Assembly (NCBI GenBank): GCA_035084275.1 | Contig: CM068747.1 | Span: 23,312,001 to 23,376,000, forward strand | DNA: 64,000 bases | From: Hydrolagus colliei | Taxonomy: Eukaryota | Direction: 5' to 3' | In this document: one piece after another, positions 1 through 64,000 of the stretch | Numbering within the stretch: position 1 is the stretch's first letter | How the letters are laid out: every line of letters begins with the position of its first letter | Position numbers and translations under genes: made by a program | Notes under the pieces: generated by a model | The model's input: the letters and a program-made list of their open reading frames with translations, nothing else | What the model was told of the DNA's origin: nothing | Database searches by the model: none

Positions 1-499
1 AAGTTTGGCTGTCTGTTTGCACAATTTGACTGAAATTTGTGACTACATTTTTCAGCCATTTATCAATCATTGTCCAGATTCCAATTCTGGTTCATCTTGT
101 TGAGGTGGAATTAATCATCACCATATTCAGTCATCCATGTTCTATTCTATTACAGTGTTGTGATACCTGCGTGTTTGTGTTTTACGTCTGTGTGTATCTT
201 TCATGCTGTCATATGTAGCAACTACAACACACAGGGGCAATGTTTAGTATATTTCAGTTAACTACTGAAATAGTAGTGGTGCAACACATTTCTTGGTCAA
301 TTTATTGAGGATGATTTTCCGAACCCCTTTAAATTGGTGACTTTATCGCCAATGGGGTTGGTCACTTAACTTTTCTTCAACAAGGAAATTTATACATTGA
401 TGCGGTGTCAGCTGGGAGCAGGATTGGACCCGTAACATTCATAAATCTCATTTGATTGTAGTTGGCTCACTGCAATTATTCTGTTAATGTAATATTAAA

Positions 500-755
500 C
501 AAACAACAAATTACATTTATAAAGTGCCTTTCAATTCGGATGGACACCCCAAGGCCCTGGACAGTTAAGCGATTGCATCCCAGCTGGGGGATGGAGTCAA
601 CAGGAGTGCAGGGCAAGGGGATTGGATGGGTGGCCAAAGGCACAGTCAAAGAGTCGGGTCTTGAAGGGGGCAAGGTAGGGGGCAAGCCGGAGCGATTCCA
701 GGATAGAATTCCAAAACCTAGGGTCAGAAACTCTGAGGGCCCGACCACCAGTGGT
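500..755 (-). mobile_element. L2-type LINE 3' fragment, copied with the tandem units (also ~2020-2290, ~3487-3740, ~5000-5265)
   Basis: Reverse complement of the CTGTCCAG..TTGGG..GAAAGGC..ACAAATGTAATTT(GTT)n tail seen on longer copies. Minus-strand frames read ...FKTQLKTFLF... Confidence 0.7.
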
Positions 756-1016
756 ATAAATTAGAGTAATTTGTAGTCACATTTCTAACTTATCAACGCA
801 AAAAGTCCCTATTAATTTCAGCACCTGTCCAGGGTAGCAACATTTTATGTTGACAAGTGATTTTACTTTTGAATGCACTCATGCATTTCATGTACCATCA
901 ATATGTCGTCTTGAGTACGTTTCCCTGTGATGTTTCTTGTTATCTTGGTTGAAGTGACTTCAATGTTATGTGTATTCTTACGTGAATCTTTTCTTAAACA
1001 ATGCTATTCTTTAAAG

Positions 1017-1100
1017 TGCCGGAGGTCCCTAAAAAGCCGATGGCTGAAGAAGTCAAACCTGTTACTGTTCTTAGAAGGAAGGTGTCTCCTCCAATTGAAG
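1017..1100 (+). CDS. ttn: titin PEVK exon (84 nt) VPEVPKKPMAEEVKPVTVLRRKVSPPIE
   Basis: tttaaag|...GAAG|gtacaa, phase 1-1. Confidence 0.92.
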
Positions 1101-1326
1101 GTACAAAAACAATGGGAGACTTTATAATATTTTCAGTGTGGCTGCACGTACACACGATTAGATAGAAAACCGTGTCTGTTTCATTGTCTTCTCACAAACT
1201 CTGCCCAGACTCAGTTTTTGGTTCTTCGTCTGGCGTCAGTTGGTCTTGTCTGTGACGTTAGTGTGTTCAATGTTCTGTGTATTTTCTTGAATAAATTATT
1301 TCCTAAAATGCTAATATTCTTAAAAG

Positions 1327-1410
1327 TGCCAGAGGTCCCTAAGAAGACAATAGTTGAAGAAATGAAACCTGTTACTGTTTCAAGAAGGAAGGAGATTCCT
1401 CCGACTGAAG
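1327..1410 (+). CDS. ttn: titin PEVK exon (84 nt) VPEVPKKTIVEEMKPVTVSRRKEIPPTE
   Basis: ttaaaag|...GAAG|gtatag, phase 1-1. Confidence 0.92.
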
Positions 1411-2547
1411 GTATAGCACTAGAGAGAGAGATTTTATGACATCTTCATTCATACTCAGTTTGGCTGTTTGTTTCCATCACTTGACTGAAATTTGTGTCTG
1501 CATTTTTCAGCCATTTCTCAATCACTGTCCAGAAATTGATTCTGGTTCTTCTTGTTGTAGTGGAATTAATCATCACCATATTCGGTCATCCATGTTCTAT
1601 TCGGTTACATTGTTGTGATACCTGTGTGTTTGTGTTTTACATCTGTGAATAACTTTCATGCTGTCATATGCAGTAACTGCAACACATGAGAAACATTTAG
1701 CATATTTCAGTTAAGTCCTGTCACATTGGTGCAATACATTTCTTGGCCAATTTATTGTGAGTGATTTTCTGAACCCCTTTAAATTGGTGATGTTATCACC
1801 AGTGGGGTTGGTTACCTTACTCCATATGAACCAGAAAATTTACAGATTGATATAGTTTCAGCTTAGAGCAGGATTGGACCCTTGACCTTCACAAATCTCA
1901 GTGTGGGACATCCTCCTGACGTGAAAGGCGCTATTATACTGAGCATAATTTTGTTATTGTTAGTGACTTTGCCAGTGGTTGCAGTTGGCTCACTGCATTA
2001 TTCTTTTAATATAATATTAAACAAACAATAAATTACGTTTATAAAGTCCCTTTCAATTCAGATGGATGCCCCAAGGCGGTGGACAGTCAAGGGTTTGCAT
2101 CCCAGCTAGGGGATGGAGTCGCCAGGGATGGAGAGCAAGGGCATTGGGTGGGTGGCCAAAGGCATAGTGAAAGAGAAATGTCTTGAGTCGGGGTTTGAAG
2201 GAGGCAAATGAAGTCGCGAGATGGAGCGATATGGGGATGGAATTGCAAGTGTAGAGGCAGAAACGATGAAAGCCCAACCGCCAGTTGTGTAAAGTAGAGT
2301 AATTTGTAGTCACATTTCTAACTTATCAAGGCAAAAAGTTCCTGTTAATTTCACAACCTGTCCAGGATAATGACATTTTATGTTGACAAGTGATTTTACT
2401 TTTGAATCACTCAAGCATTTCATGTACCATCAATATGTCATCTTGAGTACGTTTCCCTGTGATGTTTCTTGTTATCTTGGTTTACGTGCCTTCAATATTA
2501 TGTGTTTCTTATGCAAATCTTTTCTTAAACCACACTATTCTTTAAAG

Positions 2548-2631
2548 TGCCGGAGGTTCCTAAGAAGCCGATGGCTGAAGAAGTCAAACCTGTTCCTGAA
2601 CTTAGACGGAAGGTGGCTCCTCCAACTGAAG
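2548..2631 (+). CDS. ttn: titin PEVK exon (84 nt) VPEVPKKPMAEEVKPVPELRRKVAPPTE
   Basis: AG/GT flanks, phase 1-1. Confidence 0.92.
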
Positions 2632-2859
2632 GTACAAGAACATTGAGAGACTTTATAACATTTTCAGTGTGGCTGCACATATGCATCATTAGATTGAAAA
2701 CTGTGTTTGTGTTTCACTGTTGTCTCACAAACTGTGTCCAGATTCACTTTCTGGTTGTGCGTCTAGCGTCAGTTGGTCTTGTCTGTGACGTTAGTGTGTT
2801 CAACGTTCTTTGTATTTTCTTGAGTGAAACATTTCCTAAAATGCTAATATTCTTAAAAG

Positions 2860-2943
2860 TGCCGGAGGTCCCTAAGAAGAGAATAGTTGACGAAATGAAA
2901 CCTGTTACTGTTCCAAGAAGGAAGGAGATTCCTCCGACTGAAG
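2860..2943 (+). CDS. ttn: titin PEVK exon (84 nt) VPEVPKKRIVDEMKPVTVPRRKEIPPTE
   Basis: AG/GT flanks, phase 1-1. Confidence 0.92.
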
Positions 2944-4002
2944 GTATAGCACTAGAGAGAGATTTTATGACATCTTCATTCATACTCAGTTTGGCTGTCT
3001 GTTTCCATCCTTTGAACAAAATTTGTGTTTACATTTTTCAGCCATTTCTCAATCACTGTCCAGATATTGATTCTGGTTCTTCGTGTTGTGGTGGAATTAA
3101 TCATCACCATATTCAGTCATCCATGTTCTATTCTGTTACAGTGTTGTGATACCTGCGTGTTTGTGTTTTACGTCTGTGTGTATCTTTCATGCTGTCATAT
3201 GTAGCAACTACAACACACAGGGGCAATGTTTAGTATATTTCAGTTAACTACTGAAATAGTAGTGGTGCAACACATTTCTTGGTCAATTTATTGAGGATGA
3301 TTTTCCGAACCCCTTTAAATTGGTGACTTTATCGCCAATGGGGTTGGTCACTTAACTTTTCTTTAACAGGGAAATTTATACATTGATGCGGTGTCACCTG
3401 GGAGCAGGATTGGACCCATAACATTCATAAATCTCATTTGTTTGTAGTTGGCTCACTGCAATTATTCTTTTAATGTAATATTAAACAAACAACAAATTAC
3501 ATTTATAAAGTGCCTTTCGATTCGGATGGACACCCCAAGGCCCTGGACAGTTAAGCGATTGCATCCCAGCTGGGGGATGGAGTCAACAGGAGTGCAGGGC
3601 AAGGGGATTGGGTGGGTGGCCAAAGTCACAGTCAAAGAGTCGGGTCTTGAAGGAGGCAAACACGGGGCTGAGGAAGAGGAATTTGGGGATAGAATTCCAA
3701 AACCTAGGGTCAGAAATTCTGAGGGCCCGACCGCCAGTGGTATAAATTAGAGTAATTTGTAGTCACATTTCTAACTTATCAACGCAAAAAGTCCCTGTTA
3801 ATTTCAGCACCTGTCCAGGGTAACAACATTTTATGTTGACAAGTGATTTTACTTTTGAATGCACTCATGCATTTCATGTACCATCAATATGTCGTCTTGA
3901 GTACGTTTCCCTGTGATGTTTCTTGTTATCTTGGTTTACGTGACTTCATTGTTATGTGTATTCTTATGTGAATCTTTTCTTAAACCACACTATTCTTTAA
4001 AG

Positions 4003-4086
4003 TGCCGGAGGTTCCTAAGAAGCCGATGGCTGAAGAAGTCAAACCTGTTCCTGAACTTAGACGGAAAGTGTCTCCTCCAACTGAAG
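4003..4086 (+). CDS. ttn: titin PEVK exon (84 nt) VPEVPKKPMAEEVKPVPELRRKVSPPTE
   Basis: AG/GT flanks, phase 1-1. Confidence 0.92.
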
Positions 4087-4314
4087 GTACAAGAACATTG
4101 AGAGACTTTATAACATTTTCAGTGTGGCTGCACATACGCATCATTAGATTGAAAACTGTGTTTATGTTTCACTGTTGTCTCACAAACTGTGTCCAGATTC
4201 ACTTTCTGGTTGTGCGTCTAGCATCAGTTGGTCTTGTCTGTGATGTTAGTGTGTTCAACGTTCTTTGTATTTTCTTGAGTGAATCATTTCCTAAAATGCT
4301 AATATTCTTAAAAG

Positions 4315-4398
4315 TCCCAGAGGTCCCTAAGAAGACAATAGTTGACGAAATGAAACCTGTTACTGTTCCAAGAAGGAAGGAGATTCCTCCAACTGAAG
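4315..4398 (+). CDS. ttn: titin PEVK exon (84 nt) VPEVPKKTIVDEMKPVTVPRRKEIPPTE
   Basis: AG/GT flanks, phase 1-1. Confidence 0.92.
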
Positions 4399-5525
4399 GT
4401 ATAGCACCAGAGAGAGATTTTATGACATCTTCATTCATACTCAGTTTGGCTGTCTGTTTCCATCCTTTGAACAAAATTTGTGTTTACATTTTTCAGCCAT
4501 TTCTCAATCACTGTCCAGATATTGATTCTGGTTCTTCTTGTTGTGGTGGAATTAATCATCACCATATTCAGTCATCCATGTTCTATTCTGTTACAGTGTT
4601 GTGATACCTGCGTGTTTGTGTTTTACATCTGTGAATGTCCTTCACAACGACAACAAAACAAAACTACATTTATAGAGTAGCTTTCTCATCCAAGGCGATG
4701 GCATATCTAGTAACCGCAACATACAGTGGAAATGTTTAGTATATTTCAGTTAACTACTGTCACATTGGTGCAACACATTTCTTGGTCAATTTATTGTGAG
4801 TGAATTTTTTAACCCCTTTAAATTGGTGACGTTATCACCAATAGTTTTAGCTTAGAGCAGGATTGGACTCTTAACATTCACAAATCTCAGTCGGGGATGT
4901 CCTCCTACACAAGCATAATTTTGTTTTTGTTATTGTTGGGGATTTTGCCAGTGATTGCAGTCGGCTCACTCCACTATTCTTTTAATATAATATTAAACAA
5001 ACAATAAATGACATCTATAAAGTCCCTTTCCATTCAGGTGGATGCCCCAAAGCATTAGACAGGCAAGGGTTTGCAACCCAGCTGGGGAATATAATCAACA
5101 GGGGGTGGAGGGCAAGTGCATTGGGTGGGTGGCCAAATGCATAGTGAAAGAGAAAGGTCTTGAGTTGGGTCTTGAAGTAGGCAAACACGGGGCTGAGGTA
5201 GAGGGATTTGGGAATGGAATTCCAAGGGTAGAGGCAGAAACGCTGATGGCCGGACTGCCAGTTGTGTAAAGTAGAGTAATTTGTAGTCACATTTCTAACT
5301 TATCAAGGCAAAAAGTCTCTGTTAATTCCAGGACTTGTCCAGGGTAACAACACTTTATTTTGACAAGTGATTTTACCTTTGATGCACTCATGCATTTCAT
5401 GTACCATCAATATGTCGTCTTGAGTACGTTTCCCTGTGATGTTTCTTGTTATCTTGGTTTACGTGACTTCAATGTTATGTGTATTCTTATGCAAATCTTT
5501 TCTTAAACAATGCTATTCTTTAAAG

Positions 5526-5609
5526 TGCCGGAGGTTCCTAAAAAGCCGATGGCTGAAGAAGTCAAACCAGTAACTGTTCTTAGAAGGAAGGTGTCTCCTC
5601 CAATTGAAG
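5526..5609 (+). CDS. ttn: titin PEVK exon (84 nt) VPEVPKKPMAEEVKPVTVLRRKVSPPIE
   Basis: AG/GT flanks, phase 1-1. Confidence 0.92.
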
Positions 5610-5835
5610 GTACAAAAACAATGGGAGACTTTATAACATTTTCAGCGTGGCTGCACGTACACATCATTAGATAGAAAACCATGTCTGTTTCATTGTCACC
5701 TCACAAACTCTGTCCAGCTTCAGCTTTTGGTTCTTCGTCTGGCATTAGTTGGTCTTGTCTGTGACGTTAGTGTGTTCAATGTTCTGTGTATTTTCTTGAA
5801 TAAATCATTTCCTAAAATGCTAATATTCTTAAAAG

Positions 5836-5919
5836 TGCCAGAGGTCCCTAAGAAGACAGTAGTTGAAGAAATGAAACCTGTTACTGTTCCAAGAAGGAAG
5901 GAGATTCCTCCGACTGAAG
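5836..5919 (+). CDS. ttn: titin PEVK exon (84 nt) VPEVPKKTVVEEMKPVTVPRRKEIPPTE
   Basis: AG/GT flanks, phase 1-1. Confidence 0.92.
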
Positions 5920-6492
5920 GTACAGCACGAGAGAGAGATTTTATGACATCTTCATTCATACTCAGTTTGGCTGTCTGTTCCATCATTTGAATGAAAATTG
6001 TGTCTGCATTTTTCAGCCATTTCTCAATCACTGTCCAGATATTGATTCTGGTTGTTCGTGTTGTGGTGGAATTAATCATCACCATATTCAGTCATCCATG
6101 TTCTTTTCTGTTACAGTGTTGTGATACCTATGGTGTTTGTGTTTTACATCTGTGTCTTTCATGCTGTCATATGCAGTAATTGCAACATACAGGGGCGAAG
6201 TTTAGTATATTTCAGTTAACTACTGTGACATTGATGCAACACATTTCTTGGTTAATTTACTGAGGGTGATTTTCTGAACCCCTTTAAATTGGTGACTTTA
6301 TCACCAATGGGGTTGGTTACTTTACTCTATTTCAACCAGGAAATTGACAGATTGATATGATGTCAGGTTAGAGCAGGATTGGACCCTTAACATCCATAAA
6401 TCTCAATTGGTGACTGCCAGTAATTGCAGTTGGCTCACTGCATTATTTGTTTAATGTAATATTAAATATTAAATAATGTAATATTAAATATT

Positions 6493-6693
6493 CATAGATT
6501 CATAGATTCATAGATTCATAGATTCATAGATTCATAGAATTTTACAGCACAAAAGGAGGCCATTCGGCCCATCTAGTCTGTGCCGGCTCTTTGAAAAGAG
6601 CGATTCAATCCCACTGCCCTGCCCGCTCCCCATAGCCTAATAGACCTGTTCTCCCTAAATAAAGATCTAATTCCCTTTTAAAAGTTGTTATTG
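6493..6693 (-). mobile_element. CR1 LINE 3' end with octamer tail
   Basis: (CATAGATT)n tail; minus frame ITTFKRELDLYLGRTGLLGYGERAGQWD*, typical CR1 ORF2 C-terminus. Confidence 0.8.
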
Positions 6694-6983
6694 AGTCGGG
6701 TCTCAATGGAGGCAAGGGAGGGAGCAATGCGGAGGGATTCCGATATGGAATTTCAAAAGCATAGCAGCAGAAACAATGAAGGACCATATAAAGTGGAGTA
6801 ATTTATAGTCACATTTCTACGTTATCAAGGCCAAAAGTCCCTGTTACTTCCAGAGCCTGTCCAGGGTAACAGCACTTTATGTTGATAAGTTTTCCTGTGA
6901 TGTTTCTTGTTATCTTGGTTTACGTGACTTCAATGTTATGTGTATTATGTGAATCTTTTCTGAAACAACGCTATTCTTTAAAG

Positions 6984-7067
6984 TGCCGGAGGTTCCTAAG
7001 AAGCCGATGGCTGAAGAAGTCAAACCTGTTACTGTTCTTAGAAGGAAGGTGTCTCCTCCAACTGAAG
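6984..7067 (+). CDS. ttn: titin PEVK exon (84 nt) VPEVPKKPMAEEVKPVTVLRRKVSPPTE
   Basis: AG/GT flanks, phase 1-1. Confidence 0.92.
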
Positions 7068-7293
7068 GTACAAAAACAATGGGAGACTTTATAATATTTT
7101 CAGTGTGGCTGCACGTACACATCATTAGTTGGAAAACCGTGTCTGTTTCATTGTCGTCTCACAAACTCTGCCCAGACTCAGCTTCTGGTTCTTCGTCTGG
7201 CGTCAGTTGGTCTTGTCTGTGACGTTAGTGTGTTCAATGTTCTGTGTATTTTCTTGAATGAATCATTTCCTAAAATGCTAATATTCTTAAAAG

Positions 7294-7377
7294 TTCTGGA
7301 GGCTCCTACGAAGACAGTAGTTGAAGAAGTGAAACCTATTACTGTTCGAAGAAGGAAGGAATCTCCTCCGACTGAAG
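7294..7377 (+). CDS. ttn: titin PEVK exon (84 nt) VLEAPTKTVVEEVKPITVRRRKESPPTE
   Basis: AG/GT flanks, phase 1-1. Confidence 0.9.
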
Positions 7378-8177
7378 GTACAAAACAAGTGGGAGATTTT
7401 ATAAAATCTTTGTTTGTGCTCTGGTCTGTTCCCACCATAAGAATGAAAACTGTGTCTACATTTCATGGTTGTCTCTTAAAGCTCTGTCCAGTCTTAGTTA
7501 CTGGTTCTTCTTGTTGTGTTGGAATTAATCAACACCATATTAAGTCATTGATGTTTTGTTCTGTTCATGATACCCATGTGTTTGTGTGTTTTGCGTCTGT
7601 GTATATCTTTCGTGTTTATCACATGCAGTAATTGCAACATGCAGAGAAAAGGTTTAGCATATTTCAGTTAACATACTTTCAATTCCACGGAACAAGTTGT
7701 TGGTCAATTTATTGAACCCCATTAAATTGGTGGCTTTGTCATCAATGGGGTTAGCTTACTCTTCTCCAACCACGAAATTTATAGACTGATATGATGTCAC
7801 CTTCGAGTAAGATTGGACCATTAAAAATAAATCTTAGTTGAAGACTGTCAAATGACTGGTAGAATCAACATATTATTCATAATGTAATATTAAAATGCTT
7901 TTTAAAACAAAATATGTTTTATTCATATCATGGGATGAATTATAAATTATAGTCAAATTTCTAATGTATTAGTGCAAATAGCTTTTGTAAAAATTGCTGA
8001 GACTGAGCAAAGTAACAATACAAGTGATTTTGTTTTGAGTTAATATTTTTGATTCACCAATTTATATTGACTTGAGTTCGTTCTCCTGTGATGTTTCTTG
8101 TTATCCTGGTTTACTTGCCTTCGATGTTACATATATTCTTGGCTGAATCTTTTCTTAAACAATAATATTCTTTAAAG

Positions 8178-8261
8178 TGCCAGAAATTCCTGAGAAGCCC
8201 GTGGTGGACGAAGTGAAACCAGTTACTGTTCCTAAAAGGAAGGAGGCTCCACCCATTGAAG
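8178..8261 (+). CDS. ttn: titin PEVK exon (84 nt) VPEIPEKPVVDEVKPVTVPKRKEAPPIE
   Basis: AG/GT flanks, phase 1-1. Confidence 0.92.
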
Positions 8262-9160
8262 GTACAAAAAAAAGGAGATTTTATTTTTACAAAAATCAGT
8301 GCAGTGGTCTATTTTGACCATTAGAATGAAAATTGTGTCCATGTTTCTTGTGTGTTTCTGAAACTCTTGTCCAGTCTTAGCTTCTGTTTTTTTGTTGTGG
8401 TGGAATTAATCACCACCGTATTCATTCATTGATGTCTGTGATATACCGATGTGTTTGTGTTTTTACACTTGTGTATATCTTTCATGTTGTCATATTCAGC
8501 AACTACAAAATACATGTAAAATGTTCAGCATATTTCAGTTAATTATTGTCAATTCCTTGGGCCTAGTCTTGTTCAATTTATTGAGTGATTTTCTGCCCAC
8601 GATGAAATGAAACGGCCACTACCAATATAGGTTAAAAGAAAACACAGAAAGAAATGTAATTTGTGAGACACATTTCTAACAAATCCTTGCGAAAGTTCCC
8701 TATTGATTCCAGTTACTGTCCAAAGTAACAATAACGGCACTTTGCATTGACAAGTGGTTTCACTTTTGATTTGTTTTTCATTCAACAACATATGTTATCT
8801 TCAAGGCTGGAATAGGCTGACTTAAATCATTGTGTTTACAGAGAGCACAGTAAACGCAGAGTAATTCATAGTCAAATTTCTTCTGTAAAATGCATAAGGT
8901 CTGTGTTAGTTCCAGATACTGTCCAATATGATGACAGCAACAGTTTATTTTGACAAGTAGTTCTCCTTTTCACTTGGTAATTATCCACAAATGTTGTCTT
9001 GGGAATGTTTTACTGTGAAATTTCATCTAATCTTGACTTGTGTGCCTTGGCACGTCTTCCAGACGTGAAAGGCATTCTACAAATGTAATTTTGTTGTTGT
9101 TGTTCAATGTTACACTTACTCTCGTATGAATCTTTTCTTAAACAACTATATTCTTTAAAG

Positions 9161-9241
9161 CGCCAGAGGTTCCCAAGAAGCCAGTGGCTGTAGAAGTGAA
9201 ACCAGTCGATGTTCCGGAAAGGAAGAAATCTCCAATTGAAG
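9161..9241 (+). CDS. ttn: titin PEVK exon (81 nt) APEVPKKPVAVEVKPVDVPERKKSPIE
   Basis: AG/GT flanks, phase 1-1. Confidence 0.9.
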
Positions 9242-9514
9242 GTACAAACAAACCAAGAGGGAGATTTTATAAAATCTTCTTTGCGTGCTGTATTTGTGTG
9301 CCCAATTTAGAATGAAAACTGTGTCAACGTCTCCCATTCATGTCTCAAACTCTGTCCACGCTCAGCATTGTGTCCTTTTGGTTTGGGTGGAATTAATCAT
9401 CTCCATTTCTATTCCTCAATGTTGGGTTCTGTTGCGATGATAGATTTTGTGTTTCATGTTACCGTGTATTGCTCAACTTGCCATGGATTGTGTTGTAAAG
9501 TGAATTTATCAAAT

Positions 9515-9712
9515 CTAATAGTGTAGAAGGAGGCCAATCGGCCCATTGTGCCTGTGCCAGCTTTTTGAAAGAGCTATTCAATTGATTCCACTCCCCCACT
9601 CTTACCCCCATTGCCCTGCATTTTGTTCCTTTACAAATACCCATCCAATTCCCCTTTGAACACCTGCTATCAAATCTACTTCCATCTCCCTTTCAGATAG
9701 TACATTCCAGAA
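9515..9712 (-). mobile_element. CR1 LINE 3' fragment
   Basis: aggaggccaatcggcccat...aatcc; homologous to the 6493 copy. Confidence 0.65.
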
Positions 9713-10209
9713 CATGGTAATTCAGGGAAATATTTAGTTATTTTCAGTTGATGTGTGATAAGGAGCAAATATCTACTGGTGCGCTTTGAATATTTGTGCA
9801 ACTCATAATGTTTCATTAAATACAAAGCCATTAGAAGTAATAAATCCTAATAAAAACAAGCCGACTTGATTCATCATAATAAGTAAAATGGTGTGTGTTT
9901 AAAAGAAAGATATCTTGAGTAAAGCTAATTTCTTTATAAAGAAGGTAAACCTACCAAAAGATCAAATGGATTTGATTTGATATTATCAGTGTAGAAGAAA
10001 CCTTGCTCTATCCAGTCACTAAAGCAAAAATTGGATCACAAATGGTTATAATATTCCTGTTTCGATTGATTCATGTGACTGTGTTGTCTTTGTCTATCAT
10101 ATGCGTTTTTCATGTCACCGTAGATTTGTCATTTACATTGTCGCAAACAAATGGCGCATTTCTAGTTTCTTGACCAAATCTTTTCCTAAAACAATGATAT
10201 TCTTTAAAG

Positions 10210-10284
10210 TTCCTAAGAGGCCAGTGGCTGAAGAAGTCAAACCCATTTCCATTCCAAGAAGGAAGGAGATACCTCCAGCTGAAG
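10210..10284 (+). CDS. ttn: titin PEVK exon (75 nt) VPKRPVAEEVKPISIPRRKEIPPAE
   Basis: AG/GT flanks, phase 1-1. Confidence 0.9.
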
Positions 10285-10819
10285 GTACAAATTCTAAGAG
10301 AGAGAATGTTATAAAAATCTTAACTCTTACTCAGTGTGGTGTTCTATTCACACCATATGTTTGTCTGAATTGTGTGTTGTCAGCCATGTCTCGAACTATG
10401 TCCAGATTCTGCTTCTGATTCTTCTTGTGGTAGAAACAATCTTCGTTGTGCGTTAGTCATAGATGTTCTGTTGCCATGTTGTGCTGTTGGAGATTATGTT
10501 TCACATCTGTGGCCTGTTGTTCCATATTGTCACAAACAATAGCTTCCACACATTGGGGAAATGTATAACACATTTCTGATCACTTGTGTGGTCAGTGGGA
10601 TCATGCACTTGGCAATTTTTAAGAAGTAATTCTCCACACATCGATAAAATTTGAGATTTTGGCAGGTCGGGGGCTACCTTATTTTTTGATGATCAGTGTG
10701 TTTACTGACCGGTGTTTTTACCGAGAGGAAGATCATTCTACAGTAAACTCACACTACAATAAGGAAAATACATTTACTGATTCATATCTCATATCCACTA
10801 CAAAAGTGTTAAAAGTATG

Positions 10820-10916
10820 AAACAAAAATCGCTGGGAACACTCAGCAGGTCAGGCAGCAAGTATGGAGAAAGGAAAGTGAGTCAACGTTTCGAGTCCACA
10901 ATCCTTCATCAGATCT
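10820..10916 (-). mobile_element. Penelope-like element terminal fragment with a degenerate minimal hammerhead motif
   Basis: Minus strand CTGATGA-AGGATTGTGGACTC-GAAAC-GTT followed by ...TGCTGCCTGACCTGCTGAGTGTTCCCAGC, matching a shark repeat recalled from memory. Confidence 0.55.
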
Positions 10917-11298
10917 GCTAAAAGTATATTTTATCTGTATTATCAATTGATTCAAATCATCATTTGGATATTTAAAATTTGAATTCATGTAGAGAGGAAA
11001 CAACATTTTAAAAATTACCAGTAACATCTGTATTTTATCGACATTGAAAGTGCCACATTTATCCCAAATATTCACTGAACATTCCACATTGTTAACTGAT
11101 ATTAAGTATCATCTTGAACCAGTTTTATATGCTGTGCGTGTGTTTCATGTTAGTGAGTCTTGTTATATGTTTAAACGTTCCAAGACACTGCCCGCATGAA
11201 GGGCGCTTTATGAATCCAAGTTGATGTTGTTGTATGTCTACACAGTTATATGTATGTTCTTGAGTCAATCTTTACTTCAACGTTAATATTCTTTGAAG

Positions 11299-11382
11299 TG
11301 CCCGAGATTCCTGAGAAGCCGGTGACTGATGAAGTTAAACCCATCGCAGTCCCTAGAAGAAAGGAAACTCCTCCAACTCAAG
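11299..11382 (+). CDS. ttn: titin PEVK exon (84 nt) VPEIPEKPVTDEVKPIAVPRRKETPPTQ
   Basis: AG/GT flanks, phase 1-1. Confidence 0.92.
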
Positions 11383-11714
11383 GTACAAAACTAGACAGTG
11401 ATCTTATAAAACCTGAATCCTTCTTCAGTGTGCCAGTCTGTTTCCAACATTACAATGGAAAGTTGATCCCCGTTTATCTTGCTCCTCTCTCAAACTCTGC
11501 CCAGAATCTGCTTCTGGTGAAATTAATCACCACGCTAGTTATTCACAGTAACGTTGGAGTTTCAAGTTTTACGTCTTTGTGTGTTTTTTTTCCCCTGTTG
11601 TTTTAAATAGTGGCTGTCTTGTATGTGGAACTGTTTGATTTGTTCAGTATTAGCATTATTTGGTGGAGCAGAACTTGTATTATTTTCAGAGCCAGTCCAG
11701 ATCCCTGTTGTCGT

Positions 11715-12262
11715 TTTGACCCTCAACTGTCCTTTCTGCCCCACCACCATGAACCTTTCCGCCTCCCCCCACCTCCACCACTGCCTCTCTCCTCGGGGCC
11801 CCCGAGTCCCTCCATTACATCTAGGCTTAACTTCGCTAACTACCTGCTTATTGGCATTCCCAGCTCTTTCTTCTGCATGCTGCAGATCATCCAGAACACT
11901 GCAGCTCGGGTCCTCTCCCACACCAGGCTCCCAAGACCCTATCACCCCCAAGCTCGCCCAGCTCCAATGGCTCCCCATCTCCCAGAGGATAGAGATAAAA
12001 ATCCTTGTCCTCACCTTCAAAGCCTTCCACGGGCTTGCTCCTCCCTACTTTTGTGACTTTTTAACTCCATATCAATCTGTCTGCTCCCTCAGCTCAGCAA
12101 GCTCCAATCTGCTCCACATCCACCACCCAGCCCTCCCCACCAATGACAGTTGGGCCTTCAGCCTCTTTCACCCCATCCTTTGGAACTCCATCCCAATTTC
12201 CTTATTGTCCAGTACCTTGGAGCATCCTCCCGACATTAAAGGTGCTATACAAATGTAGCAAC
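11715..12262 (+). mobile_element. L2-clade LINE 3' fragment
   Basis: LQIIQNTAARVL...LQWLPISQRIEIKILVLTFKAFHGLAPPYF, frameshifted ORF2 C-terminus plus tail. Confidence 0.85.
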
Positions 12263-12506
12263 AACATTTAATTATCAAAATTAGAGATCTTGTTTCAAAT
12301 CTACATATAATATATTATAACTCTATAAAAATATAACTGCAAAGCTAAAATAATAATCCTTCCATTTGTTGTTGATTCACTTTGTCTTGTTTTAACTAGT
12401 TTTGTCTGTCATGTCCATATTTCCTTGAGTTACTACTTCTCTGTGTGAAAAGATCTGGATATTTTCCTGAGTGAATCACTCCCTAAAACAATAATATTCT
12501 TTAAAG

Positions 12507-12590
12507 TGCCGGAGGTTCCTAAGAAGCCAGTGGCTGAAGAAGTCAAACCAGTTACTGTTCCAAGAAGAAAGGTGTCTCCACCCACTGAAG
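12507..12590 (+). CDS. ttn: titin PEVK exon (84 nt) VPEVPKKPVAEEVKPVTVPRRKVSPPTE
   Basis: AG/GT flanks, phase 1-1. Confidence 0.92.
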
Positions 12591-12847
12591 GTACAATACT
12601 AAAAAGATAGCATTTATAAAAATCTTCATCTTTAGTTAGTGTGATTACAAGTTCCCATCATTAGAATGAAAACTGTGTCTACATTTCACAAGCGTCTCTT
12701 AAACTCTGTCCAGATTCTGCTTCTGGTTCTTCTTCTGATGTTGTTTTCTGTCGGTTTTGTCTGTGACATTTAGTGTTAGTTTGTGTGTTCAATCTTCTGT
12801 GTATTTTCTTGAGTGAAAGTTTCCTAAAATGCAAATGTTCTTTAAAG

Positions 12848-12931
12848 TGCCGGAGGCTCCTCGGAGACCAGTGGCTGAAGTAGTGAAACCAGTTAGTGTT
12901 CCTAGAAAGAAGGAGATTCCTCCGATTGAAG
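12848..12931 (+). CDS. ttn: titin PEVK exon (84 nt) VPEAPRRPVAEVVKPVSVPRKKEIPPIE
   Basis: AG/GT flanks, phase 1-1. Confidence 0.92.
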
Positions 12932-13394
12932 GTACAAAGCAAATTTTATTGCAGTTACAAGTTCCCATTCTTCTTCGAATTCTTCGTAGAAGGATCTTCA
13001 TTTCTTGATAATGGTTCTGATGGAATGAGTCAACACCATATTTATTCATTGATGTTCTGCTACAGTCTTTGTGATGTGTGAGTTTATGTTTTACTTTGTC
13101 GGTGTTAGAATGAAGAGTAGTTGTAGCATGATAACATTTTATGATAACTTGTGAAGCAACATATTCTTGCAACGTATTTCAACGTTTGCAGAACTCATAA
13201 TGCTTCAGTGAATTAAAAATCCACAAGAAATTATATCCAATATTAATTACAAACTATGAAGGATTATATTTCAAAATGCTTGAACAAAACCAAACTGCAA
13301 AATGTATTTTAGTTGTAAAGAGAGTAGCAATATTCCCAAATCATTTGCTGCTCAATGTGTATTCTCTCAGTGCAGAAGAGTCCCAGTTTTTGTC

Positions 13395-13560
13395 CAGCTA
13401 ATAATAATATAATAATAATGCTCGCATTTGATGTAGCATCTTATCATGTCTTTGAGACGTCTCAAAAGGCTTCACGGAAAAAGTGTAAAGTGAATTGACT
13501 GTATATTTTGTGGGACAATCTCGGCAGCCAATAGCCCACCAACAGTTGTGGATTGAGTGA
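13395..13560 (-). mobile_element. Deu-domain SINE 3' fragment
   Basis: (ATA)n tail plus gcatttgatgtagc..ttatcatgtctttgagacgtctcaaa; homologous to the 40955 copy. Confidence 0.65.
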
Positions 13561-13777
13561 CCATATTTTTTTCTTTTGAACATCACGACACATTATTTTT
13601 TAAATAAACTTTTACTTTGATGTATTATTCATAGTTTTGGTTCAATACAGTGTGTTGTCTTCAGTCAGTGTTTGCTCTGTCATGTGTGTCATTTTACTGT
13701 GGGATGTTATTTGTACGTCCCCTGTTATATATGTTTTCTTGAGTGAATCTATGCTTACACGATAATATTCTTTAAAG

Positions 13778-13861
13778 TGCCGGAGGTTCCTAAGAAACCA
13801 GTGGCTGAAGAAGTCAAACCTGTCACTGTTCCAAGAAGAAAAGAGATTTCTCCTGCTGAAG
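13778..13861 (+). CDS. ttn: titin PEVK exon (84 nt) VPEVPKKPVAEEVKPVTVPRRKEISPAE
   Basis: AG/GT flanks, phase 1-1. Confidence 0.92.
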
Positions 13862-14114
13862 GTACACAACTAAGAGAGCGATTTCATAAAATCTTCATTC
13901 TTAATCAGTGTGGCTACAAGTTCCCATCAGTAAAATAAAAACGGTGTCCATACTTCTCTTAAACCTCTGTCCAGACCCTGCTTATGGTTCTTCTTCTGAT
14001 CTTGTTTGCTGCTGGTTTTGTCTGTGAAGTTTAAATGTTACTACTTTATGTGTTGAGCTTTCCATATATTTTTTGGAGTGAATCGTTCCCTAAACCGTTA
14101 ATATTCTTTTAAAG

Positions 14115-14198
14115 TGCCGGAGGTTCCTAAGAAACTAATGGCTGAAGAAGTCAAACCTGTCCCTGTTCCAAGAAGAAAAGAGATTTCTCCTGCTGAAG
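14115..14198 (+). CDS. ttn: titin PEVK exon (84 nt) VPEVPKKLMAEEVKPVPVPRRKEISPAE
   Basis: AG/GT flanks, phase 1-1. Confidence 0.92.
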
Positions 14199-14450
14199 GT
14201 ACACAACTAAGAGAGAGATTTCATAAAATCTTCATCCTTAATCAGTGTGGCTACAAGTTCCCATCATTAAAATAAAAACGGTGTCTATACTTCTCTTAAA
14301 CCTCTGTCCAGACCCCGCTTATGGTTCTTCTTCTGATCTTGTTTGCTGCTGGTTTTGTCTGTGAAGTTTAAATGTTTCTACTTTATGTGTTGAGCTTTCC
14401 ATATATTTTTTGGAGTGAATCGTTCCCTAAACCATTAATATTCTTTAAAG

Positions 14451-14534
14451 TGCTGGAGGTTCCTAAGAAACCAATGGCTGAAGAAGTCAAACCTGTTACT
14501 GTTCCAAAAAGAAAGGCGTCTCCACCAACTGCAG
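14451..14534 (+). CDS. ttn: titin PEVK exon (84 nt) VLEVPKKPMAEEVKPVTVPKRKASPPTA
   Basis: AG/GT flanks, phase 1-1. Confidence 0.92.
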
Positions 14535-15486
14535 GTACAAAACTAAGAGAGATTTTAGAAAACCTTGCTCATTACCGAGTACCCATCTCTAGAAATGAAA
14601 ACTGTCTCCCCATTTCTTCGTTCATTCATCTCTCAACTTTTTGTTCCGGTGGAATTAAACACCATTTTTTTAAATTCACTTGTTCTTTATTGTGTGTCAA
14701 TCTTTATTCATCAAAGTTGTGTTCTGTTGCAGTGTTGTGATGTCCCATTTTGTGTTCATATCCGTCTGTGTCTTTCATATTCTCATTAAATAGCAGTTGT
14801 AACTTTATATTTTCAAGAGGAAATTGTAATAGGACTACAGGCTTGCCAAGAATTCAACTGAAATGCATTCTAGGACACCAAACGTTCCCACCTGGCCTTA
14901 GAATTCCTCCATTTAAGAAGCATTTTAAAGTGTGCAACATTTGGCAAATTGGTGAATTTAGTCTTAACTTTGAAGTTGATTTTCTTTAGCTCTTAAAACA
15001 ACTTACACAAAAATTGTTTCGAAATAGAGGAGGCATTCAAGAACATGCTAAAATGCTGCATAAATAAAGTAAACTGAGACCCAGATTGAATTTTCACCTG
15101 CTAACTGCCAAGCTGATTAAATCTGTAAATAAGAATTCAACCCCAAACCAATGGACATTATGATATGTTTTACCAAGTTTTATAAGCCGACCTGCTTTGA
15201 AGTTTGGATATTTGGGTAAATAATTATTATTTGTGACGCTAAACCATTTCAAATAATTCTTGCATCTCATGGATTTACACCCTTTGTTGTATCAATGTTG
15301 AAGGGTGCCTATTAATTCCAGCTGTCATCCAAAATCCTTGCTATTCGCTCCCAAGACTGCTTACTAAATGTGTCATCTTGAGGGAGTTTTAACTGCTATG
15401 TATGTGTGGATCATTACTTTTATGTCTACAAAGTTCTTTGTATTATCTTGAGTGGATCTTTTCTTAAACAATAATATTCTTTAAAG

Positions 15487-15570
15487 TGCCTGAAGTTCCT
15501 AAGAAGCCAGTGGCTGAAGAAGTGAAACCAGTTACTGTTGCAAGAAAGAAGGAGATTCCTCCAATTGAAG
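15487..15570 (+). CDS. ttn: titin PEVK exon (84 nt) VPEVPKKPVAEEVKPVTVARKKEIPPIE
   Basis: AG/GT flanks, phase 1-1. Confidence 0.92.
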
Positions 15571-16235
15571 GTACAAAATTAACTGGAAGTATTCTATAAA
15601 ACCTTGGTTCTTATTCAGTGTATTGGGCGGGTCTGTTCCCACCATGAGAATGAAAACTGCATTTATCAGCCATTCCTTGACTGTGCTGCTCATTCTTTAA
15701 TCACCACAATGTTCTGTTCTGTAACAGTGTTTCAAAGTCAGAGTTTATGTTTTCCGTTTGTGTTTCTGTCATTTGTTGTGCTAGAAATAGCAATAATAAT
15801 ATTTTAATGTTAAAAATAGTTGCTTTCAAGTGCAGGCAAGATATTTGCTGAACTTACGATGTTTCATTGAATTTAACGCCAATTTGGCATGTAGTCCAAT
15901 GAGTGGAAAATAGTTATTTAATATAATTCTAATATCATTTCAACACGTTTTCAATTGATATATTGTGACACTGCCAAAAAATACTTTCTCTATACTGTAT
16001 ATCTACACATTCAAGAAGTTTCAAAGGTATGTATATTTTCTCAGCCTCATTTAGTATATTGTGTTACCCTGGGAGTAGGTCATATACTTTCAGAAAATTG
16101 CATCGAATTAGAGAGGAGTATGTTTTGTCTGTTGTGAGTCTTTATTTTTTTCCAGATCTGTCATTCAAATATCATGTAACTTGTGCTTTAATTTCTTGAG
16201 TGAATCTCATCTCAAAATGTTCATGTTCTTTAAAG

Positions 16236-16319
16236 TGGCCAAGGTTCCTTTGAAAGCACCTGAAGAAGTACCGAAACCAGTCCCTGCCTCAAGGAAGGAA
16301 GAGGTCGCTCCAGTTAAAG
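16236..16319 (+). CDS. ttn: titin PEVK exon (84 nt) VAKVPLKAPEEVPKPVPASRKEEVAPVK
   Basis: AG/GT flanks, phase 1-1. Confidence 0.9.
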
Positions 16320-16776
16320 GTAAACAATTAAAAAAAAAGACTGCACAAACATTAATACTGCCTACCAAGCTCCCTGATACTGATCTTCTTTAATCATAGC
16401 TAGTCCATTGCCAACTGCAAACTTTAATTGACTTGATGAGTATTTACGAGATTGTTTTGCATCAAACTGCATTGGAAAAGCAAACAAATGGAATAATTGT
16501 GAAGATGGTAAATTTAAAATAAGATGCAATGAGAAGTATTTGCATATATTCAGCATCCTAATAGCTAATACAATGAAATCTTGATACAGAGGGGACATCA
16601 TTTAGTCATGGTGAATTGTAGGCGCATGGTTTGGGATTTAAGAATGATGTGCTGAAAACCGACTGTTACCTTGTGTTAGTTTTGTTCATCATGTGTGCAC
16701 TTCATGTTGTCCAATGCGGTTTTCAAATCGCTTCAACAATTGAGTCTGATTCTTGAATTGCTAACGTTCTTTAAAG

Positions 16777-16860
16777 TGCCAGAGATCCATAAGAAGCCAA
16801 TCGTTGAAGAAAAGAAGTCAATTACTGTTCAAAGAAAAGAGGAAGTCATCATAGTTGCAG
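16777..16860 (+). CDS. ttn: titin PEVK exon (84 nt) VPEIHKKPIVEEKKSITVQRKEEVIIVA
   Basis: AG/GT flanks, phase 1-1. Confidence 0.9.
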
Positions 16861-17429
16861 GTATAGAAAAAATGCAGAAGAACTTTATACTCTCAGTCTT
16901 GCTGCAGAATTTATGTTTGTAGCATTATAGAGAAATCTACTTCTGCTTTTTATTGCTTTCTTGTGATTCCTAGCCAGACACAGCTTCTTGTGCTGTTTGT
17001 TAAAGTGCTTCTTTTCTGTGATGTTTTGTTGTGTTGCGAAACTAATGTTTTATGTTAAGCTTCAGGTCTGTGTGTGCTGTCATAACTGTAACTTCCAGGG
17101 TGGGTGGGGGGGAGGGAGCTTAACCTTTACAGTTACGGTATTAACATTTGTGAAGTTAAATTTGCAAATTTCAATTTAAACAGACTTTTTTTTTTAATTA
17201 CCAGCAAAACTGGTAAATAACAATTTGAGTTGTGTTGGCAAAAGGATTCTGTCAATACAATTCATATGGTGTGGTTTTAATGTCAAATAGATTATTTACC
17301 AGTATTACACAGTTGTGTGGTTGTTCTGTTTGTCTTGTGTGTCTCTTCTTACCCTGATTTTTTAAGCATCATTGCTGTTTTATTGGAGTAAGTCTCATCT
17401 TTATAAAATCGTGCACTTTAAACACCCAG

Positions 17430-17507
17430 CTCCTCATAAGAAGCCAGTTGTTGAAGAACCAAAACCAGTTTCTGTGCTAAGAAAAGAAGAGGTCACTGAA
17501 GTACAAG
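17430..17507 (+). CDS. ttn: titin PEVK exon (78 nt, shifted acceptor) APHKKPVVEEPKPVSVLRKEEVTEVQ
   Basis: Family acceptor reads tttaaaC; an in-frame CAG lies 6 nt downstream; donor CAAG|gtacaa. Confidence 0.7.
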
Positions 17508-18402
17508 GTACAAAATTTGCAGAGAATTTCATGTGTTCAATGTAGTTGCTGCATTCTTGCCAGATGTTACATTCTTATCTCACCATTTTACTGTAAACCA
17601 TGTCTGTTTTCCATGTTTGGCCCATACAGAATAATCAGAACCTTGTTTCTGGTGCAGTGTGCAATCGAAATGCTATTTGTCTTCTCTATATTGAAGTCAA
17701 AGCACAACATTCACACTAAACCCTGAATGTGCCCTGTCTGTAACACTGTAGTGTCATAACTTGTTTTATGGCAGTATGTAGCATCGAAACCATCAAAACA
17801 GTAGCCCCGTCGTGATTTTACATCAAGGATGTTTCAGCGTTTTATTGAAACGATCATTTGAGTTTGAAGTTCTGAACCTTTATTGAAATTAATATAAATT
17901 TAATGGAACAAAATTGAGATCTGAGAATTTCCTTCTTCCATTTCCTCCCCCTCCTAAACTGAAGGTATTAATTTGTCCGAGGATACAATTCCAAAAGCAT
18001 TGACTCCCATTTGAACCCTTGTTGAAGTAAAATTATTTTTCACATGTGATGCCTGGCAATGATTGTCCAGATCACATAGCAAGAATTGTCATGGGGGCAG
18101 ATGTGGTCAAAGAGAATTCCAACACCGGCTTCACTCATGATTTGTTGAATTGGTAAAATCAAAATGATGTTGGCTGATTTATTCAAAGATCCCCATTATT
18201 AACTGCTACTGTTTTGTTGTCAAAATGAAGATATTGCCCTTTTTGTTACCAATTGTCTTTGTTAAGTGACCTCATCACTTTGTGTTTGTTAAGTGTATCG
18301 GGTTCATGTGTTTGTTCTGTCTTAATTACTTTGAAACCATTCGGGAATTGCTTGCGCTTTCTTGAATGATTTGTATCTTAAACAAAATAATATTCTTCAA
18401 AG

Positions 18403-18486
18403 TGGCGGAGTATCACGAAGAGTTTTATGCAGAAGAATATCAAGAAGTCATCGTTCAAAGCAGAGAGGAAGTTTCTTCAGTGAAAG
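18403..18486 (+). CDS. ttn: titin PEVK E/Y-rich exon (84 nt) VAEYHEEFYAEEYQEVIVQSREEVSSVK
   Basis: tattcttcaaag|...AAAG|gtataa, phase 1-1. Confidence 0.88.
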
Positions 18487-19089
18487 GTATAATATACCCA
18501 GGATTTCCTGTCAGCTTTTTAACTGCACCACTTTCTTACTGTTGGGAGTGAAAATAATCTCTTGAATGGTGCTTCTTCTTATCCAAACATTATTTGTTGT
18601 CTCTGCATTTGTCTATTAATTTGTATTCATTTACTCTGACATCCAGATTATCTTTGAAGTTTGCATACACCATAAGTGCTATAATGCCACTAGCCTTATC
18701 TATTAGGCTAATAAAAATATTTATTATTAATATAGCAACACACTGTCAATTAGAATATGACTTGTAGCAGTTATTTAATGTATTACTAAACCATCAAAAC
18801 TGGAATCATTTGCTGACGTGATCATTGCATTTACTAAATTAACAGTATAAATAGTGGGAAAATAATTCATTTACAGCAAATGATATTGAGATAAATAATC
18901 GATTACTGCAGAAATATCTTGATTTTTACCAGTTACTGCACATTGGCAACAATTGACAAGTACAGGTTCAGGAATTTCATTGAGAAATAGTACTTTGTGC
19001 TGGTCATATAGGTTTCATATCATCTTCATATATTGAAATATTCTAAAAACTGAACGAACCTTATCTTAAAATAATATTGTTCTTTGAAG

Positions 19090-19167
19090 TACCAGTGCCT
19101 TCTAAGAAGCTGGTAGCTGAAGAAGAGAAACTAGTCACTCTAACGAGAAAAACCACTGCTGTAAAAG
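19090..19167 (+). CDS. ttn: titin PEVK exon (78 nt) VPVPSKKLVAEEEKLVTLTRKTTAVK
   Basis: AG/GT flanks, phase 1-1. Confidence 0.88.
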
Positions 19168-19730
19168 GTAAAAGAAAAATTTGCTGAAGGATTTCCTAGG
19201 CATATTTGTACTTACCATACATTCCAGCTGAAAACATTTCATTTGTAACCCATTACACAGCTCTGGCACTTATTCAATGCAACATCCTCCTCCATATTCA
19301 TTCACCTAATTGTGCTACTCTGCTATGTTTGGTTTCAATTCATGTGCGTTGTTCGTGCTTTTCCAACAATAGCCTTTTTATATTGTATGAAAGAAACAAG
19401 TATTCCTTGTCAAATAGCATGCAACTAATTTAAAGGAGATTTGATCTTATACTAACTAAAAATTATGCAGATGACACAGAAAAAATTAACACGTAAATAA
19501 TTATATTATTTAATGGTTGCAGAAATGTGCCCACTATTGCTAATTGCTCAATCAGGGGTTACATCACATCAAGGGCTTTCAGTTTTAATTATATTTTTTC
19601 AAGAATGGATGTCATGTTGTACTAGTTTTGTCTATTGTGTGCTTTTATGTGTTGCCTTGGTTTGTCTAAATGGCTTCAATCTGAAATGTCCTGAATGTAT
19701 CTCATCTTAAACAAATAATCTTCTTTGAAG

Positions 19731-19811
19731 TGCCAGAGGTCGCTAAGAAACCAGTTCCTGATAAACCTAAACTAGTTCCTGTGCCAAAGAAAGAAGCTGA
19801 ACCAGCCAAAG
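19731..19811 (+). CDS. ttn: titin PEVK exon (81 nt) VPEVAKKPVPDKPKLVPVPKKEAEPAK
   Basis: AG/GT flanks, phase 1-1. Confidence 0.92.
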
Positions 19812-19983
19812 GTACAACTACACACTCGGATTGATCTAAATCTCGTATTGTGCCATCTTTGCCAAGTTTCTACATTCATAGTCTTTGCATTAATCATAGC
19901 CAGAAATGATCTTCTGGTGCTTCTTTCATTCTTGCCATTCATATCACTATCTTTCCCTGTGTTTGTTTGTTGTCATGTGCAGC

Positions 19984-20652
19984 TCTGCCTTCCCTCACCT
20001 CCGCAACGTTGCCCGACTCCGCCACAATCTCACCCCTCAGGCCGCTGAAACCCTCATTCATGCCTTCATCACAACCGGGCTTGACTACGCCAATGCCCTG
20101 CTTGTCGGCCTTCCCAATTCCTCCCTCCATAAGCTGCAACTCATCCAGAACTCAGCGGCCCGTGTCCTCTATCGCTCCAAGCTTGGTGACCCCATCTCCC
20201 CCATTCTCGCCTGACTCCGTCGGCTCCCCATCACCCAGAGGATTCCATTCAAGATCCTGCTGTTCACCTTCAAAGCCCTCCATGGCCTCACCCCACCCTA
20301 CCTTTGTAACCTTCTAACCCCTTAATAACCTGCCCGCTTCCTCTGCTCAGCAGCCTCCGGCCTGCTCCATGTCCCCCGACCCACCCGCCCCACCATCTAC
20401 CGGCGAGGCTTCAGCCACTCTGCCCCCAACCTATGGAATTCCAGAGTCGCTCCACTTCACCTCTTCCTAGCCTCCTTCAAGTCCAGCCTCAAGACCCTCC
20501 TTTTCGACGGTGCCATCGGTCACCTAAATCCTCTCCTTTCGTTCCACCTTCCCCGATCCTGACCCCAGCTCGCGTTTGAAACATTGATTGTCCAGTGCTT
20601 TGGGACGTCCTCCCAATGTGAAAGGCGCTATACAAATGTAATTTTGTTGTTG
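19984..20652 (+). mobile_element. L2-clade LINE 3' fragment
   Basis: AETLIHAFITTGLDYANALLVGLP..LQLIQNSAARVL; (GTT)n tail. Confidence 0.9.
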
Positions 20653-20775
20653 TTAATTGCCAGTTATTCATTTGTCATCATTGTTCATCTAGTCACATTG
20701 TCATCCAGTTGTTCAAATTTGTTACGTGGACTTTTATGAAATAATCTAATATTAAGACAATAATCTTCTTTAAAG

Positions 20776-20856
20776 TGCCAGAGGTCGCTAAGAAACCAGT
20801 TCCTGACAAACCTAAACCAGTTATTGTGCCAAAGAAAGAAGCTGAACCAGCCAAAG
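20776..20856 (+). CDS. ttn: titin PEVK exon (81 nt) VPEVAKKPVPDKPKPVIVPKKEAEPAK
   Basis: AG/GT flanks, phase 1-1; duplicate of the 19731 exon. Confidence 0.92.
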
Positions 20857-21558
20857 GTACAAAACTACACACACGGATTGATATAAATCTCGTATTGTGC
20901 CATCTTTTTTCTTTTCATGATAAGTAACACAAGTTTCTATGTTCATAGTCTTTTCATCAAACATAGCCAGAAACCATATTCTGGTGCTTCTTGTCATTGT
21001 TACCGTTCATGTCAGTATCTTTCCGTGTGTTTATTTGTTGTCTTGTACAGCTCTGTTTCTCTGAGACAGATAATAGTGTTTGTTTGAAATTTGTGTGTAC
21101 CAAACATGTCAGAAAATTAGCTGTTTAACATTAGTACGATAAAAATCCCATTGAATTTTAAAATACATACTTTTTCAAGATGTAATGAATCTTAATATTA
21201 TTTGAGTGCCAAGAACTAGAAGTAATATTATTTATCATAGCACTGAGAACTAGTTTATTGTATTTGGAACAGTATTAATAAAGTAACTGAGCGAATAAAA
21301 GTGTGCTTCATTTATGAAGAAGGTAAGAAGGTATTTCATTTTAATTATATCAGCAAATCTGATTGATTAATGGAAAGATCCTTACCCCTTATTTAAGGTA
21401 ATGTGTTAGTTGGTCAGTATTGGCACAGTACACACGCAAATAAGTGTTATTCATTTGTCATCATTGTTCGTCTGGACAGATTGTCTTCCAGTTGTTTAAA
21501 TTTGTTACGTGGACTTTTGTGAAATAATCTAATTTTAAGACAATAATATTCTTTAAAG

Positions 21559-21642
21559 TGCCAGAGGTTCCTAAGAAGCCTGCTCTTGAAGAAGAAAAAC
21601 CCATCATTGTTCCAAGAAAATTGGAGGTTGCTCCAACAAAAG
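21559..21642 (+). CDS. ttn: titin PEVK exon (84 nt) VPEVPKKPALEEEKPIIVPRKLEVAPTK
   Basis: AG/GT flanks, phase 1-1. Confidence 0.92.
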
Positions 21643-22119
21643 GTACAAAAACCCACAGAAGGATTCTATGTGAGACATCTGTGCTTACGTTGCGTTGAAT
21701 CATGCTCTTATCATTACAATGAAAAGTTGTCTACTTTTCATGATCATCTTTCAGTGCTCACTAACAATCGATTATGGGGCAATTATTGTGGAATGCCTTG
21801 TCTGTTCATGTGTTCTTCTCTTTTGATGTGTTGTGTCTCCTCTTATTGTCATATCAAAAACAAATCCAAATTAGAATATAATGTTGGATAAAGTAGGATC
21901 TTTGAAAGGTTGAATCTCTTAAGAAGTGTGCATTATCTAAATGCAGTCAAAGCCGCAATGGAAATCAATGCATCATGTTTAGGAATGGGAGAAGGCCATT
22001 TGGCCCACCAGCCAGAATCAAGACTTTCACCTCACTCATCCCAATTCCCTGCTTCCTTTTACCAGTGAACAGTTGTTTTGGATTACTGTGACTTGGATAG
22101 AATAGAAATTTTGGGGGGT

Positions 22120-22450
22120 CAACAGTACAGCGGTAGTAATCTTGCCTCTGAATCAGACGATTGTAGGTTGAAGCCTCACATCGGGACTTAGAATCACCAC
22201 AGTCTGTCCTGACACTCCACTGCAGTTTTGGGGGGTGTGATGCATTGTCAGAGGTGCTATCCATCCAGCAAGACGTTAAACTGAGATCCCATCTGTCAGT
22301 TCAGATGGATGTTAAAGATCCCATGGCACAATTCAAAAAGAGAAGAGAGATTTTCCCAGTGTTCTTGCCAACAATCTCCCAAATAAAATTGGTCACCCAC
22401 CGCAAGGCTGATTTGGGGATATTTCTGGGCGCAAATTGGCTACTTGACCT
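22120..22450 (+). mobile_element. Deu-SINE (SacSINE1/AmnSINE1-like)
   Basis: tRNA-like head plus gaggtgct..agacgttaaactgag..ggatgttaaagatcccatggcac, the Deu-domain signature (recalled). Confidence 0.7.
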
Positions 22451-22569
22451 TATTTGTTCATCATTTTGAAAGGAGGAGTTCTTGGGTGGGGAAGAGGATA
22501 TGTATTTTAATAGTTATCTATATTTTCATGAATGGCTTGAGTCTGATATACAAATAATGTTCTTTCAAG

Positions 22570-22653
22570 TGCCAGAGGTTCCCAAGAAGCCAGTTCCCGA
22601 AGAGGTGAAACCAGAAGCTGTGCCAACAAAAGACAAGGTTGCTCCAGCCAAAG
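22570..22653 (+). CDS. ttn: titin PEVK exon (84 nt) VPEVPKKPVPEEVKPEAVPTKDKVAPAK
   Basis: AG/GT flanks, phase 1-1. Confidence 0.92.
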
Positions 22654-23161
22654 GTACAGAAGGGGATTTCACAGTCTTATTCTTACATTGTATTTCTTAT
22701 GTATCTCACATTTGTGTTGGTTTGGACATTGTCATGTGCCTGTGTGTGTCTGATTTGAATGGATCATTAATACTGCCCTGCCCTGCCTTTGGTCCTGATA
22801 TCAAAGCAACTGCTCAATACCAGTTAAATGTCAAGTGAATTTTGAAACGTTGAATATGTATTATCTCACTGTAAACGTCTTATTGATCAGAGGATGCTGA
22901 TTTCAATCGATGCGTTTGCGAATTTATCTCTGAAAAGAATGAATTCTGGAGCACAAAACATGTGGATGTTTTTGAAAAAATCATATTTTCATGGGAAGGC
23001 AAAGTGTTTTGCAATCGGTATTTATGGTCCATAAACACCGATTTGAAAAATGTCATATTCCGCTAAAGTTTGGAGCTCATATTATCTTAACATGTGGTCA
23101 ACATACTGTGTACATCAATGAAGATACTTGACCTTGAAATGGTTATTTTGCTTGTGTAAAG

Positions 23162-23257
23162 TGCCAGCCGTTCCCAAGAAGGAGGTTGCTGAGAAAGTGA
23201 AACCAGCTGTTGTTCCAAAGAAAGAGATAATTATTCCGAAGAAAGATGCAGGAAAAG
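23162..23257 (+). CDS. ttn: titin PEVK exon (96 nt) VPAVPKKEVAEKVKPAVVPKKEIIIPKKDAGK
   Basis: AG/GT flanks, phase 1-1. Confidence 0.9.
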
Positions 23258-23759
23258 GTACAGAAATGAACCCAATGTTTTGTGCCCCCTTTGTAATAAA
23301 ATACGTGTTCGTAATTCCAGAACACTTTCATTTAATCATGGAAATACTCCATTGATTTATGTTATATGAAGGAAATGCCTTGCTGAGGATGAAGTATTAA
23401 TATTCCATTTTATCTCTGCGCTTTGTGGTTACAGGAACTGCTCATTTTATAATTCTGTCTAAGGAGGGCCCTTTTTTGCACATCTAGCATTTATTTTAGA
23501 AACTATATACAGTACAGTACAAACAAAAGATTTCCCTTTATAAAGACAATGGAAATGATCTACAATATAATGTTTCTCCTGATAATTTGGTTATAATTTG
23601 ATTTTTAAAAATTGGTTAATATATCTTTTTATTGATTGTGCATTTGGTGTTTAATTACGTTGTGGATGTGTTGTGATGTGTGTGTTGTTTTGTTGAGTAA
23701 GTATGGAGGAATTACTGTCCTTAAGTAATTTAAATCTAATCTACGTGTATTCTCTGAAG

Positions 23760-23831
23760 TGCCAGAGGTTCCAAAGAAGCCTGAAGCTGTGCAACTTAAA
23801 CCTGTTCCAAGAAAAGAAGAAGCACCAAAAG
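23760..23831 (+). CDS. ttn: titin PEVK exon (72 nt) VPEVPKKPEAVQLKPVPRKEEAPK
   Basis: AG/GT flanks, phase 1-1. Confidence 0.92.
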
Positions 23832-24606
23832 GTAAAAGAATAAGGCAACACAATGTTTCACATCAACGTTTCTCAAAAGAATCATTCCGAAAACTCTTGA
23901 AACTCCTCTTTGTAATCCATTGGATATTTGTGTTCATAACTTCTTAGCTGTCTTATTTATTGTGATATTGTGTCTGTTCTGTTATTATGGTTGATCGTTT
24001 TCGTTCAAAAATAACTTGAGTGAAGAAAAGCATACATAGATTTACTTTACCTGAAAACAGAGAGGTAGAATAGTGTCGTTAACTAATCTCTTAAACTATC
24101 TTGTAGAAAATAGAACACTATTACAGAAGAATTTAGATTACGTAAATATGGAAGCAGTATTGCAGCCATCACAAGATCACAGGTTTTGTTTGAATGAAGA
24201 AGTCCCTTTAGCTCCTTTGACCTTACATTTGTAGCACTACACACTTAATATTTCAGATTCTTTGATTTTCGTTCCTGCAATTTTTCAATGAATAAAAATA
24301 TAATAAATTCCCTGTTTTGTTACATATACGTAGACAGTAGGGGATAGGGTTTCATTGTTGGAATAGTTTATAATTATTTAAAGTAGCTACTTAGCAAGTA
24401 AGACTCACAATTTGCCTTTCTCAAGTCTTCTAATATTGACTTGGAAAAAGTTTGTGTGTCAATTGTCTAGTGTAGAAAGTCTAAAGAAGTAGATTTGACT
24501 GACAGTAACTGTTTCTATGTCTGTTGTGTGCGATTGTGTCTTGCTGTATTTATGTGGCTCAATGCTTCCTTGGTACATCTGTCCTAAAAAATAATATTCT
24601 TTGAAG

Positions 24607-24681
24607 TGCCCAAAGTTGACAAGAAAGCACAACCTCCACCCATCAGCATTTCAAGAAAAGAAGCAATTATTTCAAAAAAAG
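24607..24681 (+). CDS. ttn: titin PEVK exon (75 nt) VPKVDKKAQPPPISISRKEAIISKK
   Basis: AG/GT flanks, phase 1-1. Confidence 0.88.
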
Positions 24682-25409
24682 GTACAAAATACACAGAGCA
24701 GCTCCCTGCTTCACTAGAATTCTTCTTGTTTGTGTTCATGGTTGTTGTCTGTTTTGTTTTAATGACATTAATGTACTGTTTATATTCTACTGGTGCGTCT
24801 AGTCTTAAAAAACTAATGTTTCATCTGTCTTCTGATCATTGTGATCTGTCTTGTGATCAGTCAGCGCCTTGGGACTTCTACCTGATGTGAAAGGCGCTGT
24901 ACAAATGTCATTTGTTGCTGTTGTGTTTATCACAAATTGTGTTAAAAGTGCTTTTGGAAAGTTGGTATTTCATTAACTTCTCTGCACATCCACGGAAACA
25001 CAAGGAATTGATTTGGAATAATTATTTACTTAAAGACACGCACAAGTATTTGTTAAAGTGCTGCTGTGCACTATATTATTTTAGCAATGTATAACTAAAT
25101 GCGAAAGCACACAATGTTTTTAACACAAATTTATATAATCACATAGCCAATTTCCTGTTTTGAAGAGGTTAAGTTGAATGAAACCAAAAAATGCACATTT
25201 AAAGTAAATTATACTTGAAATAAATAAAATGCAACAATTAAAATATAACCAACTATTCAATATTACCTGTTGTATTTTACGGTCTTTAATGTTACCTGTT
25301 ACGAGTCCTGTCCTTTAATGTTATCTGTTATGTGTCCTGTCTTTTTATGTATGCGTTACGTTATTCATTATGATAGTAAGGTCTGAACTTGAAATCATAT
25401 TCCTTAAAG

Positions 25410-25493
25410 TGCCGGAAGATGCAAAGAAGCCTACATCTGAAAAAGTGACACCAATCACTGTTACAGCAAGAAAGCAAGTTGTGCCTCTGAAAG
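25410..25493 (+). CDS. ttn: titin PEVK exon (84 nt) VPEDAKKPTSEKVTPITVTARKQVVPLK
   Basis: AG/GT flanks, phase 1-1. Confidence 0.9.
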
Positions 25494-25753
25494 GTATCAA
25501 AAATCATCCACCTTATCTCAAGTACATTTTTATTAAGAACTAGGCGTGTTTGTTAATTGTTGTTGGATGCAGTCGGTGGTATCATTAGAATATATTTTCT
25601 TTCATGTCTTGACTACGTTTATGCCATTTCACTGTGTGGACTTGTTTCATGTCAAATAAGTAGTGTCTTGTTCTGTTAATACCTAGTACGTGCGCGTATA
25701 ATATTTTACAACAGTGATTCCTGTTTGCCCTAAACTGTACATTGTTGTTGAAG

Positions 25754-26038
25754 AACCTGAGGTTACAAAACAACCTGCTTATGAAGAAGAAAGAGAAACT
25801 TATGAAGTTATAGAAGCTTATGAAGAATATAAGGAAGAGTATGAGGTCACAGAAGCAGAGGAAGAATATAAGGAAGAATATGAAATAGTAGAGCCATATG
25901 ATGATGAAGAGACAGAAGTATATGATGAAGAGGCAGAACAGTTTGAAGAATATACAGAAGCCTATGTTGAAGAGCCTGAAGAAGATGAAGAAGATACAAA
26001 AGTATATGAAGAAAAAGAAATAACCATGCGACCTAAAG
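25754..26038 (+). CDS. ttn: titin PEVK polyE-type exon (285 nt) EPEVTKQPAYEEERETYEV...EITMRPK
   Basis: gttgaag|...AAAG|gtacat, phase 1-1, E/Y-rich open frame. Confidence 0.88.
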
Positions 26039-26823
26039 GTACATAATAGATGTGTACATCCTACAATTGTGGGCTGCCAATAAGCATTTTATTCACTTAC
26101 AGGTGACCTGCTAGTTCATTTATTGCCTTTAGCATTTGTACCAGTGCCAATTATGCCATGCTCTGCCTACTTTCATGCTACCAAACTCTTATGTCTCGGG
26201 CATTATCTTGATTATAAATGTGAACTGTTCAGTTTCGAACTTATATAAAATGTATTTGTCAACTGCTTAGAAAACCACACAATGATAATCTGAGGTTTGC
26301 TCCTCCTGGCTCCATTAAAATAAGCAAAATTCATATTAATTTTAATTACAGATTTATGCAGAACTACATATGTGAAATTGTTGCCAAAAATAACAAATCA
26401 AGATCAAAACAGCATAACATTAGCACCTGTGTCTTAAGGGAAACTTATATTAAGAATTAGCTATACACACAAACATGTTATCTAAGAACAAGAATATACA
26501 GTTGTCGAATCTCCAGTAAAAAGACTTAGAATTCTTCATTTCCCAAATTCTTTCAAATGTGTTTTATCCATATGTATATGGCTCACAAGACTTATTTTCT
26601 TTTCTGCCGCTAATCTCAGAGTTATTTAGAAAATTCCAATTTTTTTTTCAATTTCACTATCGATACATAGAACCATCTAAAACAGAGTAACAATGAACAA
26701 TTATTGTCAATTGTTAGGTCACTTTTAAGAACGTGTTTCTTGAATTTGATACGCTGTTATCTCACATTTTTTCTTTTAAAAAAATGAACGTGGCTCACGA
26801 TGATTTTAATAATCTTTTTAAAG

Positions 26824-26898
26824 AGCCTGAAGTTGCCAAGAAACAAGTGCCTCAAAAAGTTCCAATCACAGTTCCAGGAGGTGAGGATGTTACTCCAG
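26824..26898 (+). CDS. ttn: titin PEVK exon (75 nt; alternative donor after 26880) EPEVAKKQVPQKVPITVPGGEDVTP
   Basis: tttttaaag| acceptor; two in-frame phase-1 donors. Confidence 0.8.
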
Positions 26899-27228
26899 GT
26901 ATAGAGTTGATAACATATCTAGTTAATCCGATCAGGTTCATTACTAATCCTCTACCACAATGTTTCACAGACTTCATCCACTAACTTGTTGTATTTCCAT
27001 TCCGTTTCCTTCACCATTCACGCATTCTGTGTTGTGTGTGTTTTCACTGTTTTGTGAATTTTGCTTTGGTTGTGTCTAAACTGAGTCTTGTTTTCCCGTT
27101 TGAAGTTTTGTACCACGTTTGTAACCATCTAATGTGCCTACCATGTTTGTGACATTTGCCTGTCCTGGTGTGTCTTTTCTCGTGAAAATCGTCTCCATGT
27201 TTCACAACGCTTTGAAACTTTGTGTTAG

Positions 27229-27315
27229 AAGTCCCTGAAGATGACGAGAAGATTTTAGATCAAGAAGCCGATTACGACATACCTTCAGAAAGCGAGGAAG
27301 TGATTCTGGAGAAAG
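27229..27315 (+). CDS. ttn: titin PEVK acidic exon (87/84 nt, NAGNAG) EVPEDDEKILDQEADYDIPSESEEVILEK
   Basis: tag|aag tandem acceptor; AAAG|gtatca donor. Confidence 0.82.
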
Positions 27316-27854
27316 GTATCAATTCAGATAGAAGATACTTTTTTTTAATCAACCCCAACTCCTGTATCTCACATCCACTGGAAAGGTTCTGGGATTTTGC
27401 AACATTTCTTCTGGACTCTCCCTGTTTTGCTGTTGTCACCCATAAATACGTGTCACCATTTACCAATTTATCATCTCATTTATCTTTTTGTTTCATTGCA
27501 CTTTCTTTAGTCTCAGAAGAGTTATGTTGTGAAAGAATTTGTAAACTTGATGTTTTTTTGATTGCACTCCCATGCTGATATATTTGCAGTTATGAGTCCA
27601 AATAGTTGTAAAAGAATTGCATCTGATTTCCCATAAATATTTTTAGTAGTCAAAGTATTCAAGGATCTCCATTCATTTTAGGGCATCGCCGTGTTTAATT
27701 GGGTGGGTGTGGGGTGGGGGTGGGTGGGTGTGCGAGTGAACCAACTGGCAAAGGTAGAGTTTCAAGGTGAAATGTTGAATTAGAACCTTTAACAATGCCT
27801 CTCTTTTAAAATATGAAATACTTTTAATTTTTAAATCAGATTAATGTACAGGTG

Positions 27855-27855
<1 letters not shown>

Positions 27856-27885
<30 letters not shown>
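27856..27885. repeat. (TCAA)n microsatellite
   Basis: Direct reading. Confidence 0.9.
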
Positions 27886-27886
<1 letters not shown>

Positions 27887-28831
27887 GGGTAGATGGATAC
27901 ATCTGGAAGGTGGTAGAAACTGAAAATATTCAGCGTTATAAGATTTACAGAAAGATATATTGAAGGAATCTTGAGAATGTATTCTACGGTTCAGAACCAT
28001 AGAAATTTACATCACAGAAGAAGGCCATTGAACGAGCAAACCATTCAGTCCCACTTACCTGCTTTCTCTTCCTACCGCAGCAAATGACTGCTTTTTATGT
28101 CTTCCACGTTGTGGCATTGTTCCCATGTATTTGTTTGTCAATGCTGTGTTATTATTAGTTACCTTTTTTTTGTCAGTGTTTCAGATTTTCTATGTGAGTC
28201 AATATTGTTACAAAAAGTAATAAGTGGTGACAGTTACCTAGAAGAATGGGCCTGATAGTCCTTGGCTTCTGTGAAACCTGTGGTGGAATCAATATAATGT
28301 AAAACGGATGAGAGTAACTCAATATCATGTGTCACTAGTACAAAGTCCACAAACTGTTCTAAGTTTCATCCTCACGACATTTCTTCATTTACAGATATTT
28401 TATTTCCCATAGAAAATTATTTCCTACCGCAATTTGAAAATGTTTCCTTTTAATTTTCATTTGCTTATGCGTCATAGTATCCTACAATCCTATGGATGGA
28501 TTTATTTCTGACATCCCACGTGTTATGGAGCTAAAAGAATGCAAAATATGTCAGGCTGTTTATGTTAATTGGAGATAGCAGAAGTGTATCTGTGTTCACT
28601 TAGAATTTATAGATGGAGATGTTGCTAAACGCTCTTTATTTACATAAGAACATAAGAAATGGTGGACTTAAAAGTCCAAGGTCCATCTAGTTTGCCTTCC
28701 ACTTTCCTACCAGTCGCTTGCACTTGTGTCCCAAATTACCTATGTACCATATCCCCCAAATTTTTAATTCTGCTTGGAATCTACATGCCTTTCAAACTCG
28801 CTCACCTACTATCTTTTCAATCTCCTTACAG

Positions 28832-28891
28832 CTCCCGGGATTGAGGAAAAACCAACACCCACCGTAGTTTCTGAAGCAGAACCAACAAAAG
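28832..28891 (+). CDS. ttn: titin PEVK exon (60 nt) APGIEEKPTPTVVSEAEPTK
   Basis: ccttacag|...AAAG|gtaata, phase 1-1. Confidence 0.85.
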
Positions 28892-29410
28892 GTAATATAT
28901 ATAAAAGAAATATATTTCAGCATGATTTTAGAGTTGAACTTTCCCATCTTTGCAATGATTAGATAATATTTGGTACTTTTTCTAGCAGCTTTTTATCCTC
29001 AGACAATGTCAGCTTTTGGAATATTTCTCTGATTGAAAGATCAATGTGAATGCAGCAGAACTATATTCATGAATTTTCTTGAGCCTTGAGAATTGAGGAT
29101 CACATTTTAGCCCAATTCACAGAAGATTCTATGATTTTAAATATTTTCATATTCCAAAAAATTGCATACATGCAATAATGTGACGAGTCAAAAAATTCTA
29201 ACAAATCGGAGAAGGGATGAAAGGAAGTTATGAGGCCACAAGATGGAAAGGATTCTCCACATTTAACTGTACCTGGACCTCAATAATAAACCTTTGGCCC
29301 CAATCAAAGGATTGTAACAAGAAAAAAAATACAAATTTGCTTGGCAAAAGAAGACTAGGGACCATCCAGTTCGCCTTCCACCAAACTACAGTATATAGTG
29401 TACTCCAAGA

Positions 29411-29870
29411 TATAATAATAACAACAACTTGGATTTATATAGCAGCCTCCACACCAGACGGCATCTCAGAGTGCATCACAATAGCAGAGCCCGGAACCGA
29501 ATCAGGGGGAGGGGGATAAGGAAGGTGAACCGTAGGCGCGATCGAATAAAAGGTCTTCAGGCGCGACCGAAAATAGAAAACGAGAGGGCAAGGTAAAGCG
29601 ATTGAGGGAGGGAGTTCCAGATCTTCAGGGAGTAGTGGCTGAAGGCACGGCCACCGATGGTGGAGCGGAGGATTTGGGGAACAAGGAGGAGGCCAGACCC
29701 AATAGAGTGGAGGCAGCGGGTACTGATGTGAGGAGAGAGAAGGTTAGAGAGGTGGGGGTGGGGAGGTGGGTGCAGAGGAGTGGAGGGATTTAAAGACGAG
29801 AGTGACGATCTTGAAGTCAATCCGCTCTGTGACCGGGAGTCGGTGAAGTCTGCCAAGGACTGGGGTAATC
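29411..29870 (-). mobile_element. L2-clade LINE 3' fragment
   Basis: Minus frame SGLLLVPQILRSTIGGRAFSHYSLKIWNSLP; (ACA)n tail. Confidence 0.85.
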
Positions 29871-31411
29871 ATCAAGGATCATACATTGCTTTGCAGCAAG
29901 AATTTAGTAGCTCAACTATTGGAGGGTATCCATTAATATGATCCAGCAGAGAACTCCAAGATTCTTCACTGCTTGCCATTGACAAGAACATTCATATACA
30001 GTAGGTGAAGAAGTCCAGCAGTCTGAGAAGAACCAAATTGGAGCCCAGATGATTGGGACTCAATTGGTTGTATTCCACTTTCAAAAGCATTCTTCTCTCA
30101 AGGTGCTGCTGCACTAATTGAAATTCTAGAATAATGTATCTCTGCTTAGTCATCATAGCTCTTTAAAGGAAGCATTCACTCTAGTTGGTGATTTTTAGCC
30201 TCCATAGCAATGCATAACAACTAACCCTATATCCACATTACTGTAGCTAACTACAATAACAATGGCATGTGTGTGAACATGCAATTAATCATATTTGGTA
30301 AATAAAAGAATATTTATATATTTATATATTGTGGTTATTATGTGTATGATGTACTTGCTTACAGCCAACGAGAAATCTCTCAATGGGACTATTTACATGT
30401 CTTACTACTACTACAACAACAACAACTTGCATTTTTATAGCGCCCTTCAGGCGGGATAGCATCCTAGAGCACTTCACAGCGATAGCGAGTTTGACAATGA
30501 ACCAGGGGGAGAGGGAGAGACTTAGTGCTCTAAGTCTGTAATGCTCATGCCTCTAAAATGAAGGCTCTGCCTCCATATAAATTGAGGTACCCTTGACTCA
30601 GTGCGGCAGGAAAAGGGATCAGAAACACTACCTGGTGGTGGACCAGGGAGCTGAGTGCCTAGAATTGTCATTGTGGAAGGTCTTGTGACTTTGCCATTAG
30701 TGGGTTCCGTAAGTGAAGCAAATTTGCTGAGGTTTGAAAAGGCTTGTCTACAAAGTCACCAAATCACCCTCTCGAGATTATCTGGAATCGGAAGTTATGT
30801 CCACTCTCTTCAACTCTGGAAGAGATGGCTCCTCGGAGACTGAAGCCCGTTTGACTCTTAGCCTATGCGACCATGTATGTCTCTAAAGCAAGACCCATGT
30901 TGCTCATCCATCATGGACAACCTTTGGCTTTGAACAAGATAACAACAACAACAAAAAATTACATTTGTTTAGTGCCTTTCAAGTCGGGAGGAAGTTTCAA
31001 ACCACTGATAAGTGCAATAGGCTATACACGTAGCCTACTGCAGTTTCTTAAACTTTGGATAGCATGGCTCTTCTCCGAGGAAATTACCAATGTTTTCCAG
31101 GTTATGTAAACTGAGGGAAAATCTTCCTTTGTTACCTCTGAAATGCAACAAGATTCCAGCCTTACCATATATTCAGTTGTGGTACTAAAATCCATCCCCC
31201 ATCTGACAGATCAATCTGCAGCCTTCGAGTCGAAATGCAAGTTCACACAAAAGTATCAACAGGTGATTCCGAGAAGATACCTGGTGTTGCAACTGCTGCG
31301 ATGAGGGACAGCTTTTTGTGTAATTGTTCAGAGTGCCTGAGTTCCATATGATTGTACAGTTTTGAGTCTCTGATTATCACAGCGCCTAAATTATGTATTA
31401 ATCTTTTTCAG

Positions 31412-31471
31412 AAGTACCTGGTATTACAGCTCCTATAACAACTCCAATCGGAGGCAAGAGACCTGTGAAAG
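31412..31471 (+). CDS. ttn: titin PEVK exon (60 nt) EVPGITAPITTPIGGKRPVK
   Basis: ctttttcag|...AAAG|gtacag; resembles human PTPIAAPVTVPVVGKK (recalled). Confidence 0.85.
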
Positions 31472-31902
31472 GTACAGTCTATCAAACGCAACTTGAAGCT
31501 TTGTTTAATAAATGCAAAACATCCAAATGTGAGGTGTTGGTTTCCTGATTGTCAATATTTGGGCCAGTCGAATATGAAATGCTGCATAATTTTAAACTTT
31601 AGTCCACAGGTATATAAATGTTGTGTATTAGTAATGTATCAAACTGTCCTTCCAGTCCGTTGAAGAATCCGTTGCAATTTATGTAAATTACGTCTTGTGA
31701 TTCTTCCTGTTTATATGTCTTTAGGAGTATTTGGTTGTCTATCAAAACGTTCCTCAGTCTGTTTCAACCTAGGGAACCTAAATGTAGTCCACAAAGTACG
31801 ATACTGTTTGATTTTATGTTGTTCTGCTGTTAAACGTTTCTTTTATGGAATTGATGTTGTCCTTGTTAATCAATCACTAAATGTAATATAAAACCTTTGT
31901 AG

Positions 31903-34392
31903 CTACAGAAAAAACAGAGGCACCTTTGAAATTAAAACCAGCAGCCAAAGTTCCCAAGGAAGTAGTGGAAGACTCGTTAGAAATCCCAAATCTGAAGAAA
32001 ACTAGTAAGATTTCTAAGGAAGACGAAGGTGAACAACGCATTATACGCAAGAAGTTTGATGCATCACCTAAAGAAGAGGAAAAACAATTAGAATTAAAAC
32101 GTAGGATACATGTTAAAAGCCCCAAGGAAACGGAACCTGACCGGGATGTTTTAGCATTAAAGAAAGATGGAATAATTGCAAAGGAGGAAGAAGAACATAG
32201 ACAGTCAGTACTAAAAATAGTTAGCGATGTCCCTAAAATAGAAGATAAGGAAAAGAGAACAACACTCAAAAAACCAGAGAAGATCACCACCGAAAGAGAG
32301 ATCGTAGACAAACCATTGATGAAGAGGTTTGGTAGAGTTCCTAAAGAAGAAAAGGAACCAGAAAGTGTAGTACTTAAAACACCGAGTAGGGTCCCCAAAC
32401 AAGAGAGTGTGCCAGATAAGGGATTAGAGAAGAAACCCAAAGAAGACATCATGAAAGAAAAAGAGTTAGCAGCAAAGACACCTAGTAGAGTCCCCAAGGG
32501 CATAGAAGACCGAGGAAAGCAATTAGTACTCGAAAGGGATGATGAAGTTCCTGTAGAAAAAGGACAAGAGACAGTGACAGAACCTGAAAAAGTTCCCGTG
32601 GAGGTAGGTGAAAGGGAAAAGCCATCAGTGAAATGGGCTGAAGTTCCTATGCCAGAGAAAGCAAAACAAACTGTCATTCCAACGAAGAAGCCGAGCAAAA
32701 GCCCCAAGGAGCAAGAGAAAGAAGAAAAACATTTGATACAGAAAAAAGTTCATACAATTCCCAAAGCCGAGGAGGAGAAAATGGAACATCCGAGTCTCAA
32801 GAGAGTTGACTTTCCCAAAGTTGTTCAAGATGAACCCAGGATTAAACCATTGGTTGAAGAAGAGAAACCTAAAGGGATAGACATTCATCCAATGGAAAGG
32901 ATGCCAAGGGAGACCATTTTAGAAAAGCCTGCAGATAAACCTCTTCCAGGACAAGTTACCCCTGAAGAGGCTGATGTTCCTCCTAAACGAGTACCTGAGA
33001 AGAAAGTGGTGGCTCCCAAAGAGACGCCTCCCGAGTCTCGTTTAAAAATTGGTAAAGGGAAAGTGCCAAGATTGGAAGAGGACAAGGAAAATGTCGAGTT
33101 AAAACCGATTCCCTCAAAAAGAAAGCCGTCGGAAGAAAAAGAGCCCCAGAAACCTCCTAAAGTACCCGAAAAGCAAATAACTATACCAAGGGAATTCATT
33201 ACGTCAAAGGAAAAACCTAATGCCTCAAGCTCTCCCATAGGTAAGGGCAAAGTGCCAGTCTCAGAAGAACAGAAAGAACCCGTGCAACTTGAAAAAGTCC
33301 CTACACCAGAAACTATATTAGAGGAAAAGGAACCACAGAAAATAGCGGACAAGGTGCCAATATCCGACGAGACGCCTGGTGAGAAGCAGCTTCTCATTGG
33401 CAAAGGCAAAGTGCCAGTTTCAGAAATAGGGAAAGTTGCCGCAGAGCTCAAGAAAGTGCCCTCAAAAGAGGTTGTGTCAGATGAAAAAGAACCAAGGAAA
33501 GTACCTGGAAGGAAAGGCATATCCCCTAAGGCATCCCCAAAAGAGAAACCAGATTTTGTGGACACTACAATTAGCAAAGGAAAAGTGCCCATATCAGAAA
33601 TACCAAAGGAAGCTGTTGAGGTGAAGAAAGTTCCCTCAAAGGAAGTTGTGGCAGAGGAAAAAGAACCAAAGAAAATACTGGGGAGAAAAGTGATTTCCCC
33701 CAAAGAGAAACCAGATGATGTAGATATTAGAATTAGCAAAGGGAAAGTGCCCCTATCAGAAACACCCACAGAAAATGTAGAGGTGAAGAAAGTTCCCTCA
33801 AAGGAAATCATGGCAGATGGAAAAGAACCAAAGAAAATACCTGGAAGGAAAGTCATATCCCCTAAAGTATCCCCTATAGAGAGACCAGATGCCGTGGACA
33901 GTAAAATTAGCAAAGGGAAAGTGCCCGTTTCAGAAATACTAAAGGAAACTGTAGAGATGAGGAAAGTTCCCTCAAAGGAAATAGTGGCTGATGAAAAAGA
34001 ACCAAAGAAAATACCTGGAAGAAAAGTTATTTCCCCTAAAGAGAAACCCGAGGCTGTAGATCGTAAAATTAGGAAAGAGAAAGTGCCCGTTTCAAGCAAA
34101 GAAAGCGAAACAGTAGACCTGGACAAGACCCCTTCGGAAGACATTTCACAGGGAGAATCTGAAGAAATGCATGAAGCAGCTGGTGAAGAAGCTAATGAAG
34201 GCAGGTATGAAGAGCCAGAAGAAGAGACTGAGGAGATATCATCCGAAGAATTACCATACACAGAGGATTGGGAATGGGAAGGAACCGAAGGAGAGGAAGA
34301 ATATGGGTCATCTGTGGATTGGGAATATGAAGATGATGAAGAATTAGTTGAGGGTGTAGTTCAGACTCCTGGACAGTCTTCCAAGCGACGAG
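31903..34392 (+). CDS. ttn: titin giant PEVK-like exon (2490 nt, 830 aa) with KGKVP repeats and an acidic tail
   Basis: ctttgtag| acceptor (alternative CAG at 31908), CGAG|gtgaga donor, phase 1-1, no stops, P/E/V/K-rich. Confidence 0.88.
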
Positions 34393-34989
34393 GTGAGATG
34401 GCTGCAGATCTACACTCATCATATGCTTGGAAAACTAGTCAGTGTTCCTCAGTGTTGTGTATGTGTGTCTGTCTGTGTCAAATGTCTTTCTCTTGGCAGT
34501 TTGTCTGCTGGTGTGTGCATGAAGCACTAGGGACGTCAACCGTGATACAAAATTAATGTCCATTATTTGTGCTTTGTCTGTGTGGTTTTATCTTTTCTGT
34601 CTGAAAAGATCATTTGTTTTTTATTTGCTATTAACAGAACTATGGGTGAATTATTCAGTAATTTTCACATCCCTTTCATGGTTAGGGAATTCTGTGAAAA
34701 TTAAAAAAAAATGTCTGGTATCACATTTTTCTCATCTTTAAGCTAACAGATATTCATTTTAATTTCTTCTAGCATATCGAGTAAGCATTTAATTAATACA
34801 TTAAGATGGTCCCAGTATTCTTTTTAAAATATTTTTTGTATCTACATAAATATTTTTGCTTTATTGAAGAACATTTTACTCGTCTCAATTTTCAGTCGTG
34901 AGTTACTAGTCGTTTAACAGTTCACTTTTCATGCGGTAATACAGTAATCCCTTCTAAAAAAACAATGAAACAGTAATAATGATAATTTG

Positions 34990-35152
34990 TTCACTCAATC
35001 CTCGACTGTTTGTGGGACACTGCTGTGCGCAATTGGCTGCCGTGTTTTGCCCACAAAATATACAGTCAATTCATTTTACGGTATATTCTGTGAAGAGCTT
35101 CGAGACATCTCGAAGACTTGATAAGGCGCTCTATTAAATGCAAAGATTATTA
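34990..35152 (+). mobile_element. Deu-domain SINE 3' part
   Basis: ctgtttgtgggacactgctgtgcgcaattggctgcc...gataaggcgct..(ATT)n. Confidence 0.75.
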
Positions 35153-35217
35153 TAACATCTAACTATTTGCTAGGAAACTTGTGGTGTGCCGATACTTACA
35201 TTACTATCTCACTACAG

Positions 35218-35268
35218 ATGCTAAGGCACCAGGTGAAGAAGCCGGCAGAGGAAGAGGTTCTCCAAGAG
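35218..35268 (+). CDS. ttn: titin PEVK exon (51 nt) DAKAPGEEAGRGRGSPR
   Basis: actacag|...AGAG|gtgaga; resembles human EAKAPKEEAAKPK (recalled). Confidence 0.82.
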
Positions 35269-36286
35269 GTGAGAGGATCTAACAAGCAGACAGTCTCAGC
35301 TTCAATTGGCTGCATGATTATACACATGTATAAGTGTCACATGAACACTATTAACCTCAGCTGATGGCTATAATAGTGTTCCAATGTGTCACACCAACAA
35401 TTACGCAATATTAATGAATTATCTTAGTATCTAAAACACCCTGTTAGAATGTCACACTTATGTCTGTGAAAAAATCTGAAGTTTCCACAGCTCTCTCTTT
35501 TTTAAAAAAAAGAGTTATTTCAGAATTGTGATACGTCAAATTGATTTGCTTGGCCTTGCGATCTCATTACTGTAGTATGGTTAACTGAGTGAATCTGTAA
35601 ATTTGAATATTAGTTTGCCCTGCATTATTTGTCCACTTTATAAAGTATTTTTACACCTACAAACAATAAATATTATACAAGAGTGTGTGTTCAGTTTGCA
35701 TTCTGCAGAGTTGCTGCACTTGAGACTTGTAGAAGCATGTTTGCACGGAAACTAAATAAGAAAAATTATCTCTGCTTTGATTGTGATAGCCTCGTTGGGA
35801 CCTAATGATCACAGATGCATGCGTTTTTTTTCTCTGTGTGTGCTAAGGAAACAGTGTTTATGCGACTGTACCAGATTAGTTACACGTTGAATTACACTTG
35901 CATTGTTCTGAAGACTTATGATTTGGAATCGTTGCTTCTTCCTTGATGAATGGCGAATATTCTGCATCCATATTGAAATGATAGTAGCTGTAGATACTGT
36001 AGATGGCATAAATAAATTCTATCATCTGAAATCAGTATGGCATGATGGAATGCATAGACTTTGAATGATGGGCTTCCGTGCACCAGGTTTGCATCTCCTT
36101 GGCCAGACAGTTGCCATTGCTCTTGCTTGCATCTCCGCCTTTTAGTTTTTTACCAACTGAAACATGGCACGTGGCGGCATCTCATGTCTGGTTCACCTCA
36201 AAACTCCTTCAGAAGCATGCGAAACGAGAAAGAAATAAACCCAAACAAAAAATCCAATGTATTTATGTCCCAACTCTGAATTTTAG

Positions 36287-36682
36287 CGAGAAAAACGCCA
36301 TCGCCTGGAGACGCAGACAAGAAGGGAATTAAACCAGGTGGTGGCAGGCCGCCGGGAGAAGAGGCACCTTTTGCAGGGTTCCAGCTTAAAGCAGTCCCAC
36401 TGAAATTTGTCAAAGAGCTAAAAGATATCGTGTTGGAGGAGGCCGAGTCTATAGGTTCTTCTGCTGTCTTTGAATGCCAAATCTCGCCTTCGACAGCGCA
36501 GACATTCTGGATGAAGGACGGAAGCACTGTGAGAGAGAGCCCCAAGCACAAATTTACATCTGATGGCAAAGATAGGAAGCTGCATATCATTGATGTGCAA
36601 CTTTCAGATACCGGTGAATATACCTGTATAGGCCGTCTCGGGAAGCAAGAAAAGATGTCCACAGCCAAACTAATTGTCCAAG
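36287..36682 (+). CDS. ttn: titin end of PEVK + Ig I84
   Basis: RKTPSP...FQLKAVPLKFVKELKDIVL...STAKLIVQ; 396 nt, phase 1-1. Confidence 0.95.
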
Positions 36683-36988
36683 GTATTTTTGTATTCCTAT
36701 CTGAGCCATTGCACGGCACAAGCCAAGAACACGACTGGGAATTCCATTAAAATAGCTATAGGCAGAGGAAGCTCGCGGAAACATGTGTTATTTACTCAGA
36801 ATAATTCTAAAGTTAACTCTAAACTTTTTTTTTTACCTTGGTGTCACTTAAGGGCTGGTCAGTTCAAGTTAATCCAGACAATTAGATGGGAATTTGCATG
36901 CTTAACTTTTCCTTCTTTTGTGGTAGACCATTAATTTGCTATTTTCTCCCCCACCCCCACCACCACCCCCCACCGTAAAATGGTTTAG

Positions 36989-37258
36989 AGCTGCCAGTAC
37001 AATTCTTTAAGACACTGGAAGAAGAGATCACGGTCTTCAAGGGACAACCTCTGTATCTGACCTGTGAGTTGAACAAGGACAGAGATGTGATTTGGAAGAA
37101 GGATGGTGAAGTTGTCGAAAATATTCCTGGCAAATTAACCATCAGTGTCATCGGACTACAGCGCTCCATCACCATCTCAGACAGTGACTTTGACAATGCT
37201 GGAGTATACACTGTTGAGACTGCTAATATAAAATGCGAAGGAAAAGTTAACGTACAAG
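36989..37258 (+). CDS. ttn: titin Ig I85
   Basis: ELPVQFFKTLEEEITVFKGQPLYLTCELNKDRDVIW; 270 nt. Confidence 0.95.
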
Positions 37259-37586
37259 GTAATTACAGTTGAAGATTATTTATTTTGTCAATAGTCCATT
37301 AATTGCTATTCCATTGATAAAAAACATAAGAATTTGCTCGGTGAAAGAAGACCAAAGTTCATGGAGTTCGCCTTCCACCATAATGGCAGTCGCGTGACGT
37401 GTTGTGTCCCAAACTATACACTGTATCCCGAGATATTATTTTCTAGCAGAATCCATCGAATTTATTCTTGAAATGTGACATTTTCTGCTTCCACTGTCTC
37501 CCACCATAAGTTTATTGCTTTAGTTGCTCTTTAACTCGTGAACATATGAAGAGTACTCAGTTTGTAACTTTCTCCTCCTCCGGCAG

Positions 37587-37859
37587 AAATTGTAAGGAAA
37601 TGGTTCGTCAAGCCACTTCGGGACCAACGGGTCAAACAGAAGGAAACTGCGGTCTTCCAATGCGAAATTGCAAAGGATACTCCAAATATCAAATGGTTCA
37701 AAGGCGAAGAGGAGATACCAGATCCTTCAGCAAAGTTTGAAATCAAGAAAGTTGGTAAAATTCTTACTCTCACTCTGAAGAACGTGACCCCTGAGGACCA
37801 GGGTGAATACACAGTGGAGGTGGAAGGCCAAGCCTCCACAGCCAACCTGATCGTTGATG
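37587..37859 (+). CDS. ttn: titin Ig I86
   Basis: EIVRKWFVKPLRDQRVK...KDTPNIKWFKG; 273 nt. Confidence 0.95.
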
Positions 37860-38147
37860 GTAAGACATATACACACATATATATATATATATATATACAC
37901 AGTATATACTGTACAGATATGTATAATTTATTTTTAAAACAAATAAAAATTTAAACGTGTGCATCACAGTTGATCTGCCACCACCAATAAAATAATGTAT
38001 TAATTTCTGCAATGTTCACACTTTGTAAAAAAAAAGTCTTGTTATTATATTCAATTTGTTTTTTTTTAACAAAAATGCAATGTGTGTAAATCAGCAAAGG
38101 AAAATACATAATTTTAGCATCTTATTATGTCAAAGCAATTTCAAGTA

Positions 38148-38865
38148 CAATAGAAGCCCTTTTAACCGTGACTCTAGGCACCGGCACTTCCATATAACCG
38201 GCACGCCAAAAAAAAAGTCCTGATTCAATAAACCGGAACTTATCCGGAACAATAGCAGTGGAGCATTTGTAAATGCATAAATAATAACATAACAACAGAA
38301 TACTGCATTGGCACTCATCGTCAAAACCACTCTCCCGTGCCCCCCCCACCTCCCCCTCTGGTAGATGCTGCGCTTGAAGCCATGATGCTGCGATTGAGGT
38401 TTACATTCCAGCGACTATCTCCAAAATGGAGCACGTCAAGTGGGTGAAAAAAACAGAGCGCATATGACTTCATAGTGGCAAGCCGATAACCCAAATTGTC
38501 ACGCAGGTGCTGTATTTCGGTTTGCCACTAGTGGAGTCTAGTGCTTCAGTTTGCAGCTAGTAAAGTCGCGCGACTTTAAAATCACGCTGCCGCCTCTCTC
38601 ACCCGCCTGGCGCCCCCCATTCAAAAAAGAATCGCTGGACTGCAAACCCCAATCAGTAAAGGTGAGAAGCTCAAGAGGGCAGCCCCAACAACAAGCACCA
38701 ACACAATACTCTGCCACTATCTGTTATTACTTAGTCTGCTGTGTATGTTGTGCGTTAAAAGAACTTTAATTTTTTTGTAGTGGGTTTTCAGCCGCGGGTC
38801 GCCCGAATATCCGGCAAACGCTTTAACTGGCATTGGCCAGGTGCCGGATAAACGGGCTTCTAATG
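38148..38865. mobile_element. non-autonomous Tc1/mariner (Tigger/pogo-like) element
   Basis: TA|CAATAGAAGCCCTTTTAACCG ... CGGATAAACGGGCTTCTAATG|TA: imperfect TIRs with TA TSD; no transposase ORF. Confidence 0.8.
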
Positions 38866-39302
38866 TACTTCGCAAGTAATGGTTATGTAAGTTTTTGTGG
38901 GTAAATCCTGTAACAATTAGGTGTTTGACCAATTAATCTGAGGGATTCTTGTCCACGTTAGACATAAACTTTGTTCTATTTTATTATGGTGGGTTCTTTA
39001 CAGGTAGGAGGGAATCTGAGTTTAATGTCTCATCTGAACAATAGTTCAACAATGCACCTACAATGCACCTCTCCCTTATGTTGAGACTATTAGCTCAAGT
39101 TCTGATGTGGAACTTGAACCTAATGAACATCCTGATTCGAAGGCAAAATTTCTGTCTTTCGTGCCAAACTGACAACTACACAATATTTTTTAAAAAGTCC
39201 TTTTTACATGTAGGTTTTAAAAATCCGCTATGGAAAGCCTTGACAATGATATTATTCGTGGTGTAAGGCTCAAAATAATGATCTTTCCTTTTGTATTGAT
39301 AG

Positions 39303-39439
39303 AGCGTGAGATCGACATACTTTCAGAACTGCAAAGTGTGGAAGTTTACGAGAAAGAAACTGCTGTCTTTGAGACTGAGATCTCACAAGATGTTGCAGTA
39401 GAATGGAAACTTAAGGGAGAAATACTGCGTCCATCTCCT
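39303..39439 (+). CDS. ttn: titin Ig I87, 5' half
   Basis: EREIDILSELQSVEVYEKE...ILRPSP; phase 1-0. Confidence 0.95.
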
Positions 39440-39541
39440 GTAAGCTCTTCCTTTGTACCTGTAATTTCTAGATAGCTTGCATGAAATTCGAGGCCGACAT
39501 TACCTTACACTGTTATGGACTGGCTTTGTTATCTTTTGCAG

Positions 39542-39668
39542 ACCTGTGAAATGAAAGATGAAGGGACTAAACGTACCTTGACCCTTCACAATGTCAGATT
39601 GGATCAAGCTGGTGAAGTTATCTTCAGGGCACGCAATGCCACATCCATTGCTTACCTGAGAGTCAAAG
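39542..39668 (+). CDS. ttn: titin Ig I87, 3' half
   Basis: TCEMKDEGTKRTLTLHNVRLDQAGEV; phase 0-1. Confidence 0.95.
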
Positions 39669-39817
39669 GTAAGTGATACATCTGAGAAAGAAGCACATTG
39701 ATAGTACAGTAGTACCTTCTCCGCTTATGAAGGGCTGTGAATAAAATACAAGTTCGCTGTAGTATGATTTCTTCTTCATGTAACATCTTATTAAAATGTA
39801 ACCAATGTTATTTGCAG

Positions 39818-40084
39818 AAATTGAACTTGACTTTGAGGTTCCCCTGACTGATGTGACTGTCCCAGAAAAACGTCAAGCGCGGTTTGAATGTGTCCTCACC
39901 AGAGTGGTTACGAAGATTTTATGGACTAAAGGCACAGATATACTTAAGTCTGGTGATAAGTATGATTTAATCGCTGATGGAAAGAAGCAGATTCTTGTCA
40001 TCAATAATTCTGTTTTCGATGATGAAGGAGAGTATTCTGCTGAAGTTGACGCCAAGAAAACAACTGCAAAGCTGATTGTCACAG
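39818..40084 (+). CDS. ttn: titin Ig I88
   Basis: EIELDFEVPLTDVTVPEKRQARFECVLTR; 267 nt. Confidence 0.95.
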
Positions 40085-40518
40085 GTATGTTTTCACGCGT
40101 TTTATCTGTGAAGTGCTTTGAGACATCTAGAAGACGTGATAAGGCACTATATCAAATGCAATGATTATTATTATTGTTTTATCATTACCCACATGAGCAA
40201 ACAGTGGGTTTTATAGTGTTTTGCTAGTGTTATTTAATAAGCTGTTTAACTGATTTGACCGTTTTGTTGTTGATGCCATGATTTGACATGGCAACATGTG
40301 TGGTAGACACTGATTATGTTTGATCTCACCTACTCTGAATTATCAGCCCTTTACAGATCTCATACTGGTCACAAATATTCAATGTTTAAAACAAAACGCA
40401 AATTTACATGAAGATTTAATGTAATCGTGGCATTGAATTGAATGATTAAGGACAAAATTCTAAACTGTGTCAGGGAATGTCTAATAGTTCGCTCATAACA
40501 TATACATTCATATTTTAG

Positions 40519-40785
40519 GGATGAGGTTGAAATTCCTTACACAACTGAAGGACCAGACAGTTAAAGAAGGAAACACAGCTCATTTTGAAATTGAGCTTTC
40601 CCACGAAAATATGCCTTTGACTTGGTACAGAAATCAAACCGTCCTTCATCCAAGCAGAACTATTCTTATCTCCACTGATGGGAAGAAACATATATTAGAA
40701 ATGAGAGAAGTGACTCTGGATGATACTTGTGAGATCAAGGCAGAAATCGCTGAACTTTCCACCAAAGGTTGCCTGACTGTCCTCG
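40519..40785 (+). CDS. ttn: titin Ig I89
   Basis: GMRLKFLTQLKDQTVKEG; 267 nt. Confidence 0.95.
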
Positions 40786-40954
40786 GTAAGGGTCAAATAC
40801 AGTAATTGTAATATTGTTCTCTGTCTTACACTGAGTTATACAGAATTATACGACAGGCCATACATAGTGGTGATTATACTCCATACAAGCTTCCGCCCCT
40901 TCTATTTCACTCTCCGATACTCCTCTATTCCCTTCTCTCTCATGTACGTGGAAT

Positions 40955-41243
40955 CATGTAGCTCAGTGATTAGAGCATGCACCTTGCAAGTGAGAGACCG
41001 GGCTTCAATTCCAGGCAGGGCGAAACCTTGGGCAAGTTTCCTTACTCCACACGCCTAATAATAATCCCTCAAAAAAAATTGTCATTTCAATCCATGACTC
41101 TTTGTGGACACTGCTGTGCGCAATTGGCTGTTGCATTTTGCCCGCAAAATATACACTTTACAGTATATTCTGTGAAGAGCTTTGAGATGATTAGAAGACG
41201 TGATAAGGCGCTACATCAAATGTAAGGATTATTATTATTATTA
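40955..41243 (+). mobile_element. tRNA-headed Deu-domain SINE, near full length
   Basis: A box TAGCTCAGTGATTAGAGC, B box-like GGCTTCAATTCC, Deu core, (ATT)n tail. Confidence 0.8.
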
Positions 41244-41455
41244 CACATCAGGTTTTCACTTAAATACATTGATGCTTTTTGCTTCAACCACGGCTTCTGG
41301 CAGTAAGTTCCACATTCTCGCCACCCTCTGGGTGAAGACATTTCACCTAAACTCCCTGTTAGATCTAGTGTTCTACAACCAATGCACCATGGTGAGCACT
41401 TCTTTGTGCAGTTTGACAGTGTAAATCTCTTTGTCGTTTCTTCTTTCATCTATAG

Positions 41456-41719
41456 AGGCAGATCCGTATTTCACGGTGAAACTACAGGATTACACTGCAG
41501 TGGAGAGAGATGACATGAAATTGGAATGTGAACTCAGCAAGGATGTGCCTGTGAAATGGAAGAAGGATGGCAAAGAAATTACAGCATCAAAGACAGTCTC
41601 TATAAAGGCTGAGGGTCAACACCGTACATTGTTGATCAAGAAGGTGGACAATAAAGCTAAGGGTGTATATGAATGTGACTGTGGGACTGATGTCACCAAA
41701 GCCTCTATGAATATTGAAG
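41456..41719 (+). CDS. ttn: titin Ig I90
   Basis: EADPYFTVKLQDYTAVE; 264 nt. Confidence 0.95.
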
Positions 41720-41963
41720 GTAGGTCTTCCGAATTAATATGCTTATAATCTTCAAGAATGTAATCATAAAATAATATCCGCCCAGTTTCTAAACAGTTAT
41801 GTCCAATTAGCTGCCGCGTTTCTCCCACGAAATATGCAGCCAATTCATTTTATAGTATATTCTGTGAAGTGCTTTGAGATGTCTCGAAGATGCGATAAAT
41901 GCAAATGCAAAGATTATAATTATTATCATTAAACGTCCAATGGTTTACTTTCTGTGGTTGCAG

Positions 41964-42103
41964 CACGCATTATCAAAATAGTGCGTCCACTGTTTGGTAT
42001 AGAGATCTTTGAGGGTGAAAGTGCACGTTTTGAAGTGGACATCTCAGAGACTGAGGTGCATCCTCAGTGGAAACTGAATGGAGAAAGTTTGTTGCCATCA
42101 CCC
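41964..42103 (+). CDS. ttn: titin Ig I91 ('I27'), 5' half
   Basis: ARIIKIVRPLFGIEIFEGESARFEVDISETEVHPQWKLNGESLLPSP; phase 1-0. Confidence 0.95.
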
Positions 42104-42386
42104 GTAAGTAATTTTTGATATGATTAGATTTACTGTTGGCTAATTCAGTTGAATACAAGGGTATTTTGTGGCAACTTTCAATAAGTAATTCAAAACAACT
42201 CAAATGGATTTACCAACTGGCCAATTCTGAGTTAAATCATTGAGCGTAAGACCACAAAATCTCATTTCTGATAACTGGTGCTTAATTCAATTTAGGAGTG
42301 TGTCTTACTGACGTGTTTATACACGGGGCAAATGTTTAACCAAAAGCAGGGTAACGTTACACATCTTTGATTTTTATACTCTACAG

Positions 42387-42513
42387 AATTGTGAGATTCT
42401 CGAGGATGGTAAGAAGCACATCTTGATCCTGTACAACTGCAAACTGAAGGATGCAGGAGATGTTGCTTTTCAGGCTGCTAATGCTAAGTGTGCAGCTAAC
42501 TTGAAAGTCAAAG
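42387..42513 (+). CDS. ttn: titin Ig I91 ('I27'), 3' half
   Basis: NCEILEDGKKHILILYNCKLKDAGDVAFQAANAKCAANLKVK; phase 0-1. Confidence 0.95.
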
Positions 42514-42574
42514 GTAATTTCCAATTCATTTGGAATAACTATTGCTCAATTTTGTAACACTTATTCTATTCCTC

Positions 42575-42780
42575 ACTTTCATCGTTGGGTCAGACGCTTT
42601 TGGGTTCAAGGCCCACGTCAAGACTTGCACTAATAGTCGAGGCTGACTTTCTGGAGGAACTGCTGTAATGTTGGAGGTGCCGTCTTTCAGTCAAACCGAA
42701 AGTCCCACATCACAATTGGAAAATAAAGTTTTCCAACTCCTTGGTGCCGTAGCTAACACGTTCCCAGATTAATTGGTCAT
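42575..42780 (+). mobile_element. degenerate Deu-SINE
   Basis: gggttcaaggcccac...ggaggtgccgtctttcag. Confidence 0.55.
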
Positions 42781-42977
42781 TTAGATTATGGTTCTTTGTG
42801 CTCCATTGTTGAGCATAAAATAGGTTGCCATATATGGCCACAAAAAAATAGTAATTGGATAGGATTTGTTATTGTGGAGTGTTTTGTCTTTACAAGTGTT
42901 ATAACAATGCAGTTTCTTGCAAGTTTTGTATTTGTTAAAATTGTTAAGTGTATTCTGCTTTGTATACACCCATCCAG

Positions 42978-43244
42978 AAATCCCAGTCACCTTCATAACT
43001 CCACTTGAGGACGTGAAAGTGTATGAGAAGGATGAAGCAAAGTTTGAATGTGAATTATCCAGGAAGCCAAAGACATTCCGTTGGCTGAAAGGAACAGACG
43101 AGGTTAAGGCAGATGCTAAGTTTGAGATTTTAGAAGAAGGAACAAAGTATATGTTGGTAATTAAAGAAGCTGCATTTGATGATGAAGCAAAATACATGTT
43201 TGAAGCGGAGGACAAGGCGACAAGTGCCAAACTGATTATCCAAG
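42978..43244 (+). CDS. ttn: titin Ig I92 (GC donor)
   Basis: EIPVTFITPLEDVKVYEKDEAKFECE; 267 nt; CAAG|gcaagt. Confidence 0.93.
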
Positions 43245-43312
43245 GCAAGTGGCAGCAGTGCTTCCATTGCGCTGTATAAAATAATGGAATATTTGTAGCA
43301 CAAGAGATTGTT

Positions 43313-44008
43313 CGGCCCATTGCGTCTCAGGTATGCTTTGCTTCCTCCCCCAAACTGTCCTTCCTCCCCCACATCTGGTCCCTCACCAGCACCGCCTTCT
43401 TCCACCTCCGACGGATCGCCCGTCTCCGGCAGTACCTCAACCCAAAAGCCGCTTAAACCCTGGTCCACACTTTCGTCATCTCACAGCTGGACTATTCAAA
43501 TGCCCTCCTCGCCGGTCTCCCCTCCACCAGAATCCATAAAATCCAACTCAACCAAAACTCTGCCGCCCATGTACTCACCCGCACCAAGCTTCGCTCCCCC
43601 GTTACCGCAGTCCTTGCCAGATTTCACTGGCTCCCTATCCCCGAGAGGATCAACTTCAAGATCCTGACCCTTGTTTTCAAATGCCCCCACTCCTCTGCAC
43701 CCTCCTACCTCTCTGACCTCCTCTCTCCTCAAACCAGCTCCCGTTGCCTTCGCTCCACTGGGTCTGGCCTCCTCCATGTCCACGAATCCTTCGCTCCACC
43801 CTCGGCGACCGGGGCTTCATCCACTATGCCCCGACGCTCTGGAATTCCCCTCCTCACTACCTTCATCTTGCCCCCTCTTTTCTCATTTTCAGGTCCCAGC
43901 TGAAGACCTTTCTCTTCGACTGCGCCTTCAGCTCCGAGATCCGCTATTGTGAAGTGCCCTCCACACCGTCTGGTGTGGAGGGCACTATATAAATCGAAGT
44001 TGTTGTTG
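43313..44008 (+). mobile_element. L2-clade LINE 3' fragment
   Basis: Homologous to the 19984 copy; (GTT)n tail. Confidence 0.88.
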
Positions 44009-44070
44009 TAGCTTCTGCCCACTGGAATCTGCTTTAATGTCATTCCCACGCTATAAGAATAATGATAATA

Positions 44071-44178
44071 CAGGTTGAGCGTCCAAAATCCGGAGATACG
44101 GAATCCGGAATCTTCACAAAACACGAAAACCGGCTCGGCCTCAGTCCCAAGGTTGCCGGATTCAGGACGCTCAACCTA
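44071..44178. mobile_element. 108-bp Tigger-type MITE nested in a SINE tail
   Basis: TA|CAGGTTGAGCGTCCAAAATCCGG ... CCGGATTCAGGACGCTCAACCTA|TA. Confidence 0.85.
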
Positions 44179-44293
44179 TACTTGCATTTGATATAGCGCC
44201 TTTCACGACCTCTAGACGTCTCAAAGCGCTATGGGATGAGGTGCTCTCTTTCCAGTGCAGTTTAATGGAGATTAACATTTCTTTTCCTTACAG

Positions 44294-44560
44294 GTATCCG
44301 ACTTGAATTCAGCAAACCCATTGAAGACCAAACCGTGAAAGAGCGCGAGACAGCAGAATTTGTAGCCGAGCTTTCTCATGAGAATGTACAGGTTGTGTGG
44401 TACAAAAATGACATGCGGCTGCACCCAAGTCGGGTGATAACCATGAAAGACGAGGGTAAGATTCACGGCATCACATTTAAAGATGTGACCATCGATGATA
44501 CCTCCCTCATCAAAGTTGAAGCTATGGACAAAAGTTCAGAGGCGAAACTCATCGTCCTTG
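44294..44560 (+). CDS. ttn: titin Ig I93
   Basis: GIRLEFSKPIEDQTVKERE; 267 nt. Confidence 0.95.
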
Positions 44561-44673
44561 GTAAAGATTATTTCTGTATTATCACACGTACTTCTTTTAC
44601 GGACTGAAGTTTACACAGAAATGTTCCTTTGTTCTCTTCGCGTCTTCTGATTATCTTCTTTGTTTTTCTCCAG

Positions 44674-44940
44674 AGGGGGACCCTTACTTCGTCAGGAAGC
44701 TACAGGACTACACAGCAGTAGAGAAAGATGAAGTTACATTCCAATGTGAGGTCAGCAAAGCGGGAGCACCGGTTAAATGGTTGAAGGACGGAAAAGAACT
44801 GACTCCTTCAAAGAACGTTCAATTTAAGACCGACGGCAAGAAGCGCATCTTAATCATCAAACGAACACTAAAGACCGACCAGGGAGAGTTTTCATGTGAC
44901 TGCGGTTCTGATAAAACTACCGCCAAGCTGAACATCGAAG
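44674..44940 (+). CDS. ttn: titin Ig I94
   Basis: EGDPYFVRKLQDYTAVEKDEV; 267 nt. Confidence 0.95.
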
Positions 44941-45066
44941 GTATGAATGATACAAATCAGAAGTTTATAATGGTGCACGATTTGCACTCCCATGGAGGTG
45001 CCTTGTGTTTAGTGAATTGTTTTGATTTTTCTGGCAAAGCAACACTTTGAATGAATTTTATTTCAG

Positions 45067-45206
45067 AGCGTGACATTAAGATAGTGAAGCCACTGTACAG
45101 TGTTGAGGTCACAGAAACCGAAACTGCTCGTTTTGAGGTTGAAATCTCCGAAGAAGATGTGCACGGCAATTGGAAGCTGAAGGGGGAAAGTTTAAGACCG
45201 TCACCT
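45067..45206 (+). CDS. ttn: titin Ig I95, 5' half
   Basis: ERDIKIVKPLYSVEVTETETARFE; 140 nt. Confidence 0.95.
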
Positions 45207-45314
45207 GTAAGTGCCAATCCGTATATTTATAAACAAGTGTTTTACTTCTATCTAAGGGGAAAATTCTACGGTTCATATGATATTAATGGTCTTTTTTTTA
45301 ACATTATAATTTAG

Positions 45315-45441
45315 GACTGTGAGATTAAGGAGGAAGGCACTAAGCATATTCTTATTCTGTACAATGTACCATTGGGTCAAGCTGGTCAAGTTGATTTCCA
45401 AGCTGCTAATGCCAAATCCAACGCTCATTTGAGAGTCAAAG
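45315..45441 (+). CDS. ttn: titin Ig I95, 3' half
   Basis: DCEIKEEGTKHILILYNV...AHLRVK; 127 nt. Confidence 0.95.
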
Positions 45442-46159
45442 GTAGATCATTTTTCATTACATGTTTAATCAATAGCATTTTTATACAATAAGCCTGTTAA
45501 ACACAAATGCATGATTTGGATCATCAGTTCTTGATAAATGATATGAGATCACACAGTCTGTCTGATACCTATGCGGTCGGAAATGCATCACCATGCTTAA
45601 GAGCATTAAACTAGACTGAGAATTCCACATATGCAAGCAACCTCCCCGTGGAAATTTCCCTGTGACAATTTACCGTATTCTTTATAACCACATAAGGCAA
45701 TTTATTGTAATCTTTCAATTCGGACAACTAATTTACCTTTTACCACTCTCTGGAACTCCATCCCACAGTCCCTCCAACCCGTTCCCTCCCCTTGCTCTGT
45801 ATCCAATTCAAGACCTTCCCTATCCTTGCTCTCACTCATCTTTAATCCTCCCACTAATTTGCTTCCACCCCTAGCTCAAGTGACAATCTAGTTTTGCTAA
45901 GCGCCTTAGGACGCTCTCTTGAAGTGAAAGACGCTTCAATAAATATAAACTCACACTGTATTGTATTTACTTATTCCACTCACCATCCTCTTGAGTTCCT
46001 GAAGTAAAAGTAGGTTTTGTATTTAGCTAAATTGCCTATGAAATGACTAACAGATAATTACCCAATAAGGAAACACAGTGTTGGAACACATCAAGTTGCT
46101 TTTTTTTTGCTGAGTTTGTAATTTGGAGGCAAAATAATATTCAAGTCTGCATTTTTGCC

Positions 46160-46489
46160 AGAAGATTGATTGACGGCAGCGGGCGGTTGTCAAAGAGGAA
46201 TTTGCTGTGTGACCAATGGCCTTGGTGGCTATTTTGAAAAGGACATACCGGTACCTTATGTAGTAACATGGGAGCAGATGTGATTGGCAGCTCAAGCAGA
46301 TGCCACTCAGATTTACTGCTGACAGTGTTAGAAGTCAGGAGGACAATATGCAAATGTAGCTGGAATGTCTCTCCCTTTCCTTCTACTGGGCCTGGGAGTG
46401 AGGGACACAGAGGTTGGTCTCTTGGGTCGGAGCTGAGATGAGGTTCAGGTGAAAATGAACAAGCCTCTCGGGGGACTGCAGAATTAATC
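46160..46489 (+). promoter_or_regulatory. candidate internal (Cronos-type) titin promoter / 5'UTR
   Basis: Repeat-free, GC-richer block: TGATTGACGG (46167), GC box (46181), CCAAT (46213), MEF2-like CTATTTTGAA (46229), CAGATG E-boxes (46275, 46297), reverse CCAAT (46283), TGGAATGT MCAT (46361). It precedes an in-frame ATG at 46490 and lies in the intron homologous to the one before mammalian exon 240. Confidence 0.6.
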
Positions 46490-46511
46490 ATGTTCTCTCC
46501 CACATCCAAAG
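46490..46511 (+). CDS. ttn: candidate alternative N-terminus MFSPTSK- of an internally initiated (Cronos) titin
   Basis: aatcATG (A at -3), in frame with the 46512 exon; upstream in-frame stop at 46439. Confidence 0.55.
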
Positions 46512-46654
46512 CACGAGTCATTGGCTTACTGAAGCCCCTGAAGGATGTGACTGTAGTAGCTGGGCATTCTGCTACCTTTGAGTGTGAGCTCTCGTATGAG
46601 GGTATCCCTGTTGAGTGGTTTTTGAAGGACACTAAGTTGGAAGCCAGTGACAAG
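46512..46654 (+). CDS. ttn: titin Ig I96, 5' half (exon-240 orthologue by exon count)
   Basis: ARVIGLLKPLKDVTVVAGHSATFECELSYE; 143 nt. Confidence 0.95.
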
Positions 46655-46889
46655 GTAAGTCCATGTTATTTCATTTGTTTGTATGTGTGTTTTGTTTCAA
46701 AGCCAATTGTGTCAACATGCATGATCCTAGGGGAATTGTTTTATGCAAGACCACTTCAATTGTTTAAACATTGATCATTTAACATTTTATTAAATAAAAT
46801 GGTATACCAACATTGATGTTGGTAACTTGTAAGGGCTTTTTCTTTCTTTAACTACATATACTATAAGCACCGTGTTTAGTTATCCAGTC

Positions 46890-47455
46890 TACATTCCAAA
46901 AGTTTCTTCTGTTCTGATTCTGAGTCTATCTCTAAGTATTCTGCATATAAGGGGCTCTGGTGGTTTCCAATTCCATTTCAGGCAATTGACAGGCAGTGGC
47001 TTCAAGATAAGATAACATTGGGGGCATAAGTTTGGGTTTCCAAGCGTTCAATCTGGGCTATTTTTAAATGTTACAAGTGCCTGCGTGCGCGGTTTGACGT
47101 GGGCAAATTGCTGAGTCTTTTATTGCGGGCGATTTATTGCAAGACCTGCATTTTCAGAACCCCAGTTTTCCAAAAGAAAAAACAAACATGCACACATACA
47201 CAATCATATATACATTGCATATAAACCTACATAGTAGAACTATAAGATTGATTGTGTTCTGCAACAAAATACATTTAAAAAATTTACTTTTTTCACTCTC
47301 TGTGTTTGAAATCTGTGCTGAAGATCTAATGCCCCAAAAGAAATCCTCTCCTTGAAATGTACTGTGAAGCCAATTGCAGCACAGAATACTATATTTCTAG
47401 TTTTTTTTAAAGAGTGCATTTCCGCGCACTTTCATCTTATTCTATATTTAATGTC
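46890..47455. promoter_or_regulatory. candidate muscle enhancer in intron
   Basis: MCAT ACATTCCA (46891), CArG-like GCATATAAGG (46943), tandem AGATAA (47005-47015), consensus MEF2 CTATTTTTAA (47058) and CTATATTTAA (47442). Confidence 0.4.
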
Positions 47456-48759
47456 TTTAATCTCTAGCCAACAATTCCTTTATCCGCTGTTCAGTTCAGT
47501 TTTGTTGAAAACAAAGATTTGACCATTAAAACCCTTAAACCAATAAATTGTAGAAATTTAATGTACTGAATTAAGTGCAGCAATCTGAAAAGTAATGGGC
47601 TGATCAGTTTAGCAGAAAAATAATACCGCCATCTCCCACAAAGTGCAACACAACGAGAATATCTATGTGTTCACTTAGGAGTCCAGAGCTGTATTATAGT
47701 TTTTGTAGCATCCTTGTAGTGGTTGCCTTACATTCAGCAGGTATTTGCAAATGAGTCACCACGGAGGGAAATGTACATGAAAACTGCTTAATGCTTACTG
47801 AAGTGTATCTGGGAAATCAAACCTCAGAGACATATCAGTTAAACCAACTCGATCATCAAACAACTAAGCTGAAATGTTAGTTCATTCCCTGGCAAGTAGC
47901 TAACAAGTGTAACATGTCGATTTAAATTCAAGCTGTTTCCACTCTAGTTTCCTACAATCTGTTTAAAAATATTGCCCCAATTGTTTGAATAATATTTTCC
48001 CTGATAGGATTTCTGTATACAGCATTACACTAGTCCACTGCTGGAAATTATTTGTTAAATAAATCCAAGTACAGTAAAATCTTTAAAACGCCAGACACTA
48101 AAAACTTTCTTTAGTGCACTGTTATGGATTTACTTAATACTTAGATACGTGTCAACAAAAAGCATCAAAAAGCCTCACATAACCTTCACGTTCAATAGTA
48201 CTTTCAGAGAAAACCCAATCTAGGTACAGATTTGTGAGAAATATAGATGCTGTAGTAATGTTTATTGTACTTCCATGTCATCTTTGTAGCAGCTGATAGA
48301 AACAGTTGTTTCCACTTGCTGTTTGGTTCCACATATAGCTTTGACTGGCTAACTACGAAATCATATTTTTGTACCACACCTGTTGGAAAGGAACGAAAAT
48401 ACATGTTCTACAAATTTTCAGTGTAGCTACAACATTCTGAACTAACTTTAAACAACGTGTGTGTCGTAGTTTATTGAAATCTTATTGCAAATTTTAAAAA
48501 TGTGCAGAATTGTAATGTCCTAACTTTTTGTTTAATCTCATTTCAATTTAAGTGATGGTCGATCTTGCAAACATAACAATGCTTTCAAAAAGCTGCACAC
48601 AATCCTATTTATGATATTAATAATACTGTAATAATAACATTTTGTTGATATGGGTAATTTCTCTTGAAATTTCATCTATTTGGTAATTCGGTAGATACTT
48701 TAAAAATGCTCAGAACAGATATTTAACGAGTTTAACATTTCAAACAATTTTTGGTTCAG

Positions 48760-48883
48760 GTTGTTACTCGTGCTGAAGGAAGAGTGCACACTTTCACCCT
48801 CAGAGATGTTCAGTTAATTGAAGCAGGAAAAGTCAAAATTACCGCCAAGGACTTTTCTACATCTGCTAAACTTATTGTGAAAG
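48760..48883 (+). CDS. ttn: titin Ig I96, 3' half
   Basis: VVTRAEGRVHTFTLRDVQL; 124 nt. Confidence 0.95.
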
Positions 48884-48995
48884 GTGAGTGACAGACGTCC
48901 GACAATTCTTTGAAGCTTTGTTCTATTTGTTTGCCCCATGTGCACTGGGGTTGCAGGTTTTTATGTTTACTTATGGAATAGTTAGTAGTACTGTA

Positions 48996-49206
48996 TTCCA
49001 GGGCACTGCTGATGACAGCACAGCCAGCCTTGCCTGACTCATCAGCAGGACTTGGAAGAATAGACCAGTAACTGGGGCCGAGGGATCATCCCGCTCAGCT
49101 CCTGTTAACCCTGCAAGCCAAAGTGCTAGCGGGTAGTGTGGTTCAGACAACAATATCAAAGGCGAACTTTGCGGTTTTGGCAGGTCAGACTCCAGCTACT
49201 ACCCCG
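48996..49206 (+). other. intronic multi-hairpin element (candidate structured RNA)
   Basis: Consecutive inverted repeats paired by eye: 48996-49057, 49069-49107, 49108-49134, 49157-49171. Confidence 0.45.
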
Positions 49207-49277
49207 ACACACACTCTGGGGTGCCCAAGCTGTGGCTATGTTTGCTTGTGTTGAATTTTCATATCAATCTGTTACAG

Positions 49278-49544
49278 AACCGGCAGTCGAATTTACTAAA
49301 CCTCTGGAGGACCAGACTGTGGAAGAAGAGGCCACTGCTATTCTGGAGTGTGAAGTGTCCAGAGAAAATGCCGAAGTGAAATGGTTTAAGGCTGGACAAG
49401 AGATCTTTAAATCCAAGCAATACGATATTGTTGCAGAAGGAAGAATTAGAAGACTTATTATCCATGGCTGCACGCCTGATAATTCTAAAACATATACTTG
49501 TGATTCCAAAGACTTTAAAACATCCTGTTTCCTCAGTGTGGAAG
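49278..49544 (+). CDS. ttn: titin Ig I97 (exon-242 orthologue by exon count)
   Basis: EPAVEFTKPLEDQTVEEEATAILECEVSRENA; 267 nt. Confidence 0.95.
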
Positions 49545-49731
49545 GTAAGTAGAGAAAGATTCATATCTAAAGCTATCGATGTACATCAATGTTCATATCC
49601 TCTGTGCGCAACACGATAACGTAGCTACCATGCACCTACAAACAAGGCCTCGCTTCTTTTTCAGCGCCTTAGGAAGTCCTCCTGATATGTAAAGCCCTCT
49701 ACAAATGTAATGTTGTTGTTGTTGTTTACAG

Positions 49732-49829
49732 CTCCTCATATTGAGTTCACAAAGCCTCTCACCGATCTTGAAGTGAAAGAAAAGGATGTTGCTAAATTTG
49801 TGTGTGAAGTTTCACGTGAAAACGCGAAG
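49732..49829 (+). CDS. ttn: titin Ig I98, 5' part
   Basis: APHIEFTKPLTDLEVKEK...ENAK; 98 nt. Confidence 0.95.
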
Positions 49830-50059
49830 GTTTGTGTACTGATTCATTCGAAGATTATGTGTGTGGGTGAGCGGGGTTTGTGTGTGTGTTTGTGTGTTTT
49901 TTTTAACTTTAAAATGACCATTTAGAGAGGAACATAAATGAAGCAAAAAAAAGTTAGGTGGTGAATTATTCCTATTATTGTTTATTGTATAATGTAAAGC
50001 AGTTTGAATTTCTGTGGAGCAAACACATTTGACTTTAAGAAATCATCTTGTTGCTTCAG

Positions 50060-50228
50060 GTTCGCTGGTTTAAGGATGGCATGGAAATAAGGAAAGGCAA
50101 AAAGTATGATATCACAGCTAAAGGTACAGAGAGACTGCTGACAATCCACAAGTGTAGCTTTGATGATGAAGCTGAATACGAGTGTGATGCCAGGACAGCT
50201 AAAACATCTGGAATGCTTACAGTGTTAG
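50060..50228 (+). CDS. ttn: titin Ig I98, 3' part
   Basis: VRWFKDGMEIRKGKKYDI...SGMLTVL; 169 nt. Confidence 0.95.
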
Positions 50229-50353
50229 GTAAACAATCATACTTTTGTTTCGCATCACTTTAAATTGCGGGAACGTACACATTATGGTGGTATTATTATT
50301 ATTATTATGAATATGGTTGTTGACCACCTTTGTGTATTGCTTTGCGTTTTCAG

Positions 50354-50623
50354 AAGAGGAAGCTGACTTCACCAAGAAGCTCGCAAATGTTGAAGCTTCC
50401 GAAATGGACACCATCAGGTTGGTCTGTGAAGTTTCCAAGCCGGATGCCGAGGTAACGTGGTACAAGGGAGATGTGGAACTGCCCGAGATTGGCAAATACG
50501 AACAGCTCACAGATGGCAAGAAACGAATTCTCGTCATTCATAATGTCAAACCGGAAGACGTTGGAGAATATACCTGCAGTCTCCCCAAAGGCAACCGCAC
50601 TTCAGCTGAATTGGCAGTCAATG
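50354..50623 (+). CDS. ttn: titin Ig I99
   Basis: EEEADFTKKLANVEASEMDTIRLVCEVSKP; 270 nt. Confidence 0.95.
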
Positions 50624-50739
50624 GTACTAACTAGAGCTTATAACTTGCTCTATTAATATTATTATTGCGTGTATTTCTCACTTTTCCTTTGACTATTCCC
50701 ATTCTAACCCACCCTGGTAAATCGTTGTATTTATTGCAG

Positions 50740-51006
50740 AACTGGCAGCAGAATTTACTTCTCGGCCAAAGAACCAGGAGGTGCTAGAAGGAGACAAAGC
50801 AGAGTTTGTTTGCTCCGTATCTAAGGAATCCTATGAAGTGAAATGGTTCTTAGGTGACAAGGAGCTTGAGACAGGGGATAAGTATGAGATTATATCAGAG
50901 GGCCATAAGCGAGTGCTTGTTATTAAGGACTCCATAATGGGTGACGAAGGGACCTACGCTGCAATGGTTGCCTCCTCAAGAGCGACAGCAGATCTGACAG
51001 TGATTG
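50740..51006 (+). CDS. ttn: titin Ig I100
   Basis: ELAAEFTSRPKNQEVLEGDKAEFVCS; 267 nt. Confidence 0.95.
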
Positions 51007-51098
51007 GTAGGTCCTCAAGTTTATATTACTTGGATCAAATCAATGTTTCAAATCAAAAAATGAGTGGTTTTTTTTAACACCTGGCGTTTCCTTCTCAG

Positions 51099-51377
51099 AA
51101 AACCTCAGGATAATAACTCCCATCAAAGACCAGGTTATCGTAGAAGGAGAAGAGATTGTATTCAACTGTGAAGTCAATGTTGAAGGTTCCAGGGCGAAAT
51201 GGTTGAAAGATGATGAGGTTATTTTCGATAGCGCAAAACATGTTTTGCTCCAAAAAGATTTGGTCTATACTCTCAGACTTAAGAATTGCCAAACGGAGGA
51301 CCAAGGAACATACACAATTGCATTGACAAATAATAGAGGAGAACATGTGAAATGCTCTGCAAAAATGGAAGTGCAAG
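51099..51377 (+). CDS. ttn: titin Ig I101
   Basis: ENLRIITPIKDQ...LQKDLVYTLR; 279 nt. Confidence 0.95.
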
Positions 51378-51490
51378 GTAAATAGGTTTTCTTGAAAGTT
51401 AAGATATTGTATATGTAATTGCTCTCTGCCAGCAGCGCATCATGCAAGTAAAAGACTTTAGATATTAAATATTATTGTTCATCTTAACAG

Positions 51491-51899
51491 AGGAGCTACT
51501 GAAGATCATTGAGCCCCTTGAGGATTGTGAAACAATGGAGAAGAAGTCTGTGACTTTCTCTTGCAAAGTGAACCGTGAAAACGTCACTCTAGCATGGATG
51601 AAGGGTGGGCAGGAGATTACGTTTGACCGGCGAGTTTTATATAAAATCGATAAGAAGAAACACTCTATTATAATCAAAAACTGTAGCTTTGGAGACGAAG
51701 GTGAGTACACTGTAACAGCAGGACAGGACAAATCTGTTGGTGAATTGATTATCACAGAAGCGCCCACAGACTTCACACAGCATCTCCAGGATCAGACTGT
51801 AACTGAGTTTGAAGACGCAATGTTTTCGTGTCAGTTGTCAAAAGAAAAGGCCGCAGTGAAATGGTACAGGAATGGTCGCGAGCTCAGGGAGAATAAGAA
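51491..51899 (+). CDS. ttn: titin Ig I102 + 5' part of I103
   Basis: EELLKIIEPLEDCETMEKKSVTF...ELRENK; phase 1-2. Confidence 0.94.
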
Positions 51900-52004
51900 G
51901 TACGTATTTTTTAAGTGTTTTGTTTTTAACTCAAAAATAATCATTCATACCTGCATACTACTGATCTACGGACAATTACTAACGCTACTGTTTTTGTTTA
52001 ACAG

Positions 52005-52129
52005 GTACCAGTTTGAGAAGGACGGTATTTTCCACACACTTACTGTAAGGGAATGCAGACCCGATGATGAGTGTGAATATTCCTGTGGTGTGGAAGATAG
52101 ACGTTCCAGGGCAAGGCTGTTCGTTGAAG
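52005..52129 (+). CDS. ttn: titin Ig I103, 3' part (GC donor)
   Basis: YQFEKDG...SRARLFVE; GAAG|gcaagt. Confidence 0.92.
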
Positions 52130-52224
52130 GCAAGTCATTAGTTAGAGAACAAAAATAACACTGCAGCACAAAAAGTCTTGAAAGCTGGGTAGTGAAGGAC
52201 TAATAATTATTTTTCTCCATCCAG

Positions 52225-52491
52225 AAATCCCAGTTGAGATCATCAGACCTCCACAAAATATCTTCGAAGCTCCGGGTTCAGATGTGATCTTTGAAGCTGA
52301 ACTAAACAAGGATCGAGTGGAAATCAAGTGGCTACGAAACAATATGATCATTGTCCAGGGTGATAAACATCAAATGATGAGTGAAGGGAAGGTGCACAGA
52401 TTGCAGATCTGTAACATCAAACCGCGTGATCAGGGCGAATACAGGTTCATCGCCAAGGATAAAGATGCCAGAGCGAAATTGGAACTAGCAG
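52225..52491 (+). CDS. ttn: titin Ig I104
   Basis: EIPVEIIRPPQ...ARAKLELA; 267 nt. Confidence 0.95.
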
Positions 52492-53074
52492 GTATGATAG
52501 TTTCAAATATCAGTAACAATCGTTACGGTGCCTGGCGTCGTTTTGTAAAGGTAGGTGAACAGACACATATACATACATATATACATATAGGACTGGAAAC
52601 AGAAAACTAGAATAAACCAATTAAATAAATGAATTATTTTACAAAAGCCAATTGGCTCTACAGATTTGTACTACTGGAAATGTCAAGGCTTTCCCTTTAA
52701 GACATATCTGCATTCCAATACCATACAATATATGTTTTTTTCTCCTCAAATTTGCTGGCCTAATCTACTTCCATCAACACTCTGGGTAATCTGTTCACCT
52801 TGCTTAAGTGCACATACCTTAGTTCTCACCCTTTATTTGAACCATTTGAACATATAAAAATATTCAAGTTCTATTCCTTTCGGAATTTTCAATCAAATAA
52901 AATCTTCTGAACCTTCTCTTTTAATGCCTGTCAATCAACCCTTTCAATAAAATAGTTATCAAGTCCTTGCCTCGTCCTGGAAATGACACCTCCAATCCCG
53001 GGAAGGTTTGCTGCTGTGTTCAATATCTACCGGAAGTCTAAGCATGTATCTGACTCATGCTCCCTTTATTGCAG

Positions 53075-53362
53075 CTGTACCAATCATCAAGATAACTGAT
53101 CTGAACCTGGTGACGGATGCTGGAAAGCCCTTCACAATGTCACTCCCTTATGATGCCTATCCACGTGGTGAAGCCGAGTGGTTCAAGGAAGATAGTGCCA
53201 CCTCAGAGTATGTGATCCTACCCAATCAGAATATTGACACAACAGCAGACATGACAAGCTATAGACTTTCAAATCCAAAGAGAACTGACAAAGGAAGGTA
53301 CAAGGTGGTCATTAGGAACAAACATGGAAAGGGAGAAGCATACATCAATTTGAATGTCATCG
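53075..53362 (+). CDS. ttn: titin Ig I105 (start of I/A junction)
   Basis: AVPIIKITDLNLVTDAGKPFTMSLPYDAYP; 288 nt. Confidence 0.95.
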
Positions 53363-53394
53363 GTAAGTTTACATCTCTGCAATTGCTTGTATTT

Positions 53395-53783
53395 CTACAA
53401 AAATTGGTCAGCGCACTCGTCTTGCAAGTCAGAACACCCAGGTTCGATTCCCGGGCAGGGCAAAATGTTAAGCAAATTTTCTTACATCACATGCATTTGG
53501 TTATCCAGCAGTAAGTAGAAAACCATTTGTTAGTCAATTGGTGTATTGCTTTTCTGGGAGGCAATAAACCCTTCAAACAAAAATATCTTTTGAAAAATAT
53601 TTGATTATATTAATCGCTCAATCCATGACTGTTTGTGGGACACTTCTGTGTGCAATTGGCTGCTGCGTTTTGCCCTAAGATTATACAGTCAATTCACTTT
53701 ACAGTAGATTCCATGAAGCTCTTTCAGACTTCTTGAAGTTATGATAAGGTGCTATAACAAATGCAAGGATTATTATGATTATT
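53395..53783 (+). mobile_element. tRNA-headed Deu-domain SINE
   Basis: B box GGTTCGATTCC, Deu core, (ATT)n tail; homologous to the 40955 copy. Confidence 0.8.
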
Positions 53784-53858
53784 ACAATGTAAAAAGCCTA
53801 CTTGTAACACACTTTCTAAAGTGCATATGCTAAAGCGTTATCTCTGACAAATTTACAG

Positions 53859-54158
53859 ATGTGCCCGGCCCAATCCAGAACTTGAACATTGTAGAAACTT
53901 ACGATGGTGAAGTGAGTCTTGCCTGGGATGAGCCTGATAGTGATGGTGGCAGCAAGATCCTTGGGTACGTCGTAGAAAGACGTGATGTAAAACGCAAGAC
54001 TTGGACCTTGGCTACTGATCGTGCCGACAGCACTGAGTTCACAGTGACTGGGCTCCAGAAAGTCTTAGAGTACCTGTTCCGTGTGAGCGCAAGGAACAGA
54101 GTAGGCACAGGTGAACCTGTGGAAACTGATGTGCCTGTTCAAGCTAAGAATAGGTTTG
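53859..54158 (+). CDS. ttn: titin FN3 I106
   Basis: DVPGPIQNL...DGEVSLAWDEP; 300 nt. Confidence 0.95.
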
Positions 54159-54221
54159 GTAAGTATTTTTTTTAAATCACACGTTTACTACCTGAAAATA
54201 ACAATTCACTATAACTTCTAC

Positions 54222-55452
54222 TAGGGAACGGCGATATATCGGTATATCGCTAAAGCCCGATATGAGTTTCATATCGATATGCCGATATAGACATTTAAAA
54301 AATACCGATATATCGAAAAACGATATATCGAGGTAAAAAATCGGGATGCGAGCAAAATCAACTACAAGACCCAGAATGCTCATCTCTATACACAATGCAC
54401 AGACCGAGGTGCAAAGCCGCCATCTTGTATTCATAGTCCTCGAATACAATATACAGGTATGCAAGGGGTGGGGGGAGAGAGACGGCTGTGGGTGGGGGGG
54501 GTGAGGGGGAGAGAGACGGCTGGGGGGGGGGTGAGGGGGAGACAGACGGCTGGGGGGAGGGGGAGACAGACGGCTGGGAGGGGAGAGGGGGAGAGAGACG
54601 GCTGGGGGGGGAGGAGTGGGGGAGAGAGACGGCTGGGGGGAGGGGTAGAGACGGCTTGGGGGGGAGGGAGAGAGAGACAGCGGGGGGGGGGGAGGAGAGG
54701 GGGAGAGAGACGGCTGGGGGGAGGGGGAGAGAGACGGCTGGGGGGGGAGGGAGAGAGAGACGGCGGGGGGGCGAGGAGAGGGTGAGAGAGACGGCTGGGG
54801 GGGGAGGGAGAGAGAGACGGTGGGGGGGGGGAGGAGGAGAGGGGGAGAGAGACGGCTGTGGGGAGGGGGAGAGAGACGGCTGGGGGGTGAGGGAGAGAGA
54901 GACGGCGGGGGGGGCGAGGAGAGGGTGAGAGAGACGGCTGGGGGGGGAGGGAGAGAGAGACGGTGGGGGGGGGGGAGGAGGAGAGGGGGAGAGAGACGGC
55001 TGGGGGGAGGGGGAGAGAGACGGCTGGTGGGGGGAGGGAGAGAGAGGCGGTGGGGGGCAGGGAGGGAGAAAGAGACGGCTGGGGGGGGGGTTGGGGAGAG
55101 AGACAACGGGGGTGGGGGGTGCGAGAGAGGGACGGCGGGGGGGTGGGGGGGAGAGACGGGGTGGATGTGATAATATACAGATAGATAGAGATGGGTGGGG
55201 ATGTGAGAGAGGAGAGAGGGACAGAGACATAGAGAGACACAGACAGAAAAACACAGAGATGGAGAGAGTGAGAGACACAGAGAGAGAAAGATATTTACCT
55301 CCTGAGAAGATAGGCCCCGAATGCGCGCGCACCCGGAATGCGCGCGCGCATGCGCAGTACGAAAAAACGGAAAATATCGGTATTTCGGTATATCTCGATA
55401 TGAGCCAACCGATATATCCATATCCGGAAAATTCCCATATCGCCGTTCCCTA
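54222..55452. mobile_element. non-autonomous hAT element containing a G-rich minisatellite
   Basis: Perfect 16-bp TIR TAGGGAACGGCGATAT/ATATCGCCGTTCCCTA; 8-bp TSD ACTTCTAC/ACGTCTAC (1 mismatch); subterminal CCGATAT/ATATCG repeats. Confidence 0.9.
54465..55165 (+). repeat. G-rich minisatellite, unit ~GGGGGAGAGAGACGGCTGGGGGG
   Basis: Many copies of GAGAGACGG(CT) separated by G runs. Confidence 0.95.
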
Positions 55453-55505
55453 ACGTCTACTATTAGTATGAGTAATTCACGCGTTTCATTTTAATCCTTT
55501 TACAG

Positions 55506-55808
55506 ATGTACCCGATGCCCCAATCAATGTTGACGTAAAGAATGTGAATAAATTTGGTGCCACTGTTACGTGGGAACCACCTGAGTATGATGGGGGAGCG
55601 GAAATCACCAACTACATCGTTGAGTTACGAGACAGAACGTCAGTTAAATGGGACGTCGCAATGGTTACCAGTGCAGATGAGCTCTCAGCTCAGTTGAATG
55701 ACGTTGTGGAAAACAGAGAATATATATTCCGTATCAGAGCGGAGAACAAGGCTGGCATTGGAAAGCCAAGTGCAGCTACACATCCTGTCAAGATTATGGA
55801 TCCAATAT
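55506..55808 (+). CDS. ttn: titin FN3 I107
   Basis: DVPDAP...WEPPEYDGGAEITNY; 303 nt. Confidence 0.95.
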
Positions 55809-55901
55809 GTAAGTATCCGATCATTATGTGCTGCTGCAAACCATTTTTAATTCTGCAATGTAGCGACACTCAACTCATTGATTTTTCTCACCCTCTTTCA
55901 G

Positions 55902-56089
55902 TCAAACCAAGTCCACCCATCAATCTCCAATGCTCAAATCAGACCAAAGAATCGGTACAGCTGACCTGGGAGGCTCCCCTGAAAGACGGAGGAAGCCCAA
56001 TACTTGGTTATGTTGTGGAGCGACGCGAGGAAGACACGGATAAATGGATTCGTTCTACTCTCAGACTCATTCCCGAAACAACATCCAAA
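55902..56089 (+). CDS. ttn: titin FN3 I108, 5' part
   Basis: KPSPPINL...LKDGGSPILGY; weak AAA|gttcgt donor. Confidence 0.9.
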
Positions 56090-56375
56090 GTTCGTAACTC
56101 TTCTTTTCTTCCGTTTCCTTTTCCTTGCCATACAGGATGAAGGGCACTATAATAATAAGAATAATCCTTGCATTTGATAAAGTGCCTTATCATGTCTTCG
56201 AGACATCTCAGTCACTACACTTTACAGAATAGACAGTCAATTTTGTGAGCGATACACAAGGATTATTTAATACTTAAAAGTCATTTTTTTTATTTCTAGG
56301 TATCTGAGGGGGAAACATACTATGAATAGGAGCACTATTTATTTTCAACATGTTTTTTCCTTTCTGCTATTTCAG

Positions 56376-56490
56376 GTCACTGGACTGAAGCAAGGAGTCA
56401 AGTATTATTACAGGGTTTCGGCTGAAAATGCAGCTGGTGTGTCGGATCCAGCTGATGCTCTCGGGCCGCTGATAGCTGATGATCCTCATG
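56376..56490 (+). CDS. ttn: titin FN3 I108, 3' part
   Basis: VTGLKQGVKYYYRVSAENAAGVSDP; 115 nt. Confidence 0.95.
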
Positions 56491-56606
56491 GTAATGAATG
56501 TTCTCACAAGATTTGAAAAGGATTTTGAGGACAGTGAAAGATTGGAATATAGTGTTATCGTTAACAAGAATCTTTGCTCGCCATTGACTCTCTGTTTTCT
56601 TTTCAG

Positions 56607-56891
56607 TGGCTCCTACCTTTGATTTAAGAGAGTTCAAAGACGGACTTGAGGTCATTGTCCCAGAGCCACTTAAGATCCGTGTTCCTATTTCTGGCTACCC
56701 AACACCAACTGCAACCTGGGCCGTTGATGACAAACCGCTTGAAAGTGGTGATCGCGTGAAAATGGAGACAACTGCGAGATACACACAACTGCTCATTTGT
56801 CCCAGTGAACTTCCTGACAAGGGTGTCTACAGCCTGACACTCGAAAATCCTGTGTTATGCATTTCAGGGGACATCAAAGTGAATGTAATTG
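56607..56891 (+). CDS. ttn: titin Ig I109
   Basis: VAPTFDLREFKDGLEVIVP; 285 nt. Confidence 0.95.
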
Positions 56892-56995
56892 GTAAGTAGG
56901 CGGATGTAAAGTGAAGCCAAGAGAGAGCAGAATCAACGAGTACTTTCACAAGTCACTCTGTGCAAATATTTAATGTTTTAATCTTCATTTCACAG

Positions 56996-57147
56996 CCCAC
57001 CCAAGCGCACCCAGAGATATCAAAGTGGTGGAAATCGGTAGGAATTCAGTGCACCTAACGTGGGAGCCACCAGAACATGATGGGGATAGTCCATTGACGG
57101 GCTACATTATTGAAAAACGAGAAGTTAATCGCAAGACCTGGATCAAA
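56996..57147 (+). CDS. ttn: titin FN3 I110, 5' part
   Basis: AHPSAPRDIK...SVHLTWEPP; 152 nt. Confidence 0.95.
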
Positions 57148-57284
57148 GTAAGTCCAATCGCTCTAAATAAAAAAGAAATCTTGAGAAATATAAGATCTAA
57201 AAATCTTTCATAGGGAAAATGCTTTAGTGGAATACTTTCAGTTCTAATTGGAAGAACACAGACAAGGAATAGCCGATGAAGCTA

Positions 57285-57775
57285 AATCAATCAATCGATC
57301 AATCAAAACTTACATTTATATAGCACTTTTCACGTCGGGAGGACGTCCCAAGGGTCTGTACAGTCAGGTAGGGACCAGAGCAGGGTGGGAGGAGACTGGG
57401 CAGGGGGAAGGAAAGTAGGAAAAATGGACTGTATATTTATTGGCGAAACACGGCAGCCAAATTGCGCACAGCAGTGTCCCACAAACACTCGCAGAAGTGG
57501 GGTTAGGGGAGAAAGGGGGAAAAAGGGGTAAGGGGGAGAGGGAGGGAAAGATGGGGTGGGGTAAAGTCAGAGAGGAAAAAGGGCAAGAAAGGGGGGTAAG
57601 GGGAGAGGGAGGGAAAGGTGGGGTAGTTAACATCAGGGAGAAATGGGGGAGAAAGGGTGTAAAGGGGGAAGAGGGACGGAAGGAGGGAAAAGGGGGAGGG
57701 GGGAAAAATGGGGGAAAAGGGAGCAGAGGGAATGAAGAGAGAGGAGAGGGGCAGGGAAGAAAAAGGGGAAGAAAT
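57285..57775 (-). mobile_element. composite SINE (Deu core + pyrimidine tract + L2-type tail)
   Basis: (TCAA)n tail, atagcacttttcacgtcgggaggacgtcccaagg, Deu core reversed; homologous to the 59947 copy. Confidence 0.7.
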
Positions 57776-58279
57776 ATATATAGAACCAATAGTACAAATC
57801 TGCTAGAGTTATTTAAAGAAATAACTAAATTGGTGGACATGTTTTTCAGTGGATTTGTTAGATGGCATTCGCTAAAGTTCCACATGAGATTTTTAAGCAA
57901 GGTTTAAAACAGCAATCATGGTGATGGGAGTTGATTGAATAGTGTGGAATTTTAACTTAATTAATTAAAAGATCAAGTGATAATCCCTGTTGATGTTTCC
58001 GCAGCGGATAGAATAGGTGGGTTGCGTTTAACAGTGTATACGCTTTGCATGATCTGGGGGGAAAAAAAACAGGCTTCATTAATAGAAGAGGGTGTGAGCA
58101 GGTTGCAATGAACTATCTACTACATATTGTAGTATGAAAACTATTTTTATAAATCACTATACTTTTATTGGTGAAGCTTTATATTTTTGCTATATTATTG
58201 CACTTGTAGAAGATTCGATGACGTGCACGTTGTTTTCTTTCCTTATCAAAATTGTCTTGCTTGATTTGTGCCTCTCTAG

Positions 58280-58427
58280 GTTATTGAGGGAGTGATTGAT
58301 CTGGAGTATACAGTTCCTGACCTGTATCAGGGTAGAGATTACCTGTTTAAAATTTCAGCCTGCAACAAATGTGGACCAGGAGAGCCCGGATATATTGATG
58401 AACCCGTTAATATATCTACACCAGCAA
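58280..58427 (+). CDS. ttn: titin FN3 I110, 3' part
   Basis: VIEGVIDLEYTVPDL...NKCGPGEP; 148 nt. Confidence 0.95.
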
Positions 58428-58614
58428 GTAAGCGTTTAGCTTTGTTAATCTACCCTGAAATATACAGCATGTTAACACATTTTCAGACTAATATGAGCTA
58501 CAACAATCAACTGCTCGTGACACCATCTGTAAGGTCTGGAAGCAACTAATATTGATACCTTACCTAAACTAAGGATCCGTTCTCCTTATTCTATCTGATC
58601 ATTTTAAATAAAAT

Positions 58615-58800
58615 ATAATATATAATAATAATCCTTGCATTTGATATTGCGCCTTATCACATCTTCGACATATCTCAAAGCACTTCACGGAATATTATCC
58701 AAAACAATACTGAGCAAATTGACTGTATATTTTGTGGGCGAAATGAAGCAGGCAGCCAATTGTAGACAACAGTGCTCCACAAACAGTGGCAGATTCAGTG
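58615..58800 (-). mobile_element. Deu-domain SINE 3' part
   Basis: (ATA)n tail plus reversed Deu core. Confidence 0.7.
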
Positions 58801-59087
58801 ACCAAATTATTTTAATTAATTTTTTTGTACGAGAAATATCATGTACTTCGCATTCCAGTTGTAACTAGCAAATGTATGAATTGTATATTTTATTGCAGCG
58901 CTAAGTCTCACTGAATATCAGGAACGCCTTGTCCCTTCAAACATAATTTGATTTAAGTGGGATGGTTTCCAACTGTGATCGACCCAGGCAAAAAGAAAGC
59001 AGATGAAGTGAAGGGTTTTAAATGGTTCAATTAAAGCTCCTGATCTTAAAACATTCACCGACCAATTGTCATTCTGTAATTTTTCAG

Positions 59088-59265
59088 CTGTCCCAGACCC
59101 ACCTGAAAATCTCAAGTGGAGGGATCCATCTGCGAGTGGTATCTTCCTCGCATGGGAACCACCCAAGTACGACGGAGGTTCACGAATTAAAGGGTATATG
59201 ATAGAAAAGTGCCAACGTGGTACTGAAAAATGGGAGATGTGTGGCGAGCCGGTGTTTGATCTGAG
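59088..59265 (+). CDS. ttn: titin FN3 I111, 5' part
   Basis: TVPDPPENLKWRD; phase 1-2. Confidence 0.95.
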
Positions 59266-59359
59266 GTAAGTTAACACGGCTGGATTTCCAGTGATGAAAA
59301 TGTTTTTCAGTGGTCCGAAGGAAGTAAGTGCTATAATTACTCGTTGCTTTATTTAATAG

Positions 59360-59481
59360 GTTTGAAGTGACTGGCCTGACGGAAGGGCAGTGGTATTCAT
59401 ACCGCGTCAAAGCATTGAACAAACAAGGTGCCAGCAGGCCAGGCAAACCTACAGATGATATACGTGCTATAGATCCAAAAG
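59360..59481 (+). CDS. ttn: titin FN3 I111, 3' part
   Basis: FEVTGLTEGQWYSYRVKALNKQGASRP; phase 2-1. Confidence 0.95.
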
Positions 59482-59946
59482 GTATATGGTCGATGACTTC
59501 TTTTGCAACACACATCAAGCACAACATTTCTTAGTACATTCCAGTCATGTGGATATTAGATAGGCACCTATTGGTGAAGATGACCAGCAGGGAGGTTACA
59601 GGTAGATGGAAAATATACTGACTGTTATTTGAATCTAAAATTATTCGATACGCCTCCAGACAAAATTTTGTGCACGTCAGTGGTAAATATTTGAAATAAT
59701 AGAGATCTAGTTTACAGCGTCACCTCTAAACATACCACTGAAAATTCTTACCATTTTTCACATGGTTGAGAATTTCATCAATACATGACATTCCTTCCTA
59801 TTATCATCTATAAAAATACAGATTTTTCACTCAAGAAAAGTGATCGATCAAATATTCTGGAGAATTCATAGCCAGGAGGATACCATTAAGAACTCTCTTC
59901 TCTTTTAGCATGGTGTTATAGCATCATTAATGTCCAGCTTAACAGG

Positions 59947-60340
59947 CAATCAATCAATCAATCAATACACATTCATATAGCGCCTTTTACATTGAGAGGA
60001 CGTCCCAAGGTGCTGTACAGTTAGGTATGGACAAAACCAGGGAGCGAGGGGTCAGGGCAGGATGAAGAAGAGTAGGAAAATTGACTGTATATTTGTGGGC
60101 GAAACACAGCTGCCAAATTGCGCCCAGCAATGTCCCTCAAACAGCCACGGAAATGGAGCCAGAGGAGAAAGGGGGGAAAGAGGGCAAGGGGGGAGAGGAA
60201 GGGAAAGGTGGGGTGAGGTAAGGTCAGGGAGGAAGAGGGGGGAGAAAGGGGTATGAGGGAGAAAGGGAGGGAAAGGTGGGTGGGGGGCAAGATCAGGGAG
60301 AAAGGGGGGGAAGAGGGAGGGAAGGGGAAAAGGGAGCAAG
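59947..60340 (-). mobile_element. composite SINE (Deu core + pyrimidine tract + L2-type tail)
   Basis: Homologous to the 57285 copy. Confidence 0.7.
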
Positions 60341-60399
60341 ACCTCTATGTAACACGTTATTCAAAAGACTAAATAACATGTGTTCTTTGCTTACAACAG

Positions 60400-60687
60400 A
60401 GTCTCCAGAGATCCAACTTGACGTTAAGTTGCTCGCTGGCATTACTGTGAAGGCTGGAACAAAGGTTGAGCTGCCAGCTTTTGTGACTGGCAAACCTGAG
60501 CCCAAAATTACTTGGACGAAAGCTGAACGTTTACTGAAGGTTGACAACAGAATAACCATTGAGACAAAACCCGGTGAATCCACCGTCACAATCATAGATA
60601 CCACTAGGACTGACACCGCCACCTACATTATTGAAGCCATAAACACCAGTGGTCGAGCTACAGCTGTTGTGGAAGTCAATATCCTAG
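60400..60687 (+). CDS. ttn: titin Ig I112
   Basis: ESPEIQLDVKLLAGITVKAGTK; 288 nt. Confidence 0.95.
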
Positions 60688-60793
60688 GTAGTTAAGTTTT
60701 CAAATACTACATGCAACGTTAAATAATCTTACATGACTTCAAGTAATGTCATCAAGTCCAACAAATAATTAAAATCATTCGTTTGTTTTACAG

Positions 60794-61090
60794 ATAAGCC
60801 TGGGCCTCCTGCTGCGTTTGATATCACTGACATTACAAATGAAACCTGCGTCTTGACTTGGAATCCCCCCAGAGATGACGGCGGGTCACGCGTCACCAAT
60901 TACATTGTACATTCCAAACAAGGAGCTAGTGAAATATGGAACAAACTCTCATCCACTATCAAAGACACCAAGTATAAGTCGACAAATCTTACACCCTTGA
61001 AAGAATACAGTTTCAAAGTTAGTGCCGAGAACATGTACGGCATTGGAGAGCCTTCTGAGCACACTCCAATTATAGCCAGATATTCTTTCG
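60794..61090 (+). CDS. ttn: titin FN3 I113
   Basis: DKPGPPAAFDITDITNE; 297 nt. Confidence 0.95.
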
Positions 61091-61209
61091 GTAAGCAATA
61101 CAGTTTACACAATATAATTTTGATGTTATGTATGGTTGATATACCACCCAATACTGTTGGGTAACACAGCGCTTAAATATTTATATTTATAATATTATTT
61201 ATCCATTAG

Positions 61210-61396
61210 ATCCACCTGGTGCTCCAACTCGTGTCCAGCCTTCAGATATCAACAAAGATTCGTTGACTTTGACTTGGAATGAACCAGATGAAGATGGTGG
61301 TAGCCCAATCACTGGATACTGGGTTGAGAAATTTGATCCAGATACTGACAAATGGATGAAATGTAACAAAATACCAGTCAAAGATACTACCTTAAG
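61210..61396 (+). CDS. ttn: titin FN3 I114, 5' part
   Basis: DPPGAPTRVQPSDI...DGGSPITGYWVE; phase 1-2. Confidence 0.95.
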
Positions 61397-61556
61397 GTAT
61401 TTACTATTCAACAACAGTGGCATTTTTTTTAACAATAACGAAAATATGAAATATCTCATGCACTGTGTTTCAATGTCCATATTGTTCTGAATCCAGATGT
61501 GTGTATTTCATTGGGTACAATTTAATATGTACACATATGTGTTCTGCAACCAACAG

Positions 61557-61672
61557 AGTGAAAGGACTTACAACAAAGAAGAAGTACAAGTTCCGTGTAC
61601 TAGCAGAGAATCTTGCTGGTCCTGGCGCTCCTAGCCAAGAAACAGAACCAATCCTTGTCAAGGACCCCATTG
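61557..61672 (+). CDS. ttn: titin FN3 I114, 3' part
   Basis: VKGLTTKKKYKFRVLAENLAGPG; phase 2-1. Confidence 0.95.
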
Positions 61673-61723
61673 GTATGGGTGATTGTTTTGTCAAATATCA
61701 TATATGAATTTAAGAAAATTTCT

Positions 61724-62420
61724 CTCTCGTCCTCTCTGCTCCACCATCGGTGGCTGTGCCTTCAGCCATAGCGTCTCAAAACTCGGGAACTCTCGCGCTC
61801 AATCCTACCACTGTGCCCCCTTCCTCCCCACTTTCAAATCCCAGTTAATCCCTTTTACCCATATCCCTTCCTTTTTGATTGTGCTAGTCCTCACATGTAA
61901 AGCCCTCCACAACCTTGCCCCACCCTACATCCGTGACCTCCTATCCCCTTACCAACCTGCCCGTCCCCTCCACTCAACAGACTCTGGCCTGCTTCATGTC
62001 CCCTGACCCACCCACCCAACCATTCCTGGGCGAGCCTTCAGTCATTCTGCTCCCAACCTCTGGAACTCCATCCCAAAGTTCCTCTGCCTCGCACCCTCCC
62101 TGGCCTCCTTCAAGTCTCGCCTCAAGACTCTCCTCTTCGATGGTCTCATTGGCAACTCCTCCTCCCCACCCCCTCCCCCCCACCACCCCCCACCACTAGC
62201 TCGAGTCAGAAGCAGTAACCTGTCCAGTGCCTTGGGACATCCTCCTGACGTGAAAGGTACTGTACAAATGTAATTTTGTTGTTGTTGTTGTTGTTGCTTA
62301 CTTTCATCTCCACTCTCCCTCTCCCCCTGGCTCGGAGTCAAACTTAGCCACTATTAAGCGCTCTGGGTCACTGACCCACGCATAGGGCGCTATATGAATG
62401 CAAATTGTGTTGTTGTTGTT
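61724..62420 (+). mobile_element. nested L2-clade LINE 3' fragments
   Basis: VLTCKALHNLAPPYIRDLLSPYQPARPLHSTDSGLLHVP; two (GTT)n tails. Confidence 0.85.
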
Positions 62421-62460
62421 ACTGCAGGAAACCCATATTATTAATGTAATTCATTTACAG

Positions 62461-62760
62461 ATCCACCTTGGCCTCCTGGAAAACCTACCATTAAAGATGT
62501 CAGGAAGACAACAGCATTCCTACAGTGGACCAAACCAGAACATGATGGTGGAGCAAAGATTGAGTCTTATATTATCGAGTTGTTGAAGAGTGGAACAGAA
62601 GACTGGGTCAGAGTAGCTGAGGGTATTCCTATGACTGAATATTTCCTGAAAGGTCTTATGGAGAAACAAGAATACTCATTCCGCATTAGAGCTGTCAACA
62701 AAGCTGGTGAAAGCGAGCCAAGTGAACCCAGTGATCCCATCCTGTGCAAAGACAGACTGA
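62461..62760 (+). CDS. ttn: titin FN3 I115
   Basis: DPPWPPGKPTIKDV...HDGGAKIESY; 300 nt. Confidence 0.95.
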
Positions 62761-62849
62761 GTAAGGAGCTATTTGTAATGGATAAATAATTAAAGTCTGA
62801 AGTTGGAAATATTTGAGATGTGCTAACGTTGTTGCTTCTGCACACACAG

Positions 62850-63149
62850 ATCCTCCCTCACCTCCTCGTTGGCTGGAAGTCATTAATATCACAAAGAATA
62901 CCGCAGACCTTAAGTGGACACCGCCAGAGAAGGACGGTGGTTCTCCGATTACAAATTATATTGTGGAGAAGAGAGATGTGAGACGAAAGGGTTGGCAGAC
63001 TGTTGACACCACAGTGAAAGACATTAAATATACAGTAACACCCCTTTCTGAGGGTTCACTCTATGTCTTCCGTGTTGCTGCAGAAAATGCAGTTGGACAG
63101 AGCGATTACTGTGAATTGGAAGATTCGGTCCTGGCTAAAGACACGTACA
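62850..63149 (+). CDS. ttn: titin FN3 I116
   Basis: PPSPPRWLEVINITKNTADLKW; 300 nt. Confidence 0.95.
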
Positions 63150-63260
63150 GTAAGTTTGAAACCGTGTATTGCTCGCTGGATTTTAATGCTATTTCAAATA
63201 ACTCTCAAAGTTTATATCATTCTGTCGATCTAACATACGTATTTTGATTTTTTTCCATAG

Positions 63261-63366
63261 CTACTCCTGGACCACCTTACGCACTTACAGTGTTGGACGT
63301 AACCAAGAGACATGTTGAACTGAAATGGGAGGCTCCTAAAAACGATGGTGGAAGGCCAATTCTGAG
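63261..63366 (+). CDS. ttn: titin FN3 I117, 5' part
   Basis: TTPGPPYALTVLDVTKRHVELKW; phase 1-2. Confidence 0.95.
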
Positions 63367-63557
63367 GTGATTATAGTCTTCTTTGTTAACCTAATTCACT
63401 TTAGTACCAATACAGATGATATGTTTTAAACTACAGTATATCCTGTGGAATGCTTTGAGATGTCTAAATTATGTGATAAGGCACTATATCAACTGCAAGG
63501 CTTATTACTATTATTATTAACATGTCGATTAATGACTTTTATCGAATATTTATCCAG

Positions 63558-63754
63558 GTACGTCATTGAAAAGAAAGAGAAATTAGGAAATCGCTGGGTT
63601 AAAGCTGGTAAAACATCAGGACCAGAATGTAACTATAGAGTCACTGATGTAATTGAGGGCACTGAAGTACAATTCCAAGTCCGCGCTGAAAATGAAGCAG
63701 GATGTGGACATCCAAGTGAACCTACAGACATGCTCTTAATCGAAGATCCAACAA
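63558..63754 (+). CDS. ttn: titin FN3 I117, 3' part
   Basis: YVIEKKEKLGNRWVKAGKT; phase 2-1. Confidence 0.95.
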
Positions 63755-63858
63755 GTAAGTAGGAATGTTTTCACAATGCAAGAATGTGACTTGCTTCGAA
63801 ATGCAAGAGTTTAAGAGAAAAGCATTCAATGTTTAAACCAAACTCTTTGTGTATCTAG

Positions 63859-64000
63859 GTGCTCCATCCCCTCCTCTTGAGCTACATGTGACAGACGCAA
63901 GCAGAGGCCACATTTCCGTTGCTTGGAAGGCACCTGAGAAAAATGGTGGCAGTCCAATTCTTGGCTACCATATTGAAATTTGTGAGGCAGGAACCGACAA
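63859..64000 (+). CDS. ttn: titin FN3 I118 (truncated by window end)
   Basis: SAPSPPLELHVTDASRGHISVAWKAPEKNGGSPILGYH. Confidence 0.93.

Follow-up and report, generated by a model that had tools for sequence, protein, structure and literature searches.

An intact 830-codon exon in the distal PEVK segment of a likely chimaera titin gene, skipped in a relative's transcript and probably an optional cassette

The stiffness of vertebrate titin is thought to be tuned stepwise through its numerous PEVK micro-exons, the final ones of the segment being included in every case, and the question raised by the present locus is what a single exon of 2,490 nt is doing among them: whether it is a genuine part of the gene, whether it is spliced into the transcript, and what it would do to the elastic segment. 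In the 64,000-nt stretch of DNA analysed here (the window), which is part of a single titin gene, this exon, referred to below as the giant exon, lies two exons before the junction of the PEVK segment with the distal Ig domains. The exons concerned are:

31412-31471, + strand: upstream PEVK exon, 60 nt, phase 1-1, joined straight to 35218 in a relative (run X1, below)
31903-34392, + strand: giant exon, with a product of about 94 kDa, predicted to be disordered
35218-35268, + strand: downstream exon, 51 nt, phase 1-1
36287-36682, + strand: exon with the PEVK end and the first distal Ig domain, by which the gene is identified as titin and the giant exon is placed within it

The best PDB matches of the last of these exons are to titin, its Pfam match is to I-set (1.6e-13), and at E<=1e-10 the genome contains a single match to it. 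The exons downstream encode tandem Ig, then Fn3 domains, and the 120 kb upstream (frames read by eye) hold Novex-like and N2B-like large exons among Z-disc, proximal Ig, middle Ig and N2A regions, the order across the locus being that of titin: Z-disc, proximal Ig, Novex/N2B, middle Ig, N2A, PEVK, distal Ig, Fn3. The connectin primers for Callorhinchus milii, the elephant shark, with sequences taken from the supplement of PMC12241362, match here in order in all 11 cases tested, at 184 of 198 letters, and because of this the gene is likely, judging by sequence, to be that of a chimaera related to the elephant shark, whose connectin is likely the nearest described orthologous gene. One of these primers, PEVK-F, maps at -16696, which together with the distal Ig exon at 36287 places the giant exon after the Ig domains of N2A and before the first of the distal ones.

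Several further observations concern the wider locus. At the Novex-3 position, about 70.0-63.0 kb upstream (L007-L008), two adjacent frames of 1,167 and 1,188 codons stand in different phases, and in this gene the Novex-3-like region may consist of two exons; a 1,012-codon N2B-like frame is found further on. The start of the first distal Ig exon (36287-36350) carries Gly at the position of a Ser in the corresponding mammalian distal-PEVK peptide, which we take to be a PKC phosphosite and which looks absent here. Broken LINE-like fragments (43299-43992, 19900-20317 and 61683-62273; translations read by eye) lie in titin introns, and a degenerate G-rich tandem array of about 700 nt with GGGGGAGAGAGACGGCT-like units (54465-55159) lies in an A/I-junction intron.

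A first-pass annotation had described the giant exon as a 2,490-nt symmetric exon in phase 1-1 between exons of 60 and 51 nt, a description with which the sequence, the frame and the splice joints of a related animal agree. Its 829 whole codons contain zero stops and are enclosed by an open frame on the + strand at 31887-34556, the acceptor being ...CCTTTGTAG/CT (TAG/C) and the donor GAG/GTGAGA. Stops number 50 and 67 in the two remaining + frames, and in 2,000 base shuffles the longest stop-free run had a mean of 87 codons and a maximum of 185. Two sets of contigs were compared with the window, namely X1, one RNA-like run (RNA by guess) from a relative about 90% alike, and X2, a DNA-like run. 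The spliced joints of X1 fall exactly on the boundaries of the 60-nt and 51-nt flanking exons, whose peptides read as the first-pass annotation gave them, and a single X2 contig (30953-35013) spans the giant exon with 14 differences and 2 gap letters (about 99.6% identity). Because one contig covers the exon, its sequence is not mis-assembled, and an assembly artefact was rejected.

The distal PEVK had also been called otherwise micro-exonic, and it is: a heuristic exon scan, in which the limits of a few exons are approximate and others may have been missed, returned 52 other candidates with a median of 84 nt, the largest being 285-324 nt, and about 1,530 codons in total, the giant exon amounting to about one third of the total possible PEVK. 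The earlier equation of its length with that of about 30 PPAK exons is right as arithmetic (2,490/84 = 29.6). The exon is like the vertebrate titin PEVK (human exons 112-226, of PPAK and E-rich types) in its gene, its segment, its phase 1-1 symmetry and, probably, its charged, predicted disordered product with much Pro, Glu, Val and Lys, as well as in belonging to a segment whose length is set by alternative splicing; it differs from the mammalian PEVK in being a single exon of 2,490 nt, whereas the text of PMC6469411 gives a mean of 76-93 nt, and in its PEVK content of 55% against about 70%.

The micro-exons show features of their own. At 1017-7377 of the window a two-exon PPAK cassette with its introns has been recently duplicated in tandem into five copies with a period of about 1,455-1,530 nt, whose near-identical exons are reminiscent of the human PEVK triplication, and at 13763-14552 a 337-nt exon-plus-intron unit is present in 2.3 copies at 94% identity. 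The largest other PEVK exon is a 285-nt Glu/Tyr-rich one (25754-26038) with an internal repeat of 21/42 nt, entered by the X1 joint 25493>25754, and an 87-nt acidic candidate exon (27229-27315) is bypassed by the X1 joint 26880>28832. PPAK-type acceptors (L002:3000 to window 26880) nearly all end in AAG (TTCTTTAAAG or TTCTTTGAAG) after short pyrimidine tracts, unlike the last constitutive-looking PEVK exons and the giant exon, which use CAG or TAG acceptors.

The human protein was earlier held to be without such an insert, a claim that the published cDNA coordinates bear out as far as they extend. According to PMC5874998 (Table 2), the stretch of the human metatranscript from c.39484 in exon 208 to c.40876, where exon 224 ends, comprises 1,393 nt, exon 224 has 90 nt and exons 225-243 together have 3,770 nt; judged by these coordinates, exons 208-243 include none of at least 2.4 kb, and since they leave no room for 2.5 kb, human TTN as tabulated there is without the giant exon. 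The 60- and 51-nt flanks would correspond to human exons 224 and 225, an orthology by position only, since the human flanking peptides named in the first-pass annotation were not found in the literature searched. The same tabulated source gives an inclusion of 95-100% for human exons 218-226 in the skeletal muscle of adults, and it is within this distal block (219-225/220-226), included at that rate in humans, that the giant exon sits.

Overlooked in the first pass were the exon's own repeat architecture and its mere 55% PEVK. Three regions can be told apart along the peptide, two repeats and a tail:

31905-33029, + strand: degenerate 18-19-aa repeat (aa 1-375), an acidic run, a hydrophobic residue, a K/R pair, x3-4 and V-P-K-E
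33030-34163, + strand: long repeat (aa 376-753), six whole units (63, 53, 58, 54, 58 and 54 aa) and a partial seventh, with a KGKVP anchor
34125-34391, + strand: acidic tail (aa 741-829), net charge -0.33 per residue, with three of the four Trp of the exon

The peptide contains 17.4% E, 17.0% K, 11.5% P and 9.7% V, and its P+E+V+K of 55.5% exceeds both ends of the range of published working cut-offs (40-54%) but is lower than the roughly 70% of the human PEVK segment and than the content of most micro-exons of the same gene; the charged fraction is 0.42-0.45. In aa 1-375 the net charge is about zero, autocorrelation reaches a z of 4.1 at lag 18 and 3.5 at lag 36, and 14 of the 17 intervals between occurrences of a hand-made motif measure 17-20 aa, while the units of the long repeat differ in length by whole codons only. 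Pfam searches of the exon returned no family, WH2 included, at E<=1 and no Ig domain, and no PDB chain matched the peptide. AlphaFold run on the single sequence, which is weak evidence, gave a mean pLDDT of 33 and no fold; the product is predicted to be disordered, and the low pLDDT fits disorder without proving it.

The giant exon is not a PPAK array: its periods of 18-19 and 53-63 aa all fall within a single exon, whereas PPAK units have 26-28 aa and take up one exon of about 84 nt each. The PPAK family (PF02818) was not matched by it, whereas both of two control micro-exons gave weak PPAK matches (E 0.03-0.04). By eye, half of the long unit resembles the PPAK exons of the same gene, and on a profile of 25 of these it scores a borderline -0.9, compared with 50-70 for true members and with a mean of -14.8 (sd 5.0, maximum 3.1) for 150 shuffles. 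An origin by fusion of PPAK micro-exons was not accepted, in view of the different periods and of this borderline profile score. Derivation from another gene is likewise unsupported, since neither repeat type has a second copy elsewhere in its own genome. A protein-collection search found no match at near, longer (to 4,145 aa) or shorter lengths (about 8,000 candidates scored each), nor did phmmer against 1.84 billion representatives, but little weight attaches to these negative results, because titins of full length are beyond the length limits or collapse under one representative. Database annotations of teleost titins contain a Gly-Lys-Gly-Lys-type repeat similar to that of the giant exon, which is a lead only.

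Whether the exon is used turns on the splice joints and on the signals around it:

31870-31902, + strand: giant-exon acceptor region, pyrimidine fraction 0.47, with a branch-point-like CACTAAAT just upstream
33221-33246, + strand: internal AG/GTAAG site, CTCTCCCATAG/GTAAGG, possible donor 33240 or acceptor 33241, in phase
34393-34592, + strand: strong donor (GTGAGA) and TG-rich intron start with one TGCATG, candidate muscle splicing-factor sites

The X1 joints run 26880>28832, 28891>31412, 31471>35218 and 35268>36287, and because of this chain the X1 transcript is seen to skip the giant exon; the skip joint is of the GT..AG type and is absent from X2, as are all eight GT..AG joints among the 15 of 1,262 joints listed for X1. 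The first pass had suggested comparing the joints 31471>31903 and 31471>35218 to tell inclusion from skipping; the second was seen, so that skipping stands, and neither the first nor any other inclusion joint occurs among the same listed joints. The X1 contigs over the giant exon cross both of its splice sites unspliced into both introns and may come from pre-mRNA or DNA. Contig depths in X1 are about 8,000 for the skip, 116-192 for the contigs covering the exon and 78-310 for introns, figures from contigs, which cannot show a level.

In the elephant shark, the PEVK clones described in the text of PMC12241362 encode 372-424 aa when from heart and 634-774 aa when from body muscle, and the primers used to clone them map at -16696 and 36665 here, on either side of the giant exon. 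Since 372-774 aa is less than 830 aa, these isoforms cannot hold the whole giant exon, though plasmid and PCR cloning favours short inserts, which limits what they can say. The elephant shark itself likely has the exon, of which the text and supplement of PMC12241362 make no mention, though its figures 1 and 2d may draw it. No description of such an exon was found either in the passages of titin literature searched, among them passages of PMC7912658, PMC9575118, PMC11033294, PMC9635730, PMC12854356 and PMC4040393; it may already stand in database models or in descriptions of fish titins, such as those of zebrafish titin structure (Seeley 2007, Steffen 2007, Hanashima 2017).

The pyrimidine fraction of the giant-exon acceptor is tied for the lowest among the 41 exons compared, and the 200 nt after the exon hold nine TGTG, the highest count of the 41 (mean 2.9 and maximum 7 in the 40 others). 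This TG-rich intron stretch with its TGCATG we take to hold putative RBM24/CELF and RBFOX sites, which presumably promote inclusion in muscle. A further signal lies inside the exon, where the site at 33240/33241 could split it into cassettes of 446 and 384 codons (half exons of 1,338 nt or 1,152 nt) used singly or together. The site is the sole AG/GTRAG inside the exon, is in phase, follows a pyrimidine run, lies near the border between the two repeat types and scores as the strongest internal donor, at 6.0 against 5.4 for 34392. Its letters, however, follow from the codons for Ile-Gly-Lys in repeat unit 2, other units using different codons, no joint at 33240/33241 appears among the X1 joints listed (15 of 1,262), and an X1 contig passes straight through it, so that we consider use of the exon in halves unlikely.

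It could also be argued that the giant exon was once used, is now practically never spliced in and is slowly decaying, as might be read from skipping being the only outcome observed in X1, from elephant-shark clones too short for the whole exon, and from a substitution density that is intron-like. The last of these is seen in X1, where two contigs (31443-33590 and 33984-34962) cover the region and differ from it by about 10% substitution: the exon-rich contig has 10.2 substitutions per 100, similar to the 11.0 of intron-rich pieces, because of which amino-acid constraint is judged weak. Against such decay stands the frame of 829 codons, intact despite this divergence. With the X1 substitution spectrum, neutral drift to 5% divergence would be expected to produce 5.6 stops (P = 0.004 for none), and drift to 3% gives P = 0.036 for none. 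Indels are depleted as well, the giant-exon contigs of X1 showing 33 gap letters against about 119 predicted from six intron-rich pieces (38 per kb), where their intron parts alone explain about 38 and where gap letters are not the same as indel events; among the 12 of 145 rows listed, the exon has one indel, a 9-nt in-frame insertion at 33590. Finally, the recent repeat duplications are in whole codons, and synonymous changes are in excess among them. By the Nei-Gojobori method, dN/dS lies at 0.25-0.26 among long-repeat units 4-6 and at 0.27-0.58 in pairs with unit 3, although a neutral simulation matched for ts/tv gives P<0.05 in only three of six (non-independent) unit pairs, and 15 of the 31 variable columns among units fall at third positions (P=0.059). 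We infer that the frame of the giant exon is kept by selection while its amino acids are loosely constrained, as expected for a disordered spring, and a decaying relic appears improbable, about as much so as use in halves.

Least probable of the readings weighed is that the giant exon is the terminal exon of a shortened isoform like Novex-3, or that it serves chiefly to bind filaments and not as a spring: read-through beyond the donor does stop after 54 codons, with an ATTAAA at 34700, the exon has seven LKKT/LKKV/LKRV-like tetramers against 1.7 in shuffles (a post hoc pattern, four of them in copies of one repeat), and the human PEVK binds and nucleates actin according to the text of PMC12295887, but a strong in-phase donor closes the coding-like sequence, what follows it on read-through is intron-like, with TG repeats and much Cys, and the Pfam search above, which included WH2, speaks against a filament binder.

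What we hold to be probable is that the window contains an intact, in-frame 830-codon distal-PEVK exon of a likely chimaera titin, skipped in the transcript of one relative. It is likely a cassette of optional use, through which some muscle type or stage would gain a spring of about 290 nm, predicted to be disordered. On the best reading, by analogy, it is a conserved and usually skipped cassette whose inclusion would extend the spring in one large step, in the way of exon 32 of Drosophila sls. The latter, as described in the text of PMC12063666, encodes 1,700 PEVK-rich residues in one exon, is absent from flight muscle and present in leg and larval muscle, and when deleted shortens the protein by 0.5 um. 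The giant exon is like Sallimus exons 31 and 32 in encoding, within one exon, what would be a very large PEVK-rich spring, and those of Sallimus are splice-switched by muscle type; it differs in its length of 830 as against 1,700 aa, and the analogy is one of mechanism, no sequence relation being expected. It is also like the titin N2B unique sequence and Novex exons, which are large, single, optional I-band exons of long unique sequence and which the same gene has upstream, but these carry Ig domains and precede the middle Ig segment, whereas the giant exon is Ig-free, repetitive and located at the end of the PEVK.

In the mechanism suggested by this optional-cassette reading, the giant exon would normally be skipped on account of its weak acceptor, and its inclusion would be switched on by splicing factors of muscle that act on the TG-rich/TGCATG intron behind the strong donor. 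Inclusion would add about 94 kDa and about 290 nm of contour length (at 0.35 nm per residue, as used in the text of PMC12063666), and a PEVK with the elephant-shark lengths of 372-774 aa would grow at a single stroke to some 1,200-1,600 aa. The predicted effect of inclusion or skipping on spring length would translate into a several-fold lower passive force at a given stretch: in a toy worm-like chain with those elephant-shark lengths and an assumed persistence length of 1 nm, force at fixed extension falls from 5.0 to 1.1 pN for a PEVK of 424 aa and from 5.0 to 1.7 pN for one of 774 aa.

The giant exon is real, probably functional and new in comparison with the known PEVK micro-exons, with its inclusion predicted. 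A bolder version, offered tentatively and itself rather doubtful, would have early-branching jawed vertebrates keep an insect-style one-exon titin spring switch, in which a repeat segment of about 94 kDa within an otherwise constitutive distal PEVK, so far undescribed, is turned on in a specific muscle or stage, is ancestral, was lost toward mammals and possibly grips thin filaments via spaced basic motifs. In length the exon roughly equals the entire PEVK cloned from elephant-shark skeletal muscle, and it may have escaped PCR cloning, which is biased to short inserts. If it is included in some muscle type, the elastic segment there would be roughly doubled, and cartilaginous fish would gain a two-state, insect-like switch of muscle compliance.

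What the first reader, a model, noticed from the sequence alone, without database searches (positions are those of the whole stretch)
46160..46654. Candidate Cronos-type internal promoter and alternative start (MFSPTSK-ARVIGLL) in a cartilaginous-fish titin
Seen: the acceptor of the 143-nt I96 exon is an atypical AAG, whereas the other Ig/FN3 exons here use CAG/TAG. The 22 nt before it begin with an ATG (46490, A at -3) in frame with titin. Upstream is a transposon-free block with PBX/MEIS-like TGATTGACGG, GC box, two CCAAT boxes, a MEF2-like site, three E-boxes and an MCAT element. Known: the short C-terminal Cronos isoform starts from a promoter upstream of exon 240 in human, mouse and zebrafish (Zou et al. 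2015). Counting back from the first I/A-junction exon (251) makes this exon number 240. Inference: the internal promoter predates the shark/bony-fish split. I do not know of a chondrichthyan report.
Basis: partly seen in the sequence, partly recalled or inferred. Interest (0 to 1): 0.8.

Follow-up and report, generated by a model that had tools for sequence, protein, structure and literature searches.

The report
Ancient internal start of short titin
In this cartilaginous-fish titin gene, the end of one intron carries a start codon and an upstream control block that match the known internal start of the short "Cronos" titin, which suggests this second start is as old as jawed vertebrates, though no RNA data could be checked.

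Summary
ATG 46490 lies in frame, 7 codons plus a split codon before a 143-nt half-Ig exon (46512-46654). That exon is the only one of 44 with an AAG acceptor.

The ATG alone is at chance level: 14 of 44 exons have an in-frame upstream ATG. Its conservation is not. Of 79 related ORFs from unnamed vertebrate contigs, 57 have a Met exactly 7 residues before the exon. Two control exons show no such conserved start.

The geometry matches Zou 2015: Met 7 aa upstream in zebrafish, 12 aa in mouse and human. Two ORFs, P0259 and P0261, show the 12-aa form.

One distant vertebrate contig, L001, is syntenic. It shares TGATTGAC, CCAAT, TATTTT and an 11-nt inverted CCAAT upstream, in the same order and spacing. 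This chain occurs 0 times in 40 Mb of random sequence. The GC box and MCAT are absent from L001, and the E-boxes do not line up.

No RNA run exists for this organism, so promoter activity is inferred, not shown. The nearest named relative is Callorhinchus milii.

Verdict: a new member of a known kind, the Cronos start and promoter in a chimaera-like fish.

The parts
46167..46176 (+). PBX/MEIS-like TGATTGACGG
   Evidence: TGATTGAC recurs in L001 at 2076, which is -368 from its ATG against -323 here.
46181..46186 (+). GC box GGGCGG (not conserved)
   Evidence: Absent from the 400 nt upstream of the ATG in L001.
46213..46226 (+). Distal CCAAT box followed by CCTTGGT
   Evidence: L001 has CCAAT at 2133 and CCTTGGT at 2144.
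46229..46238 (+). AT-rich box CTATTTTGAA. It is MEF2-like but not canonical and could be a TATA-like box.
   Evidence: TATTTT is conserved in L001 at 2151. Its role is inferred.
46280..46290 (+). GTGATTGGCAG, an inverted CCAAT box. It is the longest exact match to L001.
   Evidence: 11 of 11 bases identical to L001 2191-2201. L002 has ATTGG 81 nt before its ATG.
46346..46356 (+). ATATGCAAATG: octamer-like site plus an E-box
   Evidence: L001 has ATATGTTAATG at 2265 in collinear position.
46362..46367 (+). MCAT-like GGAATG (not conserved)
   Evidence: Absent from the L001 upstream region.
46438..46452 (+). Mini upstream ORF: ATG AGG TTC AGG TGA
   Evidence: L001 has ATG AGG ATT AGC ATT TGA at 2362. 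This may be chance.
46455..46487 (+). Upstream ORF of 10 codons ending at a TAA 2 nt before the main ATG. The TAA is also branch-point-like.
   Evidence: TAA sits at -5..-3 in the window, L001 (CTAAC) and L002.
46490..46511 (+). In-frame ATG plus a 22-nt intronic extension (MFSPTSK + G of the split codon). It doubles as the polypyrimidine tract and AAG acceptor.
   Evidence: Met at -7 in 57 of 79 relatives. L001 and L002 DNA.
46512..46654 (+). 143-nt first half of the 13th distal Ig domain, taken as the orthologue of the Cronos first exon
   Evidence: Relatives are 75-96% identical, against 32-43% identity for the long multi-Ig proteins in the same search (paralogues). Synteny.
46655..46660 (+). 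Donor GTAAGT
48760..48883 (+). 124-nt second half of the same Ig domain (CAG acceptor, GTGAGT donor)
   Evidence: Joined to the first half in P0001 and P0007.

Best explanation
This is the cartilaginous-fish counterpart of the Cronos internal start of titin.

**Proposed mechanism (inferred).** Transcription would begin inside the intron, upstream of the 143-nt exon. By geometry I place the start near 46255-46280. That is about 27-45 nt downstream of the TATTTTGA box and next to the conserved GTGATTGGCAG. It is also about 235-257 nt before the exon, as in mouse and human. The RNA would run unspliced through the last 22 nt of the intron into the exon. [quoted passage not shown]

**Dual use of the same bases.** In full-length titin mRNA, the same 30 nt serve as branch point, polypyrimidine tract and AAG acceptor.

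**Shown:**
- the sequence features themselves
- their conservation
- synteny of the compared contigs
- agreement with the published geometry

**Inferred:**
- the transcription start
- promoter activity
- use of the ATG in this species
For: 1. **Conserved start codon.** Of 79 related ORFs, 57 have Met exactly 7 residues before the exon, and 53 of those have no other upstream Met. There are 18 different heptapeptides, with MSSPQSK in 32. In alignment A1 of 17 diverse sequences, M1 and S3 are invariant.

2. **Controls.**
   - Previous half-Ig exon: 85 hits with starts scattered from -2 to -58 or inside the exon. The commonest position accounts for 8 of 85, and there is no shared upstream peptide.
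   - Exon 49732, which has a chance Met at -7 in the window: only 1 hit, C. milii, with Met at -12.

3. **Published geometry.** From passages read in Zou 2015 (PMC4720518): zebrafish Met is 7 aa upstream and the TSS is 110 bp upstream of the exon. In mouse and human the Met is 12 aa upstream and the TSS is 257/256 bp upstream. P0259 and P0261 have Met exactly 12 residues upstream of the same exon. Teleost-like ORFs have it at -5 to -10 or further.

4. **Orthology.**
   - L001 carries orthologues of window exons 45067 and 45315 upstream of the candidate exon.
   - L002 carries the partner exon and the next Ig exon downstream.

5. **Conserved upstream block, window against L001.**
   - Local alignment score 21. 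Dinucleotide shuffles give 12.8 +/- 2.1, and 3 of 500 reach it. Other real intron windows reach at most 14 (n=46) and 16 (n=40).
   - The chain TGATTGAC-CCAAT-TATTTT-ATTGG, with the window's spacing +/-25 nt, occurs once in the window and once in L001, at the matching place. It occurs nowhere else in the window, L001, L002 or L003 on either strand, and 0 times in 40 Mb of Markov-1 sequence.

6. **Start context.** A at -3 of the ATG in the window, L001 and L002.

7. **Conserved AAG acceptor.** The last intronic residue is K, Q or E in 62 of 77 hits. Two of the K cases (P0002, P0007) are spliced models whose K comes from the previous exon, which leaves 60. With the same boundary this implies NAA+G. 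L001 shows CCAAAG directly.
Against: - No RNA run holds this stretch. The only run, X1, is DNA with flat depth. There is therefore no transcript 5' end, coverage step or chromatin mark.
- The ORF database only holds ORFs that have a start codon, so species without the ATG are under-sampled. 2 of the 79 hits start inside the exon.
- Upstream DNA could be compared in one other species only (L001). The simple exact-word chain tests are weak:
  - k>=8: 54 of 1000 resamples reach the observed value, and 0 of 118 real controls
  - k>=7: 149 of 1000 resamples, and 3 of 118 real controls
- The GC box and MCAT are absent from L001, and the E-boxes do not line up.
- With a start near 46260, the leader would hold 8 upstream ATGs.
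- The C. milii model P0001 starts at this Met, but it is no specific support. P0109 and P0330 have the same 'intronic ATG + two half-exons + read-through' form at other Ig domains.
- The species of L001, L002 and nearly all ORFs are unknown. The depth of conservation therefore rests on sequence divergence and on one named frog and one named chimaera.
Confidence: 0.7

Rival explanations
1. The conserved upstream block is an intronic enhancer or splicing regulator of full-length titin. The ATG is conserved in sequence, but no transcript starts here in this fish. Cronos expression would then be a bony-vertebrate use of an older element.
For: - No RNA evidence exists.
- The block is not a CpG island.
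- A start near 46260 would give a leader with many upstream ATGs.
- PBX/MEIS and CCAAT sites also occur in enhancers (my own knowledge, not from a call).
Against: An enhancer would not need an in-frame ATG kept at a fixed distance from the exon. Yet 57 of 79 relatives have it at -7, and the controls do not. The same ATG geometry is the experimentally mapped start in zebrafish.
Confidence: 0.15
2. Everything follows from splice-signal constraint plus chance. The last 30 nt of the intron are conserved as branch point, pyrimidine tract and acceptor. The ATG and the upstream motifs are coincidental.
For: - In-frame upstream ATGs are common here: 14 of 44 exons.
- The heptapeptide is coded by a pyrimidine tract (TCT TCT CCC ...).
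- TAA at -5..-3 looks like a branch point.
- The k-mer chain tests are weak.
Against: - The control exons have the same splice constraints but no conserved Met or upstream peptide.
- ATG is not part of any splice signal.
- The four-motif chain recurs at the matching place in L001 and 0 times in 40 Mb of random sequence.
- The local alignment score exceeds all 86 real control windows.
Confidence: 0.08
3. The open frame upstream reflects an alternative 3' splice site. CAG at 46479-46481, 30 nt upstream, would insert ELIMFSPTSK in frame into full-length titin.
For: A CAG lies 30 nt upstream, and the phase-1 junction would stay in frame (direct reading).
Against: - The pyrimidine tract and branch-point-like TAA lie downstream of that CAG, on the wrong side for its use.
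- L001 has no AG at the matching place.
- The spliced models P0002 and P0007 use the AAG site.
Confidence: 0.02

Closest known systems
Cronos titin internal promoter and start (zebrafish ttna e115-e116 intron; mouse e223; human e239-e240 intron; Zou et al. 2015, PMC4720518)
   Same: - Position at the 3' end of an intron in the distal Ig segment
- An in-frame Met read unspliced into the exon: 7 aa upstream here, as in zebrafish
- Relatives of the same exon show the 12-aa form reported for mouse and human
   Different: - No 5'RACE, RNA-seq, H3K4me3, DNase or protein evidence in this species.
- The exon-number equivalence was not verified directly.
- The cis-motif architecture described here is not in the passages of Zou 2015 that I read. 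Its supplements were not open to me.
Novex-3 titin (N-terminal short isoform)
   Same: A truncated titin isoform made from the same gene. Zou 2015 names it as the N-terminal counterpart of Cronos.
   Different: Novex-3 arises by an alternative terminal exon with a stop, not by an internal promoter. [quoted passage not shown]
Telokin / kinase-related protein from an intronic promoter of MYLK (recalled, no call)
   Same: A C-terminal product of a large muscle gene, made from a promoter inside an intron, sharing frame and exons with the long product.
   Different: It is an unrelated gene of a different size class, and I did not test it here.
Elephant shark connectin gene description (PMC12241362, Sci Rep 2025)
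   Same: Same gene in the closest named relative. It reports N2BA and N2A isoforms and gives 22 distal Ig domains for human.
   Different: The word Cronos does not occur in it. The two 'promoter' matches in the text I searched are both in the reference list, in the twice-printed title of Zou 2015.

Membership tests
Cronos internal start of titin | Lies in the intron just upstream of the exon orthologous to human e240, mouse e223 and zebrafish e116 | tested here: inconclusive
   - The exon is the first half of the 13th of 22 distal Ig domains by my count.
- Relatives of this exon show Met at -7 and, in P0259 and P0261, at -12, as published.
- Synteny with L001 and L002.
- No named zebrafish, mouse or human sequence was compared, so the exon number itself is unverified.
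Cronos internal start of titin | In-frame initiator Met in the 3' end of the intron, contiguous with the exon | tested here: met
   ATG 46490 lies 7 codons plus a split codon before the exon. It is the first in-frame ATG after the TGA at 46439 and has A at -3. It is conserved in 57 of 79 relatives.
Cronos internal start of titin | Transcription start inside the intron (5'RACE: 110 bp upstream in zebrafish, 256-257 bp in human and mouse) | not testable with these tools
   No RNA run holds the stretch. The only run is DNA.
Cronos internal start of titin | Promoter chromatin (H3K4me3, DNase hypersensitivity) over the exon | not testable with these tools
   No such data were available to me.
Cronos internal start of titin | A short (about 2.3 MDa) C-terminal titin protein | not testable with these tools
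   The size comes from PMC9648829. There are no protein data for this species.
Cronos internal start of titin | Conserved promoter-proximal sequence upstream of the Met | tested here: met
   - Collinear TGATTGAC, CCAAT, CCTTGGT, TATTTT, GTGATTGGCAG and ATATG..AATG in the window and L001.
- The four-motif chain occurs 0 times in 40 Mb of random sequence.
- Only one other species was available, and the k-mer tests are weak.

The most novel reading that the evidence does not exclude
The Cronos core promoter is a non-coding module more than 400 million years old, with a fixed order: PBX/MEIS site, CCAAT, AT-rich TATA-like box, then an inverted CCAAT at the transcription start. It would have been kept from the common ancestor of jawed vertebrates.

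The odd AAG acceptor would be kept with it, because the same bases serve as branch point, start context, N-terminal codons and splice acceptor at once.

If so, a two-titin sarcomere (full-length titin plus an A-band-only titin) is an ancestral vertebrate design. It would echo the split titin-like genes of invertebrates that Zou 2015 points to.
Probability: 0.45. Interest if true: 0.65.

Novelty: new member of a known kind. Interest (0 to 1): 0.5.

Why it matters
Cronos is tied to the position-dependent severity of titin truncations in cardiomyopathy (Zou 2015). What drives its promoter is not described in the open papers I could search. Only 2 papers hold 'Cronos promoter' together with 'transcription factor'. 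In the passages I read, neither describes cis-elements of the promoter.

A chimaera copy with the same start codon pushes the origin of the short isoform back to the jawed-vertebrate ancestor. The small set of motifs shared with a distant vertebrate gives a short, testable list of candidate control sites: TGATTGAC, two CCAAT boxes and an AT-rich box.

No paper holds Cronos, titin and shark together. The 2025 elephant-shark connectin paper does not mention Cronos.

Tried and rejected
**RNA evidence.** The look-up of sequencing runs listed one run only, X1, which is not RNA. Laying it showed flat DNA-like depth and confirmed the letters, with one difference at 48785. It gave no transcript information.

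**Genomic DNA of the related ORFs.** I could therefore not fetch the contigs behind P0003, P0012 and the others. Upstream DNA came only from the metagenome scan (L001, and L002 with just 92 nt upstream). L003 is an unrelated GC-rich partial match and was ignored. The genome-contig scan found nothing.

**Species names.** The listing of cluster members gave no names. The lineages of the ORF groups are therefore not known to me. My early guess that the MSSPYQ group was mammalian was dropped once P0259 and P0261 showed the 12-aa geometry.

**Long Cronos-length models.** The search of protein representatives returned no giant protein starting at this Met. Its top rows are multi-Ig proteins ranked on scores summed over several matched stretches.

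**P0001 as transcript evidence.** Rejected. P0109 and P0330 have the same form at other Ig domains.

**Statistics.** The exact-word chain tests were weak. BLAST found only the 11-mer in the promoter block, at E=7.2.

**Literature.**
- PMC6911360 (Zaunbrecher 2019) is not held.
- Zou 2015's main text gives no Cronos N-terminal sequence.
- Its supplements, including the primer table and figure supplements that may show the exact start sites, were not open to me.

**Spliced model.** Only single exons with their intronic extension were searched, and the joined step was left out.

Full report
**What the window is.** On the + strand the window holds a vertebrate titin gene. PEVK micro-exons run to about 28,900. 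A giant PEVK-like exon lies at 31,887-34,400. Distal Ig exons begin at about 36,400, and the first FN3 exon is near 53,859. The nearest named relative is Callorhinchus milii. Identity is 96% over the candidate exon and 94% over the control exon. The organism is therefore a cartilaginous fish close to, but not identical with, the elephant shark.

**The observation.** One search shows ATG at 46490 with A at -3. It is followed by TTC TCT CCC ACA TCC AAA and the G of a split GCA codon. Then come the AAG acceptor (46509-46511), the 143-nt exon 46512-46654 and a GTAAGT donor.

The frame is closed by TGA at 46439-46441, so this is the first in-frame ATG. Two spliced database models place the normal acceptor exactly there: P0002 (...LRVK|ARVIGL) and P0007.

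The partner half-exon is 48760-48883. The two halves add to 267 nt, one Ig domain. By my count it is the 13th of 22 distal Ig domains. The number 22 is what PMC12241362 gives for human.

Among 44 Ig/FN3 exons whose acceptors I picked by eye from scored candidates, 34 use CAG, 9 TAG and 1 AAG, which is this exon. The listed motifs are all present, with two corrections. There are four CANNTG sites, not three, and the 'MEF2-like' CTATTTTGAA fails the canonical YTAWWWWTAR.

The DNA run X1 covers 45748-49020 in one contig, with a single difference at 48785. Depth is flat at about 44, so the block is single copy and the letters are confirmed. X1 may be the sample that the window was assembled from.

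**Is it beyond chance?** The ATG by itself is not. 14 of 44 exons have an in-frame ATG upstream before any stop, and 10 of 44 have one within 12 codons. Two others have it at exactly -7. That test is post hoc.

**Conservation of the start codon.** I searched the exon with its intronic extension, on its own and without joining exons, against the large protein collection. It returned 79 short ORFs, nearly all called on unspliced genomic contigs of unnamed organisms.
- 57 of 79 have a Met exactly 7 residues before the exon's split codon.
- 53 of those have no other upstream Met.
- The heptapeptides vary: MSSPQSK 32, MSSPESK 7, and 16 other forms that include MFSPTSK in C. milii.
- M1 and S3 are invariant in an alignment of 17 diverse members.

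**Controls.**
- The preceding half-Ig exon has a chance Met at -5 in the window. It gave 85 hits whose starts are scattered from -2 to -58 or lie inside the exon. The commonest position accounts for 8 of 85, and there is no shared upstream peptide.
- Exon 49732 has a chance Met at -7. It gave one hit only, C. milii, with Met at -12 instead.
- Caveat: the collection only holds ORFs that have a start codon, so species lacking the ATG are under-sampled. 2 of the 79 hits begin inside the exon.

**Link to Cronos.** I read passages of Zou et al. 2015 (PMC4720518).
- In zebrafish, 5'RACE placed a start 110 bp upstream of e116, with an initiator Met 7 amino acids upstream.
- In mouse and human the start is 257 and 256 bp upstream of e223 and e240, with a Met 12 amino acids upstream.

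The whole-library search added two ORFs, P0259 and P0261. Both have the same exon sequence type and a Met exactly 12 residues upstream, with none at -7. I do not know their species and did nothing further with them. Teleost-like ORFs (ARSIGL type) carry the Met at -5 to -10 or further. The published geometry is thus reproduced in relatives of this very exon. This is my main ground for equating it with the Cronos first exon. The exon number 240 itself was not verified.

**Synteny and the upstream block.** A metagenome scan gave two vertebrate contigs.
- L001 (MSSPQSK type, 76% identical over the 55 residues) carries orthologues of window exons 45067 and 45315 upstream of the candidate exon.
- L002 (teleost-like) carries the partner exon and the next Ig exon downstream.

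The rest of the intron does not align. Upstream of the ATG, however, the window and L001 share a series of sites in the same order. Positions are relative to each ATG, window first and L001 second:

| Site | Window | L001 |
|---|---|---|
| TGATTGAC | -323 | -368 |
| CCAAT | -277 | -311 |
| CCTTGGT | -270 | -300 |
| TATTTT | -260 | -293 |
| GTGATTGGCAG | -210 | -253 |
| ATATG..AATG | -144 | -179 |

The statistical tests give a mixed picture.
- The local alignment score is 21. Dinucleotide shuffles give 12.8 +/- 2.1, and 3 of 500 reach it. Other real intron windows reach maxima of 14 (46 windows) and 16 (40 windows).
- Chains of exact words are weaker evidence. For k>=8, 54 of 1000 resamples and 0 of 118 real controls reach the observed value. 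For k>=7, 149 of 1000 resamples and 3 of 118 real controls do.
- The chain TGATTGAC-CCAAT-TATTTT-ATTGG, with the window's spacing +/-25 nt, occurs once in the window and once in L001, at the matching place. It occurs nowhere else on either strand of the window, L001, L002 or L003, and 0 times in 40 Mb of Markov-1 sequence.
I chose TATTTT after seeing L001.

L002 has only 92 nt upstream, but it has ATTGG 81 nt before its ATG. The GC box and MCAT are absent from L001, and the E-boxes do not line up.

**How it most likely works.**
- *Shown:* the ATG, its frame, the acceptor, conservation of the Met, synteny, and a conserved upstream motif chain.
- *Inferred:* RNA polymerase II starts inside the intron, and the transcript has no upstream donor. 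The AAG acceptor is therefore not used, and the last 22 nt of the intron become coding. Translation from 46490 would give a C-terminal titin that begins in the 13th distal Ig domain.

If L002 behaves like zebrafish, the zebrafish start (110 bp before the exon) falls about 7 nt upstream of its ATTGG. In the window, 256 bp before the exon is 46256. That is 26 nt after the TATTTT box and 24 nt before GTGATTGGCAG. I therefore guess a start at about 46255-46280. This is inference only.

Such a leader would hold 8 upstream ATGs. They include a 4-codon ORF at 46438, which has a look-alike in L001. They also include a 10-codon ORF that ends at the TAA 2 nt before the main ATG. This speaks for a weakly translated message, or for a start further downstream.

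The TAA at -5..-3 is shared by all three sequences. In L001 it reads CTAAC, a branch-point consensus (that consensus is my own knowledge). The last 30 nt of the intron thus appear to serve as branch point, start context, N-terminal codons, pyrimidine tract and acceptor at once.

The A at acceptor -3 is kept widely. The last intronic residue is K, Q or E in 62 of 77 hits. Two of the K cases (P0002, P0007) are spliced models whose K comes from the previous exon, which leaves 60. Given the same boundary this means NAA+G. Teleost-like sequences have S, A, T or L, meaning CAG or TAG, and L002 shows CCCCAG. I have no tested explanation for why a weak AAG acceptor is kept.

**Rivals.**
- *An enhancer or splicing element without a local start.* This cannot be excluded without RNA, but it does not explain a Met kept at a fixed in-frame distance.
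- *Pure splice-signal constraint plus chance.* The two control exons and the motif chain contradict it.
- *An alternative acceptor at CAG 46479-46481.* It would stay in frame, but it lies upstream of the pyrimidine tract and has no counterpart in L001.
- *The C. milii model P0001.* It starts at MFSPTSK and is spliced to the partner exon, so it looked like transcript evidence. Models P0109 and P0330 have the same shape at other Ig domains, so it proves nothing.

**Novelty.**
- No paper in the searched library holds Cronos, titin and shark together.
- The 2025 elephant-shark connectin paper does not contain the word Cronos and cites Zou 2015 only in its reference list.
- Only 2 papers hold 'Cronos promoter' and 'transcription factor' together. 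In the passages I read, neither dissects cis-elements.

Since Cronos is already known to be shared by zebrafish and mammals, extending it to a cartilaginous fish is a new member of a known kind. The short list of conserved motifs is the more useful by-product. Supplements of Zou 2015 that may show exact start sites and sequences were not open to me.

**Verdict.** Promoter activity in this species remains untested. Confidence is 0.7 and interest is 0.5.

Noticed in passing
window 48906-49267: The stretch just upstream of exon 49278 has word depth 20,000-27,000 in DNA run X1, against about 44 for single copy, with many contig joints and loose ends. It is a high-copy repeat.
   Followed up: partly
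window 45648-45828 (also about 43300-44000, 61700-62270, 11600-12270, 19900-20580): SINE-like repeat with depth of about 115,000 in X1. Its translated frames read ...LWNS.P... in several copies in the window.
   Followed up: no
window 48785: The X1 contig has C where the window has T (GTG to GCG, Val to Ala) in the partner half-Ig exon. This is an allele or an assembly difference.
   Followed up: no
window 46509-46511 and relatives: The A at acceptor position -3 appears to be kept in most non-teleost-like relatives. The last intronic residue is K, Q or E in 62 of 77 hits, two of them spliced models. Teleost-like sequences use CAG or TAG. Why a weak AAG acceptor is kept is unexplained.
   Followed up: partly
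window 49710-49731 and 60379-60399: Two other exons (49732, 60400) also have an in-frame ATG exactly 7 codons upstream. For 49732 the Met is not kept even in C. milii, where it sits at -12 in P0330.
   Followed up: partly
P0001, P0109, P0330 (Callorhinchus milii database entries): Three fragment models share one shape: the first in-frame intronic ATG, two half-Ig exons, then read-through into the next intron. They look like artefacts of fragmentary gene models, not isoforms.
   Followed up: partly
window 54290-55200, 57250-57900, 59996-60370: Purine-rich (G/A) low-complexity tracts inside introns of the I/A-junction region. GC reaches 0.59 and skew is strong.
   Followed up: no
window 46438-46452 and L001 2362-2379: A mini upstream ORF beginning ATGAGG lies 52 nt before the main ATG in the window and 82 nt before it in L001. 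It may be chance.
   Followed up: no
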